A DNA stretch of 64,000 bases from Chloroflexota bacterium (GTDB lineage Bacteria > Chloroflexota > Dehalococcoidia > GIF9 > AB-539-J10): positions 4,446 to 68,445 of the forward strand of contig DAITOK010000004.1 of the NCBI GenBank assembly GCA_036834125.1, read 5' to 3'. Of this stretch, positions 1 to 64,000 are shown in pieces. Position numbers and translations under genes: made by a program. Each line of letters starts with the position of its first letter. Position 1 is the stretch's first letter. A model generated the notes under the pieces. That model saw only the letters and a list, made by a program, of their open reading frames with translations, was not told the DNA's origin and did not search any database.

Positions 1-73
1 AAGGCTCTTCTTGTCCTTATGAAAAGCTTGTTGACCAAGCCTAGAATGCTCAGGATGCTGATTGTGCAGGGTA

Positions 74-313
74 TCAGGTTAGCCGGGATGAGGCTAGGGC
101 TTCAGCAGGAGATTTTCCCTCGCTGGCGACGCTACCGCGGTAAAGAGTTTGATAGAAAGCTCTTCTGAAAGACCTGGCGCGAAATATTAAATGCTCAGCA
201 ATATCGCAATAGTGATGTCCAGAATCTGAAACAGTTCGTATTTTCGAATCTAGAGACTTGGGTTTGCCCGTGATTCCGGTGTTGCGATTCAGACCTTGTC
301 GGTAACTATCCAT
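74..313 (-). pseudogene. possible remnant of an AraC/XylS-family HTH regulator (C-terminal helix region only); may be a spurious ORF
   Basis: 79-aa ORF. The segment IAEHLIFRARSFRRAFYQTLYR resembles the second HTH of AraC-family C-terminal domains. No N-terminal domain is present, and the ORF overlaps the 3' end of the PPTase gene. Confidence 0.15.
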
Positions 314-903
314 TCAACCTGGTTATCATCTTTGATGACAGAAATGATATGGTTGTTGTACCGCAATTGCTCGACAACAAAAGTCTCTCCCTTGTAGTCT
401 AAGGTGATGAGGTTTTCGTCCGGGACGGAAGTTACCCGGCAGGTTCGTAGCCCACCCACAACGCCAAGACCGATAGCCTTGAGCACTGCTTCCTTGGCAG
501 TCCAGTAGCGGAAGAATGTGTCCCAGGATCTGTCTCTCAGTTTCCACTCCTCGTCACTCACCGCATAGTTGAAAAGCGATTCGGTGCGAGGCACAATCTC
601 CTCAATGTCAATGCCAATTCTAGCGGTGCTCACCACAGCCGCCACATATTTAGGCTTGTGGGAGATAGACCAGTAAATCCCGTGGACAGGAAGCGGTACC
701 CCTTTTTCGTCCTGCATCAATTTCCCCAGCTTCACTGCACTTTTTCCAGCACTTAATTTTAGTGCCTCACGGGCAGCTCGACTTAGATGGTCTACCTTTT
801 CTCGACCGCTCAGGCTTCCCCTCTTAAGATAAGAGGGATCAGGGAAGTCATGATTGCCCTTGGTTGGGAGGTGGACTGGCATCACCACCGGAAATAGAGT
901 CAT
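289..903 (-). CDS. 4'-phosphopantetheinyl transferase (Sfp/EntD-type)
   Basis: 204 aa with the [12 protein letters not shown] motif typical of the PPTase superfamily. Its start overlaps the fabI stop (ATGA), which suggests translational coupling. It is the last gene of the FAS-like operon. Confidence 0.8.
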
Positions 904-1712
904 GGGCTTATCGGACCCCTCAGCGCCTTCTTGATGATATCTTTATCGAAATAGTTGACGGACATCCCGGCATCTACGACGATGCCCTGGGCGTTAATGC
1001 CACTGGAACGCTCGCTCAGCAGAAACGCCACGGTGTTGGCTACTTCTCTTGTTGTCAAGCCTTTTTTGCGCAACGTCAACTGCTCGGCGAAGAGGTAGTA
1101 GTCCAAGTACCCAGGTATCCCTGCCGAGGCTGAAGTCTTCAAAAGTCCCGCGTTCACGGAATTAAACCGAATCTGAGAAAAAGCGCTGAAGGATTTCGCC
1201 AGAAAGCAGATAGTGGAATCCAGGGCAGCTTTTACCGGAGCCATAAAACCATAGGGTTCGGCTGCCATCTTGGTGGTTGAGATGGAGATAGTGACAACAG
1301 ATGCTTTTTCATCCAATAGGCCTTTAAACGCATTAGCAATGGCGATCAAGGAATAGCAGGAGATATCAATTGACTGCAAGAAGTCTTTCTTTCTTGTCTC
1401 GTGAAATGGCTTAAGTCCTTCTTCGTAGTTGGCAAAGGCGATAGAATGGACGATGCCATGAAGCTTGGGATACTTCTTGGCGACATCCTCCGCCAGCTTC
1501 TTTATCTCCTCCTCTCGCTCCACATCGCAAACGTAGATATCGGCAGCGGGGAGAATCTTGGCGACGCTCTCCTTCCTTGCCTCCGAGCGAACGCTGTAAA
1601 TCACATTAGCGTTAGCCTCAGTGAGAACCTCGCCCACAGTGTAAGCCACGCTCTTCTTATTCGCCACCCCGAAAACCAGAAAATTCTTGCCGGCAATATC
1701 CAGGAAGTCCAT
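900..1712 (-). CDS. fabI: enoyl-[acyl-carrier-protein] reductase (NADH), FabI family
   Basis: 270-aa SDR. The [13 protein letters not shown] region matches the FabI Tyr-x6-Lys active site, and the Gly-rich N-terminus reads [11 protein letters not shown]. Confidence 0.85.
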
Positions 1713-1738
1713 ATTTCGCTCCTTTTATCCTCGTGAAG

Positions 1739-2164
1739 TCAAGGCGCCTCTTTAGCCAGGGTGACGGTGAATTCGACGGTGACCGAGGTCTTGCCGCCAA
1801 CCGAGGCTTTGCCTTTCATGTAGTAGGCGTTGCTGATTTTTTCCACAAGCTCGGTTTCAATGTCCAAGGTATCGCCGGGCCTGACGATATTTTTGAACTT
1901 GGCGTTGTTAATTCGGGTCAGGACGGGAATGCCGCCGCTCAAGCCACCTATCATTTTGGAAAGCAAAATCGCTCCTGTTTGGAAGATGGATTCGCAGATG
2001 AGTGCTCCCGGCATGATCGGTTGCCCGGGGTAATGTCCCTGAAAAACCGGGTCATCGGGTTTTACCTCTTTGACCGTTTTGATTTTTGTTCCGCTCATCT
2101 CCACGATTCTATCCACGAATAAGAAGGGTGGGCGATGCGGTATTGCGTTGAGTATTTCCTCCAT
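1739..2164 (-). CDS. fabZ: 3-hydroxyacyl-ACP dehydratase FabZ
   Basis: Hot-dog fold motifs are PHRPPFLFVDRI and FQGHYPGQPIMPGAL. I set the start at the internal ATG (MEEILN), which sits 8 nt after a GGAGGA RBS. The longer ORF extension runs into fabG. Confidence 0.85.
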   Translation of the reverse strand: MEEILNAIPHRPPFLFVDRIVEMSGTKIKTVKEVKPDDPVFQGHYPGQPIMPGALICESIFQTGAILLSKMIGGLSGGIPVLTRINNAKFKNIVRPGDTLDIETELVEKISNAYYMKGKASVGGKTSVTVEFTVTLAKEAP

Positions 2165-2165
2165 G

Positions 2166-2906
2166 TCATAGTCCTCCCGCAACCTCAAGATCGGAGCCGG
2201 TGATATAAGATGCCTCTTTGGAAGCCAGGAAGAGGACACAGGCAGCTACCTCTTCGGGCTTGCCGAACCTCTTGATGGGAATCCTGGCAAGATAGGCTTC
2301 ACGCAGTTTATCAGGCAAGTCTCGAATAAGTTCAGTTTCGATAAAACCTGGTGAGACGCAGTTGACGGTGATGCCGCGGGTAGCGACCTCTTTGGATAGC
2401 GATTTGGTCAGGGCAAGTAAGCCAGCTTTAGCAGCAGCGTAGTTAGCCTGACCTTCAAAGGCATACCTTTCCATGACCGAGCTGATATTGATAATCCGTC
2501 CATATCGTTTGCGCATCATATTCAGGACGGCGAATTTGCACATGTAAAAGATTCCTGTAAGGTTGACATTAAGAACATCGTGCCAATCCGTTTCCTTCAT
2601 CATAGCCAGGACAGAGTCCTTTCGGATGCCGGCATTGTTGACCAGGACTTCAAAGCTCCCATATTTACTCTCTAAGTATTTAAAGAATCTCTCCACTTCC
2701 TCATACCTGGACACATCGAGCTTCTGGATATCGAGATTTTCGGCGAACGGGCTGTTATCCTCTTTGAATCTGGCGGCTGCAGCCTCATTGGTGGAATAAG
2801 TGACTATAACTCGGGCGCCAGCCTTGAGGAAAGCCTCGGCGATGGCTCTGCCTATGCCTCTGGTGCCGCCGGTGACGATGACAGTTTGTCCTTTGAAATC
2901 GTACAT
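2166..2906 (-). CDS. fabG: 3-oxoacyl-ACP reductase FabG
   Basis: 246-aa classical SDR with TGGTRGIGRAIA, NNAG and a YAAAKAG catalytic Tyr/Lys. It lies inside the fab operon. Confidence 0.85.
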   Translation of the reverse strand: MYDFKGQTVIVTGGTRGIGRAIAEAFLKAGARVIVTYSTNEAAAARFKEDNSPFAENLDIQKLDVSRYEEVERFFKYLESKYGSFEVLVNNAGIRKDSVLAMMKETDWHDVLNVNLTGIFYMCKFAVLNMMRKRYGRIINISSVMERYAFEGQANYAAAKAGLLALTKSLSKEVATRGITVNCVSPGFIETELIRDLPDKLREAYLARIPIKRFGKPEEVAACVLFLASKEASYITGSDLEVAGGL

Positions 2907-2951
2907 TTCGTAACTCCCCTAACCCCTCTTATCTTAAGGGGGAACTTTAGG
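2907..2951 (-). repeat. intercistronic hairpin element, copy A (downstream of the CrtI-like gene 1 stop; supplies the fabG RBS)
   Basis: Read on the minus strand it is cctaaagttcccccttaagataagaggggttaggggagttacg. This shares about 80% identity with copy B at 4428-4469. It contains a stem ccc..ctt/aagagggg followed by a GGGGAG motif. Confidence 0.6.
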
Positions 2952-4362
2952 CACCTCTTGAGCAGAGGAACTTATCTACATCGTTGGCGACTATTACGCC
3001 GTAATTGGCGGCGCCTAGCCAACCGGACATAATGATGCCCACTGAGCCAGTATGGAAAAGCCCGGCTATTTCTTTGGGAAGACCCATACTGGTCTTTAAC
3101 CCTTCAAATTTGGTGCCGAAAGACGCGCCGTTGAGGTGCAGCGTATACCTGTGAAATGTCTTGGGCGTAGCTGCCTCGACGTAATCCATCTTGCGTCGAA
3201 TGTCAGGTATATATTTCTCCAGAGCATTCAGCGTCCGCTGAATCAATTCTTTTTTGGAGGCCAGGTATTCTTCTTGGGACAAGTTTGCCCAATCCTCGTA
3301 GTTGGCGTTGGATGAAGCAACGATGGAGTACATGTTCGAACTGGGTCGGGTCTCTGGATAGTAGATGGAGAAAGTTCGGCTGGTGGTATTCTTGCTGCGA
3401 AGTTCTACAGGGTCAAATTTCTCGGCTTCCGAAGTGAAGAGCAAATCTCCGATATAGTCAATCTTCTCGCCTTTCTTAATGCCAATATAGACCTGACAGC
3501 TGCTGTTATTGAGACGCACCTTGCCAGCTTCCTCCAGAAAGCCAGGAGAAAAGTGCTCATCTCCCACGAGCTTATGGACGGTGGATAACAGATTGCCGTT
3601 GGAGACAACTGCTTTAGCTTTGATTGATTGCCCATTGGCGATAACGCCGGCAACCTTTTTGTCTTTAACGAGTATCTTCTCAACCAGGCACCTGGTGCAG
3701 ATATGCACACCATTTCTTGCCAGTTCTTCCTGCATCTTCCCGATAAACTGGTCTGTGCCGCCACGGACAGTGTAAACCCCTTTGCTCATAAAGTTCGAGA
3801 ATACGATGCCGTAGCTTATAGCAGGGTCTTCCAGAGTCGAACCATTGGCGTAGGTGATGGGTTCCATGAGCAAGCGATGGACGTCATCACGACCGGGGAA
3901 GAATTTTTCAAAGAATTCCCTCGTGGTCATAGTCTGGTCGTCGTAAAAATTCATCTTGCGGGCTGCATCAAAAAAGTTTTCAATGTTCTCACGCGGCACC
4001 TTGAAGTGCTCCTGCAAGATGCGAGTGAAGTCTTCGCGGTCGTAAGTGGTGGTGAGGGAGAACTGCGGATTATCGAATCTGATGCCTTTGAGCTGAACAA
4101 TCATATCGGCGATTTCCGGGCTCCAGTATTTGCGGCAGGTCTTGATCATGCCCACAGGGAATCCGTGTAGGGCGACATCGAAGATATGTTGTTTTCTTTT
4201 GAACCAGGTCGCTAACCCGCCCAGCTTGGAGTGCTGCTCCAGGAGAAGGACTGAATGTCCGCTCTTAGCCAGCATATTGGCGCAGGACAGACCGGCTAGC
4301 CCTGCTCCGATGACGATGACATCGTATTCTGGCTTGATGACCTCAGGCAAGCTGTGGCTCAT
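2947..4362 (-). CDS. FAD-dependent oxidoreductase, phytoene desaturase (CrtI)/RetSat-like family (COG1233-type)
   Basis: 471 aa. The N-terminus [16 protein letters not shown]...[11 protein letters not shown] is a Rossmann FAD motif. The C-terminal [17 protein letters not shown] is typical of the CrtI family. It is embedded in a fab operon. Confidence 0.75.
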
Positions 4363-4427
4363 ACATCTTCCTTCACAGTTAGATTTTGTGCCCTAAATTC
4401 CCTTCTCGTTGCAACCTCTCTTCCGTG

Positions 4428-4469
4428 ATTCCCCTCACCCCCTCTTATGCCAAGAGAGGGACTTTTAGG
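4428..4469 (-). repeat. intercistronic hairpin element, copy B (between the two CrtI-like genes)
   Basis: Read on the minus strand it is cctaaaagtccctctcttggcataagagggggtgaggggaatcacg. It is a paralogous copy of element A. Confidence 0.6.
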
Positions 4470-4509
4470 AAAATCTTCTGACTACTGGATTTTAGCATTT
4501 AGTTTTGAT

Positions 4510-5895
4510 TCAAGTCTTCTGGAGAATGTGGAGGTTAGCCATGGAGATGCCGCTGAGCATAGCTCCCACAATTCCCAGGAAGCCCTGGTCAGTGCCGCAG
4601 ATGAACAGATTCTCGAGATGAGTCTTGCCTGTTTTGACCTTGTGCGGCGTTCCGTAGACTGCGCCATTGATATGACCGGTGAACCGGTAGATCGTTCTGG
4701 GAGTAAAGATGTCAGTAAAAACGATGTGCTTGCGGAAATCAGGGATAAACTTCATCACTTCTTCAAGCGTGGCTTCCAGACAGGCCCCTTTCTGGGCTTT
4801 GTAAGCCTGTTCATCTAATTGGTTCCAGAGTTCGTAATTTGCCAGGTTCGTTATCCTGATTATACCTTCGGGAAGGGGCTCATCAAATTGAAAGTTATTG
4901 GGGCAGCATACCACGCCACTGGAAACATCCACCAGCTGTTCTGGCTTGCGGTACCTAAATTTGTCCGAGTTATTGTAAAAGGTAATGGTTGCAGTGTAGC
5001 CGAGTTCAGCGGGCTCTCTGTTCAAGACCAGAATAAATTCCACGAAGGAAAGTTGGCCAGCATAGTGCTCGAAATGTGCGGGCTCGTGGTTAGCCAACAG
5101 ATTCATTGTTTCCACGTAGCCGGCAGAGGACAGTATTCTATCTGCAGTCAAGATTTCCCCGTTTTCGAGCACAATTGATTCAACTCTCCCGTGGGCACAT
5201 TTGAGGCTTCTTACGGCGCAGCGCATCCTTAGTTCACCGCCGCAGTCTTTGTATTTTCTGACCAGAACATCCAGAATCTGCCGCACGCCGGCTCGGGGAC
5301 GGGCGAAGCCTTCACAGAAAATGCTCTTGAACATGATAACGAACTGTCCGAACTCCATATCGTTCTCTTGGGCATTTCCGTAGAACATGAGCGGACAAAA
5401 GAGCATGTCAATAAGGAGCGGGTCGCCAAAGATAGAACTCAGGATTTCACGAGCTGATCTGGGCTTGGCGTAGAGATTGAGTTCGTCGTAATCAAAGATA
5501 GTTTTGAGCAGCTTCTGAAAGTTGTCAGCTTCTCTCGGGAAATTGTCTGTCACCTCTCGGACAAAGAAACTGAAATCGTTGTTGAATCTCAGAATCTTGT
5601 TGGGAAATCTGATTACGGACATGCGTTGTGGACAGAGGGCAAAATCCTCAGGCTTCAACTTGAGCTGTCGGAGTAGCTTGGGCAAAGGTGCTAGCCTCAT
5701 ATTTTTAGAAACGTAATTGGTTACAGCATGGAGTCCGACGTCGAATTTGCGTCCACTGCGGTTATAGAAGGAGTTAAGTCCTCCCACGCGATAATGCTTT
5801 TCCACGATACAGACCCTTTTACCGTAGTAAGCGAGTCTGATGCCGGCGGCAAGGCCAGACATTCCGGCTCCAATGATCACGACGTCGTAATGCAT
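4510..5895 (-). CDS. FAD-dependent oxidoreductase, phytoene desaturase (CrtI)/RetSat-like family, paralog 2
   Basis: 461 aa with N-terminal YDVVIIGAGMSGLAAG...IVEKHYRVGG. It is homologous to but diverged from the adjacent paralog, and ends in a C-terminal GFLGIVGAMLSG motif. Confidence 0.75.
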   Translation of the reverse strand: MHYDVVIIGAGMSGLAAGIRLAYYGKRVCIVEKHYRVGGLNSFYNRSGRKFDVGLHAVTNYVSKNMRLAPLPKLLRQLKLKPEDFALCPQRMSVIRFPNKILRFNNDFSFFVREVTDNFPREADNFQKLLKTIFDYDELNLYAKPRSAREILSSIFGDPLLIDMLFCPLMFYGNAQENDMEFGQFVIMFKSIFCEGFARPRAGVRQILDVLVRKYKDCGGELRMRCAVRSLKCAHGRVESIVLENGEILTADRILSSAGYVETMNLLANHEPAHFEHYAGQLSFVEFILVLNREPAELGYTATITFYNNSDKFRYRKPEQLVDVSSGVVCCPNNFQFDEPLPEGIIRITNLANYELWNQLDEQAYKAQKGACLEATLEEVMKFIPDFRKHIVFTDIFTPRTIYRFTGHINGAVYGTPHKVKTGKTHLENLFICGTDQGFLGIVGAMLSGISMANLHILQKT

Positions 5896-5987
5896 GGCTG
5901 GCTCTGTGACAAAACGAAAGCTAACTCAGGTTCCCATATCTCTGGGAAAGCAAAGCGAATACTTAACCTCCTCCGCCAGCGCTACCG

Positions 5988-6239
5988 TTAAAGGTTTTTC
6001 ATGCGCGGTTCCAGATAAGCCACGGAACTGTCCAGAGTAGCTAGTTGTACGTAGTCGTCTTCGGGGACCTCGATGCCGTAGCGTTTTCGTAGTTCCATAA
6101 TGATGTCAAGAAAATCCATGGAGTCCAATTCTATCTGTTCTCGTATCGGGATATTTCCCTTGAGGTTGCTAAGGTCTTCATCCGGTACGATCTGAGCTAT
6201 GATTTCGAGGATGGTGGCTCGGATTTGCTCTTTAGTCAT
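5988..6239 (-). CDS. acpP: acyl carrier protein
   Basis: 83 aa with the LDSMDFLDIIMEL phosphopantetheine-attachment motif (DSM in place of DSL). It sits between the KAS gene and the CrtI-like genes. Confidence 0.85.
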   Translation of the reverse strand: MTKEQIRATILEIIAQIVPDEDLSNLKGNIPIREQIELDSMDFLDIIMELRKRYGIEVPEDDYVQLATLDSSVAYLEPRMKNL

Positions 6240-6269
6240 GTCGCCTCCGTTTATTGAATACTTACTGCT

Positions 6270-7520
6270 TTACCTCTCAAATCTTTTTACGATAACAACT
6301 GAGTTGATGCCCAGCATGCCGAAGGAATTATTCAATATGTAGTCTACCTTGTCAACCTCTTTGGGCTCATTGATTACGAAGGTACCGAGATGACACTGTG
6401 GGTCGAGGTTATCCAGGTTGATTGTGGGATGGATTAGGTGGTCTTCAAAGGAAGGTAGATTGCCAGCTAATTCCAAAGCGCCGGCAGCACCCATGGCGTG
6501 ACCAATGAAACTCTTGGTGTTGTTTATAGAGGCATGGGGATATTCGCCAAACACTTCTCTGATTGCTTGGCACTCCACGGGATCTCCTTCAATGGTGCCT
6601 GTGCCGTGAGTGTTGATAATATCAATATCATCAGGCGAGATACCAGCTTTCCTCAGAGCAAGTCTCATGCACTCCACCTGTCTATCCTTGTTGGGAAAAA
6701 TAAAGTCAGAGGCGTCTGAATTTATGCCATAGCCCACGATCTCGCCGTAAATCTTGGCTTGTCTCTTAAGGGCATCGCTCAATCTTTCTAGGACGAAAAT
6801 GCATCCGCCCTCGGAAACCACCACACCGTTTCTATCCTTATCGAAGGGACGGCAGGCTTTTGTCGGGTCGGGATGAGAAGCTAAAGCACCTTCGCTTCGG
6901 AAGCCGGCAAAGATACCAAAAGAGCCTGTGCACTCCGAGACGCCGCCAGCCAGGGCTAAATCTACCTCGTTCAACAAGAGCATCTGTAAACCTTGAATAA
7001 TTCCGATATTGCCACCAGCGCAGGCAGCTCCCAGAGTGTAGTGTGGTCCAGTGATTCCCAGATTCAGAGTAACTTCGCCCGCTGGGTTGTTAGCCACAAC
7101 TCTGGGATTATGGTGGTGCGACCAGAATTTTACGTCGTAGTTGTACTGCTTGATTTCATATATTTCGTTTTCTGTTTCCACAGTACCGTGCTCGGTGATG
7201 CCGAGGTAAACACCAATTCGTGACCTGTCGAGGCTGGCAAGCTGCAAGCCGGCATCGTTGATTGCCTCCTGGGCACAGTAGATAGCTATGGAGCCGGCTC
7301 GTGTGCCACGGCGCAGATCCTTCTTTTTCTGGTATTTGAGGGGGTCAAACTGACATATGCCAGCTAATACTTCGCCCATATAGCGGACAGTAATTTTTTG
7401 TATTCCAGACTTGCCAGTAAGTAAACTCTTTCGGAATTCCGCCAAGTTATTCCCGTTGGGCGCAGTCAGTCCCACGCCGGTTATTACAATCCGTGTTTCG
7501 TTAAGTTTGCTTGTTATCAT
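6270..7520 (-). CDS. fabF: beta-ketoacyl-ACP synthase I/II (FabF/FabB-type KAS)
   Basis: 416 aa with the active-site Cys in GAACAGG, the HGTGT motif and the FIGHAMGAAG His motif. Confidence 0.9.
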   Translation of the reverse strand: MITSKLNETRIVITGVGLTAPNGNNLAEFRKSLLTGKSGIQKITVRYMGEVLAGICQFDPLKYQKKKDLRRGTRAGSIAIYCAQEAINDAGLQLASLDRSRIGVYLGITEHGTVETENEIYEIKQYNYDVKFWSHHHNPRVVANNPAGEVTLNLGITGPHYTLGAACAGGNIGIIQGLQMLLLNEVDLALAGGVSECTGSFGIFAGFRSEGALASHPDPTKACRPFDKDRNGVVVSEGGCIFVLERLSDALKRQAKIYGEIVGYGINSDASDFIFPNKDRQVECMRLALRKAGISPDDIDIINTHGTGTIEGDPVECQAIREVFGEYPHASINNTKSFIGHAMGAAGALELAGNLPSFEDHLIHPTINLDNLDPQCHLGTFVINEPKEVDKVDYILNNSFGMLGINSVVIVKRFER

Positions 7521-7635
7521 ATGGTAGGACTTCCCCTATGCGTGTAGACCTTGAAGTGGCTTGAAGAAATCTAATTACATCACTATCTGCAGATATGCTT
7601 TTCTGGATTCACTTCGCTCTGGGTCGCTCCAAATT

Positions 7636-8685
7636 CTACCATTCCAGACCCAGCATAAGGCAAACTAATCCGCTGCCAATCCCCAGCATGGCAACCTTAT
7701 CACCATGCTTGAGGCAACCTTGGTCAATTGCAATAGCCGTAGTAATGGGGAGGGAAACGGAGCCAATGTTTCCCAGATATTCTACAGTGGAGAAGTTCTT
7801 GGATTCATCAAGTCCGAGGGCTTTGAACAACAGTTTATTATGCACGGAGCTAACTTGGTGAGTGAAAACCTTATCTACATCGGAGTTACTCCACCCGAGC
7901 TCTTGTTTTGTAGCTTCCCAGGTGATAGGCGCCAAACTCAGCCCGTTCTTCAGGAGATCTCCGTAGTCTGTGCGCATATCAGGTATTTCCTCTAAATCGA
8001 AGAAGGAAACATCGGTTTCTATGCGGCAAAGGTTATTATGCCGCGAGGCAGTGCGTGTTACTCCGCCGAGAATTCTGTGACCGTTTTGTGATAGATGGGC
8101 ATGAGTCAGTACTGCAGCCACTGCTCCTGATCCTAAAGTTAGGGTGGCAAAGGCGAGTTTGAGCTTGTCTCTTGTGAGGTTTGGGTCCTTCAAAAGTTTA
8201 TCTATTGTTGCCTCAACAATAGGTTTACTACTCTCACAACCAACTACAATCCCAGCTTTGACCTGTCCCAATTCAATCATATTCGCCAGAGTCACCATGC
8301 CGTTAATAAATCCCAAACAAGCATTAGAGATGTCGAAGATAGTAGCTGTGGAGGGAAGTCCCAAGGAATCGTGAACTACAGTGGCTGTCGCTGGCTCAAG
8401 GAAATCGCGAGATACCGAAGTGTGCAGGAGGCATCCGATATCCTCTTTCTTGACACCAGATTTACTAATGGCTTTTTCTGCAGCTTTCATACCTGCTTGG
8501 CTCGGGGTTACTCCGTCGTCCCAAAACCGCCGTTCGCGAATGCCGGTCATCATTTCCAACCGGCCGAAAGACAGGTTGAGTTTCTCATATACCGGAGCCA
8601 GCCTTTGTTCCAGGCTCAAAGAGGTTACAGCATTTTGAGGGAGTTCGTAACCGAACGACTCAACGCAGACTTTCTCGTACCGCAT
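7636..8685 (-). CDS. 3-oxoacyl-ACP synthase III family protein (FabH-like)
   Basis: 349 aa with TGIRERRF and the active-site Cys in DISNACLGF. It is the first gene of the fab-like operon. Confidence 0.8.
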   Translation of the reverse strand: MRYEKVCVESFGYELPQNAVTSLSLEQRLAPVYEKLNLSFGRLEMMTGIRERRFWDDGVTPSQAGMKAAEKAISKSGVKKEDIGCLLHTSVSRDFLEPATATVVHDSLGLPSTATIFDISNACLGFINGMVTLANMIELGQVKAGIVVGCESSKPIVEATIDKLLKDPNLTRDKLKLAFATLTLGSGAVAAVLTHAHLSQNGHRILGGVTRTASRHNNLCRIETDVSFFDLEEIPDMRTDYGDLLKNGLSLAPITWEATKQELGWSNSDVDKVFTHQVSSVHNKLLFKALGLDESKNFSTVEYLGNIGSVSLPITTAIAIDQGCLKHGDKVAMLGIGSGLVCLMLGLEW

Positions 8686-8757
8686 TCAGTAACCTACTTT
8701 TCCCTCACAAATACGGCGAGCAACCAGGACGTGACTAGCTATAACAAAGCTGGACGC

Positions 8758-9159
8758 TCACTTCCGCTTGGTTGAGACTAATCTTGGAATATGGAACTTT
8801 GCTTTCAGGTTCTGCCACTTGCTTGCTGACTCTGGCGGAATAGCTTCGTCCGGTATGTACTTTCCCACTCCAGCAAGAGCAGCGCAGACCTTTCTTGAGT
8901 TTGCCACCTCGTCAGGGACATATTCATCGGCGGCAGCAATAGCCGCAGAAAGCAACCGGCGAGGCGCGAATCTTTCGACGCACTTAATTGCGAAGGAAAC
9001 CGCTCTATTTGGAACATGCTTGTCTAGAAAGTTGAGAGCAAAAAGTATCAACCTATCAGGGGCATATTTGTCAACTACTTTCACAAAAAGGACAAATCCC
9101 TTTTTGGCAAGAGACTTAATCATAAAATCGAACTTGGATTCTTTCTCCTGAGATGCCAT
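8758..9159 (-). CDS. hypothetical protein with five tandem ~24-aa repeats
   Basis: 133 aa. The repeats read KYAPDRL / KHVPNRAV / ERFAPRRL / EYVPDEVAN / KYIPDEAIP at regular spacing. The ORF is coding-like, with an RBS-like GAGGGG upstream. Confidence 0.45.
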   Translation of the reverse strand: MASQEKESKFDFMIKSLAKKGFVLFVKVVDKYAPDRLILFALNFLDKHVPNRAVSFAIKCVERFAPRRLLSAAIAAADEYVPDEVANSRKVCAALAGVGKYIPDEAIPPESASKWQNLKAKFHIPRLVSTKRK

Positions 9160-9389
9160 GTCCCCTCACACCAAGATATTATTATATTTACCACTTTTTG
9201 CTGGTATTTGTCAATCACGATAGCTTGTTTCTGTTGCCATCGCCATTTTTGTTGCAATGCGGAGGCCGAGATACATGGGTGACAATCATGGTATGTTTAG
9301 TGACGAAAACCCATTGTCCAAAAAGATAGATATGAATCCTGGAGAGGAGTAGCCAGCGTTCTAGGCTTTGAAGCCACGAAAGGCTGAGA

Positions 9390-10061
9390 GTGGAGTGGAT
9401 GGTGTTCTACTATACCGCAGGAAAAGAGAATGCCACTCTCACTGCCCAGCACTTCGGTATCTCAAGAAAAACATTTTACAAGTGGTTAGGACGCTTCCAG
9501 GACTCTAAATACAATGTCCGTAGCCTTCATGACCAGCCTAAAACTCCTCACCATAAGAGAAAGTGGGAAGTTACTCTTATCCAGGAAGATAGGATAAGAA
9601 AGTTAAGAACAAAACATCCTTACTACGGGAAAAGGAAGCTAAAAGTCCTTTATGAACAAGAATATGGCGAGGAGATATCTACCTGAAAAATCGAGAGGGT
9701 AATTCGCAAGCATAAGCTCTATCCTGACCAGAGGAAGGCAGAGAAAACCAGTAGAAAGAGAGCCAGAGCTCTAAAGAAGCCCAAGAAAAGAGTCACCAGC
9801 CTTGGTTATTAAAAGGGAAGCTTGTTTTTTCAGCTCGATACCATCGTTATCTACTGGAAGAACGTCCAAAGATACATTCTGACCGCTGTAGACCATGCTA
9901 GCAAACTAGCTTATGCCCGGATGTATAGGAACAAAAGCTCAAGGGCGGCAGCAGACTTCTTATACAGGCTACGCTACGTGGTAAACCAGCCTATTGAAAA
10001 TCTTCTGACAGATAATGGGAGTGAATTTGCCTGGGGTTTGAGAGAGCTGCTATCGGATTAG
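9390..10061 (+). mobile_element. IS481-family transposase remnant (frameshifted and C-terminally truncated pseudogene)
   Basis: ORF 9390-9686 carries an N-terminal HTH (FGISRKTFYKWLGRF). ORF 9822-10061 carries part of a DDE integrase core (TAVDHASKLAYARMY...LTDNGSEF). The two ORFs are in different frames, and the catalytic domain stops early. Confidence 0.6.
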
Positions 10062-10196
10062 GCATGCAGATCTTACTCTCATACAGCGTATTGAAATGGG
10101 GCTGGCTAAAATCCGCAGCCCAGCGTTACCCGTGTACTCAGCCGCCACAGAATACCCTTCAACTGTTCAAAATGTAGTATAATACGAGCACGTACC

Positions 10197-11231
10197 ATGC
10201 CAAAAAAGATAAAAGCGGGCATAATAAATGTCACCGGCTACATTGGTGTCGAGCTGACTCGCCTGCTTTGTCAGCACCCCCAAGTAAAGCTCGCGGTCGT
10301 TACCGGAAGGAGTGCAGCAGGACAAAAATTGGATGACGTGTTCCCGAACTTTGCAGGCACCAACTACACCGTAAAAGCTGAACTGGATAGCGAGGTAGAC
10401 ATCGCTTTCTCAGCTATGCCTCATAAAAGCAGTATAGACATAGTGCCTGCCTTGTTAAAACAGGGCATCAGGGTTGTTGATGCCAGTGCTGATTTCAGGC
10501 TGAAGAATGCTGACGAATATCCGAAATGGTATGGGTTTACGCATCCATCGCCCAACCTGTTGAAAGAAGCGGTTTTTGGCTTACCCGAACTGCATCGTGA
10601 GCAAATCGCCTCAGCCTCGCTAGTGGCAAACCCCGGCTGCTACAGCACCGGTGCCATCTTAGCCTTAGCACCACTGGTCAAAGAAAGGCTTATCCAACCC
10701 GAGATAGTGATAGATAGCAAATCTGGCGTCTCGGGCGCTGGACGAACCCTAAGCTTAACCACCCACTATTCTGAGGTCAACGAGGACGTTTGTGCCTATT
10801 CGCTAGAAGGACATCGACATTTGCCTGAAATAGAACAAGAATTAAGAGCACTTAGCTGTTCGTTTTTCCCTTCCATAACCTTCGTACCACATCTAATTCC
10901 CATGACTAGAGGCATATTGAGCACCTGTTATGCCAAACTAGCTGGTAGCCGTCGCCTGACAGCCGACAGTCTGAAGCAGTTGTACCGTGAGTTTTACAAA
11001 CATGCACCTTTCGTCCGGATAACGAGCCAACCTCCGCACACCAAACATACCTGGGGGACCAATTTGTGCCTTATCTACCCCACAATTGATTCTAGAACAG
11101 GTAAGATTATAGTGATTAGCTGTCTCGACAACCTCGTCAAAGGAGGTGCTGGGCAAGCGGTGCAAAATATGAATCTTATGTTTGACCTGCCTGAGACCAA
11201 GGGATTAGCATCCTTAGCCGTTTACCCGTGA
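10197..11231 (+). CDS. argC: N-acetyl-gamma-glutamyl-phosphate reductase
   Basis: 344 aa with the NPGCYSTG active-site Cys motif and an N-terminal Rossmann motif GYIGVEL. Confidence 0.9.
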   Translation: MPKKIKAGIINVTGYIGVELTRLLCQHPQVKLAVVTGRSAAGQKLDDVFPNFAGTNYTVKAELDSEVDIAFSAMPHKSSIDIVPALLKQGIRVVDASADFRLKNADEYPKWYGFTHPSPNLLKEAVFGLPELHREQIASASLVANPGCYSTGAILALAPLVKERLIQPEIVIDSKSGVSGAGRTLSLTTHYSEVNEDVCAYSLEGHRHLPEIEQELRALSCSFFPSITFVPHLIPMTRGILSTCYAKLAGSRRLTADSLKQLYREFYKHAPFVRITSQPPHTKHTWGTNLCLIYPTIDSRTGKIIVISCLDNLVKGGAGQAVQNMNLMFDLPETKGLASLAVYP

Positions 11232-11376
11232 AATGTACCCGCAGTTTTAGTACCTTCTGCCTATCAGCAGTAAGTACCATAGTGCTATTTACAATAGCTA
11301 GGAGGAATGATATAGTGAAAATACTTAAGCTTTAATTAAATATGGTTAAATAGTTCCACGCGGGTCTACGTGAGCT

Positions 11377-13707
11377 ATGGGAACTAAGTTAACATCAACG
11401 GTAGGCGAGGATAAGAAGAGCCTAACAATGCCCAAGGGCTGGGACGAGGTAGCGCATGCCCTGCTCCACAGCATTGGACTGGGAATATATGTCGTTCAAG
11501 AAGGAAAATTCGTGTATGTTAATCCGGCATTTCAAAAACTAACAGGCTACGCCGAAAACGAGCTATTAGACAAATACTCCCTTGACCTTGTTCATTCAGA
11601 AGATAGGGAGATGGTGAGGCGAAGAGCCATAGAAAACTTGAAGAGCCAGAAGAGCCGTGTTCCTTACGAATACAGACTTGTGAAAAAGAATGGCGAGGCA
11701 ATGTGGGTTTTGGAAGAAGTTACGTCAATACATTATGCCGGCAAGCGTGCCACAGCAGGATTTCTTATGGATATTACTGCTCGCAAGCAATTAGAGGAGA
11801 CTATCAAGGATTCAGAGGAAAGATACCGAACCATACTGAACGAGATGCAAGATGGCTATTTCGAGGTTGACCTCGGTGGACATGTCACGTTTGCTAACAA
11901 TGCGGTATGCCAGGATCTGGGATACTCAGCAGAAGAGCTGATTGGGATGAGCTACAAGAAGTTTACGTTTGAGGAGGATATAGAACCTGTATTTCGAGCT
12001 TTTAATGAGGTGTACCGAACCGGTGTGCCCAGCAAGGGCATCTATTCGAGGAGCCACCGCAAAGACGGAAGCCAGGGGTTTTATGAGACATCAGTTGCTC
12101 TGTTGAGAAATAACAAGGGCGAACCTATTGGGTTCCGTTGCGTTGGGCGTGACATCACCAAGCGTAAAGAAGGGGAAGAGAAACTACGCCAAAGTAGGGA
12201 AAGGTATAAAGCTCTGTTCGATAGCTCGGTCACAGGTACGGTTGTTGTGGACGCTGAAACCATGAATATAATGGTAGCTAATCAAGCCGCTCTGAAGATG
12301 TTCGGATTCAGCTCCGCAGAGGAAGGTATAGGAGCAAACCTTCTGGACTTTGTTCCCTCAGATGAAAGGGAAAGGGTTTTGCAGCTCATTAAGGAGGAAC
12401 TCTTCGAGAAAGACTCCCGGCAAGCCGTGGATCTCCCGGCGATGACCAAAGATGGTCGGAGAATATGGATAAATGTTACCGGTGCCAGAATCGCTCATGA
12501 AGGTAAATTGGCAGCCTTGATTTCTTTCACAGACATCACCGAGCGCAGGAGAGCAGAAGAGGCGCTGAAAGAGTCGGAGGAAAAATACCGAAGCATATTA
12601 GACGAAATAGGAGACGCCTATTTTGAAGTGGACCTGAAAGGCAATTTCACCTTCGTCAATGACCAGATGAGCCAACACTTACAGTACTCCAAAGAAGAGC
12701 TCCTGGGAATGAATTACAGAACCTTCACTGCCCCGGAAGAAATCCAAGAGATATATAAAGCCTACAATGAAGTATACCGTACAGGTCAGCCCAAAGCGAA
12801 TATTGGACATAAAATCATTCGAAAAGATGGCTCTAAGGGGTTCAGCGTCGTATCAATCTCTCCGGTGAGGAATGAGAAAGGCGAGGTCGTCAGATTTCGG
12901 GGTATCTCTCGTGATATCACTGAGCGCAAACGCTTGGAGGAAGAGCGAGAGGCTTTGCTGCAAAATATAAAGAACATCAACCAAAAGCTGGAAGAAGCCA
13001 ATAAAGAACTCCAAGATTTTGTCTACATTGCCTCGCATGATCTCCGGGAGCCGCTGCGGAAGATTTCCTCATTTGGCACGTTGCTTGAAGAGTCACTGAG
13101 AGGAAAACTGGATGAAGACCAGCGAGAAAACCTGGAGTTCATGATAGACGGCGCTCGCCGTATGCAGAATATGATAGACGCATTGCTTACCTATTCTCGG
13201 CTCACTACCAAAGCCAAGCCTTTTGAATGGGTAAATCTGAACGAGGTAGTCGAAGATGTAAAGAAGTTCGAATTGGCAGCTTTACTGGAAGAAACACAAG
13301 GTGCCATCCACATTCCCAAGCCACTGCCTTCAGTTCAAGCTGACCCAATTCAGATGCACCAACTTTTCCAGAACTTGATTGGCAATGGGCTAAAGTTCCA
13401 TAAAGAAGGTGTACTACCCGAGGTGACCATTCGCGCCTATGACCTCGGAAACCATATGATTCGAATAGAAGTGGAAGACAATGGAATAGGAATTGATGAA
13501 AAATACCATAGTCAATTGTTTACTATGTTTAGACGACTTCATACGAGAGAGCAGTATGAAGGGACAGGGATTGGTCTAGCTGTCTGTAAGAAAATCGTTG
13601 AGCGGCACGGAGGCAGCATCGGAGTAAGATCAAAGCCTGGCGAAGGGTCAACATTCTGGTTTACACTGCCCAAAGAAAGCCGCGTTAAGGAAGGATTAGG
13701 AAAATGA
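11377..13707 (+). CDS. cytoplasmic sensor histidine kinase with about four PAS domains
   Basis: 776 aa with no TM segments and repeated PAS-like blocks. The HisKA H-box is ASHDLREPLRKI. The HATPase_c G-boxes are GTGIGLAVCKKIVERHGGSI and GEGSTFWFTLP. Confidence 0.85.
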   Translation: MGTKLTSTVGEDKKSLTMPKGWDEVAHALLHSIGLGIYVVQEGKFVYVNPAFQKLTGYAENELLDKYSLDLVHSEDREMVRRRAIENLKSQKSRVPYEYRLVKKNGEAMWVLEEVTSIHYAGKRATAGFLMDITARKQLEETIKDSEERYRTILNEMQDGYFEVDLGGHVTFANNAVCQDLGYSAEELIGMSYKKFTFEEDIEPVFRAFNEVYRTGVPSKGIYSRSHRKDGSQGFYETSVALLRNNKGEPIGFRCVGRDITKRKEGEEKLRQSRERYKALFDSSVTGTVVVDAETMNIMVANQAALKMFGFSSAEEGIGANLLDFVPSDERERVLQLIKEELFEKDSRQAVDLPAMTKDGRRIWINVTGARIAHEGKLAALISFTDITERRRAEEALKESEEKYRSILDEIGDAYFEVDLKGNFTFVNDQMSQHLQYSKEELLGMNYRTFTAPEEIQEIYKAYNEVYRTGQPKANIGHKIIRKDGSKGFSVVSISPVRNEKGEVVRFRGISRDITERKRLEEEREALLQNIKNINQKLEEANKELQDFVYIASHDLREPLRKISSFGTLLEESLRGKLDEDQRENLEFMIDGARRMQNMIDALLTYSRLTTKAKPFEWVNLNEVVEDVKKFELAALLEETQGAIHIPKPLPSVQADPIQMHQLFQNLIGNGLKFHKEGVLPEVTIRAYDLGNHMIRIEVEDNGIGIDEKYHSQLFTMFRRLHTREQYEGTGIGLAVCKKIVERHGGSIGVRSKPGEGSTFWFTLPKESRVKEGLGK

Positions 13708-14156
13708 TCAAGGAATTGTCACCGCTGGTCATATTGCTGGTGGAGGACGACCCAGCAGACCAAAAGTTGATCAAGATCTCCCTTAGAGAACAAAAGCTCG
13801 CCAATGATATTTACACTGTACGGAGCGGCGAGGAAGGGTTGGACTTCTTGTACCACCGTGGACGTTACAGCGATGGAACTCCGCGACCCGATCTGATTCT
13901 GCTGGATTTAAACATGCCTGGAATAGGAGGAAAGGAATTCCTGAGGCAGCTCAAAAAAGATGAAAACCTGAAACAGATTCCCGTTGTTATCGTAACAACT
14001 TCGGAAGCCGAGAAGGATATAATAGATAGCTACAAGCTGCAAGCCAGTGGATATGTGCACAAGCCTGTGACGCTGGAGGGATTTAAGGAAGCCATGAAAA
14101 AACTCGAAGAATACTGGTTCGTATTGTGCAAACGAATACCTAAGGAACAACCATGA
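13704..14156 (+). CDS. single-domain response regulator (CheY-like receiver)
   Basis: 150 aa with VILLVEDDPADQ and DLILLDLNMPG (phospho-acceptor Asp). Its start overlaps the HK stop by ATGA. Confidence 0.85.
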   Translation: MIKELSPLVILLVEDDPADQKLIKISLREQKLANDIYTVRSGEEGLDFLYHRGRYSDGTPRPDLILLDLNMPGIGGKEFLRQLKKDENLKQIPVVIVTTSEAEKDIIDSYKLQASGYVHKPVTLEGFKEAMKKLEEYWFVLCKRIPKEQP

Positions 14157-15109
14157 CACAAGAAGTTCAAAAACCACTACTGAAAATGCTCATCTGCGAT
14201 GATGACCCTGGAGATCGCAAATTAGTCCGGACTTATCTACAGCGGATGACCGACAGGGAAATTGTGTTGCTAGAAGCTGGGCATACAGAGGAAATTCAGA
14301 ACGCTTTGGACAAAGGTAGAATTGACCTCGTCTTGATGGATAATCAAATGCCAGGCAAATCCGGTATGGAATGGCTTAGCGAAATTACAAAACGACAACT
14401 TGCTCCCGTGATTATGTTGACGGGGTCGGGAACCGAAGAGATTGCAGTACAAGCCTTTCAAGAGGGAGCAGTCGGTTATCTGTCAAAGAATAACCTATCC
14501 AAAGAAAAACTTAAGAATGCTATTGATGCTGCCTTGGATAAATGGGCACGGCTACAACAAGCCATGGCTGACAAAGAGAGGTTGGAAAGACTGGCAAACT
14601 TCGATTCCTTGACCGGGTTGTATAACCGCCGAGCGATTTTCAGCAAGTTGTATGAGTTGATCAATCTCGCCAATCGCTATAAAGAAGACTTTAGTCTGAT
14701 CATGCTGGACATTGACCATTTTAAGAAGGTCAACGATACCTATGGACATCTCACTGGAGATGAGGTCTTGGAGAAACTTGCTACCTTAATCTGTCGGAAC
14801 ATCCGCGAGACGGATATAGTGGGACGCTATGGAGGAGAGGAGTTTATCATTATTTTGCCCAAGACAAACCTGTCCTCGGCTTGGATTGTAGCTGAGCGAA
14901 TCCGAAGTATAATCGAGAAGGCAGAGATGAGAGACGCCGCGGACAATATATTCTCCATAACCGTGAGTCAAGGACTAGCTGGATGGGAGAGGGGCGAAGA
15001 TGCTATGTCTCTTATCGCTCGCGCTGACGAAGCTCTGTACAAGGCTAAGCAGAAAGGACGGAACCGGGTACAAATTCTGCTCGGTCCCAGCCTGAGAGAC
15101 AAAGTCTAG
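14153..15109 (+). CDS. response regulator with GGDEF (diguanylate cyclase) output domain
   Basis: 318 aa with an N-terminal REC domain (LICDDDPGD, DLVLMDNQMPG) and a C-terminal GGDEF domain (RYGGEEFIIILP). Its start overlaps the previous stop. Confidence 0.85.
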   Translation: MTQEVQKPLLKMLICDDDPGDRKLVRTYLQRMTDREIVLLEAGHTEEIQNALDKGRIDLVLMDNQMPGKSGMEWLSEITKRQLAPVIMLTGSGTEEIAVQAFQEGAVGYLSKNNLSKEKLKNAIDAALDKWARLQQAMADKERLERLANFDSLTGLYNRRAIFSKLYELINLANRYKEDFSLIMLDIDHFKKVNDTYGHLTGDEVLEKLATLICRNIRETDIVGRYGGEEFIIILPKTNLSSAWIVAERIRSIIEKAEMRDAADNIFSITVSQGLAGWERGEDAMSLIARADEALYKAKQKGRNRVQILLGPSLRDKV

Positions 15110-15138
15110 CTTATTATCGTCCCGACCACCAATAACTA

Positions 15139-16632
15139 TTATTTTTCTTGTTCGATTCCTTCTGGAGTCACTCCCAGTCTGTCGAAGGCATACTTGCCTT
15201 CAACGGGGATGCCCGCCAGGCGTTTTGCGATATTCTTAGTTTTTTCCACGTCGTAGCTACCCATAATAGCAATTTGCTCCATTCGAGGAGAGCCGCCACC
15301 GTGGACACCAGCATATTGCATCACGCCTGCTATCTCGGAACAAGACAAAGCCTGCACAAAGCGGAAAGCGCGATGTATGTCGTCTATTGATACCTTGGGG
15401 TTACGCATCATGTACTTCTTGATAAAGGGACCTATCTCTGGATTTAGCCAGTCTCCCTCACGGGGCAGCGTCGCCGGCATCCCGCCCGCTATATCCGCCA
15501 GAATATCATACTCATGATAGATATTTACACCGGCATGCCTTCGGCTCACGTTGCAGTAGAGCACATCCGGAACATATGTCCCAGAAGCTGCCTTCCGAGC
15601 ATTGACAGCAGCAGCGATGCCTGTCCCATAACATAGCTCTGAAGTGCAAATCAACTCAGCCAGCTTCTCCCTCACATGTGGCTCATTTTCAATTCCGTTG
15701 CATTCAGCCATCAAGGCGGTAGCGCCCGCGATCACATCTGTCATCGCCGGTTTGCAACCGGTATAGCTATGGCGATGATACAGGGCAAACATGAGCGCTA
15801 ACTGCCCTCCGTATTCGTATTCCCCATTCAAGAATACTCTTTCCCAAGGGACAAACACATTGTCAAAAATCACCATAGCATCGGCAGAGCCAAACGGACC
15901 GGGTGCGCCCATGCTAGTCGGCGTTTCGTAAAGAGCAGCACTTACAATCAGCTTCACACCTTCTTCATCAGCAGGTATAGCACAGGAAACTGCCCAAGGA
16001 CCTTCTTCCTTAGTCAGACGCCTTGTAGGCACGACCAATATCCACTCCTCAACGGGTGAGTAAGAGATGTGCACTTTGGCACCCCTGATCACGATACCAT
16101 CGCTCTTTGTTTCCACAACCCGAACATAAAGGTCAGGATCTAGCTGCTCGTGTGGCCTCCACGGGCGGTTCCCTTTGACATCCGTCTGAGCACAGGCTGC
16201 GGTACAATCTTTCTCCTGAAATTCTCTTAACCAGTTCTCAAATCTTTTGTGGTATTCAGTCCCGTAAGCCTTATCAACTTCATAAGTAACAACCGAATTG
16301 GCATTTATAGCATCAATGCCCATACAGCGAGCAATGCATCCTCCAACTTGGTGACAGGTTAGCCTGGTCATACGCTGTTTGGCTAGGAGATCGGCAATGC
16401 TGCGGTGGACATGACAGAACCGGTTTATCGTCTTGCCGGTCAGATGAGACTTGGCTGTCAATATATCTCTATACTCTTTGAACTCCGGGTCTCTTATGAT
16501 GTCATAGGTCTTCGCCAGAACGTTCACAGCCCCCTCTAAGCGCGGGTGGTCACGGTCTATTAGCTGCCCATTCATATAGACGTTCCGCTTCATCTTGCTC
16601 AATCTCTTTCGATACTCACTCGATGTAATCAC
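15139..16632 (-). CDS. abfD: 4-hydroxybutyryl-CoA dehydratase / vinylacetyl-CoA delta-isomerase (AbfD family)
   Basis: 497 aa with strong collinear similarity to AbfD from recall: GKTINRF, DGIVIRGAK, VIFDNVFVP and HGGGSP. Confidence 0.85.
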   Translation of the reverse strand: MITSSEYRKRLSKMKRNVYMNGQLIDRDHPRLEGAVNVLAKTYDIIRDPEFKEYRDILTAKSHLTGKTINRFCHVHRSIADLLAKQRMTRLTCHQVGGCIARCMGIDAINANSVVTYEVDKAYGTEYHKRFENWLREFQEKDCTAACAQTDVKGNRPWRPHEQLDPDLYVRVVETKSDGIVIRGAKVHISYSPVEEWILVVPTRRLTKEEGPWAVSCAIPADEEGVKLIVSAALYETPTSMGAPGPFGSADAMVIFDNVFVPWERVFLNGEYEYGGQLALMFALYHRHSYTGCKPAMTDVIAGATALMAECNGIENEPHVREKLAELICTSELCYGTGIAAAVNARKAASGTYVPDVLYCNVSRRHAGVNIYHEYDILADIAGGMPATLPREGDWLNPEIGPFIKKYMMRNPKVSIDDIHRAFRFVQALSCSEIAGVMQYAGVHGGGSPRMEQIAIMGSYDVEKTKNIAKRLAGIPVEGKYAFDRLGVTPEGIEQEK

Positions 16633-16665
16633 TGTAACCCCCTTTAGCTGATTTCATTTACCTTG

Positions 16666-17433
16666 CTATATGGTAGCGCCGCCATCTACCACGAGAACAT
16701 GCCCAGTCACATAGCTGGAAGCATCAGAAGCCAGGAAAATGGCAGCCCCCACCATCTCGTCAGGTTCAGCCACACGGTGCAACGGAGTCATTGCTGTAAC
16801 ACCTTTCACGATATCCGGGTTGCCCCAGAGGGCTTCGCTAAATCGAGTTTTGGTCAGCCCCGGCGCTATAGCATTCACTCTAATATTGTACTGCGCCCAT
16901 TGCTGCGCCATTACTTTCGTCGCCATAATCACTCCAGCTTTGCTGATGGAGTAGACTGGCAGGATATCAGGAGTAATTCCAGCCACCGAAGCGACGTTGA
17001 TAATGTTGCCTCCCCCTTGCTCTCTCATCACTCTGGCTACAGCCTGACTCAAGAAGAATAACCCTTTTAGATTGAGATTCATAATGGAATCCCAGGCACG
17101 CTCTTCTATATCTATAGCCTGATCCATAGTGGGGTTAGTGGCAGCATTGTTCACTAAAATATCAATCCGGCCAAACTCCTCTTTGACCTTGGGCACCAGA
17201 GTCTTTATCTCTTCCATCCTGCCTACATGTGCCGCCACAGCCAACGACTTCCGCCCGAGCTTCTTTATCTCCGCAGCCACTTCCTCCAGGTCCGGCAGTT
17301 TACGACTGGTTACTGCTACATCGGCGCCAAATCTGGCTAGCCCTATAGCAATAGCCTTGCCAATTCCGCGACTGCCACCAGTCACTAAGGCTACCTTGCC
17401 TGATAACGAAAAGATGTCTGGAGAAACACTCAT
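16666..17433 (-). CDS. SDR-family oxidoreductase
   Basis: It carries TGGSRGIGKAIA, NNAA and a YSISKAG catalytic Tyr/Lys. I set the start at ATG 17433 (MSVSP), 6 nt after an AGGAGG RBS. The longer ORF would translate through that RBS. Confidence 0.85.
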   Translation of the reverse strand: MSVSPDIFSLSGKVALVTGGSRGIGKAIAIGLARFGADVAVTSRKLPDLEEVAAEIKKLGRKSLAVAAHVGRMEEIKTLVPKVKEEFGRIDILVNNAATNPTMDQAIDIEERAWDSIMNLNLKGLFFLSQAVARVMREQGGGNIINVASVAGITPDILPVYSISKAGVIMATKVMAQQWAQYNIRVNAIAPGLTKTRFSEALWGNPDIVKGVTAMTPLHRVAEPDEMVGAAIFLASDASSYVTGHVLVVDGGATI

Positions 17434-17617
17434 TACATACCTCCTGAACACGATTTATCGGTCGAAGTTGCTGAGACCGACACCAGAGTATATATCAAGA
17501 TAGTGTCATAGGCAACTTGAGCAGCAAGGTTTATCAGTCGTTTTAAGCCCTCGCCCGGCTATGATATAGGAAGGCACACGAATTAGGCAAAAAGCTATGT
17601 GATGCAGCTTGTAAGCA

Positions 17618-18631
17618 TCATACATATGATTCGGCAAGCTGGAAATAACCCCGTGCACTTGCCAAAGCCTTTGCTTTTTCAGTCTGCGATATGAGTGGAT
17701 CATCAAGTTTGAAGCTTTCCACCTTGCCCCGCACATAAGCGCGGTAGCATTTGTAGAAATCGAGCAACTTCAGAAGTCCCTCATCACCGGTCACCTTTAC
17801 ATAGGTGCTCACAAGGTGGCGCGAAAGAACAGCTTGCCCATGGTGGTCCAAATCCATAGCCAGAAAGGCGAGCTCCGAAGCAACGTCGCAATAACGGAAC
17901 CTATCATTGAATTCGATGCAATCGTAAATATAAATATCCTTGGCAAAGCAGATATGGGCGGCATGAAGGTCGCCGTGGCAGTCTTTTATTTTTCCCTTTT
18001 CCACCCGTTTATCAAATAAACAGGCATTATTCTTGATGAAATCATCGGTGTAGCCTTTGATTCGCTGATAGCTTGCTTTAGGAATGCTAAGACCAATATA
18101 CTTCTCGGTCTGAGCAAAGTTTTCGTCACAATTGTGGCGTATAACATCTAATTGACCAAAAGAAGATATTCTTTCGTTCGTCTCAGCTCTGTGATGAAAG
18201 CTGGCCAGTTTTTCCACCACGCCGGTTACCATTTCTTTCGTGACCTTACCCTGAAGCAAGAGCACATCCATCATGTGCTCTTGAGGCAATTGCTTCATCT
18301 TGACAGTATACTCTATGGGTCTGCCTCGCCCTTCGATGCGAATTTTGCCCTTTTCTTCGGCAATTGGCACCACAGCTAAATAAACGTCGGGGCAAAGACG
18401 TCTGTTCAACTGCAACTCCTGTTGACAGAAGAAATGGCGTTTCTCCAAAGTAGTGTAATCGAGATAGCCAAGATTGACAGGCTTTTTAATCTTGTACACG
18501 TATTCGCCGGTGAGGAAAATAAAAGACATCTGGGTCTGAACTAGTTCTACCTTCTGTGGTTTGTGTAGATAAGACTCAGGCTTGAGGAGAGCTTCAATTG
18601 TAGATGGTAACGTTGACACTGGACTACTCAC
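17618..18631 (-). CDS. phosphotransferase-family protein (APH/choline-kinase-like fold)
   Basis: It has the Brenner-type HGDLH motif (DCHGDLHAAHICF) and a conserved N-terminal block YVYKIKKPVNLGYLDYTTLEKR. The start is uncertain. The ORF-track start overlaps the thiolase by 90 nt, so I placed it at a GTG near 18631, just after the thiolase stop. Confidence 0.55.
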   Translation of the reverse strand: MSSPVSTLPSTIEALLKPESYLHKPQKVELVQTQMSFIFLTGEYVYKIKKPVNLGYLDYTTLEKRHFFCQQELQLNRRLCPDVYLAVVPIAEEKGKIRIEGRGRPIEYTVKMKQLPQEHMMDVLLLQGKVTKEMVTGVVEKLASFHHRAETNERISSFGQLDVIRHNCDENFAQTEKYIGLSIPKASYQRIKGYTDDFIKNNACLFDKRVEKGKIKDCHGDLHAAHICFAKDIYIYDCIEFNDRFRYCDVASELAFLAMDLDHHGQAVLSRHLVSTYVKVTGDEGLLKLLDFYKCYRAYVRGKVESFKLDDPLISQTEKAKALASARGYFQLAESYV

Positions 18632-18635
18632 GGAA

Positions 18636-19931
18636 CTAAGCTCTTTCCCAAATAGCTGCCATCCCTTGTCCGCCACCAATGCACATAGTTTCCAAGCCAC
18701 GTCGTAGATTTCTGTGCACCATGTCATAGATGATGGTAACAGCTATTCTAGCTCCGGTGCAACCGATAGGATGACCCAAAGAAATGCCCCCGCCATGAGG
18801 ATTGATGTGGTTGAAATCCCACCCAAGCTCTTTCATACAACCCAGTACCTGGGCAGCAAAGGCCTCGTTGAGTTCAATGACATCAAAATCCTCGTTGCTC
18901 AGCCCTGTCCTTTTCAGCAGCTTTCTTACCGCGGGCACAGGACCCAGCCCCATATACTTTGGGTCTATCCCGCCTGAAGCCCAAGCCCTCAGGACTGCCG
19001 TAGGTTTAAGACCTAATTCTCTGGCTTTCTCGCGAGACATAAGCACTACAGCCGCAGCAGCATCATTAATACCTGACGAGTTGCCAGCTGTGACTGTTCC
19101 ATCTTTGCGGAAAGCTGGGGCAAGTTTAGCCATTTTCTCCATAGAAGTGTCCATCGGCCGTTCATCAGTATCGAAAATAACAGGCTCGCCCTTCTTTTGT
19201 GGAATAGCCACAGGTACTATTTCATCCTTGAACAAACCGTCAGCAATCGCTTTCCGTGCCCGCATATGACTAAGGTAGCCTATCTCATCCTGCTGCTCAC
19301 GGGTGAAGCCGTATCTCCTAGCAATCTCTTCAGCAGTATTTCCCATGTGATAGCCATAGAATATTTCCCACAGTCCGTCAAATACCATAAGGTCTATAAG
19401 CTCCCCTCTGGCACCGACATCCATACGGTAGCCCCAGCGTGCTTTAGGGAGGGCATACGGAGTATTGCTCATGTTTTCCATACCCCCAGCAATCACTACT
19501 TCAGCCTCTCCCAACATTATGGCTTCTGCCCCTAGGGTGATAGCCTTTAACCCTGAGGCACATACCTTATTCACGGTGAAGGCTGGGGTTTCTTTGGGAA
19601 TGCCGGCGTAAATTGATGCCTGACGGGCGACGTTTTGTCCCTGCGCTCCTTGAAGGACATTCCCCATAATTACTTCATCAACCTGCACAGGGCGCAAAGA
19701 GGAATCGTAATCATAATATTTCTTTTCCAGCTCTATCATGCCATCACACTTGAGTGCATCAGGAGTGTAACTTAGTGCTTCTTCACTGGATTTTGGTCTC
19801 AGGCTGGCTCGTTTAAGTGCCTCCTTGATTACGATAGCGCCTAGTTCAACTACAGGTATATCTTTTAAAGAACCGCCAAACGCACCAATTGCTGTCCTAG
19901 CACCACTGACAACGACTACTTCTCTTGCCAT
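18636..19931 (-). CDS. acetyl-CoA C-acyltransferase (thiolase II-type)
   Basis: 431 aa with the active-site Cys in NKVCASGLKAI, a C-terminal GGGQGMA and a CIGGGQG-like motif. Confidence 0.9.
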   Translation of the reverse strand: MAREVVVVSGARTAIGAFGGSLKDIPVVELGAIVIKEALKRASLRPKSSEEALSYTPDALKCDGMIELEKKYYDYDSSLRPVQVDEVIMGNVLQGAQGQNVARQASIYAGIPKETPAFTVNKVCASGLKAITLGAEAIMLGEAEVVIAGGMENMSNTPYALPKARWGYRMDVGARGELIDLMVFDGLWEIFYGYHMGNTAEEIARRYGFTREQQDEIGYLSHMRARKAIADGLFKDEIVPVAIPQKKGEPVIFDTDERPMDTSMEKMAKLAPAFRKDGTVTAGNSSGINDAAAAVVLMSREKARELGLKPTAVLRAWASGGIDPKYMGLGPVPAVRKLLKRTGLSNEDFDVIELNEAFAAQVLGCMKELGWDFNHINPHGGGISLGHPIGCTGARIAVTIIYDMVHRNLRRGLETMCIGGGQGMAAIWERA

Positions 19932-20023
19932 GATTTAATCTCCTTCCTGTTGAAACTTCTTTTCGGTAAGGTGCCTAATACCCTTAGCTAAGCAAAACCG
20001 CAGTCTAGCGCTTAAACGTCAGA

Positions 20024-20449
20024 CTATAAAGGTTTGAATGCCAGAAAAGTCGTCGAGTTGGCTCCTTCGCCTCTATGCAAAAACGTTACCTGAACCAAAG
20101 TGCCGATTTTTATGGTTTCGGGCTTGTTGCCGTCTACACCCTCGATACGAGCCACCACTTTCACTCCTTCCTCTAGCTCTACCACGCCGGAGACGTAAGG
20201 AAGTTTCCTATCATAACCTTCTTTTATCATGAACGGAGGACCTATTGCTATGCAGGTAAAAGCCACAAGCTTGCCTTTCCCTTTCATCTCAACCCACTTC
20301 ATTTTAGTGCCATAACACTTGATGCAAATAGGGCGGGGCGGGACAAAAAGAGACCCACACTTCAGACATTTCGACCCCATCAACTTTTCTTCATTGAGGA
20401 ACCGCTCATAAGAAATATCATTCAAGAGCCTTTCTTCCATTTGCTTCAT
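20024..20449 (-). CDS. Zn-ribbon OB-fold protein (DUF35 family), thiolase partner
   Basis: 141 aa with the CLKCGSLFVPPRPICIKC zinc ribbon followed by an OB-fold. It overlaps the upstream thiolase-like gene by 4 nt. Confidence 0.8.
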   Translation of the reverse strand: MKQMEERLLNDISYERFLNEEKLMGSKCLKCGSLFVPPRPICIKCYGTKMKWVEMKGKGKLVAFTCIAIGPPFMIKEGYDRKLPYVSGVVELEEGVKVVARIEGVDGNKPETIKIGTLVQVTFLHRGEGANSTTFLAFKPL

Positions 20450-21711
20450 CTCCTTTCCAGGATGACAAACGTAGAAGTACCTCCTGTCCCGCCCAAGCTT
20501 TGAGCTGCACCAAATCGTAAATCCTTAATAGGAACTTGCCTTTCTCCTGCTTCGCCTCTCAATTGCTTCCAAATCTCCACAAGCTGCCCTGTGCCTGTGG
20601 CCCCTACGGGATGACCTTTGCACTTAAGCCCCCCTGAGGTATTGATAGGCTTAGCACCATCCAATCTTGTCAACCCTTCCGCTACTGCTTTGTACCCTTC
20701 TCCGGGCTTGAAAAAACCTAAATCTTCAATGTGAATAATCTCAGCTATGGAGAAGCAATCATGAACCTCAGCGATTTGAATGTCTGCAGGCTTGAGCCCC
20801 GCTAGCTCATAGGCTTCTTGTGCGGCATATCTCGTAGCTTCGAAATAAGTGAGGTCTTCTTTGGCATGCAAAGCCTTACCACTACCTTGCCCAATACCCA
20901 CAACATACAATGGGTTATCAGTGAAATCCCTGGCTATTTCCTCGGCCACTAACAACACACAACTTGCCCCGTCACTGATGGGACAACAATCGTAGAGATG
21001 CATGGGCCAGGCAACTACGGGATTGGCTTGCGGGTCGCTGAGAAACTCCTTTTCGTCCCTCCACTTGGGTACAGGCTGCCCCATTTTCTTAGCCCTCTCA
21101 ATTCTCTGGTTCATGATGTCACGAATAGAGACATTGAATTGTGCCTTGGGGTTAAGGCGAGCATTATTGTGGCTTTTTATGGTCACATTCATCAGATGCT
21201 CTCGATTAGCTCCGTATTTAGCGAAATAGGCAACAGCTATGGCGCCAAAAACACCGGGAAAGGTAAATCCAGACTTCGCTTCATAAGGGCTGGCAGCCAT
21301 GGCCAGTCCCTGTGTAACTTCCTCCGTGCTCCGTTTGGACATCTCTTCGACCCCACCAACTAACACTACATCGTAGAACCCTGAGGCTATAGCAAAAACC
21401 CCCTCTCTGAATGCCAGCGCGCTGGAAGCACAAGCCCCTTCCGTCCGCGTGGCTGGTTTAGCCGTAAACCCTAGCAAATCTGAGATTATGGGGCCCCAGT
21501 GTCCCTGACGAACAAAGAAATCATTCGTGAAATTCCCTAGATAGATAGCATCAATGTCTTTAGGGTCTACTCCTTTATCCACTGTGGAAAGCATCTCTTG
21601 GAAAGCTTCAGCAAATAAGTATTTTGAATCCTTGTCTCTAAACACGCCAAACTTTGACATTCCCGCACCCACCATAGCTATTCCTCTCCCTAATTTTCTG
21701 CGCCCTCGCAT
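20446..21711 (-). CDS. thiolase-domain protein (SCP-x / archaeal-type thiolase family)
   Basis: It has the catalytic Cys in TRTEGACASSA and a C-terminal GGLKCKGHPVGATG. I set the start at ATG 21711 (MRGRR) directly after GGAGG. The longer ORF would overlap the amz gene region. Confidence 0.8.
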   Translation of the reverse strand: MRGRRKLGRGIAMVGAGMSKFGVFRDKDSKYLFAEAFQEMLSTVDKGVDPKDIDAIYLGNFTNDFFVRQGHWGPIISDLLGFTAKPATRTEGACASSALAFREGVFAIASGFYDVVLVGGVEEMSKRSTEEVTQGLAMAASPYEAKSGFTFPGVFGAIAVAYFAKYGANREHLMNVTIKSHNNARLNPKAQFNVSIRDIMNQRIERAKKMGQPVPKWRDEKEFLSDPQANPVVAWPMHLYDCCPISDGASCVLLVAEEIARDFTDNPLYVVGIGQGSGKALHAKEDLTYFEATRYAAQEAYELAGLKPADIQIAEVHDCFSIAEIIHIEDLGFFKPGEGYKAVAEGLTRLDGAKPINTSGGLKCKGHPVGATGTGQLVEIWKQLRGEAGERQVPIKDLRFGAAQSLGGTGGTSTFVILERR

Positions 21712-21740
21712 ATTACCTCCTAAATAGAAATCCTGGTCGC

Positions 21741-22256
21741 TCAAAAAATAATCCTGGGGCAGCACTGAGGACAAAAATACATTTCCTTCAAATCAGTATC
21801 AGCCAGGCTATTAGAAAAGTGCATGACACACTTATTGTTGGAACAATGCCCCAAGCCAAAAGTGTGCCCCAGTTCATGAATTATCTCTTTGGTGGCTCTC
21901 TCTAGAAACAAAGTTTCGTTCGGAGCTAAACCGTAATATTCTTGCTTCAGCCGATACAGAGATATAATGGCTGTGCCTGAGACCGCATCGGCCTCGCCAA
22001 ATACAAAGTTAAGCTTGGGAACATAAAGATCCACATCGGTTATACCCACAACCCTTTCCCCCTTTTCGGACCTCCCCAGAAAAGCTAGCAATTTCGAGGA
22101 AAAGTACTGCTTCCTCTGTGGATCATAAGCCTGAGTTAAATCGGTAAGACCTTTCCCTATCTGCACAATACAATGGAAAACTCCACTAACCCTGTCCCTA
22201 AGCTTCTCCATTATCTCATCAGCCACCTCGCCCATTGGCTTAAGTGTGATTTTCAC
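21741..22256 (-). CDS. amzA: archaemetzincin-like zinc metallopeptidase
   Basis: 171 aa with HELGHTFGLGHC (HExxHxxGxxH plus Cys) and a C-terminal CPQCC. Confidence 0.85.
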   Translation of the reverse strand: MKITLKPMGEVADEIMEKLRDRVSGVFHCIVQIGKGLTDLTQAYDPQRKQYFSSKLLAFLGRSEKGERVVGITDVDLYVPKLNFVFGEADAVSGTAIISLYRLKQEYYGLAPNETLFLERATKEIIHELGHTFGLGHCSNNKCVMHFSNSLADTDLKEMYFCPQCCPRIIF

Positions 22257-22585
22257 TCGAGCTTGCTTTTGCTCCTAAATGATTCTTTGAGATTTTACCA
22301 CAGACTGAGCGGGACGCAATGTTTAATAGTATAGTTAACCGCACAACCCCATCCAAATTTCCTAGCCTTGATGGGAGAGGATTAAGCTGAGAGTCCCCTC
22401 TTAATATGAGAGATATTAGAGGAGTCAGAAGTAACCTCCGCTCAGATCGTCATGATTTACAAGGGAAATAAGGCGAAGAGAGGCCTTCCTCCGAGGAGTA
22501 GCTAACTGAGAATAGCACGAGCTTCTGGGATAAACTATATTATATAGTTATAGTATATTTAATTTTAATTTATAATTGTTCAACA

Positions 22586-23920
22586 TTGAGGCAGGAATTG
22601 ACTTACCATCAAGCGGAAGAGTATCTCAATAGTTTCGTTAATTACGAACAAATTCCTGGCATATCCTATGCCCAGCCTGGCTATAGCCTAAGGCATGTCG
22701 AAGAGTTACTAAATCGCATAGATAACCCTCATTTGGCAGCTAGGACTGTTCATATCGCCGGCACTAAGGGCAAAGGAAGTGTAGCGGCGATGATCGCCCA
22801 AGTCCTGACTACTTCAGGATATAGGACCGGGCTGTATACCTCTCCTCACCTTCTCACTCTCAGGGAGCGCATCAAACTGGATGGCAGTTTAATTTCCGAA
22901 GCCGATTTTGCTAACACCCTGACTGAGATCGAGCCTTTCATCGAATCTATGAAGCAAGACGCTACCTTCCGACAACTGACCTATTTTGAGGCATTCACTG
23001 TGCTGGCATTTGCCTACTTCCGGAAAAAACAAGTGGACTTTCAGGTTCTGGAAGTGGGTCTCGGCGGCAGACTTGACGCTACTAATGTTGTGCCTGATCC
23101 TCTAGTGTGTGTTATTACCTCCATTAGCTTTGACCATATGCAGATTCTGGGTAATACTTTGGGCGAAATCGCTCGGGAGAAGGGCGGTATTATCAAGCCT
23201 GGTTGTTGGGTAGTGCTTTCTCCTCAGCCGGATGAAGCAGCTTCAGTATTCTACAATATTTGTCAAGAGAAAAAAGCTAAGGTGGTTCAGGTAGGAAAAG
23301 ATGTCACCTGGCATAAGCTGAGCAGTGACCTCTCTCAACAATCGCTGGTGGTCAATGGCAGAATGGGTAGATACCAGGTTGCTATTCCTCTTTTGGGTGA
23401 TTTTCAGCTTGAGAACGCGGCCGTTGCTATAGCTGCCTTAGAAGTCCTGGCTTCCCAAGGCTTTGCCGTCTCGGCGGCTGATATTGCCAAGGGACTGGCT
23501 CAAGTTAACTGGCCAGGACGATTCCAGATTGTGCGAAGAAATCCTTTGGTAGTAATTGACGGTGCTCACAATGTGGCGTCAATAAGAAGGCTCGTGAGCA
23601 ATATTCAAGAATACTTCCCCGGTAAAAGGATTCTCCTTGTCTTTGGAACATCCTCCGACAAAGACATACCAGGAATAGTAAGTGAGCTGGCTTACCTCTC
23701 CCCTAAGGTTATACTAACACAGGCATCCCATTCCCGCGCTGCCCCTTTGGGAACTTTAGCTGCCGAATTCCACAAACAGGGTATGGAGCCTGAAACTGGC
23801 GCCAGTGTCAGCCAAGCTATATCCCGCGCCCTGTCTCTGGCAGACAGTGCCGATGTTATCTGCGTTACCGGCTCGCTCTTTGTCGTGGCAGAGGCATTAG
23901 CCTACTTCTCAGAAAGCTGA
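22586..23920 (+). CDS. folC: bifunctional folylpolyglutamate synthase / dihydrofolate synthase
   Basis: 444 aa with the P-loop HIAGTKGKGS and Mur-ligase-family architecture. Confidence 0.85.
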   Translation: MRQELTYHQAEEYLNSFVNYEQIPGISYAQPGYSLRHVEELLNRIDNPHLAARTVHIAGTKGKGSVAAMIAQVLTTSGYRTGLYTSPHLLTLRERIKLDGSLISEADFANTLTEIEPFIESMKQDATFRQLTYFEAFTVLAFAYFRKKQVDFQVLEVGLGGRLDATNVVPDPLVCVITSISFDHMQILGNTLGEIAREKGGIIKPGCWVVLSPQPDEAASVFYNICQEKKAKVVQVGKDVTWHKLSSDLSQQSLVVNGRMGRYQVAIPLLGDFQLENAAVAIAALEVLASQGFAVSAADIAKGLAQVNWPGRFQIVRRNPLVVIDGAHNVASIRRLVSNIQEYFPGKRILLVFGTSSDKDIPGIVSELAYLSPKVILTQASHSRAAPLGTLAAEFHKQGMEPETGASVSQAISRALSLADSADVICVTGSLFVVAEALAYFSES

Positions 23921-24192
23921 GCTTCCAGAGGAGAAACGAGGGCTTCCTTGGGCAACATGTTGCGAAGGATTTGCTGAACCGCCATGATGTGGCTACATAT
24001 TGCCCATTGTGAAAAGAAGTGGCAACTACAATGCCATTTCCCGTCCGCATAGCTCAGCTTATGGTTATCATTCTCCCCACGGAAAGTAGCGGTTAACTCT
24101 GAGAAAGTGATACGACCCGGTTCCTGAGCATATCTTTTGGCTTTTTCGATCTTCCCGATCAGGCTTGACCGCATCTTACTTCCTGACTTCAT
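23902..24192 (-). CDS. small hypothetical protein with SWIM-type zinc-finger motif
   Basis: 96 aa with CSCHFFSQWAICSHIMA (CxC...CxH). It overlaps the folC 3' end on the opposite strand. The start may be an internal Met. Confidence 0.4.
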   Translation of the reverse strand: MKSGSKMRSSLIGKIEKAKRYAQEPGRITFSELTATFRGENDNHKLSYADGKWHCSCHFFSQWAICSHIMAVQQILRNMLPKEALVSPLEAQLSEK

Positions 24193-24278
24193 CAGTTTAC
24201 CACAGAAAACAGAGAGAATCCAGCGTCGGCAGCCAGGTGCAATTATGGTATCATACTACTGGGTTTGGTAAAGATACG

Positions 24279-24806
24279 ATGACCCGGGAGCCACAACTTA
24301 AACTTCTCATCAGCCACGATGAAATAGCTAAAGCTGTCAAAAGGCTAGCTCGTGAAATCCAGAAGGATTATCAAACTAAGAAACCTGTGCTGATAGGCAT
24401 CCTCAAAGGGTCATTTGTGTTCCTCGCTGACCTGATTCGGCAGCTTGATCTACCTCTGGAAGTTGACTTTGTCCAGCTCTCGAGCTATGGCTCTGCCAAA
24501 GACAGCTCGGGCAAGGTGCGCGTAATTAAAGCACTTAAGACGCCTATAAGGGGACGAGATGTTTTAGTGGTTGAAGATATCGTAGACACTGGGATTACCA
24601 CCTCTTTTTTGCTCGATTACCTAAGGAACAAAAGGCCGGCGTCGTTAAAGCTCTGCACACTTGCTGACAAGCCTGCCCGACACAAAGTTCCTGTATCCGT
24701 TGACTATCTGGGCTTCACCGTGCCGAATAAATTCATCGTGGGATACGGATTGGACCTCGACCAGAAATTCCGCAACTTGCCCGATATTTACACCATAGAG
24801 GATTAA
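24279..24806 (+). CDS. hpt: hypoxanthine phosphoribosyltransferase
   Basis: It has the PRPP-binding motif VLVVEDIVDTGIT and an N-terminus typical of HGPRT. I chose the start at internal ATG 24279 (MTREPQ). The long N-terminal extension in the ORF track is unlikely to be translated. Confidence 0.85.
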   Translation: MTREPQLKLLISHDEIAKAVKRLAREIQKDYQTKKPVLIGILKGSFVFLADLIRQLDLPLEVDFVQLSSYGSAKDSSGKVRVIKALKTPIRGRDVLVVEDIVDTGITTSFLLDYLRNKRPASLKLCTLADKPARHKVPVSVDYLGFTVPNKFIVGYGLDLDQKFRNLPDIYTIED

Positions 24807-24943
24807 TGCAGTTAACGCTAGGACTTCTCGCCATCCTGTTTCCTTTGGCGACAGGAGGCTAGAGAGAAATAGGTCAACCCCATATCAATCCTATCCTTTG
24901 AGGAAGAGGAGTTTAATATGAAATTGTCTGAGAGGATTAGAAG

Positions 24944-26635
24944 ATGAATCTAAAAGAGCTTGTTTCGGTAGCGAGAGGAGACACTGAAGCTGATCTACTC
25001 TTTAAGAATGCTCAAGTGGTGAATACACTGACAGGCGAAATAGAGCCAGCTAACGTCGCCATCTACAGCGATAGGATCGCCGGCGTCGGGGATTACGAGA
25101 AAGCCAAAGAAACTATAGACTTACAAGGACAGTTCTTGGCTCCTGGACTTATCAATGGACATACACATATTGAAAGCTCCATGCTCCATCCAGCTAGATA
25201 TGCCCAAGCAGTTGTGCCCAGAGGCACTTTGACAGTGGTCACTGATCTCCACGAGATTGCCAACGTCTGTGGACCTAGAGGCATAAAATTCGTCCTCACC
25301 TGGGCAAAAAAGCTTCCACTGGACATGTTCTTCATGGCTCCATCTTGTGTACCGGCAAGTCGGTTGGAGACATCAGGCGCTCGCATCACTTCCAGCGAAA
25401 TAAAGAGGCTCCTGGCTCATCCCAGGGTAATCGGTTTGGGTGAGGTGATGAATTTCCCCGGTGTGGTCACAGGAGATGAAGAGGTCTTGAAGAAGATAGA
25501 GGCCTCTCAAGGTAGGGTAATTGACGGACATGCTCCGGGGCTGTCCGGCAAGGAACTGAATGCCTATCTCTCGGCAGGTATTCTTTCTGACCACGAATCC
25601 ACCACGTTGAATGAAGGAGCCGAAAAGCTGCGTCGGGGTATGTATCTGATGATTCGAGAGGGCTCGTCTGAGAAGAATCTGGATGCTCTTCTGCCTCTGG
25701 TTACCGACAAAACTTACAAAAGATGCTTCTTTGTGGCGGACGATCGCAGTTGCTCTGATTTGCTTCGCGAAGGCGATATTGACGCAATAGTCCGCAAGGC
25801 TATCGAGAAAGGGCTGGACCCTGTCAGGGCAATTCAGATGGCAACAATCAACCCTGCCGAATATTTTAGGCTCCGCGACCGTGGGGCTATGGCTCCAGGC
25901 TATGCTGCCGACCTTATCACCATCACGGACCTAGCCAAATTCGAAATAGATATGGTGTTCCACAAGGGGAGGCTGGTAGCTAGGCAGGGTAAGCCCTTAT
26001 TCCCCCCACCACCCGTCACTCTAGAACTGAAGGACACAGTGCGGGTTAAATCCATCACGGCAAGGTCACTGAGAATAGCTGCTGCTAACGAGACCTACCC
26101 GGTTATCGAAATCGTTCGTGGACAGATAGTGACCAAAAAGACAATGGAAAAGGTAAAAGTTGATTATGATGGCACGGCTATGCCCGATGTGGAAAGGGAT
26201 ATCCTGAAGCTGGTAGTCGTGGAAAGGCACAGGGCTAGCGGCAATATCGGAGTAGGCTTAGTCAAGGGATTTGGCTTGAAAAAGGGAGCATTAGCCTCGT
26301 CAGTGGCTCACGACTCTCACAATATAATAGCAGTAGGCGCCGATGACCTCGACATCCTCAAGGCAATTGAAGAAATTAATAGGCTACAAGGCGGGCTGGT
26401 TGTTTGCGCCAACCTGGAAATCCTCGCTTCCCTACCCTTGCCCATCGCTGGCTTGCTTTCCCCAGAGCCGCTGGATGTAGTCGTATTCCAGTATGAAACA
26501 GTAGAGAAGGCTGCGGCTAGTCTGGGCAACTTGCCCCCGTCTCCATTCGCTATCCTTTCCTTCCTCGCCTTGCCTGTGATTCCCGAACTCAGGCTGACGG
26601 ACCTAGGCCTGGTGGACGTCAAGAATTCATACTGA
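24944..26635 (+). CDS. ade: adenine deaminase
   Basis: 563-aa amidohydrolase with the INGHTHIESS metal-binding motif and Ade-family length and architecture. Confidence 0.85.
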   Translation: MNLKELVSVARGDTEADLLFKNAQVVNTLTGEIEPANVAIYSDRIAGVGDYEKAKETIDLQGQFLAPGLINGHTHIESSMLHPARYAQAVVPRGTLTVVTDLHEIANVCGPRGIKFVLTWAKKLPLDMFFMAPSCVPASRLETSGARITSSEIKRLLAHPRVIGLGEVMNFPGVVTGDEEVLKKIEASQGRVIDGHAPGLSGKELNAYLSAGILSDHESTTLNEGAEKLRRGMYLMIREGSSEKNLDALLPLVTDKTYKRCFFVADDRSCSDLLREGDIDAIVRKAIEKGLDPVRAIQMATINPAEYFRLRDRGAMAPGYAADLITITDLAKFEIDMVFHKGRLVARQGKPLFPPPPVTLELKDTVRVKSITARSLRIAAANETYPVIEIVRGQIVTKKTMEKVKVDYDGTAMPDVERDILKLVVVERHRASGNIGVGLVKGFGLKKGALASSVAHDSHNIIAVGADDLDILKAIEEINRLQGGLVVCANLEILASLPLPIAGLLSPEPLDVVVFQYETVEKAAASLGNLPPSPFAILSFLALPVIPELRLTDLGLVDVKNSY

Positions 26636-26659
26636 TTAGGTAAAAAGGACAGGAAAGTT

Positions 26660-28006
26660 TTACTTCTGCCGTGTGGTCCATAGTGGGGTAGCATCGAAAG
26701 CCTCACCTCTGAGTTTGGCTGCTAAGATTTTCTCCAGTTCCTCTATAGGCACCCGGATTTGCGCCAGGCTGTCCCTTTCCCGAATGGTAACCTGCTTATC
26801 CTCTAAGGACTCAAAATCTATAGTAACGCAGAAGGGGGTGCCTATTTCGTCCTGTCGGCGATACCTCCGCCCTATGCTTTGAGAATCATCATATTCAGCG
26901 ACGAAATGCTGGCATAACTTCTTATAAACCTCTTTAGCCAGCGGGGTCAATTTCTCGTTCCGGCTCAAAGGCAAGACAGCTACTTTGATGGGAGCTATCG
27001 AGGGATGTAAATGGAGGACTGTCCTCTTTTCCCCTTCGACCTGTTCTTCATCGTAGGCATCAATGAGAAAAGCCAACACAGAGCGGTCAACGCCCGCGGA
27101 AGGCTCAATAACATAGGGAACGTATCTTTCGCTAGTCTCGGCATCATAATAACTGAGATCCTTGCCACTACATTTGGCATGCTGCGTGAGGTCGAAATTG
27201 CCTCTGTTGGCAATGCCTTCCAGTTCCGACCAACCCATTGGGAACAGATACTCGATGTCGTAACAATCTTTGGCATAGTGGGCAAGCTCTTCCTTGCCAT
27301 GGCGACGCAGGCGGAGGTTTTCTTTCCTGATGCCCAGCTTGATATACCAGTTGAAACGCTCTTTAACCCAATAATCGAGCCACTGCTCATCAGTGCCAGG
27401 TTTAACGAAGTACTCCAGCTCCATATGCTCAAACTCTCTGGTTCTAAAAATAAAATTGCCTGTAGTGATTTCGTTGCGGAAGGACTTGCCTATCTGCGCA
27501 ATGCCCAAAGGCAATCTTTTCCGGGAAGTGGCGATGACATTCTCGAAGTTAACGAAGATACCCTGTGCCGTTTCGGGGCGTAAATAGACTATGCTCGCCT
27601 CCTCCTCTACAGGACCCATAAAGGTCTTAAACATCAAGTTAAACATACGAGGCTCAGTCAGTTCACCGCCGCATTCAAGACAACTCTTGCCATCTACTTG
27701 GTCTGCTCGCCACCTCAGATGACATGATTTACATTCCACGAGAGGGTCTACAAAGCTGTCAACATGACCACTAGCTTTCCAAACCCCCGGATGCATCATA
27801 ATAGATGTCTCAATACCGACCACATCATCCCTTTCATGGACTATCGCCTTCCACCATGCCTCTCGGACATTGCGTTTAAGCTCCACTCCGATAGGACCAT
27901 AATCCCAGCAGCTTGCCAGACCACCGTATATTTCGCTGCTGGGGAAAATAATACCCCTCCGCTTACACAGGGAAACAATCTTGTCCATGTCAACTTTAGT
28001 CGGCAT
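26660..28006 (-). CDS. glyQS: glycine--tRNA ligase (dimeric class II GlyQS type)
   Basis: 448 aa. The N-terminus [22 protein letters not shown] is characteristic of GlyRS, and class II motifs are present. Confidence 0.9.
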
Positions 28007-28044
28007 CTTCTCTAGGTCTCCTCCTTCGAAAAATCATGCTATAC

Positions 28045-30477
28045 TCATTTCTTTGCCTTCGTAGTCTTCAAGGCTGCGAAACTCAGATTGTCTTCCTTGA
28101 GGCTAACGGTTATTGTATCTCCCTCTTTAAACTCGCCTTGCAATATCTTCGCTGAGAGTGGATTTTCCAGATACCTTTGAATAGCTCGGCGTAGGGGACG
28201 AGCACCATATACAGGGTCATAGCCCTTCTGGACCAGCCAAGCTTTGGCTTCCTCATCCACTTCAAGCTTGATTTTACGCTCGGCAAGCCGTTTTTCTACC
28301 TCACGGATAAGCAGCTCCACGATGCTCTTCAAATGCTGCTCAGTCAAGGGGTGGAAGATAATGACATCGTCTATTCTGTTGAGTAGCTCAGGACGAAAAG
28401 TTCGCTTCAGTGCCGTTTCAATAGCGGTCCGCATTCTCTGTTCGTCGCTTTGTTCCTTTCGCGGAAAGCCTAACCCTCCACGCTGGTACTCTTCAGTGCC
28501 CAGGTTGCTGGTCATGATGACCACCGTGTTCTTGAAATCCACAGTGCGACCATGCCCATCAGTGAGCCTGCCATCCTCCAGTAACTGTAACAGTATGTTG
28601 AATACGTCCGGGTGGGCTTTTTCTACCTCGTCGAAGAGGATGACCCGATAGGGACGACGACGCACAGCCTCAGTCAATTGCCCTCCTTCCTCATAGCCCA
28701 CATATCCCGGCGGCGCCCCGATAAGGCGAGACACGGTATGCTTCTCCATATACTCGGACATATCTAACCTGACCATGGCTTCTTCGTCATCGAACAGAAA
28801 CTCGGCTAAAGCGCGAGCCAGCTCGGTTTTCCCCACGCCGGTAGGACCCAAAAAGATGAAGCTGCCGATGGGACGTTTGGTGTCCTTGAGTCCGGCTCGG
28901 CTTCGCCGGATAGCTTCGGAGACAGCAGCCACTGCTTCTTCCTGGTTCACTATCCTTTCGTGTAGCCTCTCCTCCATATGAACCAGCTTCTCACTTTCGG
29001 TTTCCATCATTCGGGAAACAGGTATGCCCGTCCACTGAGCTACCAGCTCAGCAATATCTTCCTCGTCCACAACAGTATCAATTTTCTTCTCCTGCTGCCA
29101 TTTTAGTTTGGCTTGGTTGTACTCCTCTTCCAGTCGCAACCTTTGCGCTCTCAATTCGGCAGCTTTCTGGTAGTCTTGCCGTTCCGCAGCAGCGTCTTCT
29201 TCGTCACGCAAGCTTTTTATTTTGCGGTCTAGGGTTTTCACTTCCTCAGGAGCGCTTTCTATATCAATGCGTAACTTGCTGGCAGCTTCATCAATCAAAT
29301 CAATTGCCTTGTCAGGCAAAAATCTATCGGATATATATCTCTGGCTCAGCTTGGCAGCGGCCACCAGGGCAGAATCATCAATCTTTATCTTGTGGTGCTT
29401 CTCATAACGAGGACGAAGTCCGCGCAGCATCTCTATAGTGGCTTCTACACTGGGTTCCTCAATATATACAGGCTGGAAACGTCTTTCCAGCGCCTTATCT
29501 TTCTCAACGTGCTTGCGATATTCGTCGAGCGTAGTAGCGCCGATACACTGTATTTCACCACGAGCCAATACTGGCTTTAGCATGTTACTGGCATCAATTG
29601 CTCCCTCGGCACCCCCCGCCCCCACTACAGTGTGAAGCTCATCAATAAACAGAATGACCTCACCAGTTGCCTGCCTGACTTCGTCCAGCACTGCCTTCAA
29701 CCTTTCCTCAAACTCCCCGCGGAATTTGCTACCAGCAACCAACGCTCCCATATCCAGAGCCACCACCTTTTTCCCTTTCAAAGAATCAGGAACATCTTCA
29801 GCCACGATTTTCTGAGCCAATCCCTCGGCAATAGCCGTTTTGCCCACACCAGCCTCGCCAATAATGACAGGATTGTTCTTGGTCCGCCGCGACAATATCT
29901 GTATCACGCGTCTAATTTCTTTTTCCCGCCCGATAACCGGGTCAAGCTTGCCCTGACGAGCTAGTTCTGTAAGGTCGTGACCATATTTTTCCAAGGAGCG
30001 ATATTTGCTCTCCGCCTGGCGGTCGGTGACCCGATGACCACCGCGGATTTTTTGCAAAGCCCGGTAAATTTTTTCCTGATTAACGCCTGCTTCGGCTAAG
30101 ATGGCTGCGGCTTCACCTCTGGTTTCTCCAGCAATAGCAATAAGCAAATGCTCAGTGCTGACAAATTCGTCTTTGAGCCTGTCAGCCTCCCGGTTGGCAT
30201 TTTCCAGAAGAGCTTGGATACGTGGAGTGGCGTAGATTTGATGTGTTTCGTAAGCGACTCTGGGAAAACTATCCAGTGTGGCTTTCACCCGCTGCTTTAT
30301 CACCTCGATATCCACACCAAGCAATTGAAGTATATCTCTGGTTATCCCTCCTTCCTGCTCCAGTAAAGCCAACAGGACATGCTCTACATCCCATTGATTA
30401 TGGTGATAACGGCGAACAAATTCCTGCGAGGCTGCTAAAACCTCTTGTGCTTGCTCAGTAAATCTTTCTGGTCTCAA
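28045..30477 (-). CDS. clpC: Clp/Hsp100 AAA+ chaperone, ClpC-like
   Basis: 810 aa with two Walker A motifs ([26 protein letters not shown]). The short middle linker carries a UVR-like motif ([19 protein letters not shown]), which is ClpC-type rather than the long ClpB M-domain. Confidence 0.8.
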
Positions 30478-30481
30478 CTTT

Positions 30482-30844
30482 CTATACCTCCTTCCATTCT
30501 GCCTCCTCGATTATATCTCCAATTAACTCTACCATTCCGCCTTCGGCAATTTTCTTGAGTTTCTTCTCCATCTCTTCAAGTTGCTGTTGCATCTCCTGTA
30601 CCCTTTGCATCAACCTCAACGCCACCTCTACCCCGGCTAAATTAACGCCGCAATCACTCATGAGAGCCTTAATATACCGCAAGCGTTCAATATCCTGCTC
30701 TGAATAAAGTCGGATATTGCCACTGGAACGTTCCGGGCGAATTAACCCCAACCGTTCATAATAGCGCAACGTGTGGGCTTGTAAGCCGACCATCCTGGCA
30801 GCTACGCTTATGACATATCTTGGTTTAGAGTCCCAGTCCATCAT
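30482..30844 (-). CDS. hspR: MerR-family heat-shock repressor HspR
   Basis: 120 aa with a MerR-type HTH ([25 protein letters not shown]). It sits between dnaJ-like and clpC, matching the HspR operon context. Confidence 0.8.
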
Positions 30845-30858
30845 TGTGACACCTTACT

Positions 30859-31839
30859 CTATGTACGTCGCAAAGACTGCAATCTCTCAAATAGCTTCTT
30901 CTCCTCCTCAGTTAAATTGGTGGGCAGCACCACCTTTACCTTTGCGTACATATTACCATAACCTGAATTGTCTAACCTGGGCATACCCTTGCCTGTCAGG
31001 CGGAAAACCTTGCCGTTCTGAGTTTCTGGCGGTATTTTAAGAGACAGAGTACCATTTAAAGTGGGTACCTTGACCTCGCCACCTAAAATGGCAGTGGTTA
31101 GTGGTACCGGAACCTCGGTATATAGGTCATCTCCTTTGCGCTCAAATAATTGGTGAGGCAGGACTTTTACAACCAGGTAGAGGTCGCTCTTAGTGCCACC
31201 AGTACGTCCAGGTCCACCTTCTCTAGCTATACGAATTTTTGACCCATCCTTAACCCCGGCCGGAATTTTGACCTCCAGTCGCTTGGTGATAATTTTCCCA
31301 CCAGCACCATTGCACATGGTACAAACTCGACTACCCACTTTGCCTGTGCCGCCGCAAGCAGTACAAGGTTCTTCTGTCTGAAGCTGTATGATGCGTGTAG
31401 AACCTCGGTAGGTTTCCTCAAGACTCACCTCGATGGGAAATTCTAGGGCCTGACCACGCGGCGGTCCTCTCCTGAAATCCATAACAGAGTCGCCAAACAA
31501 TCTGTTTAAGATGTCATCAAGACTGCCTAAGTCACTGTACTGGAAGATAGTGTCACCCTGACTGAAATCCCAGCGAACTCCGCTCTGTCCCCCAGCTTTA
31601 GCAAATTGCTCTGCATATTCCCACTGCTCGCCAAACTGGTCATATTTCTTCCGCTTCTCAGGGTCGGACAGGACCTCATAAGCCTGGTTTATTTCTTTAA
31701 ATTTAGCCTCAGCCGATTTATCACCAGGGTTGAGGTCAGGATGGTATTTACGTGCCAGACGGCGGTAGGCTTGCTTGATTTCCTTCTCGGAAGCATCCCT
31801 ACTTACCCCCAGAATCTCATAGTAGTCTTTGCCGGGCAT
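30859..31839 (-). CDS. DnaJ-family chaperone (J domain plus Cys-rich region with only two CxxCxGxG repeats)
   Basis: It has a J domain (DYYEILGV...HPD) and [17 protein letters not shown] set the start at ATG 31839. The longer ORF would swallow the sigma70-like promoter identified upstream. Confidence 0.8.
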
Positions 31840-31867
31840 CCCTTTTTCTCCGCAGATTTTCAAGTGA

Positions 31868-31953
31868 ATTATAGAATTCTTTAAAAATTTTATCAAGTCT
31901 TTTTAAAATAAATGCCCAAGAAACTTGACAAAAATGTTTAGCCTTCTTATAAT
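31868..31953. promoter_or_regulatory. divergent near-consensus sigma70 promoters (dnaJ-hspR-clpC leftward; hsp20 rightward)
   Basis: On the plus strand, TTGACA (31925-31930), a 17-nt spacer, and TATAAT (31948-31953). On the minus strand, TTGATA (rc of 31891-31896), a 17-nt spacer, and TATAAT (rc of 31868-31873). Confidence 0.55.
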
Positions 31954-32007
31954 AAGTGCTGAAACTGAGAGTGGGGCTCAATAACGTAACGAAAGGAGGC
32001 GAGATAA

Positions 32008-32463
32008 ATGGCTATAGAGAGATGGCAACCTTTCCGTGAACTCGTGAGCCTAAGAGAGGCAATGGACAAGCTGTTCGAGGACAGCTTTGTCCGTCCCTCC
32101 CGCTTGTTCGCTACCCTTGGTGAAGAGGTGGTACCAGCCGTAGATGTATACCAGACTCCTGACGAGGTAGTGGTGAAGGCATCTCTGCCGGGGGTGAAAG
32201 CTGAAGATGTCAACATTGACATCACTGGCGACACCTTGACCATCAAGGGAGAAACCAAAGCAGAAGAGGAAGTCAAAAGAGAGAACTATATATACCAAGA
32301 GAGACGCTATGGTGCTTTCTCCCGCACCGTAGCTCTCCCCACTGGGCTTAAGCTAGACAAGGCTGAAGCCACCATGGCGGATGGCGTTCTCACCCTCACC
32401 ATACCAAAAGCGGAAGAGGTCAAGCCTAAACAGATTAAAATCAAAACCAGGGAGAAGAAATGA
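32008..32463 (+). CDS. Hsp20/alpha-crystallin family small heat-shock protein
   Basis: 151 aa with an alpha-crystallin domain (GVLTLTIPK and others). Upstream are a GGAGG RBS and a consensus promoter. Confidence 0.9.
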   Translation: MAIERWQPFRELVSLREAMDKLFEDSFVRPSRLFATLGEEVVPAVDVYQTPDEVVVKASLPGVKAEDVNIDITGDTLTIKGETKAEEEVKRENYIYQERRYGAFSRTVALPTGLKLDKAEATMADGVLTLTIPKAEEVKPKQIKIKTREKK

Positions 32464-33054
32464 CTATTTCCGAGCCCTGCTCTCAGACTTCAATAAGTCA
32501 ATGAATTGCTTTAAAGTCCGCGCTGTCGCGCCCCAGATGACATGCCCCTCATATTCGTACGCATAGGAGTCTGGCTGAAAATTGGCTTCTTCCATCAAGA
32601 ATGATAAGGGAACGGCAAAGAGCTCCTTGATTTCTTTGTTATCGAGCTTGAATGGATAAGGATAGGGTATAAAGGCAATAAATGGCGAAATAACGTAATT
32701 ACTGACAAGGGTTATGTTATCGTCAAATTCTCCCAAAATTTCCACATCCTTAGCTTTCAAACCTATTTCCTCTTCAGTCTCCCTCAAGGCTGTCTGAAGT
32801 AAGCTAGAATCAGATGGCTGACGAGTTCCCCCGGGAAAACAGACTTGCCCCTTGTGCAAATCTACTTCCTCGCTCCTTTCAGCGAACAAGATGTGATATT
32901 GTCCTCGGTCATAAAAAAGGGGTATTAGTACCGCCGAAGCTTTGAGGTTTTCGCCAGTGATTTTCCTTTTCTTGTGATGACGGAGGATTTTTCGAATCTG
33001 CTCTTTTTTCACGGTGTCGTGATTATACCACTTCAGAAAGCACTCCACGGACAA
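32464..33054 (-). CDS. NUDIX hydrolase, CoA pyrophosphatase-like
   Basis: 196 aa with the Nudix box GGTRQPSDSSLLQTALRETEEEIG and an upstream NudL-like region. Confidence 0.75.
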   Translation of the reverse strand: MSVECFLKWYNHDTVKKEQIRKILRHHKKRKITGENLKASAVLIPLFYDRGQYHILFAERSEEVDLHKGQVCFPGGTRQPSDSSLLQTALRETEEEIGLKAKDVEILGEFDDNITLVSNYVISPFIAFIPYPYPFKLDNKEIKELFAVPLSFLMEEANFQPDSYAYEYEGHVIWGATARTLKQFIDLLKSESRARK

Positions 33055-33127
33055 AGGTCGCTAATCAATCTCTATCTCTATTGCAAAAGTTGTCGCTACC
33101 ACAGGCTAAGGAGTATACTTAAAAGTT

Positions 33128-34201
33128 ATGGCTATAAAACAAGACTATTACGAAGTACTAGGAGTGCCTCGAAATGCCAGTGACGAGGAAATCAAGAAGG
33201 CGTTTCGCAGGTTAGCGAAACAGTATCATCCTGACCGCAACAAAGAACTGGGAGCCGAGGAGAAGTTCAAGGAAATAAACGAAGCTTACCAGGTTCTCTC
33301 TGACCCTGAGAAAAGGCGTAAGTATGACCGCTACGGTCGGGTAGATGTTGAAGAAAGCTTTTCTGGTTTTGGTGGGCTGGGAGACCTTTTTGAATATTTC
33401 TTCGGCGATTTTGGCACTCCTTTTACCAAGACAGCTCAGCGTGTCCCCCAAAAAGGGGAGAGTTTACAAAGTCACCTCACTCTTTCTTTTAAGGAGGCAG
33501 TGTTCGGCTGCAATAAGGAGGTTGAAATACACCGCATTGAATTTTGTCCATCCTGCCATGGCATTGGTTGCCAGCCGGGGATGAATCCCGAGACATGCCC
33601 GGAGTGTCGTGGCACGGGGCAGGTTAAGCGAATCATGCAAAGTATTTTCGGTCGTTACACCAGCACTACCACTTGCCCTCGTTGTAAAGGTGAAGGCGTG
33701 GTAATAACCCGTCCTTGCTCCCAATGCCAAGGAAAGGGGAGAGTAAAGGTCAGACGCAAAATAAAGGTTACTATTCCAGCAGGTGTAGATGATGGCTACC
33801 AACTCCGCGTGGATGGAGAAGGATGTGCCGGCTTATACGGAGGACCCCCCGGTGACCTCTATGTCACCTTATCGGTGAAGCCACATCACTTCTTCCACAG
33901 GGATGGCAATGATATTCTCTACGAGTTACCGATCAATTTCGCCCAGGCTGCCTTGGGTGATGAGGTGAGAGTGCCGTCTTTAGATGGAAAAGTAGAACTA
34001 AAAATACCACCTGGTACCCAAAGTGGAAGAGTCTTTCGCTGTAAAGGCAAAGGAATTCCTTATGTTGACGGCAGGGGCAGAGGTGACCTGCTGGTCAAAG
34101 TAAGCGTTATAACCCCTGAACACCTCGATAAAAATCAGCGCCGTCTGTTTGAAGAATTGGCTAACGTGCTACCTCGAACCGAACCGCCTTTGGAAATCTA
34201 A
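33128..34201 (+). CDS. dnaJ: molecular chaperone DnaJ (full type I, four CxxCxGxG repeats)
   Basis: 357 aa with a J domain (HPD), a G/F region and four Cys repeats: CPSCHG, CPECRG, CPRCKG, CSQCQG. Confidence 0.9.
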
Positions 34202-35172
34202 GCTACAGGCAGCGAATAGTTAGCTGCTAGCCTCTTGAACTTAAATAGTGCTCGGGTTACAGGCAAATCCTCAAAAAGAATGCTATAGATAAGATTGATA
34301 ATGGGTAATTTAAGTTTTTGTTTTTTGGCTAAAAGACGAGCTGCAGCAGTGGTGGCAATCCCTTCGGCGACATGCGGCATAGAAGCCAATATTTTCGATA
34401 GAGGCCGGCCCTTAGCCAGCTCATAGCCAACATAGTGATTACGGCTCAGGGTACTGGAGCAAGTAGTTATCAGGTCACCCAAACCAGCTAGACCATAGAA
34501 AGTGCCCGCCTTTGCTCCCAAGGCAACTCCTAAGGAAACAACCTCAGCCCATCCCCAAGCGATAAAGGCACCCTTAGCATTGTCACCCAAACCTAACCCA
34601 TCTATCATCCCCGCACCCAAAGCGATAATGTTTTTCAAAGCTCCGCTTAATTCAACTCCGATAATGTCGTCATCAAGGAAGGTCATGAACTGGGGAGATT
34701 CCATTAATTTTCTCGCCTCTTCCGCCACAGCCATATTCTGAGCAGCAATAACTGAGGCAGCAGGAAGACCTTGGGCAATTTCTGCAGCCAGGTTAGGACC
34801 AGACAGAACACAGATTTGTCTCCTTAAAGATGGTTTGACTTCCTCTGCCAGCACCTGTGACATCCTTTTACCGCTGCTTTGTTCCAAGCCTTTGGCAGCG
34901 CTCATTAACAACATAGAATCGGTAAGGTAATCCCTGGCTTGACTGATATTCTCTCGCAACTTTTGAGAGGGGACTGCCCAGATCGCCAAGTCAGCCCCGT
35001 TTAAAGCTTCTCTGATGTCACTAGTTGAGAAATAGCTACGCTGTCCCAGATTTAATTCTTCAGCCTCGTCTTTACTTCGTGTCCATAGGCTTACTGTTAT
35101 TCCTTTATCACCTAGCAAAGCACCTAAGGTGTTGCCCCAGGAGGTATTGCCTATGATGGTAACTTTGGGCAT
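34198..35172 (-). CDS. gpsA: NAD(P)H-dependent glycerol-3-phosphate dehydrogenase
   Basis: The internal-Met start [13 protein letters not shown] gives a typical GpsA N-terminus, so the 55-aa ORF extension is likely spurious. It is followed by plsY, the usual context. Confidence 0.85.
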
Positions 35173-35186
35173 AGACCTTACGCTTT

Positions 35187-35837
35187 TCACCACAATCGGC
35201 GCTCCGTGCCTTGTCTTAAGCGTTTGATATTGTCCCGATGCTGATAGACAATCAAGGCGACAACCACTAAGCCATAAATCAGATAAATAGGCGGAAGCAA
35301 ATTGTGGACAATAGTTAGAGGTAGCATCAAACACCAAGCTGCAAAGGAGCCAAGAATAGAACCAAGGGACATGTACCGACTACGTAAGGCTGCTATAGCC
35401 ACAATCTCAGCTCCGAATATGCCAGCCGGAGGAAAAATTGCGAATATCGTGCCAAAATAGGCGGTTACCCCTCTGCCCCCTCTAAACTTAGCGAATATTG
35501 GCCAATTATGCCCAACCACTGCAGCAAAGCCGGCAGCCACCTGGGCTATATGTTGCCAGTAAATAGACAAACTACCAATAGCTAAAACTCCATTGCCAAC
35601 ATCTACGATTACCGTCGCCAGCAAGACCGCCACTGCACCTTTTGCTACATCAAGCACCAAGGTCAAAAGACCTAACTTTGTTCCCACCGTTCTCATAACG
35701 TTAGTAGCGCCAGTCCGTCCACTTCCATATTGTCTGACATCAATGCCTTTCTTTAGCTTGCCTATGATTAAGCCAAACGGGATGGAACCCAGTAGATAAG
35801 CAATAGCTACTACAGCAATAAGCTCAGCTATTATCAT
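35187..35837 (-). CDS. plsY: glycerol-3-phosphate acyltransferase PlsY
   Basis: 216-aa polytopic membrane protein with a YLLGSIPFG N-terminus and GSGRTGATN. Confidence 0.9.
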   Translation of the reverse strand: MIIAELIAVVAIAYLLGSIPFGLIIGKLKKGIDVRQYGSGRTGATNVMRTVGTKLGLLTLVLDVAKGAVAVLLATVIVDVGNGVLAIGSLSIYWQHIAQVAAGFAAVVGHNWPIFAKFRGGRGVTAYFGTIFAIFPPAGIFGAEIVAIAALRSRYMSLGSILGSFAAWCLMLPLTIVHNLLPPIYLIYGLVVVALIVYQHRDNIKRLRQGTERRLW

Positions 35838-37173
35838 GCTTTAGCCCCATTTTCCTGTCGCTTTTGTGGGCGGCTTTAGTGAAGATTAGCTTCAAAGGAA
35901 CACCACGAAAACCGAAGTTTTGACGGAGTTTATTTTCCAAGTAGCGTTGATAAGAACTACGGACTAGCTCAGGGTCATTGACTTCAAGAACAAAGGTGGC
36001 TGGCTGAGATTCGTGCTGATAAGCTCGCTTTATGCGTAGCCGTCTGTAACCCACAAGGGGCGGAGGATAACTACTTAGGGCTTCTTTGACCGACCCATCA
36101 ACTTCTGATTGTGGCACTTGTTTTTGTCTTTCCTGCCAAACTTCCCAGGCACGGGGCAGGATCTTATCTACTCCTTGTCCAAGCTTGGCGGAAATATACA
36201 TAGTTGGTATGTAAGGCACAAATCTCAGTCTTTGCTCCACGCTTTGTCTAAATTCCTGCCTTTGCCCCTGGGGAATGAGATCCCATTTGTTAACCAGTAG
36301 CATTATACCTTTTCCTACCTCAATAATGTAGCCCGCTATATGCAAGTCCTGAGCTGTGATGAATTCACTAGCATCTATTAGCAACAGGGCAACATCGCAG
36401 CGGTTGATAGCTTGGATAGCTCGAATCAAACTGTAGTAATCTACTCCAGCGGCAACTCGTCCGCGTCGCCTAATCCCAGCAGTATCAATAAGCAGAATTT
36501 CTTTATCATCCCACCACATTACGGCGTCGAGCGAATCCCGAGTTGTGCCTGGCGACTCGTCTACAATAGCTCTTTCATGCCCCAGCAAAGCATTCAGCAA
36601 GGTTGATTTGCCAACGTTGGGTCGTCCGACGATGGCTATTTTAGCTTGCGTTGTCTGGACAACAACCGCAGGTTGAGGAGGTAGAAAAGACAATATGACA
36701 TCCTTCAACTCAGCTATACCTCGATTGTGATAAGCACTAATAGGTATTGGCTCACCGATGACCAAACGATAGAAGTCAGCCACATCATTTGTTTGCTCAG
36801 AAGAGTCCACTTTATTCACTGCCAGTACGACAAGTTTGTTACTAGTTCGTAGCACGTGGGCAATCGCTTCATCAGCAGCAAGTACTCCATCTTTAGCATC
36901 CACCACAAAAACGACGACATCAGCCTGGGCAATAGCTGCTTCAACTTGCTGTTTAACCTTTTGCTCCAAAGACGATTCTGGCTTAGCTTGCCAACCGCCT
37001 GTGTCCACTATGGTTAGCTCGCGCCCTTGCCAGGACACAGAAGCAAAGACGCGGTCTCTGGTGGTACCTGGCAGATCAGCAACCACAGCTATTCGCCGTT
37101 CTGCCAAGCGATTAAGCAATGTTGACTTGCCTACGTTGGTTCTGCCAACAATCGCCACAATCGGTCTGCTCAT
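35824..37173 (-). CDS. der: ribosome-biogenesis GTPase Der (EngA), tandem GTPase domains
   Basis: 449 aa with two G1 motifs (GRTNVGKST, GRPNVGKST) and a KH-like C-terminus. Confidence 0.9.
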   Translation of the reverse strand: MSRPIVAIVGRTNVGKSTLLNRLAERRIAVVADLPGTTRDRVFASVSWQGRELTIVDTGGWQAKPESSLEQKVKQQVEAAIAQADVVVFVVDAKDGVLAADEAIAHVLRTSNKLVVLAVNKVDSSEQTNDVADFYRLVIGEPIPISAYHNRGIAELKDVILSFLPPQPAVVVQTTQAKIAIVGRPNVGKSTLLNALLGHERAIVDESPGTTRDSLDAVMWWDDKEILLIDTAGIRRRGRVAAGVDYYSLIRAIQAINRCDVALLLIDASEFITAQDLHIAGYIIEVGKGIMLLVNKWDLIPQGQRQEFRQSVEQRLRFVPYIPTMYISAKLGQGVDKILPRAWEVWQERQKQVPQSEVDGSVKEALSSYPPPLVGYRRLRIKRAYQHESQPATFVLEVNDPELVRSSYQRYLENKLRQNFGFRGVPLKLIFTKAAHKSDRKMGLKHDNS

Positions 37174-38099
37174 CTGCGTGATACCTCGGAGGCGGATAGC
37201 AGGTTCACCAGGAGCGCCTTTTGCAGATGAAGTCTGTTTTCTGCCTGGTCAAACACTATTGACCGCGGGTCATCTAAAAGGCCCGGGGAAATTTCCTCGC
37301 CATGATGAGCAGGCAGGGGATGCATAAACAAAGCGTCCTTTCTAGCCAGGCTTAGTAATTTCTCGTTCACTTGGTATCCCGAAAAGGCGCCTCGGCGTTT
37401 CTCAGACTCAGCTTCCTGCCCCATGCTCACCCAGACATCAGTATAAACTACCTCAGCCTCTTTAGCTGCTTCGTAAGGGTCGTGGGTCAACAGAATCTGA
37501 CTACCACTAGCGGTCGCGAATTTCCTCGCCGGACTTAGTATCTGCTCCTTAATCTCATAGCCAGGAGGAGAAGCAAAGCGGAAATTGATGCCCACCAAGC
37601 AGGCGCAGAGAAATAAGCTATTGGCAACATTGTTGCTATCACCAATAAATGCCAGCGTCAAGCCGGAAAGCTTCCCCTTCTTTTCGTAGATGGTAAGAAG
37701 ATCAGAAAGAGCCTGGCAGGGATGTTCTAGGTCAGAAAGGGCATTAATCACGGGCACAGAGGCATGTTGGGCGAGAATCTCCAGAGTACCCTGCGAAAAT
37801 GTACGAGCCGCAATACCGTCAACATAGCGGCTAAGAACCCGAGCCACGTCAGACACTGCCTCGCGCTTACCCAAACCCACTTCCTCTGGAGATAGATATA
37901 TGCAATGCCCCCCTAGTTGATATATAGCCAAATCGAAGCTGACTCTGGTTCGCAAGGAAGGCTTCTCGAAGAGAAGAGCTAAGGTTTTGCCCGCCAGTAT
38001 GGATGATGTCCCCCCTCGCTTCGTGCGCTGAGCTTGTTTTATGAGGTCTTCAACCTCCTTGCGAGTCAGGTCCGATATTGAAAGTAAGTCCTTTTTCAT
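37170..38099 (-). CDS. argF: ornithine carbamoyltransferase-like transcarbamylase (variant active-site motifs)
   Basis: 309 aa with OTC-like HPCQ, DVWVSMG and SIVFDQAENRLH. However, the STRTR motif reads SLRTR and the HCLP motif reads HPLP. Confidence 0.7.
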   Translation of the reverse strand: MKKDLLSISDLTRKEVEDLIKQAQRTKRGGTSSILAGKTLALLFEKPSLRTRVSFDLAIYQLGGHCIYLSPEEVGLGKREAVSDVARVLSRYVDGIAARTFSQGTLEILAQHASVPVINALSDLEHPCQALSDLLTIYEKKGKLSGLTLAFIGDSNNVANSLFLCACLVGINFRFASPPGYEIKEQILSPARKFATASGSQILLTHDPYEAAKEAEVVYTDVWVSMGQEAESEKRRGAFSGYQVNEKLLSLARKDALFMHPLPAHHGEEISPGLLDDPRSIVFDQAENRLHLQKALLVNLLSASEVSRR

Positions 38100-38273
38100 A
38101 ATTCACTTGCCTTGATACTACTTTAGGCTATCTCGTTTGTCAATCGGCATAACACTAGTTTTTGTACTAAATCTCGAAGTTCATTACCAAATGGCAAATA
38201 GTTTGAACTGTATTATAATAGGCGAGGCGACCAACGAGCTATCATGGAATTGAACTTGCGGCAGGGTGAGAAT

Positions 38274-38516
38274 ATGGAAACCAATGTGAGATGTTACTCC
38301 GGCTACATCTATGCTCAAGAACCACGGGTGTTCACTTGGCAAGGAAAGGAAATAAAAATAAAGTCACTGAAACAGGTTCAGCAAGAGCCAGGCAAAAGGT
38401 TGTTCAAAGTTATCGCTGAGGATGGTAAACTATTTGAATTATGTTACAATGAAGCAGCTGACCGGTGGTCGGTTGTTGAATTACTAAGGAGTGAAAAGCA
38501 TGAAAGAGATCTTTGA
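38274..38516 (+). CDS. small hypothetical protein
   Basis: 80-aa ORF (METNVRCYSG...) with a GGTGAG RBS 5 nt upstream. It overlaps the lrp-like start by 26 nt and has no recognisable motif. Confidence 0.3.
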   Translation: METNVRCYSGYIYAQEPRVFTWQGKEIKIKSLKQVQQEPGKRLFKVIAEDGKLFELCYNEAADRWSVVELLRSEKHERDL

Positions 38517-38982
38517 GATTCTGGAGCAGAATGGTCGGGCAACTCCCGAACGGATTGCCACTATGGTAGACAAACCTGTTCGTGAGGTCGAGAAAATAAT
38601 TAAGCAAGCTGAGAAAGACGGAACAATCCTGAAATATAAAGCCGTAATAGACTGGTCTAAACTAGGCGAAGAAGATGTCTGGGCTTTAATTGAAGTCAGA
38701 GTAGCACCGCAACGTGGTGTGGGTTTCGATGCCATTGCTGAGCGCATCTATCAATTTCCGGAAGTATATTCTGCTTATCTCGTGTCCGGCACGTACGACT
38801 TGGCTATACTAGTAAGAGGTAAGAATATGCAGGAAATATCCACGTTCGTCGCCGAGAAACTGTCTCCCTTGGAGCAAGTGCAAAGTACAGTCACCCATTT
38901 TCTAATGAAACGCTATAAGGAGAACGGGGAAATCCTCAAAGTTGTCAAGGAAACAAATAGACGCCTACCCATAACGCCGTGA
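38491..38982 (+). CDS. Lrp/AsnC-family transcriptional regulator
   Basis: 163 aa with an N-terminal HTH (ILEQNGRATPERIATMV) and a C-terminal RAM/AsnC_trans domain. Confidence 0.85.
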   Translation: MKSMKEIFEILEQNGRATPERIATMVDKPVREVEKIIKQAEKDGTILKYKAVIDWSKLGEEDVWALIEVRVAPQRGVGFDAIAERIYQFPEVYSAYLVSGTYDLAILVRGKNMQEISTFVAEKLSPLEQVQSTVTHFLMKRYKENGEILKVVKETNRRLPITP

Positions 38983-38983
38983 C

Positions 38984-40201
38984 ATGCCGCGCACAAAGCT
39001 GACATTAAGCAAAACTCGAGATAACTTGATTTCACAGAAGGTGGCTACGCTGCCACCTTCGGGGATCAGGAAGTTTTTCGACCTACTTTCTTCTGTGAAA
39101 GACGTCATCTCGCTTAGTATTGGCGAGCCTGATTTCGTCACCCCCTGGCATATCAGGGAATCTGGCATATATTCTCTGGAAAAGGGCTACACCATGTACA
39201 CTTCGAACTCTGGCATGCCTGAACTACGCCAAGAATTAGCCTACTACTTGGAGAATCATTACGGGATAAGCTACAACCCCGAGTATGAAATTCTCATTAC
39301 GACAGGAAGCAGTGAAGCATTAGATCTTGCTCTGAGAGCAATTATCAATCCCGGGGACGAGGTCATAATTCCCAACCCTTGCTATGTGGCTTATCCTGCC
39401 GATGTTATTCTGGCTGGAGGCGTTCCCATCCTGATTCCCACGAATGAAGGAAACAACTTCGTCGTCAAGGCAAACGATATTGAACCTCGAATCACAAAGC
39501 ATACAAAGGCTATTTTGGTAGGTTACCCGGCAAACCCTACAGGCGCGGTCATATCCAAGAAAGAGGCAGAGGCAATTGCCGAGGTAGCTAAAAAATATGA
39601 TTTACTGGTAATATCTGATGAGATATATGCTCGTCTGGTCTACGGAGTAGAACATGTTTGTTTCCCTAGCCTTCCCGGAATGAAGGAGCGCACCATCCTG
39701 ATCAGTGGGTTTTCCAAAGCCCATGCCATGACTGGCTGGCGTATTGGCTATGTGGCAGCCGAGCGGTATCTAATACAAGCCCTGACCAAAATACATCAAT
39801 ATACTATGCTTTGTGCCCCTACAATGGCGCAAATGGCAGCCATCGAAGCCCTCAGAAACGGTGAAGCTGAAGTCGAAAAGATGGTTCAAGAATACAACCG
39901 ACGCCGTCGCATCATGGTCAAAAGATTGAACGAAATCGGCTTACCATGTTTTGAACCCAAGGGGGCTTTCTATGCCTTCCCTTCTATAAAAGCTACTGGA
40001 ATGAATTCAGAGGAATTTGCCGAGAAGCTGCTCTTAGAAGAAAGAGTTGCTGTAGTCCCAGGTACTGCTTTCGGTCCATACGGTGAAGGCTTTGTTCGCT
40101 GCTGTTATGCTACATCGTTATCCAACATCGAAGAGGCTCTGAAAAGAATAGACAGGTTTGTTAGACAGCATAGGCTAATCACAACGCAAGGGGTAAATTA
40201 A
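38984..40201 (+). CDS. PLP-dependent aminotransferase, class I (aspartate/aromatic aminotransferase-like)
   Basis: 405 aa with the Lys motif GFSKAHAMTGWRIGY and the fold-type I pattern. It starts 2 nt after the lrp-like stop. Confidence 0.85.
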   Translation: MPRTKLTLSKTRDNLISQKVATLPPSGIRKFFDLLSSVKDVISLSIGEPDFVTPWHIRESGIYSLEKGYTMYTSNSGMPELRQELAYYLENHYGISYNPEYEILITTGSSEALDLALRAIINPGDEVIIPNPCYVAYPADVILAGGVPILIPTNEGNNFVVKANDIEPRITKHTKAILVGYPANPTGAVISKKEAEAIAEVAKKYDLLVISDEIYARLVYGVEHVCFPSLPGMKERTILISGFSKAHAMTGWRIGYVAAERYLIQALTKIHQYTMLCAPTMAQMAAIEALRNGEAEVEKMVQEYNRRRRIMVKRLNEIGLPCFEPKGAFYAFPSIKATGMNSEEFAEKLLLEERVAVVPGTAFGPYGEGFVRCCYATSLSNIEEALKRIDRFVRQHRLITTQGVN

Positions 40202-40325
40202 AACAAGTTCTAGTTTTGCCTACTATTTCACAAAGATACACTAATGTATCCGTACTTGGATGGCTTCAAGTATGGGACTTTTATAATAAAGACTTTATGT
40301 GAATCCCCCAGGAGGTGAATTAGTT

Positions 40326-41669
40326 ATGGATGGACAGAAAGAAAAGAAGGTGATAAACCGTCTTCAATCAATGTACCCGCTCAGGAATAAAGTAAATGAG
40401 ACATACCTAAAAAGTATTGAAGCTATAAAAGCAGGCAAGCCTGCTGTTTGGGCTATGCTCAACTTCTATTATGGTGACCCAATTCTGAAAGCCATGGATA
40501 TAGAAGTGGTCTATCCTGAGAACTATGGTGCTCTTGCCGCAGCTGTAGGTGTCGCCCAGCAATACCTAGATCGAGCTATTGCTGAGGGTTTTCCTACTCA
40601 TCTTTGCGGCTATAGCCTGACCACCATAGGCTACACGGCTAGGATGATGAAGGATTTGAAAGGGCAAATACCGCCGGAAGCACCCGTTGGGGGAATGCCC
40701 AAGCCACTATTTTTGCTGTCCTCGGCAGCTATATGTGATGCAAGATACAAGTGGTTCCAAGCATTGGGGCGCTATATGGATGTTCCGGTCTGGCCATTAG
40801 AAGCTCCCATCCCCGGCATCAAAGAATTTTCAATTGGGGGCTATTATGAAAGGATGGTGGAGCTGGGAGTAAAGCACCTGAGGGACTTTGTGGCTTTTGT
40901 CGAAAAGATGGTGGGCAGGAAGATGGATTGGGACAAGCTGAACAAAATGGCGAATCTCATGATAGAGATCAATCGCGTTTGGCACGAGATCAACGAACTG
41001 CGTAAAGTAAAGCCATGCCCTATGCACAGCCGAGACTTCTGGAGTGCCATGCCTGCCGCTTTGTTCTTAGCTGGCGACCTTGAGGACTCACTGAAGCTCT
41101 ACCAGAATATGTATCAGGAGGTAAAAGAGAGGGTCAACAGCCATATGGGTGCCATCCCCAATGAGAAATACCGTTTGGTGTTTGCCGAGCTTCCTCCTTG
41201 GCACAGCCTGGGCTTTTTCGACAAACTGGCAGAGAGGGGATGGAATTTCGTCATGGAGAGCTTTGGTTATCATCCGCCCATACCCCTGGATCTCAGTAAG
41301 GTCAGTGACCCTCTTGAGCGCATTACCAGATTCAGTCTCCAATTCCTTGTTGGCTACTACGAGGATGCCCGAAAACACAACGCGATTGGCGGCACCTCTG
41401 CTTATCCTTACCTGAAGTTTGCTAAGGAATGGAGATGCGATGGAGCACTCCTTCATCCCCTCATCAGTTGCCGCAGTGCCTCGACACACCTTCCCTATGT
41501 TTCAAACATGCTCATGGAGAAGCTCAGGGTCCCCTCCTTAACCATAGAAGGTGATATCGTAGATCTTCGCTTGTTTAACCCGGAAGATGCCCTAGCTAAG
41601 GCAGAGCCATTCGAGGAAATCTTGGAACACTATAGAAAGGTCAGAAGACTGGAAGGGTTTGACTGGTGA
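40326..41669 (+). CDS. 2-hydroxyacyl-CoA dehydratase / benzoyl-CoA reductase family subunit (HgdA/BcrB-like)
   Basis: About 447 aa from ATG 40326, which sits 8 nt after AGGAGGTG. The family is recognised by overall similarity and conserved Cys residues. Confidence 0.75.
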   Translation: MDGQKEKKVINRLQSMYPLRNKVNETYLKSIEAIKAGKPAVWAMLNFYYGDPILKAMDIEVVYPENYGALAAAVGVAQQYLDRAIAEGFPTHLCGYSLTTIGYTARMMKDLKGQIPPEAPVGGMPKPLFLLSSAAICDARYKWFQALGRYMDVPVWPLEAPIPGIKEFSIGGYYERMVELGVKHLRDFVAFVEKMVGRKMDWDKLNKMANLMIEINRVWHEINELRKVKPCPMHSRDFWSAMPAALFLAGDLEDSLKLYQNMYQEVKERVNSHMGAIPNEKYRLVFAELPPWHSLGFFDKLAERGWNFVMESFGYHPPIPLDLSKVSDPLERITRFSLQFLVGYYEDARKHNAIGGTSAYPYLKFAKEWRCDGALLHPLISCRSASTHLPYVSNMLMEKLRVPSLTIEGDIVDLRLFNPEDALAKAEPFEEILEHYRKVRRLEGFDW

Positions 41670-41716
41670 TACACTTGGGTTTCAACTGACATTTCAACCG
41701 ACAAGGAGGCGCACAG

Positions 41717-42883
41717 ATGCCAGACAAAACGAAAGGTCTCAAGAAAGCTCGAGAAATTTATTTGAATCGTTCGCAGAGAGTCAGAGAGCTCAAGGCGGCG
41801 GGGAAAAGGATAATAGGCTATCCCTGTGTCTATGTGCCGCTGGAGATGCTCACCGCTCTTGACCTCATTCCCTACCGAACGTGCGGCAACATCAGGGAAC
41901 CCGTCACCGAAGCGGATAAGGCGTTGCCTAGCTCATTTTGCCCTCTCATGCGCACCTGTCTCGATTGTGCTCTGAAAGGCAAAAACGATTTTTTGGATGG
42001 TATGGCAACGATTCACTCCAGCGACCCTCAGGAAAAGACTTCTCGTGTCTGGCAATCTTATACTAACTATTCCTACTACCATTTTATAGACATGCCCATC
42101 ACCGTTCGTCCCGAAGCCCTAGAATACTTCAGAAACCAGCTAAACGATTTCAGAAAGACTCTGGAGGCTTTCACCGGGAAGAAGTTGACCAGAGACAAGC
42201 TCGAGGCAGCTATTAAAGCTCACAATGAACAGCGGACCTTAGTGAGAAAATTGTACGAACTAACGAAGCCATCACTACCATTCATCTCGGGAACAGAAAT
42301 CGTTCAGGTAGTAAAGGCTTTAGAAAGCTTGCCTGTAACTGATGCGAATGACCTTTTAACAGAGGTCATAAGCGAAGTACAAGACCGCACCGATAAACCC
42401 CAGAAAAAGCCAGCACGTCTTCTGATATGGAGTAGTACTCTTGATGATGCCGACATCATGCAAGTATTTGAGGCTAAGGCTAATGTGGTGATGAACGAAA
42501 GCTGTGGCGGTATTAGAGCTTATAGAGGTATGGTGAAATTGACCGCTGACCCATTGGAGGGGCTTGCCAACTACTATCTCAACGAAATCACCTGCGCCCG
42601 CACGTTCAGGCAGGCTACTCTCGGTGAAACCAAAAAAGACTACATTCGAGACCTCCAGAGTCGTTTTGGCTATTTCAAAGGTATCATCCAAGATTGGAAA
42701 ATCAATGGTGTCATAATGCTGCTTGTTAGATATTGTGACCCGTTTGCCTTTGAAATGCCATCGCTAAAAGATTACTTGGACAGCATTGGTGTCCCCAGCA
42801 CATATATAGAATATGACTATTCCCTAGGAACCCTAGCCCCATTAAGGATCAGGGTCGAAGCTTTCCTTGAGACGCTGAGTTAA
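41717..42883 (+). CDS. 2-hydroxyacyl-CoA dehydratase / benzoyl-CoA reductase family subunit (HgdB/BcrC-like)
   Basis: 388 aa with GYPCVYVPLEMLTALDLIP and multiple conserved Cys residues, typical of the D-component family. Confidence 0.75.
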   Translation: MPDKTKGLKKAREIYLNRSQRVRELKAAGKRIIGYPCVYVPLEMLTALDLIPYRTCGNIREPVTEADKALPSSFCPLMRTCLDCALKGKNDFLDGMATIHSSDPQEKTSRVWQSYTNYSYYHFIDMPITVRPEALEYFRNQLNDFRKTLEAFTGKKLTRDKLEAAIKAHNEQRTLVRKLYELTKPSLPFISGTEIVQVVKALESLPVTDANDLLTEVISEVQDRTDKPQKKPARLLIWSSTLDDADIMQVFEAKANVVMNESCGGIRAYRGMVKLTADPLEGLANYYLNEITCARTFRQATLGETKKDYIRDLQSRFGYFKGIIQDWKINGVIMLLVRYCDPFAFEMPSLKDYLDSIGVPSTYIEYDYSLGTLAPLRIRVEAFLETLS

Positions 42884-42906
42884 CAGTAGTCCGCGAGGAG
42901 GCTTAC

Positions 42907-43749
42907 TTGTATTTCGCTGGTGTTGATATAGGCTCAACCATGACCAAGGTTGTGCTCATAGACAAGAGCAACAACTTACTTGCAACCATCAAAGGTCCCA
43001 CCGGTCCCGAGTATCGCCAACTTGCCAACGAAGTCATGTGGCAGGCGCTTAAGCAAGCGAAGTTACGGATTGAAGATATCTCTTACATTGTAGCTACAGG
43101 CTATGGACGGCTCAATGTACCTTTCGCGGACTGCCAGATAACAGAGCTTTCTTGTCATGCCAAAGGCGTGTCCAGTCTTTTTCCCAACGTCAGGACGGCA
43201 ATTGATATAGGCGGCCAAGATGCTAAGTGCATGAAAATTGACAAAGGCAAACTCGTCAGCTTCGTCATGAACGATAAGTGTGCTGCTGGCACCGGCAGAT
43301 TTCTTGAGGTGACAGCATCTGCGCTAGACATCCGATTAGAAGACATGGGAGATATTTCCTTAAATGCCACCAAGAAAATCCACATAAGCAACTTATGCAC
43401 TGTCTTCGCCCAGCAAGAAGTAGTGAGCCTCCTTTCTCGCGGAGAAAAGCTGGAAAACATTCTAGCTGGACTGCACGATGCCTTGGCTAGCCGCGTAGCC
43501 ACACTGGCACGGCGGCTTAATATAGAGCCTGATGTAGTACTCACCGGTGGCGTGGCTAAGAATACAGGCATGGTCAGGGCAATGAAAGAAAGCTTGGGGT
43601 ACGAAATCCTTGTTCCAGACGAACCGCTCATCACCGGCGCACTTGGTGCTGCCATCCGGGCAAAGGAAATCTATATGAATGCCATGGCGGTGGGAGAGAT
43701 GCTGCCTAAAAAGACGCGACGGCTGGAAAAAGCTACCTTCTTCTGTTAG
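42907..43749 (+). CDS. acyl-CoA dehydratase activase / BadF-BadG-BcrA-BcrD family ATPase, copy 1
   Basis: 280-aa ASKHA fold with GVDIGSTMTKVV at the N-terminus and a CAAGTGRF cluster-helix motif. Confidence 0.85.
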   Translation: MYFAGVDIGSTMTKVVLIDKSNNLLATIKGPTGPEYRQLANEVMWQALKQAKLRIEDISYIVATGYGRLNVPFADCQITELSCHAKGVSSLFPNVRTAIDIGGQDAKCMKIDKGKLVSFVMNDKCAAGTGRFLEVTASALDIRLEDMGDISLNATKKIHISNLCTVFAQQEVVSLLSRGEKLENILAGLHDALASRVATLARRLNIEPDVVLTGGVAKNTGMVRAMKESLGYEILVPDEPLITGALGAAIRAKEIYMNAMAVGEMLPKKTRRLEKATFFC

Positions 43750-43757
43750 GAGCAACC

Positions 43758-44561
43758 ATGACCTGGGCTATGGGTATTGATATTGGCTCGGCATATAGCA
43801 AAGGTGTCATAATCAAAAATTTTGAGTTTGTAGCTTCATATATAGTCATATCGGGAGCCAATTATCGAGCATCTGCCGATACTATAAGGACAGAGTTATT
43901 AAGAAAGGCAAACCTTATCCAAAAAGACCTAGCCAATATTGTAGCTACTGGCTGCGGTGCTGATAATGTCTATTTTGCTAGCCAAAAGGCAAGCGACATA
44001 GTTTGCACTGCACGGGGCATAAACAATGTGTTTCCACAAGTCAGAACTGTGATTGATGTAGCCAGTCAATCCACTAGAGTAATACGGCTGAACGGAGAAG
44101 GAATTGTAACTAACTTTACCGTGAGCGAGAAATGCGCTGCTGGTGGTGGACGTTTTATTGAAGTTATCGCCAACGTCTTGAGGGTAAGTGTGAATGACTT
44201 CAGTTCGCTGGCAGCCAAATCGAAAAACCCTATTACGTTTGGTACGGGCTGTGCTGTCTTCGGCGAATCTGAGGCTATTACTAGGATAAGTGAGGGCACA
44301 TCCAAAGAAGATATTGCTGCCGGTGCTAACAAGGCTCTGGCAAGCAAGATCTCTGCTTTGGTCAAGAAGACTAAGCTAGAGGAGCCCTATGCCATCTGTG
44401 GCGGCGGCGCTCTCAACAACACTCTCATCAAAGCTATAGAGGACGAATTGAACACGAAGCTATTAACACCACCACATCCCCAATTTATTACTGCCCTTGG
44501 CGCTGCCATAATCGCCGCAACATCAGCCATACCCGAACTCAGCAAAGAAACGCAGAGCTAA
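43758..44561 (+). CDS. BadF-BadG-BcrA-BcrD family ATPase, copy 2
   Basis: 267 aa with GIDIGSAYSKGV at the N-terminus and CAAGGGRF. It is a paralog of the preceding gene and sits 8 nt downstream of it. Confidence 0.8.
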   Translation: MTWAMGIDIGSAYSKGVIIKNFEFVASYIVISGANYRASADTIRTELLRKANLIQKDLANIVATGCGADNVYFASQKASDIVCTARGINNVFPQVRTVIDVASQSTRVIRLNGEGIVTNFTVSEKCAAGGGRFIEVIANVLRVSVNDFSSLAAKSKNPITFGTGCAVFGESEAITRISEGTSKEDIAAGANKALASKISALVKKTKLEEPYAICGGGALNNTLIKAIEDELNTKLLTPPHPQFITALGAAIIAATSAIPELSKETQS

Positions 44562-44611
44562 TATTGTCGTTGGACTAAAACACTCAAGCAAATAGGAAAT
44601 ATTTATCAGAC

Positions 44612-44640
44612 TTGACAAGAACCTAGAACAGCGTATAATA
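44612..44640 (+). promoter_or_regulatory. perfect sigma70-consensus promoter
   Basis: TTGACA (44612-44617), an exact 17-nt spacer, and TATAAT (44635-44640), about 70 nt upstream of the 44714 start. Confidence 0.6.
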
Positions 44641-44713
44641 TTTTATCTTGGTTGACTTGTTCGCAGGTAACTGACCTGTGACAGCAAAAAGAAGTTTACC
44701 AAAGCTGGAGGGC

Positions 44714-45271
44714 ATGAGGGTAGTAATCACAAGCCTTATCGCGGTCATTATAATAGCCTTAGTCTCGTTTCTGCCAGCTTTCGCCCAGGAGAGGGGCACA
44801 ATCACTATCACCATGACTGGGGTAAGTGAAATTTCCATCACTCTGGATAAAACGGAATGGGCTTTGGGGAACGTAACTCCAAACACTGAATATAAGACAA
44901 GTCCGCCGGTAGAATGGTGCACTTTGACGGTACAGGGCAATTGTAAGGTGAACACATATATTGAGGGGGAAGATGCAACATGGATAGCTAATCCCAGCGA
45001 ATATAGGTGGACATTGAGCAATGATGGTAGTAATGGGGAACATATATATGGATTATGGTTTCGCATATCGCGTGATGCTATGCGAGGACCAAGAGGGGAC
45101 GGCTATGTTCCTATCAACAAAACACAAAGTGAATTCTGGCCGTATGCAGGAGGGTCACCTCTCGCTCCCAATGCCACCAAGAAATTTGGGCTAGCATTGC
45201 TGACCCCCACCCGCTTCTACAGCGGCAGGCAGATGCAAACCCGCATCATCATAAGCGCTGTGGCTGCCTGA
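44714..45271 (+). CDS. secreted hypothetical protein (N-terminal signal peptide)
   Basis: The start at MRVVITSLIAVIIIALVSFLPAFAQE fits a signal peptide with an AFA-QE cleavage site. It has no known domain and is Asn/Thr/Gly-rich. Confidence 0.5.
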   Translation: MRVVITSLIAVIIIALVSFLPAFAQERGTITITMTGVSEISITLDKTEWALGNVTPNTEYKTSPPVEWCTLTVQGNCKVNTYIEGEDATWIANPSEYRWTLSNDGSNGEHIYGLWFRISRDAMRGPRGDGYVPINKTQSEFWPYAGGSPLAPNATKKFGLALLTPTRFYSGRQMQTRIIISAVAA

Positions 45272-45831
45272 TGATAGGTTATATCAAGTCAGCTGGGCTC
45301 CTGGCTGTTCTATTGTTTGTCTCTTTTCCAACGTTTAGTCTGGCTCAAAGCGTTAACTTCAGCGTTTTCCCCACTGAGGTAAGTATCAGTAACTTGGCTA
45401 CAGGCGAAGCTGCACAATTTCAGCTGACCATTCATAATAAGGAATTGGCAACTCACAATTTCACTCTTACTACTTTTCAGCCGTCAGAAGCTCAAAGAAG
45501 ACAGGATATGGGCGAATTTCCCGATGCTAATTGGATAAGCTTCTCCCCTACTAAAATCCAGGTGCCTACCCAGTCCCAAGCCAATGTAACGGTAACACTC
45601 GCTGTCCCGCGAGAGAAAAAATGGGCAGACAAAAACTGGGAAATATGGCTGGGAGTCGCCCCCGAATCCATTGACCTGGTGGGGGTAAAGTTTTATGTTC
45701 GTCTGCTGGTATCTACAAAGCCTGAAGGCAGAGGCGAATTCATGATAAGACTGTTCATTGCGATTGCCATAACCATAGTACTTCTTAGCTATGGCGTCTA
45801 TTATTTCACCCACAAAGTCAAGCCCAAATAG
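45271..45831 (+). CDS. hypothetical surface protein: signal peptide plus C-terminal TM anchor with basic tail
   Basis: 186 aa. The N-terminus LLAVLLFVSFPTFSLAQS is a signal peptide. The C-terminus IRLFIAIAITIVLLSYGVYYFTHKVKPK is a TM helix with a KVKPK tail. Its start overlaps the previous stop (ATGA). Confidence 0.5.
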   Translation: MIGYIKSAGLLAVLLFVSFPTFSLAQSVNFSVFPTEVSISNLATGEAAQFQLTIHNKELATHNFTLTTFQPSEAQRRQDMGEFPDANWISFSPTKIQVPTQSQANVTVTLAVPREKKWADKNWEIWLGVAPESIDLVGVKFYVRLLVSTKPEGRGEFMIRLFIAIAITIVLLSYGVYYFTHKVKPK

Positions 45832-45890
45832 CCATTAAGCCCCAACGTAAGTCCAAAGTCATAAATATCCTTTCTCTCCGAGTGTCATAG

Positions 45891-45933
45891 TACTAAATTC
45901 TGGTGCAAAACAGTACTGACAGGTGATTCCTAC
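45891..45933 (+). repeat. conserved ~45-nt motif with palindrome CAGTACTG, copy 1 (upstream of ECF sigma gene)
   Basis: tactaaattctggtgcaaaacagtactgacaggtgattcc. It matches the reverse complement of 47686-47740. Both copies are in the same orientation relative to their downstream gene. Confidence 0.65.
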
Positions 45934-45993
45934 ATGATCGATTAGCTGATATGCTGAAAACGTAGATAGTACAACCGCATAGACAGGGGCGAC

Positions 45994-46593
45994 ATGAAAG
46001 TAGCTGAACATACGTTGCGAGGTTATGAAACTCAACTAATCAAAAGATTGCGCGCGGGTGATAACGCAGCCAAAGAGGAATTTTATAACCTTTACAGGAA
46101 CAGGATTTATTTTCTGGTATCAGAGCAAGTAGGACGAAACCATGCCGTAACTGAAGACTTGGTTCAAGAAGTATTTGTTGCTGCCTTGAGTTCACTACAC
46201 AAATTCCGTGGTGACAGCCAGCTTTACACTTGGCTACGCAGTATCGCACTTCACAAAATAAACGATTATCATCGTCACCAAGCGCGAGAGCCTCAATGCA
46301 AGAAATCGCCCCCTGATTTTAGTAGCGTACAACTAGAACGAGTCTCGGACGACGAACCTGCAACCTATACTGAGATGGAGTCCGAAGAACTTCGCCAGTC
46401 AGTTAACCAAGCCTTGGCAAGTTTGCCTCAAGATTATCAAGAAGTTTTAGTGTTAAAATACCTCAAAGGTATGCCCGTGTTAGCCATAAGTCAAGTTATG
46501 GGCCGCTCACCAAAGTCAGTCGAGGGATTACTGGCACGAGCCCGGAAGGCTATGAAAGACAACTGGGAAGAGAACAATCACGACGAACTGTAA
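45994..46593 (+). CDS. ECF-type RNA polymerase sigma-70 factor (sigma-24 family)
   Basis: 199 aa with region 2 (YNLYRNRIYFLV...DLVQEVFV) and region 4 (VLVLKYLKGMPVLAISQVMGRSPKSVEGLLARARK). Confidence 0.85.
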   Translation: MKVAEHTLRGYETQLIKRLRAGDNAAKEEFYNLYRNRIYFLVSEQVGRNHAVTEDLVQEVFVAALSSLHKFRGDSQLYTWLRSIALHKINDYHRHQAREPQCKKSPPDFSSVQLERVSDDEPATYTEMESEELRQSVNQALASLPQDYQEVLVLKYLKGMPVLAISQVMGRSPKSVEGLLARARKAMKDNWEENNHDEL

Positions 46594-46636
46594 ATTTCAG
46601 CCTACACCAGCACAGGTAGAAAAACTAGGACGACAA

Positions 46637-47653
46637 CTAAGACACAATCTTCTTTACTGCCTGGAAAGCATTAACCAAACCATGCCCAACGCCTGATGTT
46701 GCCATAGGAGTGCAACTATTTTCAATTGCCCAGCGTACTTCGTCATTGAGCAAGCCATTGCCGTTACTATCTTCAGCAACGCTGAAAACCAAGGCAGCTA
46801 CTCCCGAGATGTGAGCTGCAGCTGCTGAGGTGCCGGTCTTGTACCCATATTGGTTGTCAGGCAATTCAGAATAGATATTAAAACCGGGGGCAGCTACATC
46901 TACCCAATCGCCATAGCTGGATAACAAAGCTAATGAATCATCTGCGTTGGTGCCTGCCACGGCAACACAATTAGCATAATAAGCTGGATAAGAAGGCAAC
47001 GACTTCCCCTTGTTGCCTGCTGCAGCTATAAGTATAGCTCCCCGGCTCCACGCGTAGTTGACTGCTTTCTGCAGTTCCAGCGACTCTGTCATGGATAAAC
47101 TCAAGTTTATAATCTTAGCTCCGCGGTCCACCGCCCAAATGATGCCCTTGGCGACTGCCGATGGTTCACACCTTCCGTCATCGTCAGCTACCTTCACGTT
47201 CATTAGCCGACATTCCGGAGCTACAGCAACAATAGTACCTGCCATGTGAGTTCCGTGCCCGTACAGGTCGTCGCTGGTGGGACTGTTGCTAAAATTAACT
47301 TCTACTACCACTCTATCAGCCAAATCTGGATTGCCTTTATCAATACCAGTATCCAACACAGCCACTACAATAGACTTGTCTCCCGTGGTTATCTGCCAGG
47401 CTTTCGTCACCTCTATCTTCTTTATCCCCCATCGCTTACTTAAATAACTATCATCCACAGAATACGTTGTCTTCGGAGAAGAGTTATAACTTGAGGAATC
47501 GCTATTGTTCACTTGCGATTCATAGTAGACTGGCACATAGCTATAAGCGGACGCGCTTTCCGTCGGAAATAAGACATCGTACACCATGCCGCCCACGAGT
47601 ATCACCTCAACCAAAGTAAGAGCTATAGCTAGACGATATTTTAGGTCCTTCAT
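46637..47653 (-). CDS. S8-family subtilisin-like serine peptidase with N-terminal membrane anchor
   Basis: The catalytic triad context is VAVLDTGID, HGTHMAG and GTSAAAAHISG. After MKDLKYR the protein has a hydrophobic N-terminal segment LAIALTLVEVILVGGMV. The start is ambiguous among 47653, 47662 and 47695. Confidence 0.8.
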   Translation of the reverse strand: MKDLKYRLAIALTLVEVILVGGMVYDVLFPTESASAYSYVPVYYESQVNNSDSSSYNSSPKTTYSVDDSYLSKRWGIKKIEVTKAWQITTGDKSIVVAVLDTGIDKGNPDLADRVVVEVNFSNSPTSDDLYGHGTHMAGTIVAVAPECRLMNVKVADDDGRCEPSAVAKGIIWAVDRGAKIINLSLSMTESLELQKAVNYAWSRGAILIAAAGNKGKSLPSYPAYYANCVAVAGTNADDSLALLSSYGDWVDVAAPGFNIYSELPDNQYGYKTGTSAAAAHISGVAALVFSVAEDSNGNGLLNDEVRWAIENSCTPMATSGVGHGLVNAFQAVKKIVS

Positions 47654-47685
47654 ATATATCATATATAACCAACTGCGAAAGCCGA

Positions 47686-47740
47686 TAGAAATCACCTATC
47701 GGTACCGTTTCAGTACTGTTTTGCTTAGAATTTAGTAATA
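47686..47740 (-). repeat. conserved motif with palindrome CAGTACTG, copy 2 (upstream of the subtilisin gene)
   Basis: The plus strand reads atcacctatcggtaccgtttcagtactgttttgcttagaatttagtaata. Its reverse complement matches copy 1 (tactaaattct..gcaaaacagtactga..aggtgatt). Confidence 0.65.
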
Positions 47741-47965
47741 TGACCTTTCACCTAGGACTCGCGGGCTAGGAATCACGTTCCTGCGTAGCACTGCGTATAG
47801 AACCTATGTTCCAGGTGAGGAGAGCAGCGACTGCTTTGAATTTGTCGTTGGTCATTCAGCGCATCGTTAAGTGCGACAGCCGCCTGAAAACAATGGAACT
47901 TGTAAGGGAAGAGATACTGGAGGAAGTGTTGCCTGAGGCCAGAACTTGGCTTCAGTGGTTACTGA

Positions 47966-47995
47966 TTGACATATAAGACAAAAGTTTGCTATAAT
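47966..47995 (+). promoter_or_regulatory. sigma70-consensus promoter upstream of the large surface esterase gene
   Basis: TTGACA (47966-47971), an 18-nt spacer, and TATAAT (47990-47995). This leaves a leader of about 270 nt before ATG 48269. Confidence 0.5.
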
Positions 47996-48268
47996 TTTTT
48001 AATTAAAGGCTATACACACAGGTAGGCTTTCTGAGTGTCGAGAGCGGGGTCGTCTAGTGTTTTCAGTCAATGGAAAAGTATCATCGGCAGCAGTTCCCCT
48101 ATCCTCGGAGTATCCAAAATTTCTAAAGCCTTATCTCCACCCTGTAGCCAATATTTGCTGCCATTTGGTTAGGCAATATCTGTAAAGGAGGTGAGAATAT
48201 CGGGCAAATCAATGTATTCGGCATCTTTACAGAAGATTAATGAATTTAAGTAAAAGGGAGGAGGGAAA

Positions 48269-50440
48269 ATGGCATTAAAAAGATATTGTATTATTGCTGT
48301 TTTGGTAATTGTCGCGTTGCTGTTGCCCATAGGGGGTCAAGTTGGGGCTGGACAAGGCAACATAACGCTCACGCTAGATTGGATGATGTATGGCGGATAC
48401 AATCGTACATATGGATATTACGTCCCGACAGGTTACAACTCTAGCGGAGGCCCGGTTCCTCTGCTATTTTCGTTTCATGGTCTGGGCAGCAATGGACAGG
48501 CACAAGAGTACTTAACCAGCTTTGCTGAACTTGCCGAACAGGAAGGCTTTATTGCCGTATTTCCGTACGCTACGAATATACCCGGATACCATCCCATCCT
48601 GCCAACGTGGCTTCCCAATTACGGCATTCAGTGGAACCTGGATGGACCAGGGTCAATGCAATACTACTACGATGTTGATGACCTGGGATTTGTTTCGGCG
48701 TTAGTTGACAAATTTACCGCCGACTACAACATCACCCGTGGTCGCATATACGCAACCGGGATGTCCAACGGCGCCATGTTTTCATACTTCCTAGCCATGA
48801 AGCTGCCTGGCGTCTTTGCTGGCATTGCAGCAGTAACCTCTCCAATGACTCTAAATATGTGGGAGTACGATTTCGACACAGATGTTGGCTGTCCGGTAAC
48901 CGTGATTTTGATACAGGGCACACATGACCCCATCGTTCCTTATAATGGCCTGCCAAACGTAACCGGATCGGTTGACCAGACTATTGACTATTGGAAAGAT
49001 GCCAATAATATAACGACGGAACCAGTGGAAACGACCTTTGACGGATATCCGAATGACCCGACGAAAGTTTACCGCTATGTTTATGGTGGGGGTGCTGACA
49101 ATACCGAGGTAATACTGTATAAGGTTGACTTGGGCGGACACACTTGGCCCGGATCATATCAATATGCTCCTGAGGCAGTCATTGGCAAGACCTCTTACGA
49201 GATCAACGCTACTGAGAAGATATGGGAACATTTCGAAGCTCATTCATTACCACCGCTACCGCCTGTTCGAAGGTCGCCAAAAGTGGTAACACCGGGAGAA
49301 GAATTTGAGGTAAAAATTAGCTTCGCTGCCCCTGAGGGTGCATTCCAGAACATCAACCTCACTGACAGTGCTCCGACGGGCTGGACAGTAAGCGTTAATA
49401 CTACCTGGCCTGACCCGGATGCAGACACAGCCCAGACTCCAGCGGCTAATCAAGCGCAATATATTTGGAACGGCCCCTACAACAATAACACATGGTTCAC
49501 AGCAGTTTACAAGGTGAAGGTGCCTGATGACGCTGCACCCGGGAACTACACTTTCAGTGGTTTACTCAGGTACTCCGTTGGCGCAAACAACCAAGAGGCA
49601 GCAGTGAGAGGCAACACCCGTGTGAGAGTGGTGGACAGATATACTCTCACTGTCAATAGCGCCGCCGGGGGCAGTGTCACCATGCCAGGCACAGGGAACT
49701 TCACTTATCGCGGTGGAAAGGTGGTCTACCTGGCTGCTACACCCAGTTCTGGCTATAAATTCAGCCAATGGTCAGGCGATAATAGCACCGTGCAGATTGT
49801 TGGTACGGACCCCAAGTACGCCATCATTACCATGAACGGCAACTACACAATCACCGCCGAATTTGAGAAGATACCACCAACCGTTAGTACAACAACTATC
49901 TATTCCGGCGATGTCGGAACTGATTCGGCTAACCTCAAGATGTCATATACCATGGGTGGCTACGGTTCGGTAGATGTCCGCTTCGCATATAAGAAGTCCA
50001 CTGACACGGAATGGAGTAATACCTCCTGGACATCCAGATCGGCAGCAGGAACATACAACCAAACAGTTACCGGTCTTAGCCCTGCTACAACTTATCAGTA
50101 TAAGGCGCAACTCAGATACGACAGCATTGTGATTGAGGGGGCTGTGAAGCAGTTCACGACAGCGGCAATACCGGGCGGCGGAGGAGGTGGATGCTTCATT
50201 GCCACGGCAGCCTACGGAACCCCCACCGCAGTACAGCTCAACGTGTTGCGAGAGTTCCGAGATGCTGTGTTGCTGAAGAGTGCCCTAGGCTCTCGACTTG
50301 TTGACCTCTACTACAAAGCCAGCCCGCCGATTGCGGAATTCATATCACAGCACGACGTCCTGATGACCGTCGTCAGGGAGCTTCTAGTGGAGCCGATTGT
50401 GTGGTTGCTTAAAGCTACGAGCGTTATATGGCACAGCTGA
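48269..50440 (+). CDS. secreted multi-domain protein with five domains in series
   Basis: The 723-aa protein starts with the signal peptide MALKRYCIIAVLVIVALLLPIGG. The first domain is a PHB-depolymerase-family esterase with the GxSxG lipase box GMSNGAMFSYF and an HG upstream. A beta-sandwich domain follows. Next is a divergent InlB B-repeat (YTLTVNSAAGGSVTMPG...YLAATPSSGYKFSQWSGD). A fibronectin-III-like domain follows. After a Gly6 linker the last domain starts with CFIATAAYGT. Confidence 0.8.
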   Translation: MALKRYCIIAVLVIVALLLPIGGQVGAGQGNITLTLDWMMYGGYNRTYGYYVPTGYNSSGGPVPLLFSFHGLGSNGQAQEYLTSFAELAEQEGFIAVFPYATNIPGYHPILPTWLPNYGIQWNLDGPGSMQYYYDVDDLGFVSALVDKFTADYNITRGRIYATGMSNGAMFSYFLAMKLPGVFAGIAAVTSPMTLNMWEYDFDTDVGCPVTVILIQGTHDPIVPYNGLPNVTGSVDQTIDYWKDANNITTEPVETTFDGYPNDPTKVYRYVYGGGADNTEVILYKVDLGGHTWPGSYQYAPEAVIGKTSYEINATEKIWEHFEAHSLPPLPPVRRSPKVVTPGEEFEVKISFAAPEGAFQNINLTDSAPTGWTVSVNTTWPDPDADTAQTPAANQAQYIWNGPYNNNTWFTAVYKVKVPDDAAPGNYTFSGLLRYSVGANNQEAAVRGNTRVRVVDRYTLTVNSAAGGSVTMPGTGNFTYRGGKVVYLAATPSSGYKFSQWSGDNSTVQIVGTDPKYAIITMNGNYTITAEFEKIPPTVSTTTIYSGDVGTDSANLKMSYTMGGYGSVDVRFAYKKSTDTEWSNTSWTSRSAAGTYNQTVTGLSPATTYQYKAQLRYDSIVIEGAVKQFTTAAIPGGGGGGCFIATAAYGTPTAVQLNVLREFRDAVLLKSALGSRLVDLYYKASPPIAEFISQHDVLMTVVRELLVEPIVWLLKATSVIWHS

Positions 50441-50452
50441 TGTGCTGTAAAT

Positions 50453-50515
50453 CGCTGGGCTGTTTTGCAAGGCTCACCTAACGATGTGAGGATATAGGAG
50501 CGAAGAACAGCCCAG
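50453..50515 (+). other. structured 3'-UTR element (nested stem-loops)
   Basis: The outer stem pairs gctgggctgtt with aacagcccagc. It encloses an inner hairpin ctcac-ctaacgat-gtgag, beginning 13 nt after the stop codon. Confidence 0.4.
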
Positions 50516-50540
50516 CAGGGATACGGCGTCTGCCGCGCTG

Positions 50541-50580
50541 AGAGCTGACCGTGCGTTTCGCACGGTCAGCTCTTCCATTT
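50541..50580 (+). terminator. strong hairpin, probable intrinsic terminator
   Basis: A perfect 15-bp stem pairs agagctgaccgtgcg with cgcacggtcagctct around a ttt loop, and is followed by tccatttcc. It lies between the surface-protein gene and polX. Confidence 0.5.
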
Positions 50581-50631
50581 CCGCTCTGTGGCTGAAACAG
50601 GAGTATAATAACAGGGGAGGCGAACAAGCGT

Positions 50632-52356
50632 ATGAAAAACAGCGAGGTGGCTAAGGTCTTTCAGGATATCGCCGACCTTCTGGAGCTTAAGGGAGAGAAT
50701 GTCTTCAAAATCCGCGCCTACCAGAAGGCAGCACGGGCTATCGAGCATTACCCCAGGGAACTGGAAAATATGGTTGAACAAGGGGAGGACTTGCAGATTA
50801 TTCCCGGCGTGGGGGAAGCAATAGCCAAGAAGGCCACTGAGCTGATCACAACAGGCAAGCTGGGTTATTACGAAAATCTCAAGGCTGAGTTCCCGCCAGG
50901 GATAATTAACCTTCTGGCTATACCAGGGGTTGGTCCCAAGACAGCGAACAAACTTTCCAAGGAGCTAGGTATAAGCTCGATAGATGAACTGGAGCGAGCC
51001 ATTCGCGATGGACGGGTGGCTAAACTCTTTCGCCTGGGGGAGAAGACTGCCGACAACATTTTGCACCAAATTCAGGCTTTGCGCCGCAAAGACCAGCGCA
51101 TACCGATCGGCGAAGCTTTGCCCGTTGTTGAGGAAATAGTAGCTGCCCTCCGCTCTATTCCCGGCGTGAATAATCTCACCCCCGCAGGTAGCCTGAGGCG
51201 CTTTCGAGAAACCTTGGGCGATATTGACCTGATGGGCACGGCTGAGAATCCCAAAGCTGTCATAGACGCTTTCGTAGCCTTGCCTCAGGTGAAGCAAGTG
51301 CTGGCTCAAGGTTCAACCAAAGCTAGTGCAATTGCCACTGGCGGCTTACAGGTTGATCTCAGGATGGTAGAACACGATTCATTCGGTTCTCTACTTCAAT
51401 ACTTCACGGGCAGCAAGCAGCATAATATTTCCTTGAGAGAAAGAGGGCGCAAGCAAGGACTCAAGCTGAGTGAATATGGAATAACTGTAGTGGCTATAGA
51501 CAAGCTGGAAAGGTTTGTCACTGAAGAGGAATTCTACCATAGGCTAGGTCTGCAATATATCCCGCCGGAGCTCAGAGAAGCACAAGGGGAGATAGAAAAA
51601 GCTGAGCAAGGTGCAATACCACGTCTCGTAGAGCTGTCAGATATAAAGGGCGATCTGCACGTACACACTGACTGGAGCGACGGACATAATTCCTTGGACG
51701 ATATGGTTCAGGCTGCCAAAGACATGGGCTATCAATATATTGCAGTTACAGAGCATTCGGCAGGACGTGGCATTGCTCACGGTCTGGATACGGAACGGCT
51801 AAGGCAACAGGTCGCTGAAATCAAGGCTCTCAATAAGCGTTTGACCGGCATTAATGTGCTAACTGGCATTGAAGTTGATATTCGAGCGGATGGCACTTTA
51901 GACCTGCCAAGTGAGATTCTCTCCGAGTTGGACATAGTGATCGCTGGCGTACATTCTGCAATGAACCAAGATGAAGAAAAGATGACCCGCAGGGTGATAA
52001 AGGCTATTGAAAACCCTGATGTGAATATGATTGCACACCTTACCTGTCGCATTATAGGAGAGCGCGAACCTATTGCCATAGACCTGGAAGCTGTCTTTCA
52101 GGCAGCAGCCAAGTACCGTAAGGTCCTCGAGATTAACGCCATGCCCGATCGCCTTGACTTGAGAGACGTTCACGCTTTTCGTGCCCGCGAATTGGGGGTG
52201 AAGCTTGCTATCGGCACTGACGCCCATAGCGTAGCGCACCTCGGTTTTATGCGATTTGGGGTAAGTGTGGCGCGGCGAGCCTGGTGCGAGCCCCAGCATA
52301 TCCTAAACACCTTGCCTCTAGAGGAATTGCTTGCCGCCTTAAAGAAGCATCACTAA
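50632..52356 (+). CDS. polX: DNA polymerase X family protein with C-terminal PHP (histidinol-phosphatase-like) domain
   Basis: 574 aa. The N-terminal pol-beta-like region has a helix-hairpin-helix (IPGVGPKTANKL). The C-terminal PHP motifs are HVHTDWSDGH and AVTEHS. A GGGGAGG RBS lies upstream. Confidence 0.9.
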   Translation: MKNSEVAKVFQDIADLLELKGENVFKIRAYQKAARAIEHYPRELENMVEQGEDLQIIPGVGEAIAKKATELITTGKLGYYENLKAEFPPGIINLLAIPGVGPKTANKLSKELGISSIDELERAIRDGRVAKLFRLGEKTADNILHQIQALRRKDQRIPIGEALPVVEEIVAALRSIPGVNNLTPAGSLRRFRETLGDIDLMGTAENPKAVIDAFVALPQVKQVLAQGSTKASAIATGGLQVDLRMVEHDSFGSLLQYFTGSKQHNISLRERGRKQGLKLSEYGITVVAIDKLERFVTEEEFYHRLGLQYIPPELREAQGEIEKAEQGAIPRLVELSDIKGDLHVHTDWSDGHNSLDDMVQAAKDMGYQYIAVTEHSAGRGIAHGLDTERLRQQVAEIKALNKRLTGINVLTGIEVDIRADGTLDLPSEILSELDIVIAGVHSAMNQDEEKMTRRVIKAIENPDVNMIAHLTCRIIGEREPIAIDLEAVFQAAAKYRKVLEINAMPDRLDLRDVHAFRARELGVKLAIGTDAHSVAHLGFMRFGVSVARRAWCEPQHILNTLPLEELLAALKKHH

Positions 52357-52466
52357 GCCCGGGCACATCGCAGGTTAAACTGCAATCAGCATCCAAATGT
52401 ATAGAGAAATACCGGAGTGGTTGGAACACAACCAACGAGTAAAAAGGCGAAAAAAGGAGAGTTACG

Positions 52467-53264
52467 ATGGCAAAACAAGATGTGCTTTATACGAAGGACA
52501 ACGGCATCGGCATAATAACGCTTAACCGCCCGGCGAAATTAAACGCCTTGACCCACAAAATGCTCGCTCGGATTCACTCACTCATCGAAGATGTCAAGAA
52601 AGATGACGAGGTGAGAGCTGTTATAGTGACCGGAAAAGGGCGAGCTTTTTCGGCAGGAACTGATATTACCGACGAGGTGCCACAGAGTGCTGAGATAGAA
52701 ATAAACTTCATGAAAGAGAAGATTTCCACAGAGTACCGACAATCACTCTGGTTCTTTAACAGTATTCCTAAGCCAGTGATTTGTGCCATAAACGGAGTTG
52801 CCGTAGGCATTGGAGCAGAATTTACACTACATTGCGATGTCAGAATCGCTGCCGAAAGTGCCCGATGGGGACAGGTGTTCGTCCTAAGAGGTATAACTCC
52901 GGATACAGGCGCAGGGACTTATCTCTTGCCTCGCATCGTGGGATTATCTAAAGCCTGCGAACTAGTGTTCTCAGGAGAAATCATTGACGCCCAAGAGATG
53001 CTGCGAATAGGGCTGGTGAGTAAGGTTGTACCTGACGCAGAACTGATGTCAGCAGCTAAAGAAATGGCCAAGAAGCTAACTAGAGGTGCTCCTCTGGCAA
53101 TACAGATGGCGAAACAATTGATGTACAGGGGGCTCGAGCAAACTATGGAAGCACACCAAGAAGCCGCGCGCTATTGCTTCCAACTGAGCTGCAAGACAGA
53201 GGATTTTCGAGAAGGCATCACGTCTTTTTTTGAAAAAAGAGAGCCTCGCTGGAAGGGCAAATAG
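52467..53264 (+). CDS. enoyl-CoA hydratase/isomerase (crotonase) family protein
   Basis: 265 aa with LNRPAKLNAL and the oxyanion-hole motifs GKGRAFSAGTDI and AINGVAVGIGAE. Confidence 0.85.
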   Translation: MAKQDVLYTKDNGIGIITLNRPAKLNALTHKMLARIHSLIEDVKKDDEVRAVIVTGKGRAFSAGTDITDEVPQSAEIEINFMKEKISTEYRQSLWFFNSIPKPVICAINGVAVGIGAEFTLHCDVRIAAESARWGQVFVLRGITPDTGAGTYLLPRIVGLSKACELVFSGEIIDAQEMLRIGLVSKVVPDAELMSAAKEMAKKLTRGAPLAIQMAKQLMYRGLEQTMEAHQEAARYCFQLSCKTEDFREGITSFFEKREPRWKGK

Positions 53265-53462
53265 CCAACTGCTCAGTACGTTTGCTTTACCAAGCCTGAT
53301 CGGGTCTACTCAAAGCCTCATGTTGCAGAGCCCGTAGTTTTAGCTTTATGGAGAAAAAGAAGCGTCTTTTCAAAGCAAAATAGGAATACTTATGTTTATT
53401 TAAACGTGCCTTGCCAATTGCTCGAGTGTTATAATCAACACAATTATCGCTAGGAGGAAACA

Positions 53463-54467
53463 ATGTTCAAAACACGCATAACCGAACTGTTTGGCATTAG
53501 GTATCCTATTATCCAAGGTGGAATGATGTGGATCTCTCGGGCGGAGTTGGTGTCGGCGGTGTCCAATGCTGGAGGACTCGGTATACTCACAGCATTTACC
53601 TTTCCTACCCCGAAAGAACTTGCTGCCGAAATCGAGAAGACAAAAACGCTTACCGATAAGCCGTTCGGGGTAAACATAACATTGTTGCCTACCCTTCGCC
53701 CCATAGATATTGACAGCTATATAGATGCGGTTATCGAATCGGGAGTGAAAATTGTGGAAACAGCCGGTAGAAGTCCAGAACAGTATATGGGGAGACTCAA
53801 ATCGGCTGGAGTAAAAGTGATCCACAAATGCACGGCGGTTCGTTTTGCTCGTACCGCCCAGCGAATAGGCTGTGATGCCGTTAGCATTGATGGTTTTGAG
53901 TGCGCTGGACACCCTGGTGAAGAAGATATCACCTCCCTTGTTCTTATTCCGTTAACCGTTGACGCGGTAGATATTCCTGTTATTGCTTCAGGCGGGTTTG
54001 GTGATGGTCGGGGTCTTGTAGCTGCTTTGGCGTTGGGAGCTGAAGCAGTCAACATGGGCACGCGCTTTATGGCTACTAAGGAGGCACCTGGACATCCCAA
54101 AGTAAAAGAATTACTCATCAAAGCATCGGAACGTGACACTGTACTGGTTCTGCGCTCATTCCGCAACACAATGAGGGCACTAAGAAATCCCACATCCGAA
54201 AAAGTGATAGAGCTGGAAAAGCAAGGTGCCGACATACATCAGCTTGAATCACTAATCAGTGGTAAGGTAGGATTGAAATTGCTCGAATCTGGTGATATCG
54301 AGAATGGGCTGCTCAGCGTGGGACAGGTAGTGGGTCTTGTTCATGACATTCCCACGGTTAAGGAGTTGATAGACAGGATAATGAGAGAGGCAGAAGACGT
54401 CGTCTCGCGGATTACCGCTCGTGGCATTTTCAAGCCGCTGCGCAAGCCGACAGAGGTCGCCAAATAA
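53463..54467 (+). CDS. nitronate monooxygenase / FabK-like FMN-dependent enoyl reductase family protein
   Basis: 334 aa with YPIIQGGMMWIS and SNAGGLGIL (TIM-barrel FMN family, NPD/NMO). It has AGGFGDGRG near the C-terminal half. Confidence 0.8.
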   Translation: MFKTRITELFGIRYPIIQGGMMWISRAELVSAVSNAGGLGILTAFTFPTPKELAAEIEKTKTLTDKPFGVNITLLPTLRPIDIDSYIDAVIESGVKIVETAGRSPEQYMGRLKSAGVKVIHKCTAVRFARTAQRIGCDAVSIDGFECAGHPGEEDITSLVLIPLTVDAVDIPVIASGGFGDGRGLVAALALGAEAVNMGTRFMATKEAPGHPKVKELLIKASERDTVLVLRSFRNTMRALRNPTSEKVIELEKQGADIHQLESLISGKVGLKLLESGDIENGLLSVGQVVGLVHDIPTVKELIDRIMREAEDVVSRITARGIFKPLRKPTEVAK

Positions 54468-54584
54468 GCCAGGATTTCCCTGCCTCGAATGGGTTCAGCA
54501 TGGCAAACACCCGTTTAACCCATGCGACAGGCATCTTCTGCAGAAAGTGTGTGTTCAGAGAAATGCAGTTCTTGTCCAAGGTAA

Positions 54585-55298
54585 TTGTTTGTAATGCCTG
54601 TGGAGGTGGCTGGAGTGCCCACTCGAGATATCCAAATAGTTCAAAGGCTGAAAAGCGCTATTGCTGAAGGTAAGAACTGGTATATAGCCTTACTCGAAGC
54701 CATCCGCGTTTGGGAGATGCTGGAGGAAGATTATAATGGGCGGCACTATCAATATCTTATTGACAACGAGGCTCTTGACTGGCTAACGGTCGCAGAGAGG
54801 TTGTGTCAGGAGCTCAGTGGACTTGTCCCCGAAAAAGAACTCGTCAACCTTCTTTTCTTCGGCATCCCGCCCATCGAATTATCCAAAGACGAGTTCAAGA
54901 GTTTGATGGGTGATAAGTACAAGGCTCACCTTAACTATTTCTACGGTGTTCTTGTAGAAAGATTTCTCATTCTAGCTGTGGCTGAGGAAATACGAAAGAA
55001 AAAAAGAGTCTTAGGCTTAAACACTGACAATGGGGTGCTCGACGAGGCATATCAACGAGTCTACGGTGCTTCCCAGTCCATCCTTCTGAAACAGTTCAGA
55101 AGAGAAAGACACTATCCTCAATTGAGGTCCATAAAGTTGAGAGAGCTTGACGAATTTATTTATTGGCTCTTCAAATACCGCATAAAGACCCAGGACAAGT
55201 CCCGTGTGGCTAGTGATACCAGGAAAGCCTTAAAAAAGTTGCACGAGCTACTAGCTCGCAAAACTAAACCAGCTCGCCTCTCGGTTCTTGAAGAATAA
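54585..55298 (+). CDS. hypothetical protein
   Basis: 237-aa ORF that is coding-like and predicted helical, with no recognisable motif. Alternative start at MPVEVAG (54594). Confidence 0.45.
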   Translation: MFVMPVEVAGVPTRDIQIVQRLKSAIAEGKNWYIALLEAIRVWEMLEEDYNGRHYQYLIDNEALDWLTVAERLCQELSGLVPEKELVNLLFFGIPPIELSKDEFKSLMGDKYKAHLNYFYGVLVERFLILAVAEEIRKKKRVLGLNTDNGVLDEAYQRVYGASQSILLKQFRRERHYPQLRSIKLRELDEFIYWLFKYRIKTQDKSRVASDTRKALKKLHELLARKTKPARLSVLEE

Positions 55299-55304
55299 GA
55301 CATA

Positions 55305-57995
55305 TCAACTACCAGCGGATGATGACCTCAACTGAGATAATTCTTGTTGCAACCTTTGTAACTTATCTTTGAGCGTCATCAGCTTCTGTTTCTCTTTTTC
55401 AATAACCTGAGCTGGCGCTTTACCCAAGAAAGTTTCGTCTCTCAGCCTAGCATCGAGCTGGGCAATTCTGGATTGGATTTCCTCGCTTTCTCTAGTTAGT
55501 CGCTGTTCTTCGGCAAGCCAGTCCACAATACCTGCCAAAGGCATGACCACCTCAGCTTCTTTCAAAACCAAGACCAGCACATCTGCCGTATCAGTTTTCC
55601 TTTCTCGGCGGCTGCACATTGTCAGTGGGCGAACTCTCGCCAGTGCCTCTACGATGTCTGCTTTTGGCACAAGACTGGGGAGAAGCTCATCAGCATAGAT
55701 CTCAGCTTCAATCCACCTGTCTGGCTTCACTTTATACTGAGCTCGAACGTTACGCACAGCTCGGACAATCTCTATTACCGAATCCATCACTCGCTCTGCT
55801 TCCGGGGCAAAGGTTTTATCATCGGCGACAGGATAAGGAGCTATCATAATCGAGGCGGGCATGTTGTCCTTGTTAGGCAAACGCTGTTTCAAGTTTTGCC
55901 ATAATTCCTCGGTAACAAAAGGCATAAAAGGATGGAGAAGGCGCAACGATTTTTCCAATGTATCTGTCAAGAAGGGTAGAGGTGAGGGATGAGATTGGTT
56001 GCGAAGTCTTATCTTAGCGATTTCAATATACCAATCACAGAGCTTCGACCAGATGAAATTGTAGATTTGCTGCTCTGCTTCACCAAATTCAAAGTTCTCC
56101 ATCAGCTCAGCAACATTCTTGATCAGTCGGTTAAGTTGACTATGAATCCATCGGTCTTCTATTTCCTGCGATTGAACTTTCATCGCCCCGGCTTCTAGCC
56201 CTTCGGCATCCAGGCTTTGAAAGATGAACCTGGCAGCATTCCATAATTTATTGGCGAAGTTGCGCCCGCTTTCCAGCTTGCTCTTGCCCACATTCACATC
56301 ATTCCCTGGCGAAGCCCCCATAGTCAAAGCAAAGCGGAGAGCATCAACGCCATACTTAGCGATGGCGTCGTTAGGGCTTATCACGTTCCCCCGCAATTTG
56401 CTCATCTTCTCTCCCTTCTCATCCCGAATCAAGCCATGCAGATATACGGTACGAAAAGGTATTTCTCCTGTGTCCTCCAGTCCCATCATGATCATCCTGG
56501 CAACCCAGAAGAAAAGAATGTCGTAACCTGTTTCCATCACTGAGGTAGGATAAAAGTAGCGAAGGTCTTCAGTGTCGTCTGGCCAGCCTAGCGTAGAATG
56601 TGTCCACAGCGCTGAGCTGAACCAGGTATCTAAGACATCAGGATCTTGGATCATCTGCATCGAATTACAATGAGCACAGATCGTCGGTTCCTCCACCGAA
56701 GCAATCACCTTGCTACAATTCTGACAATACCAAACAGGAACGCGGTGTCCCCACCATAGTTGTCGGCTGATGCACCAATCCTTGATATTCTCCATCCAGT
56801 CAAAATATATTTTGGTGAAGCGCTCTGGAATTATCCTTATCCTACCATCTCTAACTGCTTCGATAGCGGCTTTGGCTAGAGGCTGCGTCTTGACAAACCA
56901 TTGCAGGCTGACCTTGGGTTCGATCATCGTCTGGCAGCGACTACAATGTCCTACCGAATGAGAATAAGGCTCAACCTTCTCCAGAAGTGTTCTATCTTTC
57001 AAATCAGAAAGCACTTTCTCTCGACAGGCAAACCTTTCCAGTCCTTGGTATGGTCCAGCGTTCTGGTTCATAGTGGCATCCGGATTCATGATATCTACCA
57101 AGGGCAAATTGTGCCTCTGAGCCACCTCGAAGTCAGTGGGGTCATGAGCTGGGGTTATCTTCAGTGCTCCTGTGCCAAAGGAAACATCTACCGCTTCATC
57201 GCCGATTATGGGGATTTCTCTGTTGATAATGGGCAGAATGACCTTCTTTCCGACAAGATTTCTGTATCGCTCGTCTTCAGGATTTACAGCCACGGCCGTG
57301 TCGCCCAGGAACGTTTCCGGACGCGTTGTGGCTACAGTAACGAAGCCTTCGCCTTCACTTCGCGGATACCGAATATAATACAGATGTCCAAGAACATCTT
57401 TATGTTCGACTTCAAGATCAGAGATAGCCGTTCGGCAGCGGGGACACCAGTTTATCATTCGTTCTCCGCGATACACCAGCCCCTTGTTGTACAGACGGAC
57501 AAAAGCCGTACGAACGGCTCTACTGGGGCCTTCATCTAAGGTAAATTTCTCCCTTGTCCAATCGCAGGAAGCTCCTAAGAGCTGGTGCTGGAGCCTGATA
57601 TTCCTCCGGCTTTTGTCAGCCCATTCCCAGATCAATTCGGTGAACCTATCTCTGCCAATCTGTTCTTTTGTTTTTCCTTGCTTAGCCAGTTGCTGCTCTA
57701 CAACCACTTGCGTGGCGATGCCAGCATGGTCAGTGCCTGGTAACCACAGCGATGGTTCCCCTCTCATCCTGTGCCATCTGATCATGATATCTTCCAGTGT
57801 CGCAGTCAGAGCATGCCCCAGATGCAGTTCACCGGTAACATTTGGGGGCGGCATGATGATGACGAAAGGTTTTTTCCTTGGGTCTATCTTAGGGGTAAAG
57901 TAGCCTTGCTTAAGCCAGAAATCATACCATTTCTTTTCTATCTTGCCTGGCTCATACGCTTTAGGTATTTCGGACATTTCCGGTGAATAGTTCAA
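55305..57995 (-). CDS. valS: valine--tRNA ligase
   Basis: 896 aa with HIGH (PNVTGELHLGHAL) and a KMSKS region. The ORF-track start is a TTG. The ATG at 57977 (MSEIPK) is an alternative start. Confidence 0.9.
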   Translation of the reverse strand: MNYSPEMSEIPKAYEPGKIEKKWYDFWLKQGYFTPKIDPRKKPFVIIMPPPNVTGELHLGHALTATLEDIMIRWHRMRGEPSLWLPGTDHAGIATQVVVEQQLAKQGKTKEQIGRDRFTELIWEWADKSRRNIRLQHQLLGASCDWTREKFTLDEGPSRAVRTAFVRLYNKGLVYRGERMINWCPRCRTAISDLEVEHKDVLGHLYYIRYPRSEGEGFVTVATTRPETFLGDTAVAVNPEDERYRNLVGKKVILPIINREIPIIGDEAVDVSFGTGALKITPAHDPTDFEVAQRHNLPLVDIMNPDATMNQNAGPYQGLERFACREKVLSDLKDRTLLEKVEPYSHSVGHCSRCQTMIEPKVSLQWFVKTQPLAKAAIEAVRDGRIRIIPERFTKIYFDWMENIKDWCISRQLWWGHRVPVWYCQNCSKVIASVEEPTICAHCNSMQMIQDPDVLDTWFSSALWTHSTLGWPDDTEDLRYFYPTSVMETGYDILFFWVARMIMMGLEDTGEIPFRTVYLHGLIRDEKGEKMSKLRGNVISPNDAIAKYGVDALRFALTMGASPGNDVNVGKSKLESGRNFANKLWNAARFIFQSLDAEGLEAGAMKVQSQEIEDRWIHSQLNRLIKNVAELMENFEFGEAEQQIYNFIWSKLCDWYIEIAKIRLRNQSHPSPLPFLTDTLEKSLRLLHPFMPFVTEELWQNLKQRLPNKDNMPASIMIAPYPVADDKTFAPEAERVMDSVIEIVRAVRNVRAQYKVKPDRWIEAEIYADELLPSLVPKADIVEALARVRPLTMCSRRERKTDTADVLVLVLKEAEVVMPLAGIVDWLAEEQRLTRESEEIQSRIAQLDARLRDETFLGKAPAQVIEKEKQKLMTLKDKLQRLQQELSQLRSSSAGS

Positions 57996-58082
57996 GCTAT
58001 TTTGACACAGTAGCGTTTCATTAGTTCAATCTCGTGTAGTGACATTCACAATTCACACCTTACATCGTCTATCAGCAACATC

Positions 58083-58481
58083 TTAACTGGAATATTTTGC
58101 TATCTGTAGTAAGCTAATCTCCGGCATGGGGTAGCGCTTCGGATTGTCGGTGACAAGTGTTAGATTGTTGGAAATAGCTACAGCAGCCATAATAACATCG
58201 GGAAGGGAGAGCGTAACTCCTTTTTCCCTGTAGATTCTTTTGTATTGTCCAGCCCTTTTGGCTATTTCTTTGGTCACCTCATAATATTCAAGACTATCCA
58301 AAACTTCTTCGGTTATCTCCTTTTCCTTCTCCCTCATCCCAGCACAGACTTCGATAATATTGACCAGACAGCACCCTAAAAGCGAGCCTTCGGAGGCTAG
58401 TTTTTTAATGAATTTCACCTTCTCGTTTTTTCCTCGTAAATAGTCGATGATTATTGTAGTATCTAGCAGATAATCAGCCAT
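58083..58481 (-). CDS. vapC: PIN-domain ribonuclease toxin VapC
   Basis: 132 aa. The N-terminus LLDTTIIIDYLRG carries the conserved Asp residues. A C-terminal LVTDN motif is present. Confidence 0.85.
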   Translation of the reverse strand: MADYLLDTTIIIDYLRGKNEKVKFIKKLASEGSLLGCCLVNIIEVCAGMREKEKEITEEVLDSLEYYEVTKEIAKRAGQYKRIYREKGVTLSLPDVIMAAVAISNNLTLVTDNPKRYPMPEISLLQIAKYSS

Positions 58482-58483
58482 GG

Positions 58484-58753
58484 TTATTGTGAGAGTTCCC
58501 TAAATCTTTTCTCCGCTTCCTCCCTTAGGTCCCTGACCCAGCGGTAAGTTCCCTTCTTCTTAATTTCAGGATAATCTTCGTCTTTCCAGGCACCAGCCGC
58601 TTTTTCCAGCGCCTTTTGCAGCTGTATTCTTTTCAATTCCTTCCTCGTTGCTTCCACCACAAACTTGCTCCTTCCTCTCTTGCCCACCAGCTTATCTATT
58701 ACCTGGAGAAGGTCTTCGGGAAAAACTAAGTGTGCTTTACTCTTCGTGACCAT
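58484..58753 (-). CDS. vapB: type II antitoxin (ribbon-helix-helix/VapB-like)
   Basis: 89-aa basic protein immediately upstream of vapC with a 2-nt gap. The N-terminal KRGRSKFVVEATRKEL is consistent with an RHH DNA-binding motif. Confidence 0.65.
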   Translation of the reverse strand: MVTKSKAHLVFPEDLLQVIDKLVGKRGRSKFVVEATRKELKRIQLQKALEKAAGAWKDEDYPEIKKKGTYRWVRDLREEAEKRFRELSQ

Positions 58754-58820
58754 AGCGTCCTAAACTTGTACCCCAATTTAGTTCCACAATTGGTGTAACA
58801 TAATGACATACTTTGTCAAA

Positions 58821-60011
58821 TTAGCGCTCGCTTAGGAGCTCCACCACCCTGTCCAAGACTTTGTCCGCTACCTCCCGTTTGGGGAGGAGAGGCAGGCTTT
58901 TAACTTTCCCTTGGCGGTCAATTATGGTCACTCGATTAGTATCAGCGCCAAAGCCACTACCCTTAGAGGTAATATCATTAGCCACGATAAGAGCGAGTCT
59001 TTTTTGCTCGAGCTTTCGCTTAGCATTTTCGACTAAGTTGCTACTCTCAGCAGCAAAGCCTACCTTGATGAAGTTTCCTTGGACACTGCTCAAAATGTCT
59101 GGTGTGTTCTCTAGTTCTAAGGTTATTCCTCCTTCTTTCTTTTTGATTTTCTCTTTGGCTGCTGTCTTGGGGCGGTAATCAGCTACAGCCGCAGCCATAA
59201 TAAGCGCGTCAGCTTTGGCAACCGTATTCTGTACCGCTTGATACATTTCCTGAGCTGTGCTGACCTTGATAACTTCAACACCTAGAGGCTCGGGTAATGA
59301 AGTAGGGGCTGTCACAAGAGTTACTTTAGCGCCCCGGTCACGGGCTGCTTCAGCCAGAGCATAGCCCATTTTTCCTGAAGAACGATTGCTGATGTAGCGA
59401 ACTGGATCAATCGGCTCTTGGGTGCCGCCGGCAGTGACTACAATGTGCTTGCCAGCAAGATCTCCGCTCTTGCCTAGAACTTGGCGAATACTGCCGACAA
59501 TATCATTAATATCAGCGAGTCGCCCTACACCTTCTTTGCCCGAAGCTAACCACCCTGTAGCCGGACCAACTATGACAAAGCCACGAGCTTTGAGCTTAGA
59601 CAAATTATCCTGAGTGATTGGATTATTATACATATTACTTTCCATAGCCGGGGCAATAAGCACTGGTGCTTTGGTAGCCAGCACTGTGCAGCACAGCATG
59701 TCATCGGCAATGCCCATAGCCAGCTTGGCAATAGTATTAGCGGTTGCCGGAGCAATAACCACTATATCGGCAGAATGGGCTAAGGAAACATGTTCAACAC
59801 TGAACTCCGAAGCCAAATCAAACATCTCAATCACTACAGGGCTACCGGTGAGAGCTCGGAAGGTAACAGGTGACACAAATTGTGTGGCTTCTTTAGTCAT
59901 CACTACATTGACTTTAGCACCAGCCTGAGTCAACTGACTGGCAATCTCCGCTGCTTTATAGGCAGCAATGCTCCCTGTCACTCCTAAAACTATGGTCTTA
60001 TTTCTTAACAC
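58821..60011 (-). CDS. coaBC: bifunctional phosphopantothenoylcysteine decarboxylase / phosphopantothenate--cysteine ligase
   Basis: 396 aa with an N-terminal flavoprotein domain (ILGVTGSIAAYKA) and a C-terminal DFP/CoaB domain. Confidence 0.9.
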   Translation of the reverse strand: MLRNKTIVLGVTGSIAAYKAAEIASQLTQAGAKVNVVMTKEATQFVSPVTFRALTGSPVVIEMFDLASEFSVEHVSLAHSADIVVIAPATANTIAKLAMGIADDMLCCTVLATKAPVLIAPAMESNMYNNPITQDNLSKLKARGFVIVGPATGWLASGKEGVGRLADINDIVGSIRQVLGKSGDLAGKHIVVTAGGTQEPIDPVRYISNRSSGKMGYALAEAARDRGAKVTLVTAPTSLPEPLGVEVIKVSTAQEMYQAVQNTVAKADALIMAAAVADYRPKTAAKEKIKKKEGGITLELENTPDILSSVQGNFIKVGFAAESSNLVENAKRKLEQKRLALIVANDITSKGSGFGADTNRVTIIDRQGKVKSLPLLPKREVADKVLDRVVELLSER

Positions 60012-60781
60012 TATTGCTCCTTATTCATGTCATAAACAAGACGCAATCCGATCAACGTTAAGTCAGGATTTATTATCTCTATCGCTGGTATTTCCTGGGC
60101 TAGAAAGTGCGCCTGCCCACCGGTGGCTATTATCTTAGCCTTGCATCCAAGCTCTTCTTCTATTCGTCGAATCATACTCTCGATAAGCCCAATGTAGCCG
60201 AATATTATCCCCGATTGCATAGCTGAAATAGTGCTCCGTCCGATGACCTTCTCCGGGCGGCTTAACCTGATTCGAGGCAGTGCCGCGGTACGCGTGAACA
60301 AAGCCTCAGTAGCTATGACGATCCCTGGGGCAATAGCCCCGCCTAGGTAATCGCCATCTTTAGACACAACATCAAAGGTGGTAGCTGTGCCTAGGTCAAT
60401 AATTATTAGCGGCTTGCCGTAGAGATTCAGCGCAGCTACAGCATTGACCACACGGTCAGGTCCAACCTCTCGGGGGTTATCCAGGCGAATACGCATACCT
60501 GTCTTCACACCAGCTTCCACAATCAACGGTTTAATAGCTAAGTATTTTCTGCATAGCTCTAAGAATATAGGCAACAATGGCGGCACAACACTACACAATA
60601 CCGCTCCAGTAATCTTGGAAGATAAAACTTTTTCCCGCTCCATAAGATTGAGCAAAACCCCACCGTACTCGTCCGCTGTCCGATGAATGTCGGTAGCTAA
60701 ACTCCAGGTGACCTTTAGCTTATCGCCGTCGAACACACCTAGCTTAATGTTAGTGTTCCCAATATCAATTGCTAACAACAC
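60011..60781 (-). CDS. coaX: type III pantothenate kinase
   Basis: 256 aa with a LAIDIGNTNIKLG N-terminus (ASKHA). It is coupled to coaBC by overlap. Confidence 0.85.
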   Translation of the reverse strand: MLLAIDIGNTNIKLGVFDGDKLKVTWSLATDIHRTADEYGGVLLNLMEREKVLSSKITGAVLCSVVPPLLPIFLELCRKYLAIKPLIVEAGVKTGMRIRLDNPREVGPDRVVNAVAALNLYGKPLIIIDLGTATTFDVVSKDGDYLGGAIAPGIVIATEALFTRTAALPRIRLSRPEKVIGRSTISAMQSGIIFGYIGLIESMIRRIEEELGCKAKIIATGGQAHFLAQEIPAIEIINPDLTLIGLRLVYDMNKEQ

Positions 60782-60896
60782 AGATGCCTTTTTCTATTCC
60801 TCCTTTACGAACTGAGTATAGCATTACCAGCCAATCTGTGCTACTCTTGGCGACCTATTTCCGGAAACTCGCGCTCAGCTAGAACTTCTTAATTCG

Positions 60897-61373
60897 TCAC
60901 CGCTTTTCTGCCAGTTCCAACAACTTCTTGACCATGTTTTGCCAATGTGTACCCTGCCAATAGATACGGTGGCAAGCAGGGCATTCTGTATAATGCGCCT
61001 GGCTTTCTCGAACGCGAGGCGGAACCAAATGTTGCACAGCTTGCTTATCCCGAGCCACTAATGGTTGATTGCATTCAAGGCACAAAGAGAAGGGGTTGAA
61101 GTGATAATTTAAATTCAATGCTTTTGCTACTTCTTGTACTTGGAGCTTAGGGTCATCTTGCGTGATGAGTATCGCTTTTAGTTTGCCGCTCGTCACCAGA
61201 CCTCTTTTCACAAATTGAGTATCTTTGGTCAGAACTACTCTATCCTCGCCGAGAGCCGTCTTAATCATTCTCCCGTCGTCTTTTTGCTTAAATAGCAGTG
61301 TATTATAGCCCATCATCCTCAACCACCGAACTAGTTTGCCCACGTTATTATCAGCAATAAACTTAACTTCCAT
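60897..61373 (-). CDS. Mut7-C RNase-domain protein (DUF5615/Mut7-C family)
   Basis: The N-terminal FIADNNVGKLVRWLRMMGY is a PIN-like Mut7-C motif. The C-terminal CLECN...CPACHRIYW is a zinc ribbon. The start was chosen at MEVKF. Confidence 0.7.
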   Translation of the reverse strand: MEVKFIADNNVGKLVRWLRMMGYNTLLFKQKDDGRMIKTALGEDRVVLTKDTQFVKRGLVTSGKLKAILITQDDPKLQVQEVAKALNLNYHFNPFSLCLECNQPLVARDKQAVQHLVPPRVRESQAHYTECPACHRIYWQGTHWQNMVKKLLELAEKR

Positions 61374-61412
61374 GGTTATACAGAACAAAGGAAGCCGATT
61401 GTATTGAAGGAT

Positions 61413-62363
61413 TTAGAGATAGCCCCGACGACGAATGTAAAAGAATATGATTCCGCTAGTAATCGCCATAAGCACAAGCAAAATACCCAGTGTTAGAAAG
61501 CTACCAGGGTTGACCCCACCGGGCAATGGAACATTCATGCCGTAAATACTGGCTATCAACGTAGGCGGTGCCAGCACTCCCATTACGATAGTCAATATTC
61601 TCATTATCTCTTGAATTCGATGCGAGGTTAACCAGTTGCTGGTATCGGAAAGCCCGTCCACAACCTCTTTGCAATCCTCCAATCCATCCCAGATTTTGCG
61701 AATGTGGTCGGCAATGTCACCAAAATAGACTTCCTGGTCCTCTTTGAAGAAGGGATACTCTTCTTTTTCCAGAGTCTCGATTACCGCAATCTGAGGATGG
61801 ATGACGCGGCGGAAAGAAATAAGGTCTCGTCGAATCAATGAAATCTCCTTGACAGTCTCCGGCACAGGTCGCTTGAGGATAATATCTTCTACAGCATCAA
61901 TGTTTTGGGTAACCTTATCCAATATTGGAAAGCAAGCATCCACCAATCTATCAATGATGTGATAAAGGAGAAATCCTGAGCTTCGCCCCAAGTACCGTTC
62001 ACGACTTTCTTTGCTAGTTTCACATTCTTGGAAAAACTTGGCTAATGGCTTGAGGTCGCCAGCACAGTGCACAGTCACAACGTAATTCTCACCAACAAAT
62101 ATATCCAATTCGCTGGGCTTGGTTATACGATTCCCTTTATCGAATACCGGAAAATGTAACACCATGAACAGATAATCTTCATATTCGTCAATTTTGGGAC
62201 GCTGTATACGACTGAGGACATCTTCCAGATCCAGGGGATGGAAATTGAAATGCTGAGCTAGGAATTGCACCTCACTAGGGGTAGGCTTCTCAATATAATA
62301 CCAGGTCAGCTTGCACTCTGTAATTGAGCGGACGTTCAATTCTTTTTGTTCTATAACCGACAT
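61413..62363 (-). CDS. corA: magnesium/cobalt transporter CorA
   Basis: 316 aa with two C-terminal TM helices and the GMN motif (YGMNVPLPG). Confidence 0.85.
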   Translation of the reverse strand: MSVIEQKELNVRSITECKLTWYYIEKPTPSEVQFLAQHFNFHPLDLEDVLSRIQRPKIDEYEDYLFMVLHFPVFDKGNRITKPSELDIFVGENYVVTVHCAGDLKPLAKFFQECETSKESRERYLGRSSGFLLYHIIDRLVDACFPILDKVTQNIDAVEDIILKRPVPETVKEISLIRRDLISFRRVIHPQIAVIETLEKEEYPFFKEDQEVYFGDIADHIRKIWDGLEDCKEVVDGLSDTSNWLTSHRIQEIMRILTIVMGVLAPPTLIASIYGMNVPLPGGVNPGSFLTLGILLVLMAITSGIIFFYIRRRGYL

Positions 62364-62467
62364 ATTGCTCCTGCTATAGTCAATTTTTTCTCTATTTTAA
62401 CACCAATTTCTTATCAACGTAGCTATTTCCACAAAACAATCTTATCAAAATTATCGTATTTAGTTTA

Positions 62468-62496
62468 TTGACAAAAAACAAATTTTCCAATATCAT
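62468..62496 (+). promoter_or_regulatory. near-consensus sigma70 promoter upstream of etfBA
   Basis: TTGACA (62468-62473), a 17-nt spacer, and TATCAT (62491-62496). An AAGGAGGTG RBS follows. Confidence 0.5.
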
Positions 62497-62530
62497 CGTT
62501 TGGCTGTAAAATTTCCAAGGAGGTGTGCAA

Positions 62531-63331
62531 ATGCCAGTCAACATGATTGTCTGTTGCAAACAAGTACCTGACCCTGAAGCACCACCGGCTGTATTCAAGG
62601 TGGTAAATAATAAGATGACCCTACCACCCGATGTAAAACCTGTTATCGGTCAATATGAAGAGTTTGCTTTGGAAGCTGCTCTTAAAATCAAGGATGCTGT
62701 AGGTGGCAAAATTACTGCGATTAGCTTAGGCAACAATTTTGTTCGCGACGTGATCAAGAAAGCATTAGCAGTAGGAGCGGATGAGCTGATCCTTCTTGAG
62801 GATAAAGCTTTTGAAGATAGCGATAGTTGGTCAACAGCCAAGGCTCTAGCTGCGGCAATAAAGAAAATAGGACAATATGACATCATCTTCTGCGGCAGGC
62901 AATCATCTGACTGGGATGCTGGGCAAGTAGGGCTAGGCATTGCGGAGATTTTAGGAATTCCTGCTGTCACACTGGCTCGCAAGGTGGAGGTCAGCGATGG
63001 CAAAGCTAAGGCCGAGCGAGTTATCCCTGATGGTTACCAGGTTGTCGAAGTAACATTTCCTGCTTTGATCACAGTAACTAGCGGCATAGGAGCACTTCGT
63101 TATGCTACTTTGAAGGGAATAATGGCGGCAGCTAAAAAGCAACCTATAGTTTGGAAACCAGCCGATATCGGGCTTCAGCCTTCAGAGGTTGGCGCTGCCG
63201 GAGGACGCAGCAAGTTAGATAAACTCTTCCAGCCAGTCAAGGAATCCAAATGCGAGATGATCAGCGCAGATACCGCTGCTGAAGCCGGCGCTAAACTAGC
63301 TGTAAGGCTTAGGGAAGTCAAATTACTTTAA
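62531..63331 (+). CDS. etfB: electron transfer flavoprotein beta subunit
   Basis: The N-terminus is MPVNMIVCCKQVPD. I set the start at ATG 62531, 7 nt after GGAGG. The ORF track starts at an upstream GTG. Confidence 0.85.
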   Translation: MPVNMIVCCKQVPDPEAPPAVFKVVNNKMTLPPDVKPVIGQYEEFALEAALKIKDAVGGKITAISLGNNFVRDVIKKALAVGADELILLEDKAFEDSDSWSTAKALAAAIKKIGQYDIIFCGRQSSDWDAGQVGLGIAEILGIPAVTLARKVEVSDGKAKAERVIPDGYQVVEVTFPALITVTSGIGALRYATLKGIMAAAKKQPIVWKPADIGLQPSEVGAAGGRSKLDKLFQPVKESKCEMISADTAAEAGAKLAVRLREVKLL

Positions 63332-63346
63332 GCTAAGGAGGAAACA

Positions 63347-64000
63347 ATGGCCGAATATAAAGGGATATTAGTTTTTGGTGAGCTAGTGGATGGAAAGTTA
63401 GCTTCCATTACCACTGAATTACTAGGATGTGGCAGAAGGCTTGCTAATGAGTTAAAGGAGGAACTATCCTGTTTACTAGCCAGTGATGTCGTGGGTGAAG
63501 CTTCTAAGGAAGCAATCGCCTATGGAGCTGACAAGGTTTATGTTGCTGAACATCCTGCTTTCAAGGAATACCAAGCCGATTCCTGTATACAGGTGGCAGA
63601 GAAATTGGTCAAGGATATTTCTCCCCGCGTAGTACTTATCGGGCAGACAGCCATGGGCAGAGACCTGGCTCCTCGTCTTGCTTTCAGACTGGGTACTAGT
63701 CTGACCACAGATTGCCTCGACCTACGTATAGATCCAGCCACAAAGCTACTAGTGAGAACCCGCCCTGTTTATGGCGGCAATGCTCAAGCTGTATTTACCA
63801 GCGATTCCATGCCTCAGATGGTCACTGTGAGAGCCAAGGCGATGTCACCTATAGAGCGTGATAACTCCAGAAAGGGAACGGTGGTTCCTGCTAAGTTTGA
63901 CATTGATATGTCCAAGGTAAAGACCAAGGTACTAGAGACGGTGAAGGAAGAAACTGTCGGGGTTAAGCTTGAGGATGCTCCCGTGATTGTTTGTGGGGGT
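63347..64000 (+). CDS. etfA: electron transfer flavoprotein alpha subunit (3' end outside window)
   Basis: The ORF starts at ATG 63347 after AAGGAGG and is open to the window end. The N-terminal domain is typical of EtfA (ILVFGE...VYVAEHP). Confidence 0.85.
   Translation, partial: MAEYKGILVFGELVDGKLASITTELLGCGRRLANELKEELSCLLASDVVGEASKEAIAYGADKVYVAEHPAFKEYQADSCIQVAEKLVKDISPRVVLIGQTAMGRDLAPRLAFRLGTSLTTDCLDLRIDPATKLLVRTRPVYGGNAQAVFTSDSMPQMVTVRAKAMSPIERDNSRKGTVVPAKFDIDMSKVKTKVLETVKEETVGVKLEDAPVIVCGG

Follow-up and report, generated by a model that had tools for sequence, protein, structure and literature searches.

The esterase gene and its product

The window, a stretch of 64,000 nucleotides from a contig of a Chloroflexota bacterium (Dehalococcoidia), encodes on its forward strand a protein of 723 residues (open reading frame 48269..50440, ATG start). 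The protein comprises a predicted signal peptide, an esterase domain, a stalk of three all-beta domains, a run of six glycines and a tail that opens with a cysteine. The sequence-only reading had described this reading frame, the signal peptide, the glycine run, the Cys tail and the motifs quoted below, and all of them are present in the sequence. The features of the locus are listed here in order.

47966..47995, + strand: promoter-like site, TTGACA and TATAAT with an 18-nt spacer containing TG, 12 of 12 positions matching (consensus match only)
48256..48265, + strand: ribosome-binding site GGGAGGAGGG, GGAGG-rich (read from the sequence)
48269..48352, + strand: Sec-type signal peptide, residues 1 to about 28 (n-region with K4 and R5; h-region CIIAVLVIVALLLPI)
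48371..49234, + strand: alpha/beta-hydrolase esterase domain, residues 35-322 (Pfam and NCBIfam, homolog alignment, AlphaFold, structure matches)
49265..49630, + strand: beta-sandwich, NPCBM_assoc/CARDB-like, residues 333-454 (weak Pfam match and model)
49637..49873, + strand: divergent InlB B-repeat, residues 457-535 (PF18998 and AlphaFold)
49880..50158, + strand: FN3/Ig-like beta domain, residues 538-630 (AlphaFold strands, Foldseek)
50174..50191, + strand: Gly6 linker, residues 636-641 (sequence; disordered in the model)
50192..50437, + strand: CFI-box-CTERM domain (NF041770), subtype without a transmembrane (TM) helix, C642 to S723 (HMM)

Promoter-like sites were as frequent in the region as expected from shuffled sequence, and the site at 47966..47995 was the sole perfect one; a leader of about 270 nt separates it from the esterase gene. 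Rfam gave no match in this 5' leader or in the esterase gene region, and the gene would form a single transcription unit. The h-region of the signal peptide reached a Kyte-Doolittle value of 3.35 over a 15-residue window, and the AlphaFold model places a helix at residues 2-18, followed by disorder. A cleavage-like site is predicted between VGA and the next G, and the protein would be exported via Sec.

The catalytic set of the esterase domain is complete: oxyanion His70, Ser166 (GMSNG, within GMSNGAMFSYF at residues 164-174), Asp220 and His291. These residues were kept in 119-120 of 120 homologs and align with those of the two nearest structures, 9J07 (acetyl xylan esterase B of Aspergillus oryzae, AoAXEB) and 8DAJ (the PHB depolymerase of Lihuaxuella thermophila), which bears out the esterase assignment made from the sequence. 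Abhydrolase_2 was the sole general hydrolase model to be passed (30.2 bits vs a cut-off of 23). The match to NF050058 (type-1 scl-PHA depolymerase) covered model positions 6-276 of 276 and remained under the cut-off (136.7 vs 150 bits), as did those to TIGR01840 (PHB depolymerase family esterase; 44.9 vs 107.85) and PF10503 (20.6 vs 23). The domain shares the alpha/beta-hydrolase fold with 8DAJ, 9J07 and the feruloyl esterases 8JH8 and 8IY8 (TM-score about 0.72, target-normalised), and it has the order of oxyanion His, GxSxG Ser, Asp and His found in PHB depolymerases and CE1 esterases, but its identity to these structures is only 20-25%. Judged by these alignments, the protein is a serine esterase of the PHB-depolymerase/CE1 acetyl-xylan/feruloyl-esterase lineage.

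Classical extracellular PHA depolymerases have a C-terminal substrate-binding domain. The Pfam and NCBIfam scans of the esterase revealed no C-terminal PHB substrate-binding domain, and, unlike in the classical enzymes, its place is taken by the stalk of beta domains and the CFI-box. The full-length AlphaFold model (pLDDT 86.4) has an alpha/beta region at residues 35-322 and all-beta regions at 333-454, 457-535 and 538-630; residues 637-651 form a disordered linker, and residues 652-722 are helical. It confirms the hydrolase of the sequence-only reading and the three domains placed after it (beta-sandwich, InlB repeat and FN3-like). The beta-sandwich was modelled as all-beta with a pLDDT around 90, and matched NPCBM_assoc weakly at residues 340-377 (E=1.2e-4). 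The InlB B-repeat was well supported at residues 458-535 (PF18998, Flg_new_2; 58.1 bits vs a gathering threshold of 23.6, E=8.7e-16), and the third domain matched Ig-FN3 tandems in Foldseek, with an E-value of only 0.095 for FN3 in Pfam. Neither Pfam nor NCBIfam gave a hit at E<=1 to an SLH or other known wall-binding module. The catalytic domain would be carried on a three-domain beta stalk and a Gly6 tether. The cargo is also enriched in N-X-S/T sequons (16 vs 5.9 +/- 2.2 expected), as is the family as a whole (median z 2.6), and such sequons suggest that the esterase is probably N-glycosylated. In itself the protein is unremarkable, one of a common surface-enzyme family of the Dehalococcoidia type.

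The tail and the CFI-box family

The tail measures 82 residues from Cys642 to the stop rather than the approximately 85 first estimated. The sequence-only reading could not place it in any named family, a statement now outdated, as an HMM search identified it as NF041770, CFI-box-CTERM. The whole protein scored 88.8 bits vs a cut-off of 40 (residues 642-708 on model positions 1-67 of 69), and the tail alone 93.9 bits. The esterase shares with the family the C-terminal position of the domain and the motifs CFIATAAYG, LRxFRD and YYxxSPPxA, with C642 opening CFIATAAYGTP and REFRD and YYKASPP further on; it belongs to the TM-less subtype and has no family-level difference. No second CFI-box was found elsewhere in the window. 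The NCBI name CFI-box-CTERM is already attached to close homologs (e.g., P0298 and P0359); the domain is named in one curated library, NCBIfam. Pfam has no model for it, and diverse tails scanned at E<=10 yielded nothing relevant. Searches of the PDB gave no hits with a sequence profile of the CFI-box or, in Foldseek, with the tail model, and our literature search on CFI-box/NF041770 and its motif found no paper.

The tail has no TM helix, as had been claimed from the sequence, since its best 19-residue Kyte-Doolittle window reaches 1.48 and includes three charged residues (R, E, E). Its last 12 residues hold one Lys/Arg and no basic cluster, ending in KATSVIWHS. The tail is hydrophobic relative to the cargo (GRAVY +0.59 vs -0.15), and was modelled alone as four helices (pLDDT 79), with amphipathic helices after the Cys motif; the CFIATAAYG segment, its best-conserved part, was of low confidence in the full-length model. 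On this evidence, the tail is a hydrophobic domain of four helices rather than a short signal of the sortase type. The hydrophobic moment of the last helix (0.44) did not differ significantly from that of shuffled sequences (0.40 +/- 0.12), and the idea of an amphipathic anchor was therefore dropped as evidence.

Neither outcome that the sequence-only reading had named as refuting it, a tail unique to one protein or an incomplete catalytic triad, was observed. NF041770 comprises about 31,000 cluster representatives at 50% identity across Bacteria and Archaea, and the domain is also found on plasmids and in a few phages; among species-representative genomes, exact matches to the CFI motif number more than 600. 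The tail is common to 111 of the 120 nearest esterase homologs, and the features of the esterase are therefore not a chance pattern. The invariant positions of the family are C, F, I, A, T, A, Y, R, L, Y, Y, P, A, R and P. The opening Cys was invariant in three alignments (A1, A2 and A3), even where adjacent motif residues vary, and is preceded by Gly in 97 of 143 family members and by Pro or bulky residues, among others, in the remainder. The family alignment contained no conserved His.

The TM-less subtype accounts for about 45% of the best 143 representatives, and about half of CFI-box members run on into a TM helix and a basic cluster. The TM core starts 76-87 residues past the Cys in 121 of 124 TM-bearing tails and is followed by about four basic residues in the next 12; this spacing and these basic residues place the box outside the cell, directly against the membrane. 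The box is hydrophobic throughout the family (GRAVY +0.37 over 368 members), and 90 of 112 complete representatives have a hydrophobic N-terminus. The cargo domains identified on 74 CFI-box proteins are of extracellular types, including InlB repeats, beta-helices, PKD, CARDB, S8, LRR and cadherin domains. The box is also present on proteins that have no signal peptide (cold-shock, Mrr-WYL, HNH and TPR proteins) and in cargo-less forms (P0148, P0246 and L096) in which the box directly follows a signal peptide or lipoprotein signal, some having a TM helix and others none.

Genomes have many CFI-box paralogs and tandem copies. Several candidates were set aside in this survey: the mini CFI reading frames at locus L025 are frameshift fragments and P0055 is truncated beside an integrase, so that neither was counted as a stand-alone form, and the giant two-copy proteins P0121-P0124 look like read-through fusions of tandem genes.

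Anchors on homologous esterases and neighbouring genes

At the position of the CFI-box, homologous esterases carry an LPXTG signal (three proteins, P0279-P0281, including one from Pueribacillus), a TM helix with a basic cluster (five: P0292, P0296, P0348, P0349 and P0353) or a T9SS C-terminal domain (one, P0299). These proteins share with the present esterase the catalytic domain (32-52% identity) and the C-terminal anchor slot, which suggests that the esterase is tethered at the surface. Their tails use known routes (sortase, a stop-transfer anchor and PorU/T9SS, respectively), whereas the CFI-box is without one.

No gene other than CFI genes recurred within up to 10 kb on either side of 81 CFI loci; response regulators were found in seven loci and GspE/F in four to five. 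A Pfam scan of 66 multi-TM neighbours revealed no recurrent protease or sortase among the top 25 families listed. An S8 subtilase encoded upstream in the window was considered as a processing enzyme and rejected, because S8 genes are not recurrent beside CFI genes. At one deltaproteobacterial locus, an exosortase gene lies 30 bp from the CFI gene.

The loci of orthologs (39-69% identity) have as divergent neighbour a gene for a 207-residue PF02517 protein (Rce1-like CPBP), with the myxosortases MrtA, MrtJ and MrtS as its best NCBIfam matches; the MrtA score (78-84 bits) is far under the cut-off of 200. One ortholog locus, L106, includes a second CPBP gene and three isoprenylcysteine-methyltransferase-like genes, and at three loci the slot by the CPBP gene is filled by a second CFI-tailed cargo, unrelated to the esterase. 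The presence of CPBP genes beside orthologs makes Cys-dependent processing possible and, together with the exosortase gene, gives a hint of enzymatic processing. However, this CPBP gene stands beside PolX or other genes at 23 of 44 loci, where the slot has no CFI gene, which implies that the adjacency results from backbone synteny with a variable insert. The sequence-only reading had asked whether a dedicated sorting enzyme co-occurs with the tail in the genome; the window contains no CPBP gene and, in the neighbourhood of the esterase, no gene for any sorting enzyme. A crude search detected no CPBP beside the other 80 CFI loci.

Possible roles of the tail

These results make an anchoring or sorting role of the tail plausible from comparative analysis. 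The likeness to sorting or anchoring domains noted at the outset, with covalent attachment, lipidation or S-layer binding as hypothetical routes, is in line with the anchors on homologs, the TM-bearing subtype and the CPBP genes of orthologs, but not with the tail of the esterase itself, which has neither TM helix nor basic cluster. We tentatively lean towards the CFI-box as an autonomous membrane-surface module that would hold an exported esterase cell-associated and intact. The box would be a self-contained, unusually hydrophobic four-helix unit sitting on the membrane surface. As the esterase has no TM anchor, its retention would rest on the CFI-box itself, which may bind the membrane interface directly or, alternatively, associate with other CFI-box proteins that are anchored in the membrane, the cargo-less forms among them. 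The cargo-less forms and those without a signal peptide suggest an autonomous membrane-proximal module rather than a disposable sorting tag; the latter forms in particular would not be explained by a tag used purely for sorting on export. Several points count against this reading: the invariant Cys has no role in it, the last helix is not distinguished from shuffled sequence by its amphipathicity, the CFIATAAYG segment is modelled with low confidence in the full-length protein, and CPBP and exosortase genes lie beside some CFI genes.

The Cys would find a role if the CFI-box were instead a Cys-dependent sorting signal of the MYXO-CTERM/CGP-CTERM class, in which Cys642 is lipidated after export and a CPBP cut distal to it removes the tail, leaving the esterase lipid-anchored via Gly6-Cys and the helices serving only as a recognition element. 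Four invariant-Cys sorting signals have been assigned to CPBP enzymes (bioRxiv 10.1101/2023.06.07.544157), and the cleavage of MYXO-CTERM by MrtX was shown to be Cys-dependent (PMC11980579). Like the MYXO-, CGP-, JDVT- and Synerg-CTERM signals, the CFI-box is C-terminal on exported surface proteins, starts with an invariant Cys that often follows Gly, occurs in many paralogs per genome and, in its TM-bearing subtype, continues from motif to TM helix and Arg-rich cluster. The choice of anchor among homologous esterases would fit such a signal, as would the tandem copies, the MrtA-like gene adjoining orthologs, the additional CPBP and methyltransferase-like genes of L106 and the unrelated CFI-tailed cargo at three loci. 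However, those four signals span about 25-35 residues in which the TM helix comes straight after the motif, a few residues past the Cys, whereas the CFI-box has some 65 conserved residues folded into a helical domain at this point and is often without TM helix or basic cluster. The tripartite signals LPXTG, PEP-CTERM and MYXO-CTERM are likewise built of a motif, a TM helix and a basic cluster, and the esterase tail lacks the last two. The occurrence of the box on cargo-less proteins and, unlike the four signals, on proteins without a signal peptide also conflicts with this interpretation, as do the window without CPBP, the synteny at ortholog loci, the crude search beside the other CFI loci and the low MrtA scores. 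We regard it as possible but rather doubtful.

A less likely variant would treat the CFI-box as an extended prokaryotic CaaX-type signal, with the Cys of C-F-I-A lipidated, the tail removed by an Rce1-like CPBP and the new C-terminus perhaps capped by ICMT-like enzymes, such that proteins could be lipid-anchored on either face of the membrane. C-F-I-A is formally a C-a-a-X box, and Rce1-like and ICMT-like genes lie near the gene in L106. In eukaryotic processing, however, cytosolic proteins end with the CaaX box, whereas 78 residues follow C-F-I-A in the esterase, and nothing implicates a prokaryotic protein prenyltransferase; the likeness is no more than a lead. If this reading were true, the CFI-box would be the long-missing pool of natural substrates for many bacterial and archaeal Rce1/ICMT homologs, and a fifth Cys-dependent sorting system, far larger than the other four.

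The mechanism of the CFI-box, whether as a membrane module or as a Cys-lipidated, CPBP-cleaved signal, would explain how hydrolases and adhesins are displayed by uncultured anaerobes, many of which have no conventional cell wall, and could give substrates to orphan prokaryotic Rce1 and ICMT homologs. The esterase would be a convenient test case, because its cargo is easily assayed and a single Cys is critical.

Self-association without retention offers a further, improbable explanation, under which the CFI-box would only oligomerise and the esterase would leave the cell as a soluble multimer. In its favour, the box is a small hydrophobic domain made of helices, the esterase belongs to the subtype without TM helix, and the box is also found on cytoplasmic nucleic-acid-binding proteins, in which oligomerisation is common. 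Oligomerisation leaves unexplained, however, the TM anchor that directly follows the box in half of the family and the true surface anchors that occupy the equivalent position in homologous esterases. It is highly improbable that the tail binds polymer surfaces in place of the PHB-binding domain of classical depolymerases; its hydrophobicity and the lack of a detected substrate-binding domain would agree with this function, but the same tail is present on dozens of unrelated non-enzymatic cargos and on cytoplasmic proteins. Scarcely credible is a Hedgehog- or intein-like self-processor in which Cys642 would attack the carbonyl of Gly641 and pass the cargo to a nucleophile: the Gly-Cys-Phe junction resembles that of Hedgehog, and the domain combines an invariant Cys with conserved Thr, Asp, Arg and Tyr residues, but there is no conserved His as in the TxxH block of Hint domains, the residue before the Cys is variable, and the predicted fold is all-helical rather than the Hint beta-fold.

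The esterase gene and its product

The open reading frame at 48269-50440 is a genuine gene, preceded by a strong ribosome-binding site; its leader gave no match in Rfam. It stands alone, with the PolX gene downstream and the following features on and before it:

46637-47695, minus strand, S8 subtilase gene, divergent from the esterase gene
47966-47995, plus strand, promoter-like site, perfect match to TTGACA-18-TATAAT, about 270 nt upstream of the open reading frame
48269-50440, plus strand, esterase gene, 723 aa

The downstream backbone of PolX, enoyl-CoA hydratase, NMO and tRNA synthetase genes is retained in the window; upstream, the backbone has given way to dehydratase genes and to genes for two small exported proteins, an ECF sigma factor and the subtilase. 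The stretch 44678-47695 encodes two small exported or membrane proteins without family assignment (197 and 186 aa, with a 1-nt overlap), then the ECF sigma factor and the divergent, membrane-anchored subtilase. These genes may be an envelope-related cluster in place of the PolA-HGSNAT-CPBP block of related genomes (CPBP, Rce1-like intramembrane protease family). The 2-hydroxyacyl-CoA dehydratase set at 40299-44561, with two HGD-D subunits and two BcrAD/BadFG-type activator ATPases, is present too on the source contig (locus L081).

Behind a typical Sec signal, residues 44-322 fall, by Pfam and NCBIfam, among the alpha/beta-hydrolases of the PHB-depolymerase/esterase lineage. Abhydrolase_2 scored 30.2 bits, over its cut-off of 23, and the specific models all fell under theirs (NF050058, 136.7 versus 150 bits; TIGR01840, 44.9 versus 107.85 bits; PF10503, 20.6 versus 23 bits). 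The closest solved proteins by sequence and fold were 9J07, the A. oryzae acetyl xylan esterase B, 8DAJ, a Lihuaxuella PHB depolymerase, and fungal feruloyl esterases. His70, Ser166, Asp220 and His291 align with the catalytic residues of these proteins and are kept in 119, 119, 119 and 120 of the 120 best homologs, respectively; the catalytic residues are therefore complete, and the esterase assignment of the sequence-only reading stands. All of the motifs that it had quoted were found (GMSNGAMFSYF at 164-174, Gly636-641, CFIATAAYGTP from C642, then REFRD and YYKASPP), and the domain order that it claimed was borne out by a full-length AlphaFold model (pLDDT 86.4, pTM 0.72):

residues 35-322, hydrolase domain
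residues 333-454, beta-sandwich
residues 457-535, InlB B-repeat (Pfam E=8.7e-16)
residues 538-630, FN3/Ig-like domain
residues 637-651, disordered linker
residues 652-722, tail helices

The mature cargo, that is, the part ahead of the tail (48353-50173), contains 16 N-X-S/T sequons versus 5.9 +/- 2.2 in 2000 shuffles. This enrichment is family-wide (median z of 2.6 over 107 homologs), and sequons are nearly absent from the tail, a pattern that fits an exported glycoprotein and suggests N-glycosylation of the exported part.

A large family of C-terminal tails

The sequence-only reading could assign the tail to no named family. Over residues 642-708 it scores 88.8 bits, versus a cut-off of 40, with NCBIfam NF041770, 'CFI-box-CTERM domain-containing protein', and close homologs of the esterase already carry this name at NCBI. 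The esterase is thus a further example of a catalogued tail family, and the interest lies in the family itself, which is very large and uncharacterised. In a profile search with the tail, 31,227 cluster representatives (50% identity) passed E<=1e-3 and 22,873 passed E<=1e-10, and the box is nearly always C-terminal. The exact peptide CFIATAAY occurred more than 600 times in contigs from one genome per species, mostly in Dehalococcoidia/Chloroflexota, with other bacterial matches in Hydrogenedentota, Nitrospirota, Desulfobacteraceae, Geobacter and a gammaproteobacterial symbiont, and archaeal matches including ANME-1/Methanophagales, Ethanoperedens and Hadarchaeota. Several genomes encode many copies, frequently in tandem, and the possibility that the tail is unique to this protein fails on these counts. 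The CFI-box matched no Pfam model and no PDB entry by sequence or by fold, and no publication mentioning it was found in the literature searched.

A 52-sequence alignment shows no variation at fifteen positions (C, F, I, A, T, A, Y, R, L, Y, Y, P, A, R, P), and AlphaFold predicts four helices for the isolated tail (pLDDT 79, pTM 0.66). The box is unusually hydrophobic, with a GRAVY of +0.37 +/- 0.13 over 368 members and +0.59 in the esterase tail, compared with -0.15 for the cargos. Of the 143 best representatives, 78 continue past the box into a TM helix and basic cluster; the TM core begins 76-87 residues past the Cys in 121 of 124 TM-bearing tails, with about four basic residues in the next 12, which argues that the box of such tails is extracytoplasmic and lies directly on the membrane. 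The esterase tail is of the TM-less subtype, running exactly 82 residues from Cys to stop and ending in IWHS, and its best 19-residue hydrophobicity window reaches 1.48 with three charges inside.

The cargos of 74 diverse members are typical extracellular modules, with InlB B-repeats in 37 and beta-helix, PKD, CARDB, Ig, subtilase, LRR, cadherin and lectin modules in others, and 90 of 112 complete CFI-box proteins have a signal-like N-terminus. Among the 120 nearest esterase homologs, 96 have a TM-less and 11 a TM-bearing CFI tail, and four have a CFI tail with a varied opening motif (one of them TM-bearing). The tail is replaced by LPXTG in three Bacillota homologs, by a TM helix and basic cluster alone in five, and by a T9SS C-terminal domain in one. 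This replacement is the strongest functional hint, and suggests that the position is where lineages put a surface anchor.

Proteases and other neighbors of CFI-box genes

In four contexts, the divergent upstream neighbor of esterase orthologs (39-69% identity) is a 207-aa Rce1-like CPBP protein (PF02517) that is highly conserved between loci (74-88% identity); a fragment of the same gene occurs in locus L001, and the window contains no CPBP gene. CPBP genes adjoin orthologous esterase genes at:

L099, 5967-6590
L101, 5965-6588
L104, 4961-5581
L106, 4182-5589

Published work gives this adjacency weight: CPBP enzymes are the assigned partners of four C-terminal signals in which a Cys is invariant (bioRxiv 10.1101/2023.06.07.544157), and Cys-dependent cleavage of MYXO-CTERM by MrtX has been shown (PMC11980579). 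The top NCBIfam matches of the protein were the myxosortases MrtA, MrtJ and MrtS, the best being archaeomyxosortase MrtA at 78-84 bits, far under the cut-off of 200. L106 has a second CPBP gene and, just past the two (637-3113), three tandem PEMT/ICMT-like membrane methyltransferase genes, whose best match, sub-threshold, is protein-S-isoprenylcysteine O-methyltransferase, and a SAM methyltransferase gene; a Rce1 and ICMT-like gene set thus lies near a protein whose tail opens C-F-I-A.

Scanning metagenomes with the CPBP protein as query returned 80 loci, 44 of them with enough upstream sequence, and identified CPBP and PolX as a conserved backbone. The slot between the two held a CFI-tailed gene in 21 of the 44; in the other 23, CPBP abuts PolX or unrelated genes fill the slot. 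Over all 80 loci, the slot gene was this esterase in 22 and another cargo with a TM-bearing CFI tail in three. Besides the esterase or another CFI-tailed protein, a molybdopterin oxidoreductase or a CoA-transferase can occupy the slot, which can also be empty. A generic exosortase gene (L050, 1017-1919; TIGR02602 above cut-off, nearest XrtC) on a short deltaproteobacterial contig is separated by 30 bp from a TM-bearing CFI-box gene. The CPBP and exosortase adjacencies are suggestive, not proof. GspE/GspF-like type II secretion/type IV pilus genes occur within 10 kb of CFI-box genes in four to five loci, mostly of diderm lineages (L044, L062, L067, L076, L078).

Forms without export signal or cargo, and the proposed mode of retention

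CFI-box domains above the NF041770 cut-off also occur on signal-less proteins with cytoplasmic-type partners. One group is found on plasmids and phage-like contigs:

L086, 4659-5240
L087, 4233-5267
L085, 1333-2184
L089, 4800-5228
L091, 4809-5228
L093, 4172-4726

Such proteins include a cold-shock domain, zinc ribbon and CFI-box adjoining a Lar gene on Burkholderia plasmids, a Mrr-type nuclease, WYL and CFI-box between HNH and restriction-endonuclease genes on Haloquadratum plasmid PL47, a TPR-like protein on 5-kb Acinetobacter lwoffii plasmids, 140-aa proteins adjoining traG on conjugative plasmids, and HNH and TPR fusions on viral contigs. An RTX calcium-binding protein without signal peptide also ends in a CFI-box, and no export signal was recognisable in archaeal zinc-ribbon/acidic proteins (Methanophagales, Hadarchaeota) or a free-standing 96-aa bacterial protein (L053, 2321-2923; L065, 9629-10246; L082, 2981-3271). 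Cargo-less forms have just a signal peptide or a lipoprotein signal ahead of the box, which may or may not be followed by a TM helix (P0148, P0246, L096). No gene recurred beside CFI-box genes in 81 loci. Together, these observations speak more for a self-contained folded module close to the membrane than for a disposable signal.

We therefore lean, tentatively, towards a predicted-active, exported and probably glycosylated esterase whose CFI-box is a membrane-surface retention or assembly module. The enzyme would be held out on a stalk of beta-domains and a Gly6 tether, and since its tail lacks the usual TM continuation, retention would rest on the interactions of the domain itself. The main rival, Cys-dependent lipidation followed by CPBP cleavage, would account for the invariant Cys and the neighboring CPBP gene but leaves the folded 65-residue spacer and the cargo-less and signal-less forms unexplained, and we consider it the less likely of the two. 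In either account the tail ties the enzyme to the cell; what differs is the chemistry of the tether, which is directly testable on this esterase.

The signal-less plasmid and phage genes often lie among restriction, anti-restriction and toxin genes, and the cold-shock domain of the zinc-ribbon protein also resembles the retron Se72 effector. Mini CFI-box frames at L025 (6252-10282) were rejected as stand-alone proteins, being C-terminal pieces of larger genes with frameshifts that are probably long-read assembly errors, which calls for caution in counting stand-alone forms. A Nitrospirota frame (L063, 491-2146) runs about 280 residues beyond its CFI-box and TM helix into a beta-rich, outer-membrane-protein-like region, either an unusual internal box or a read-through of two genes. 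The very long proteins P0121-P0124 have two CFI-boxes each, in two complete units of signal peptide, cargo, box and TM helix joined in frame, and are probably fused tandem genes.
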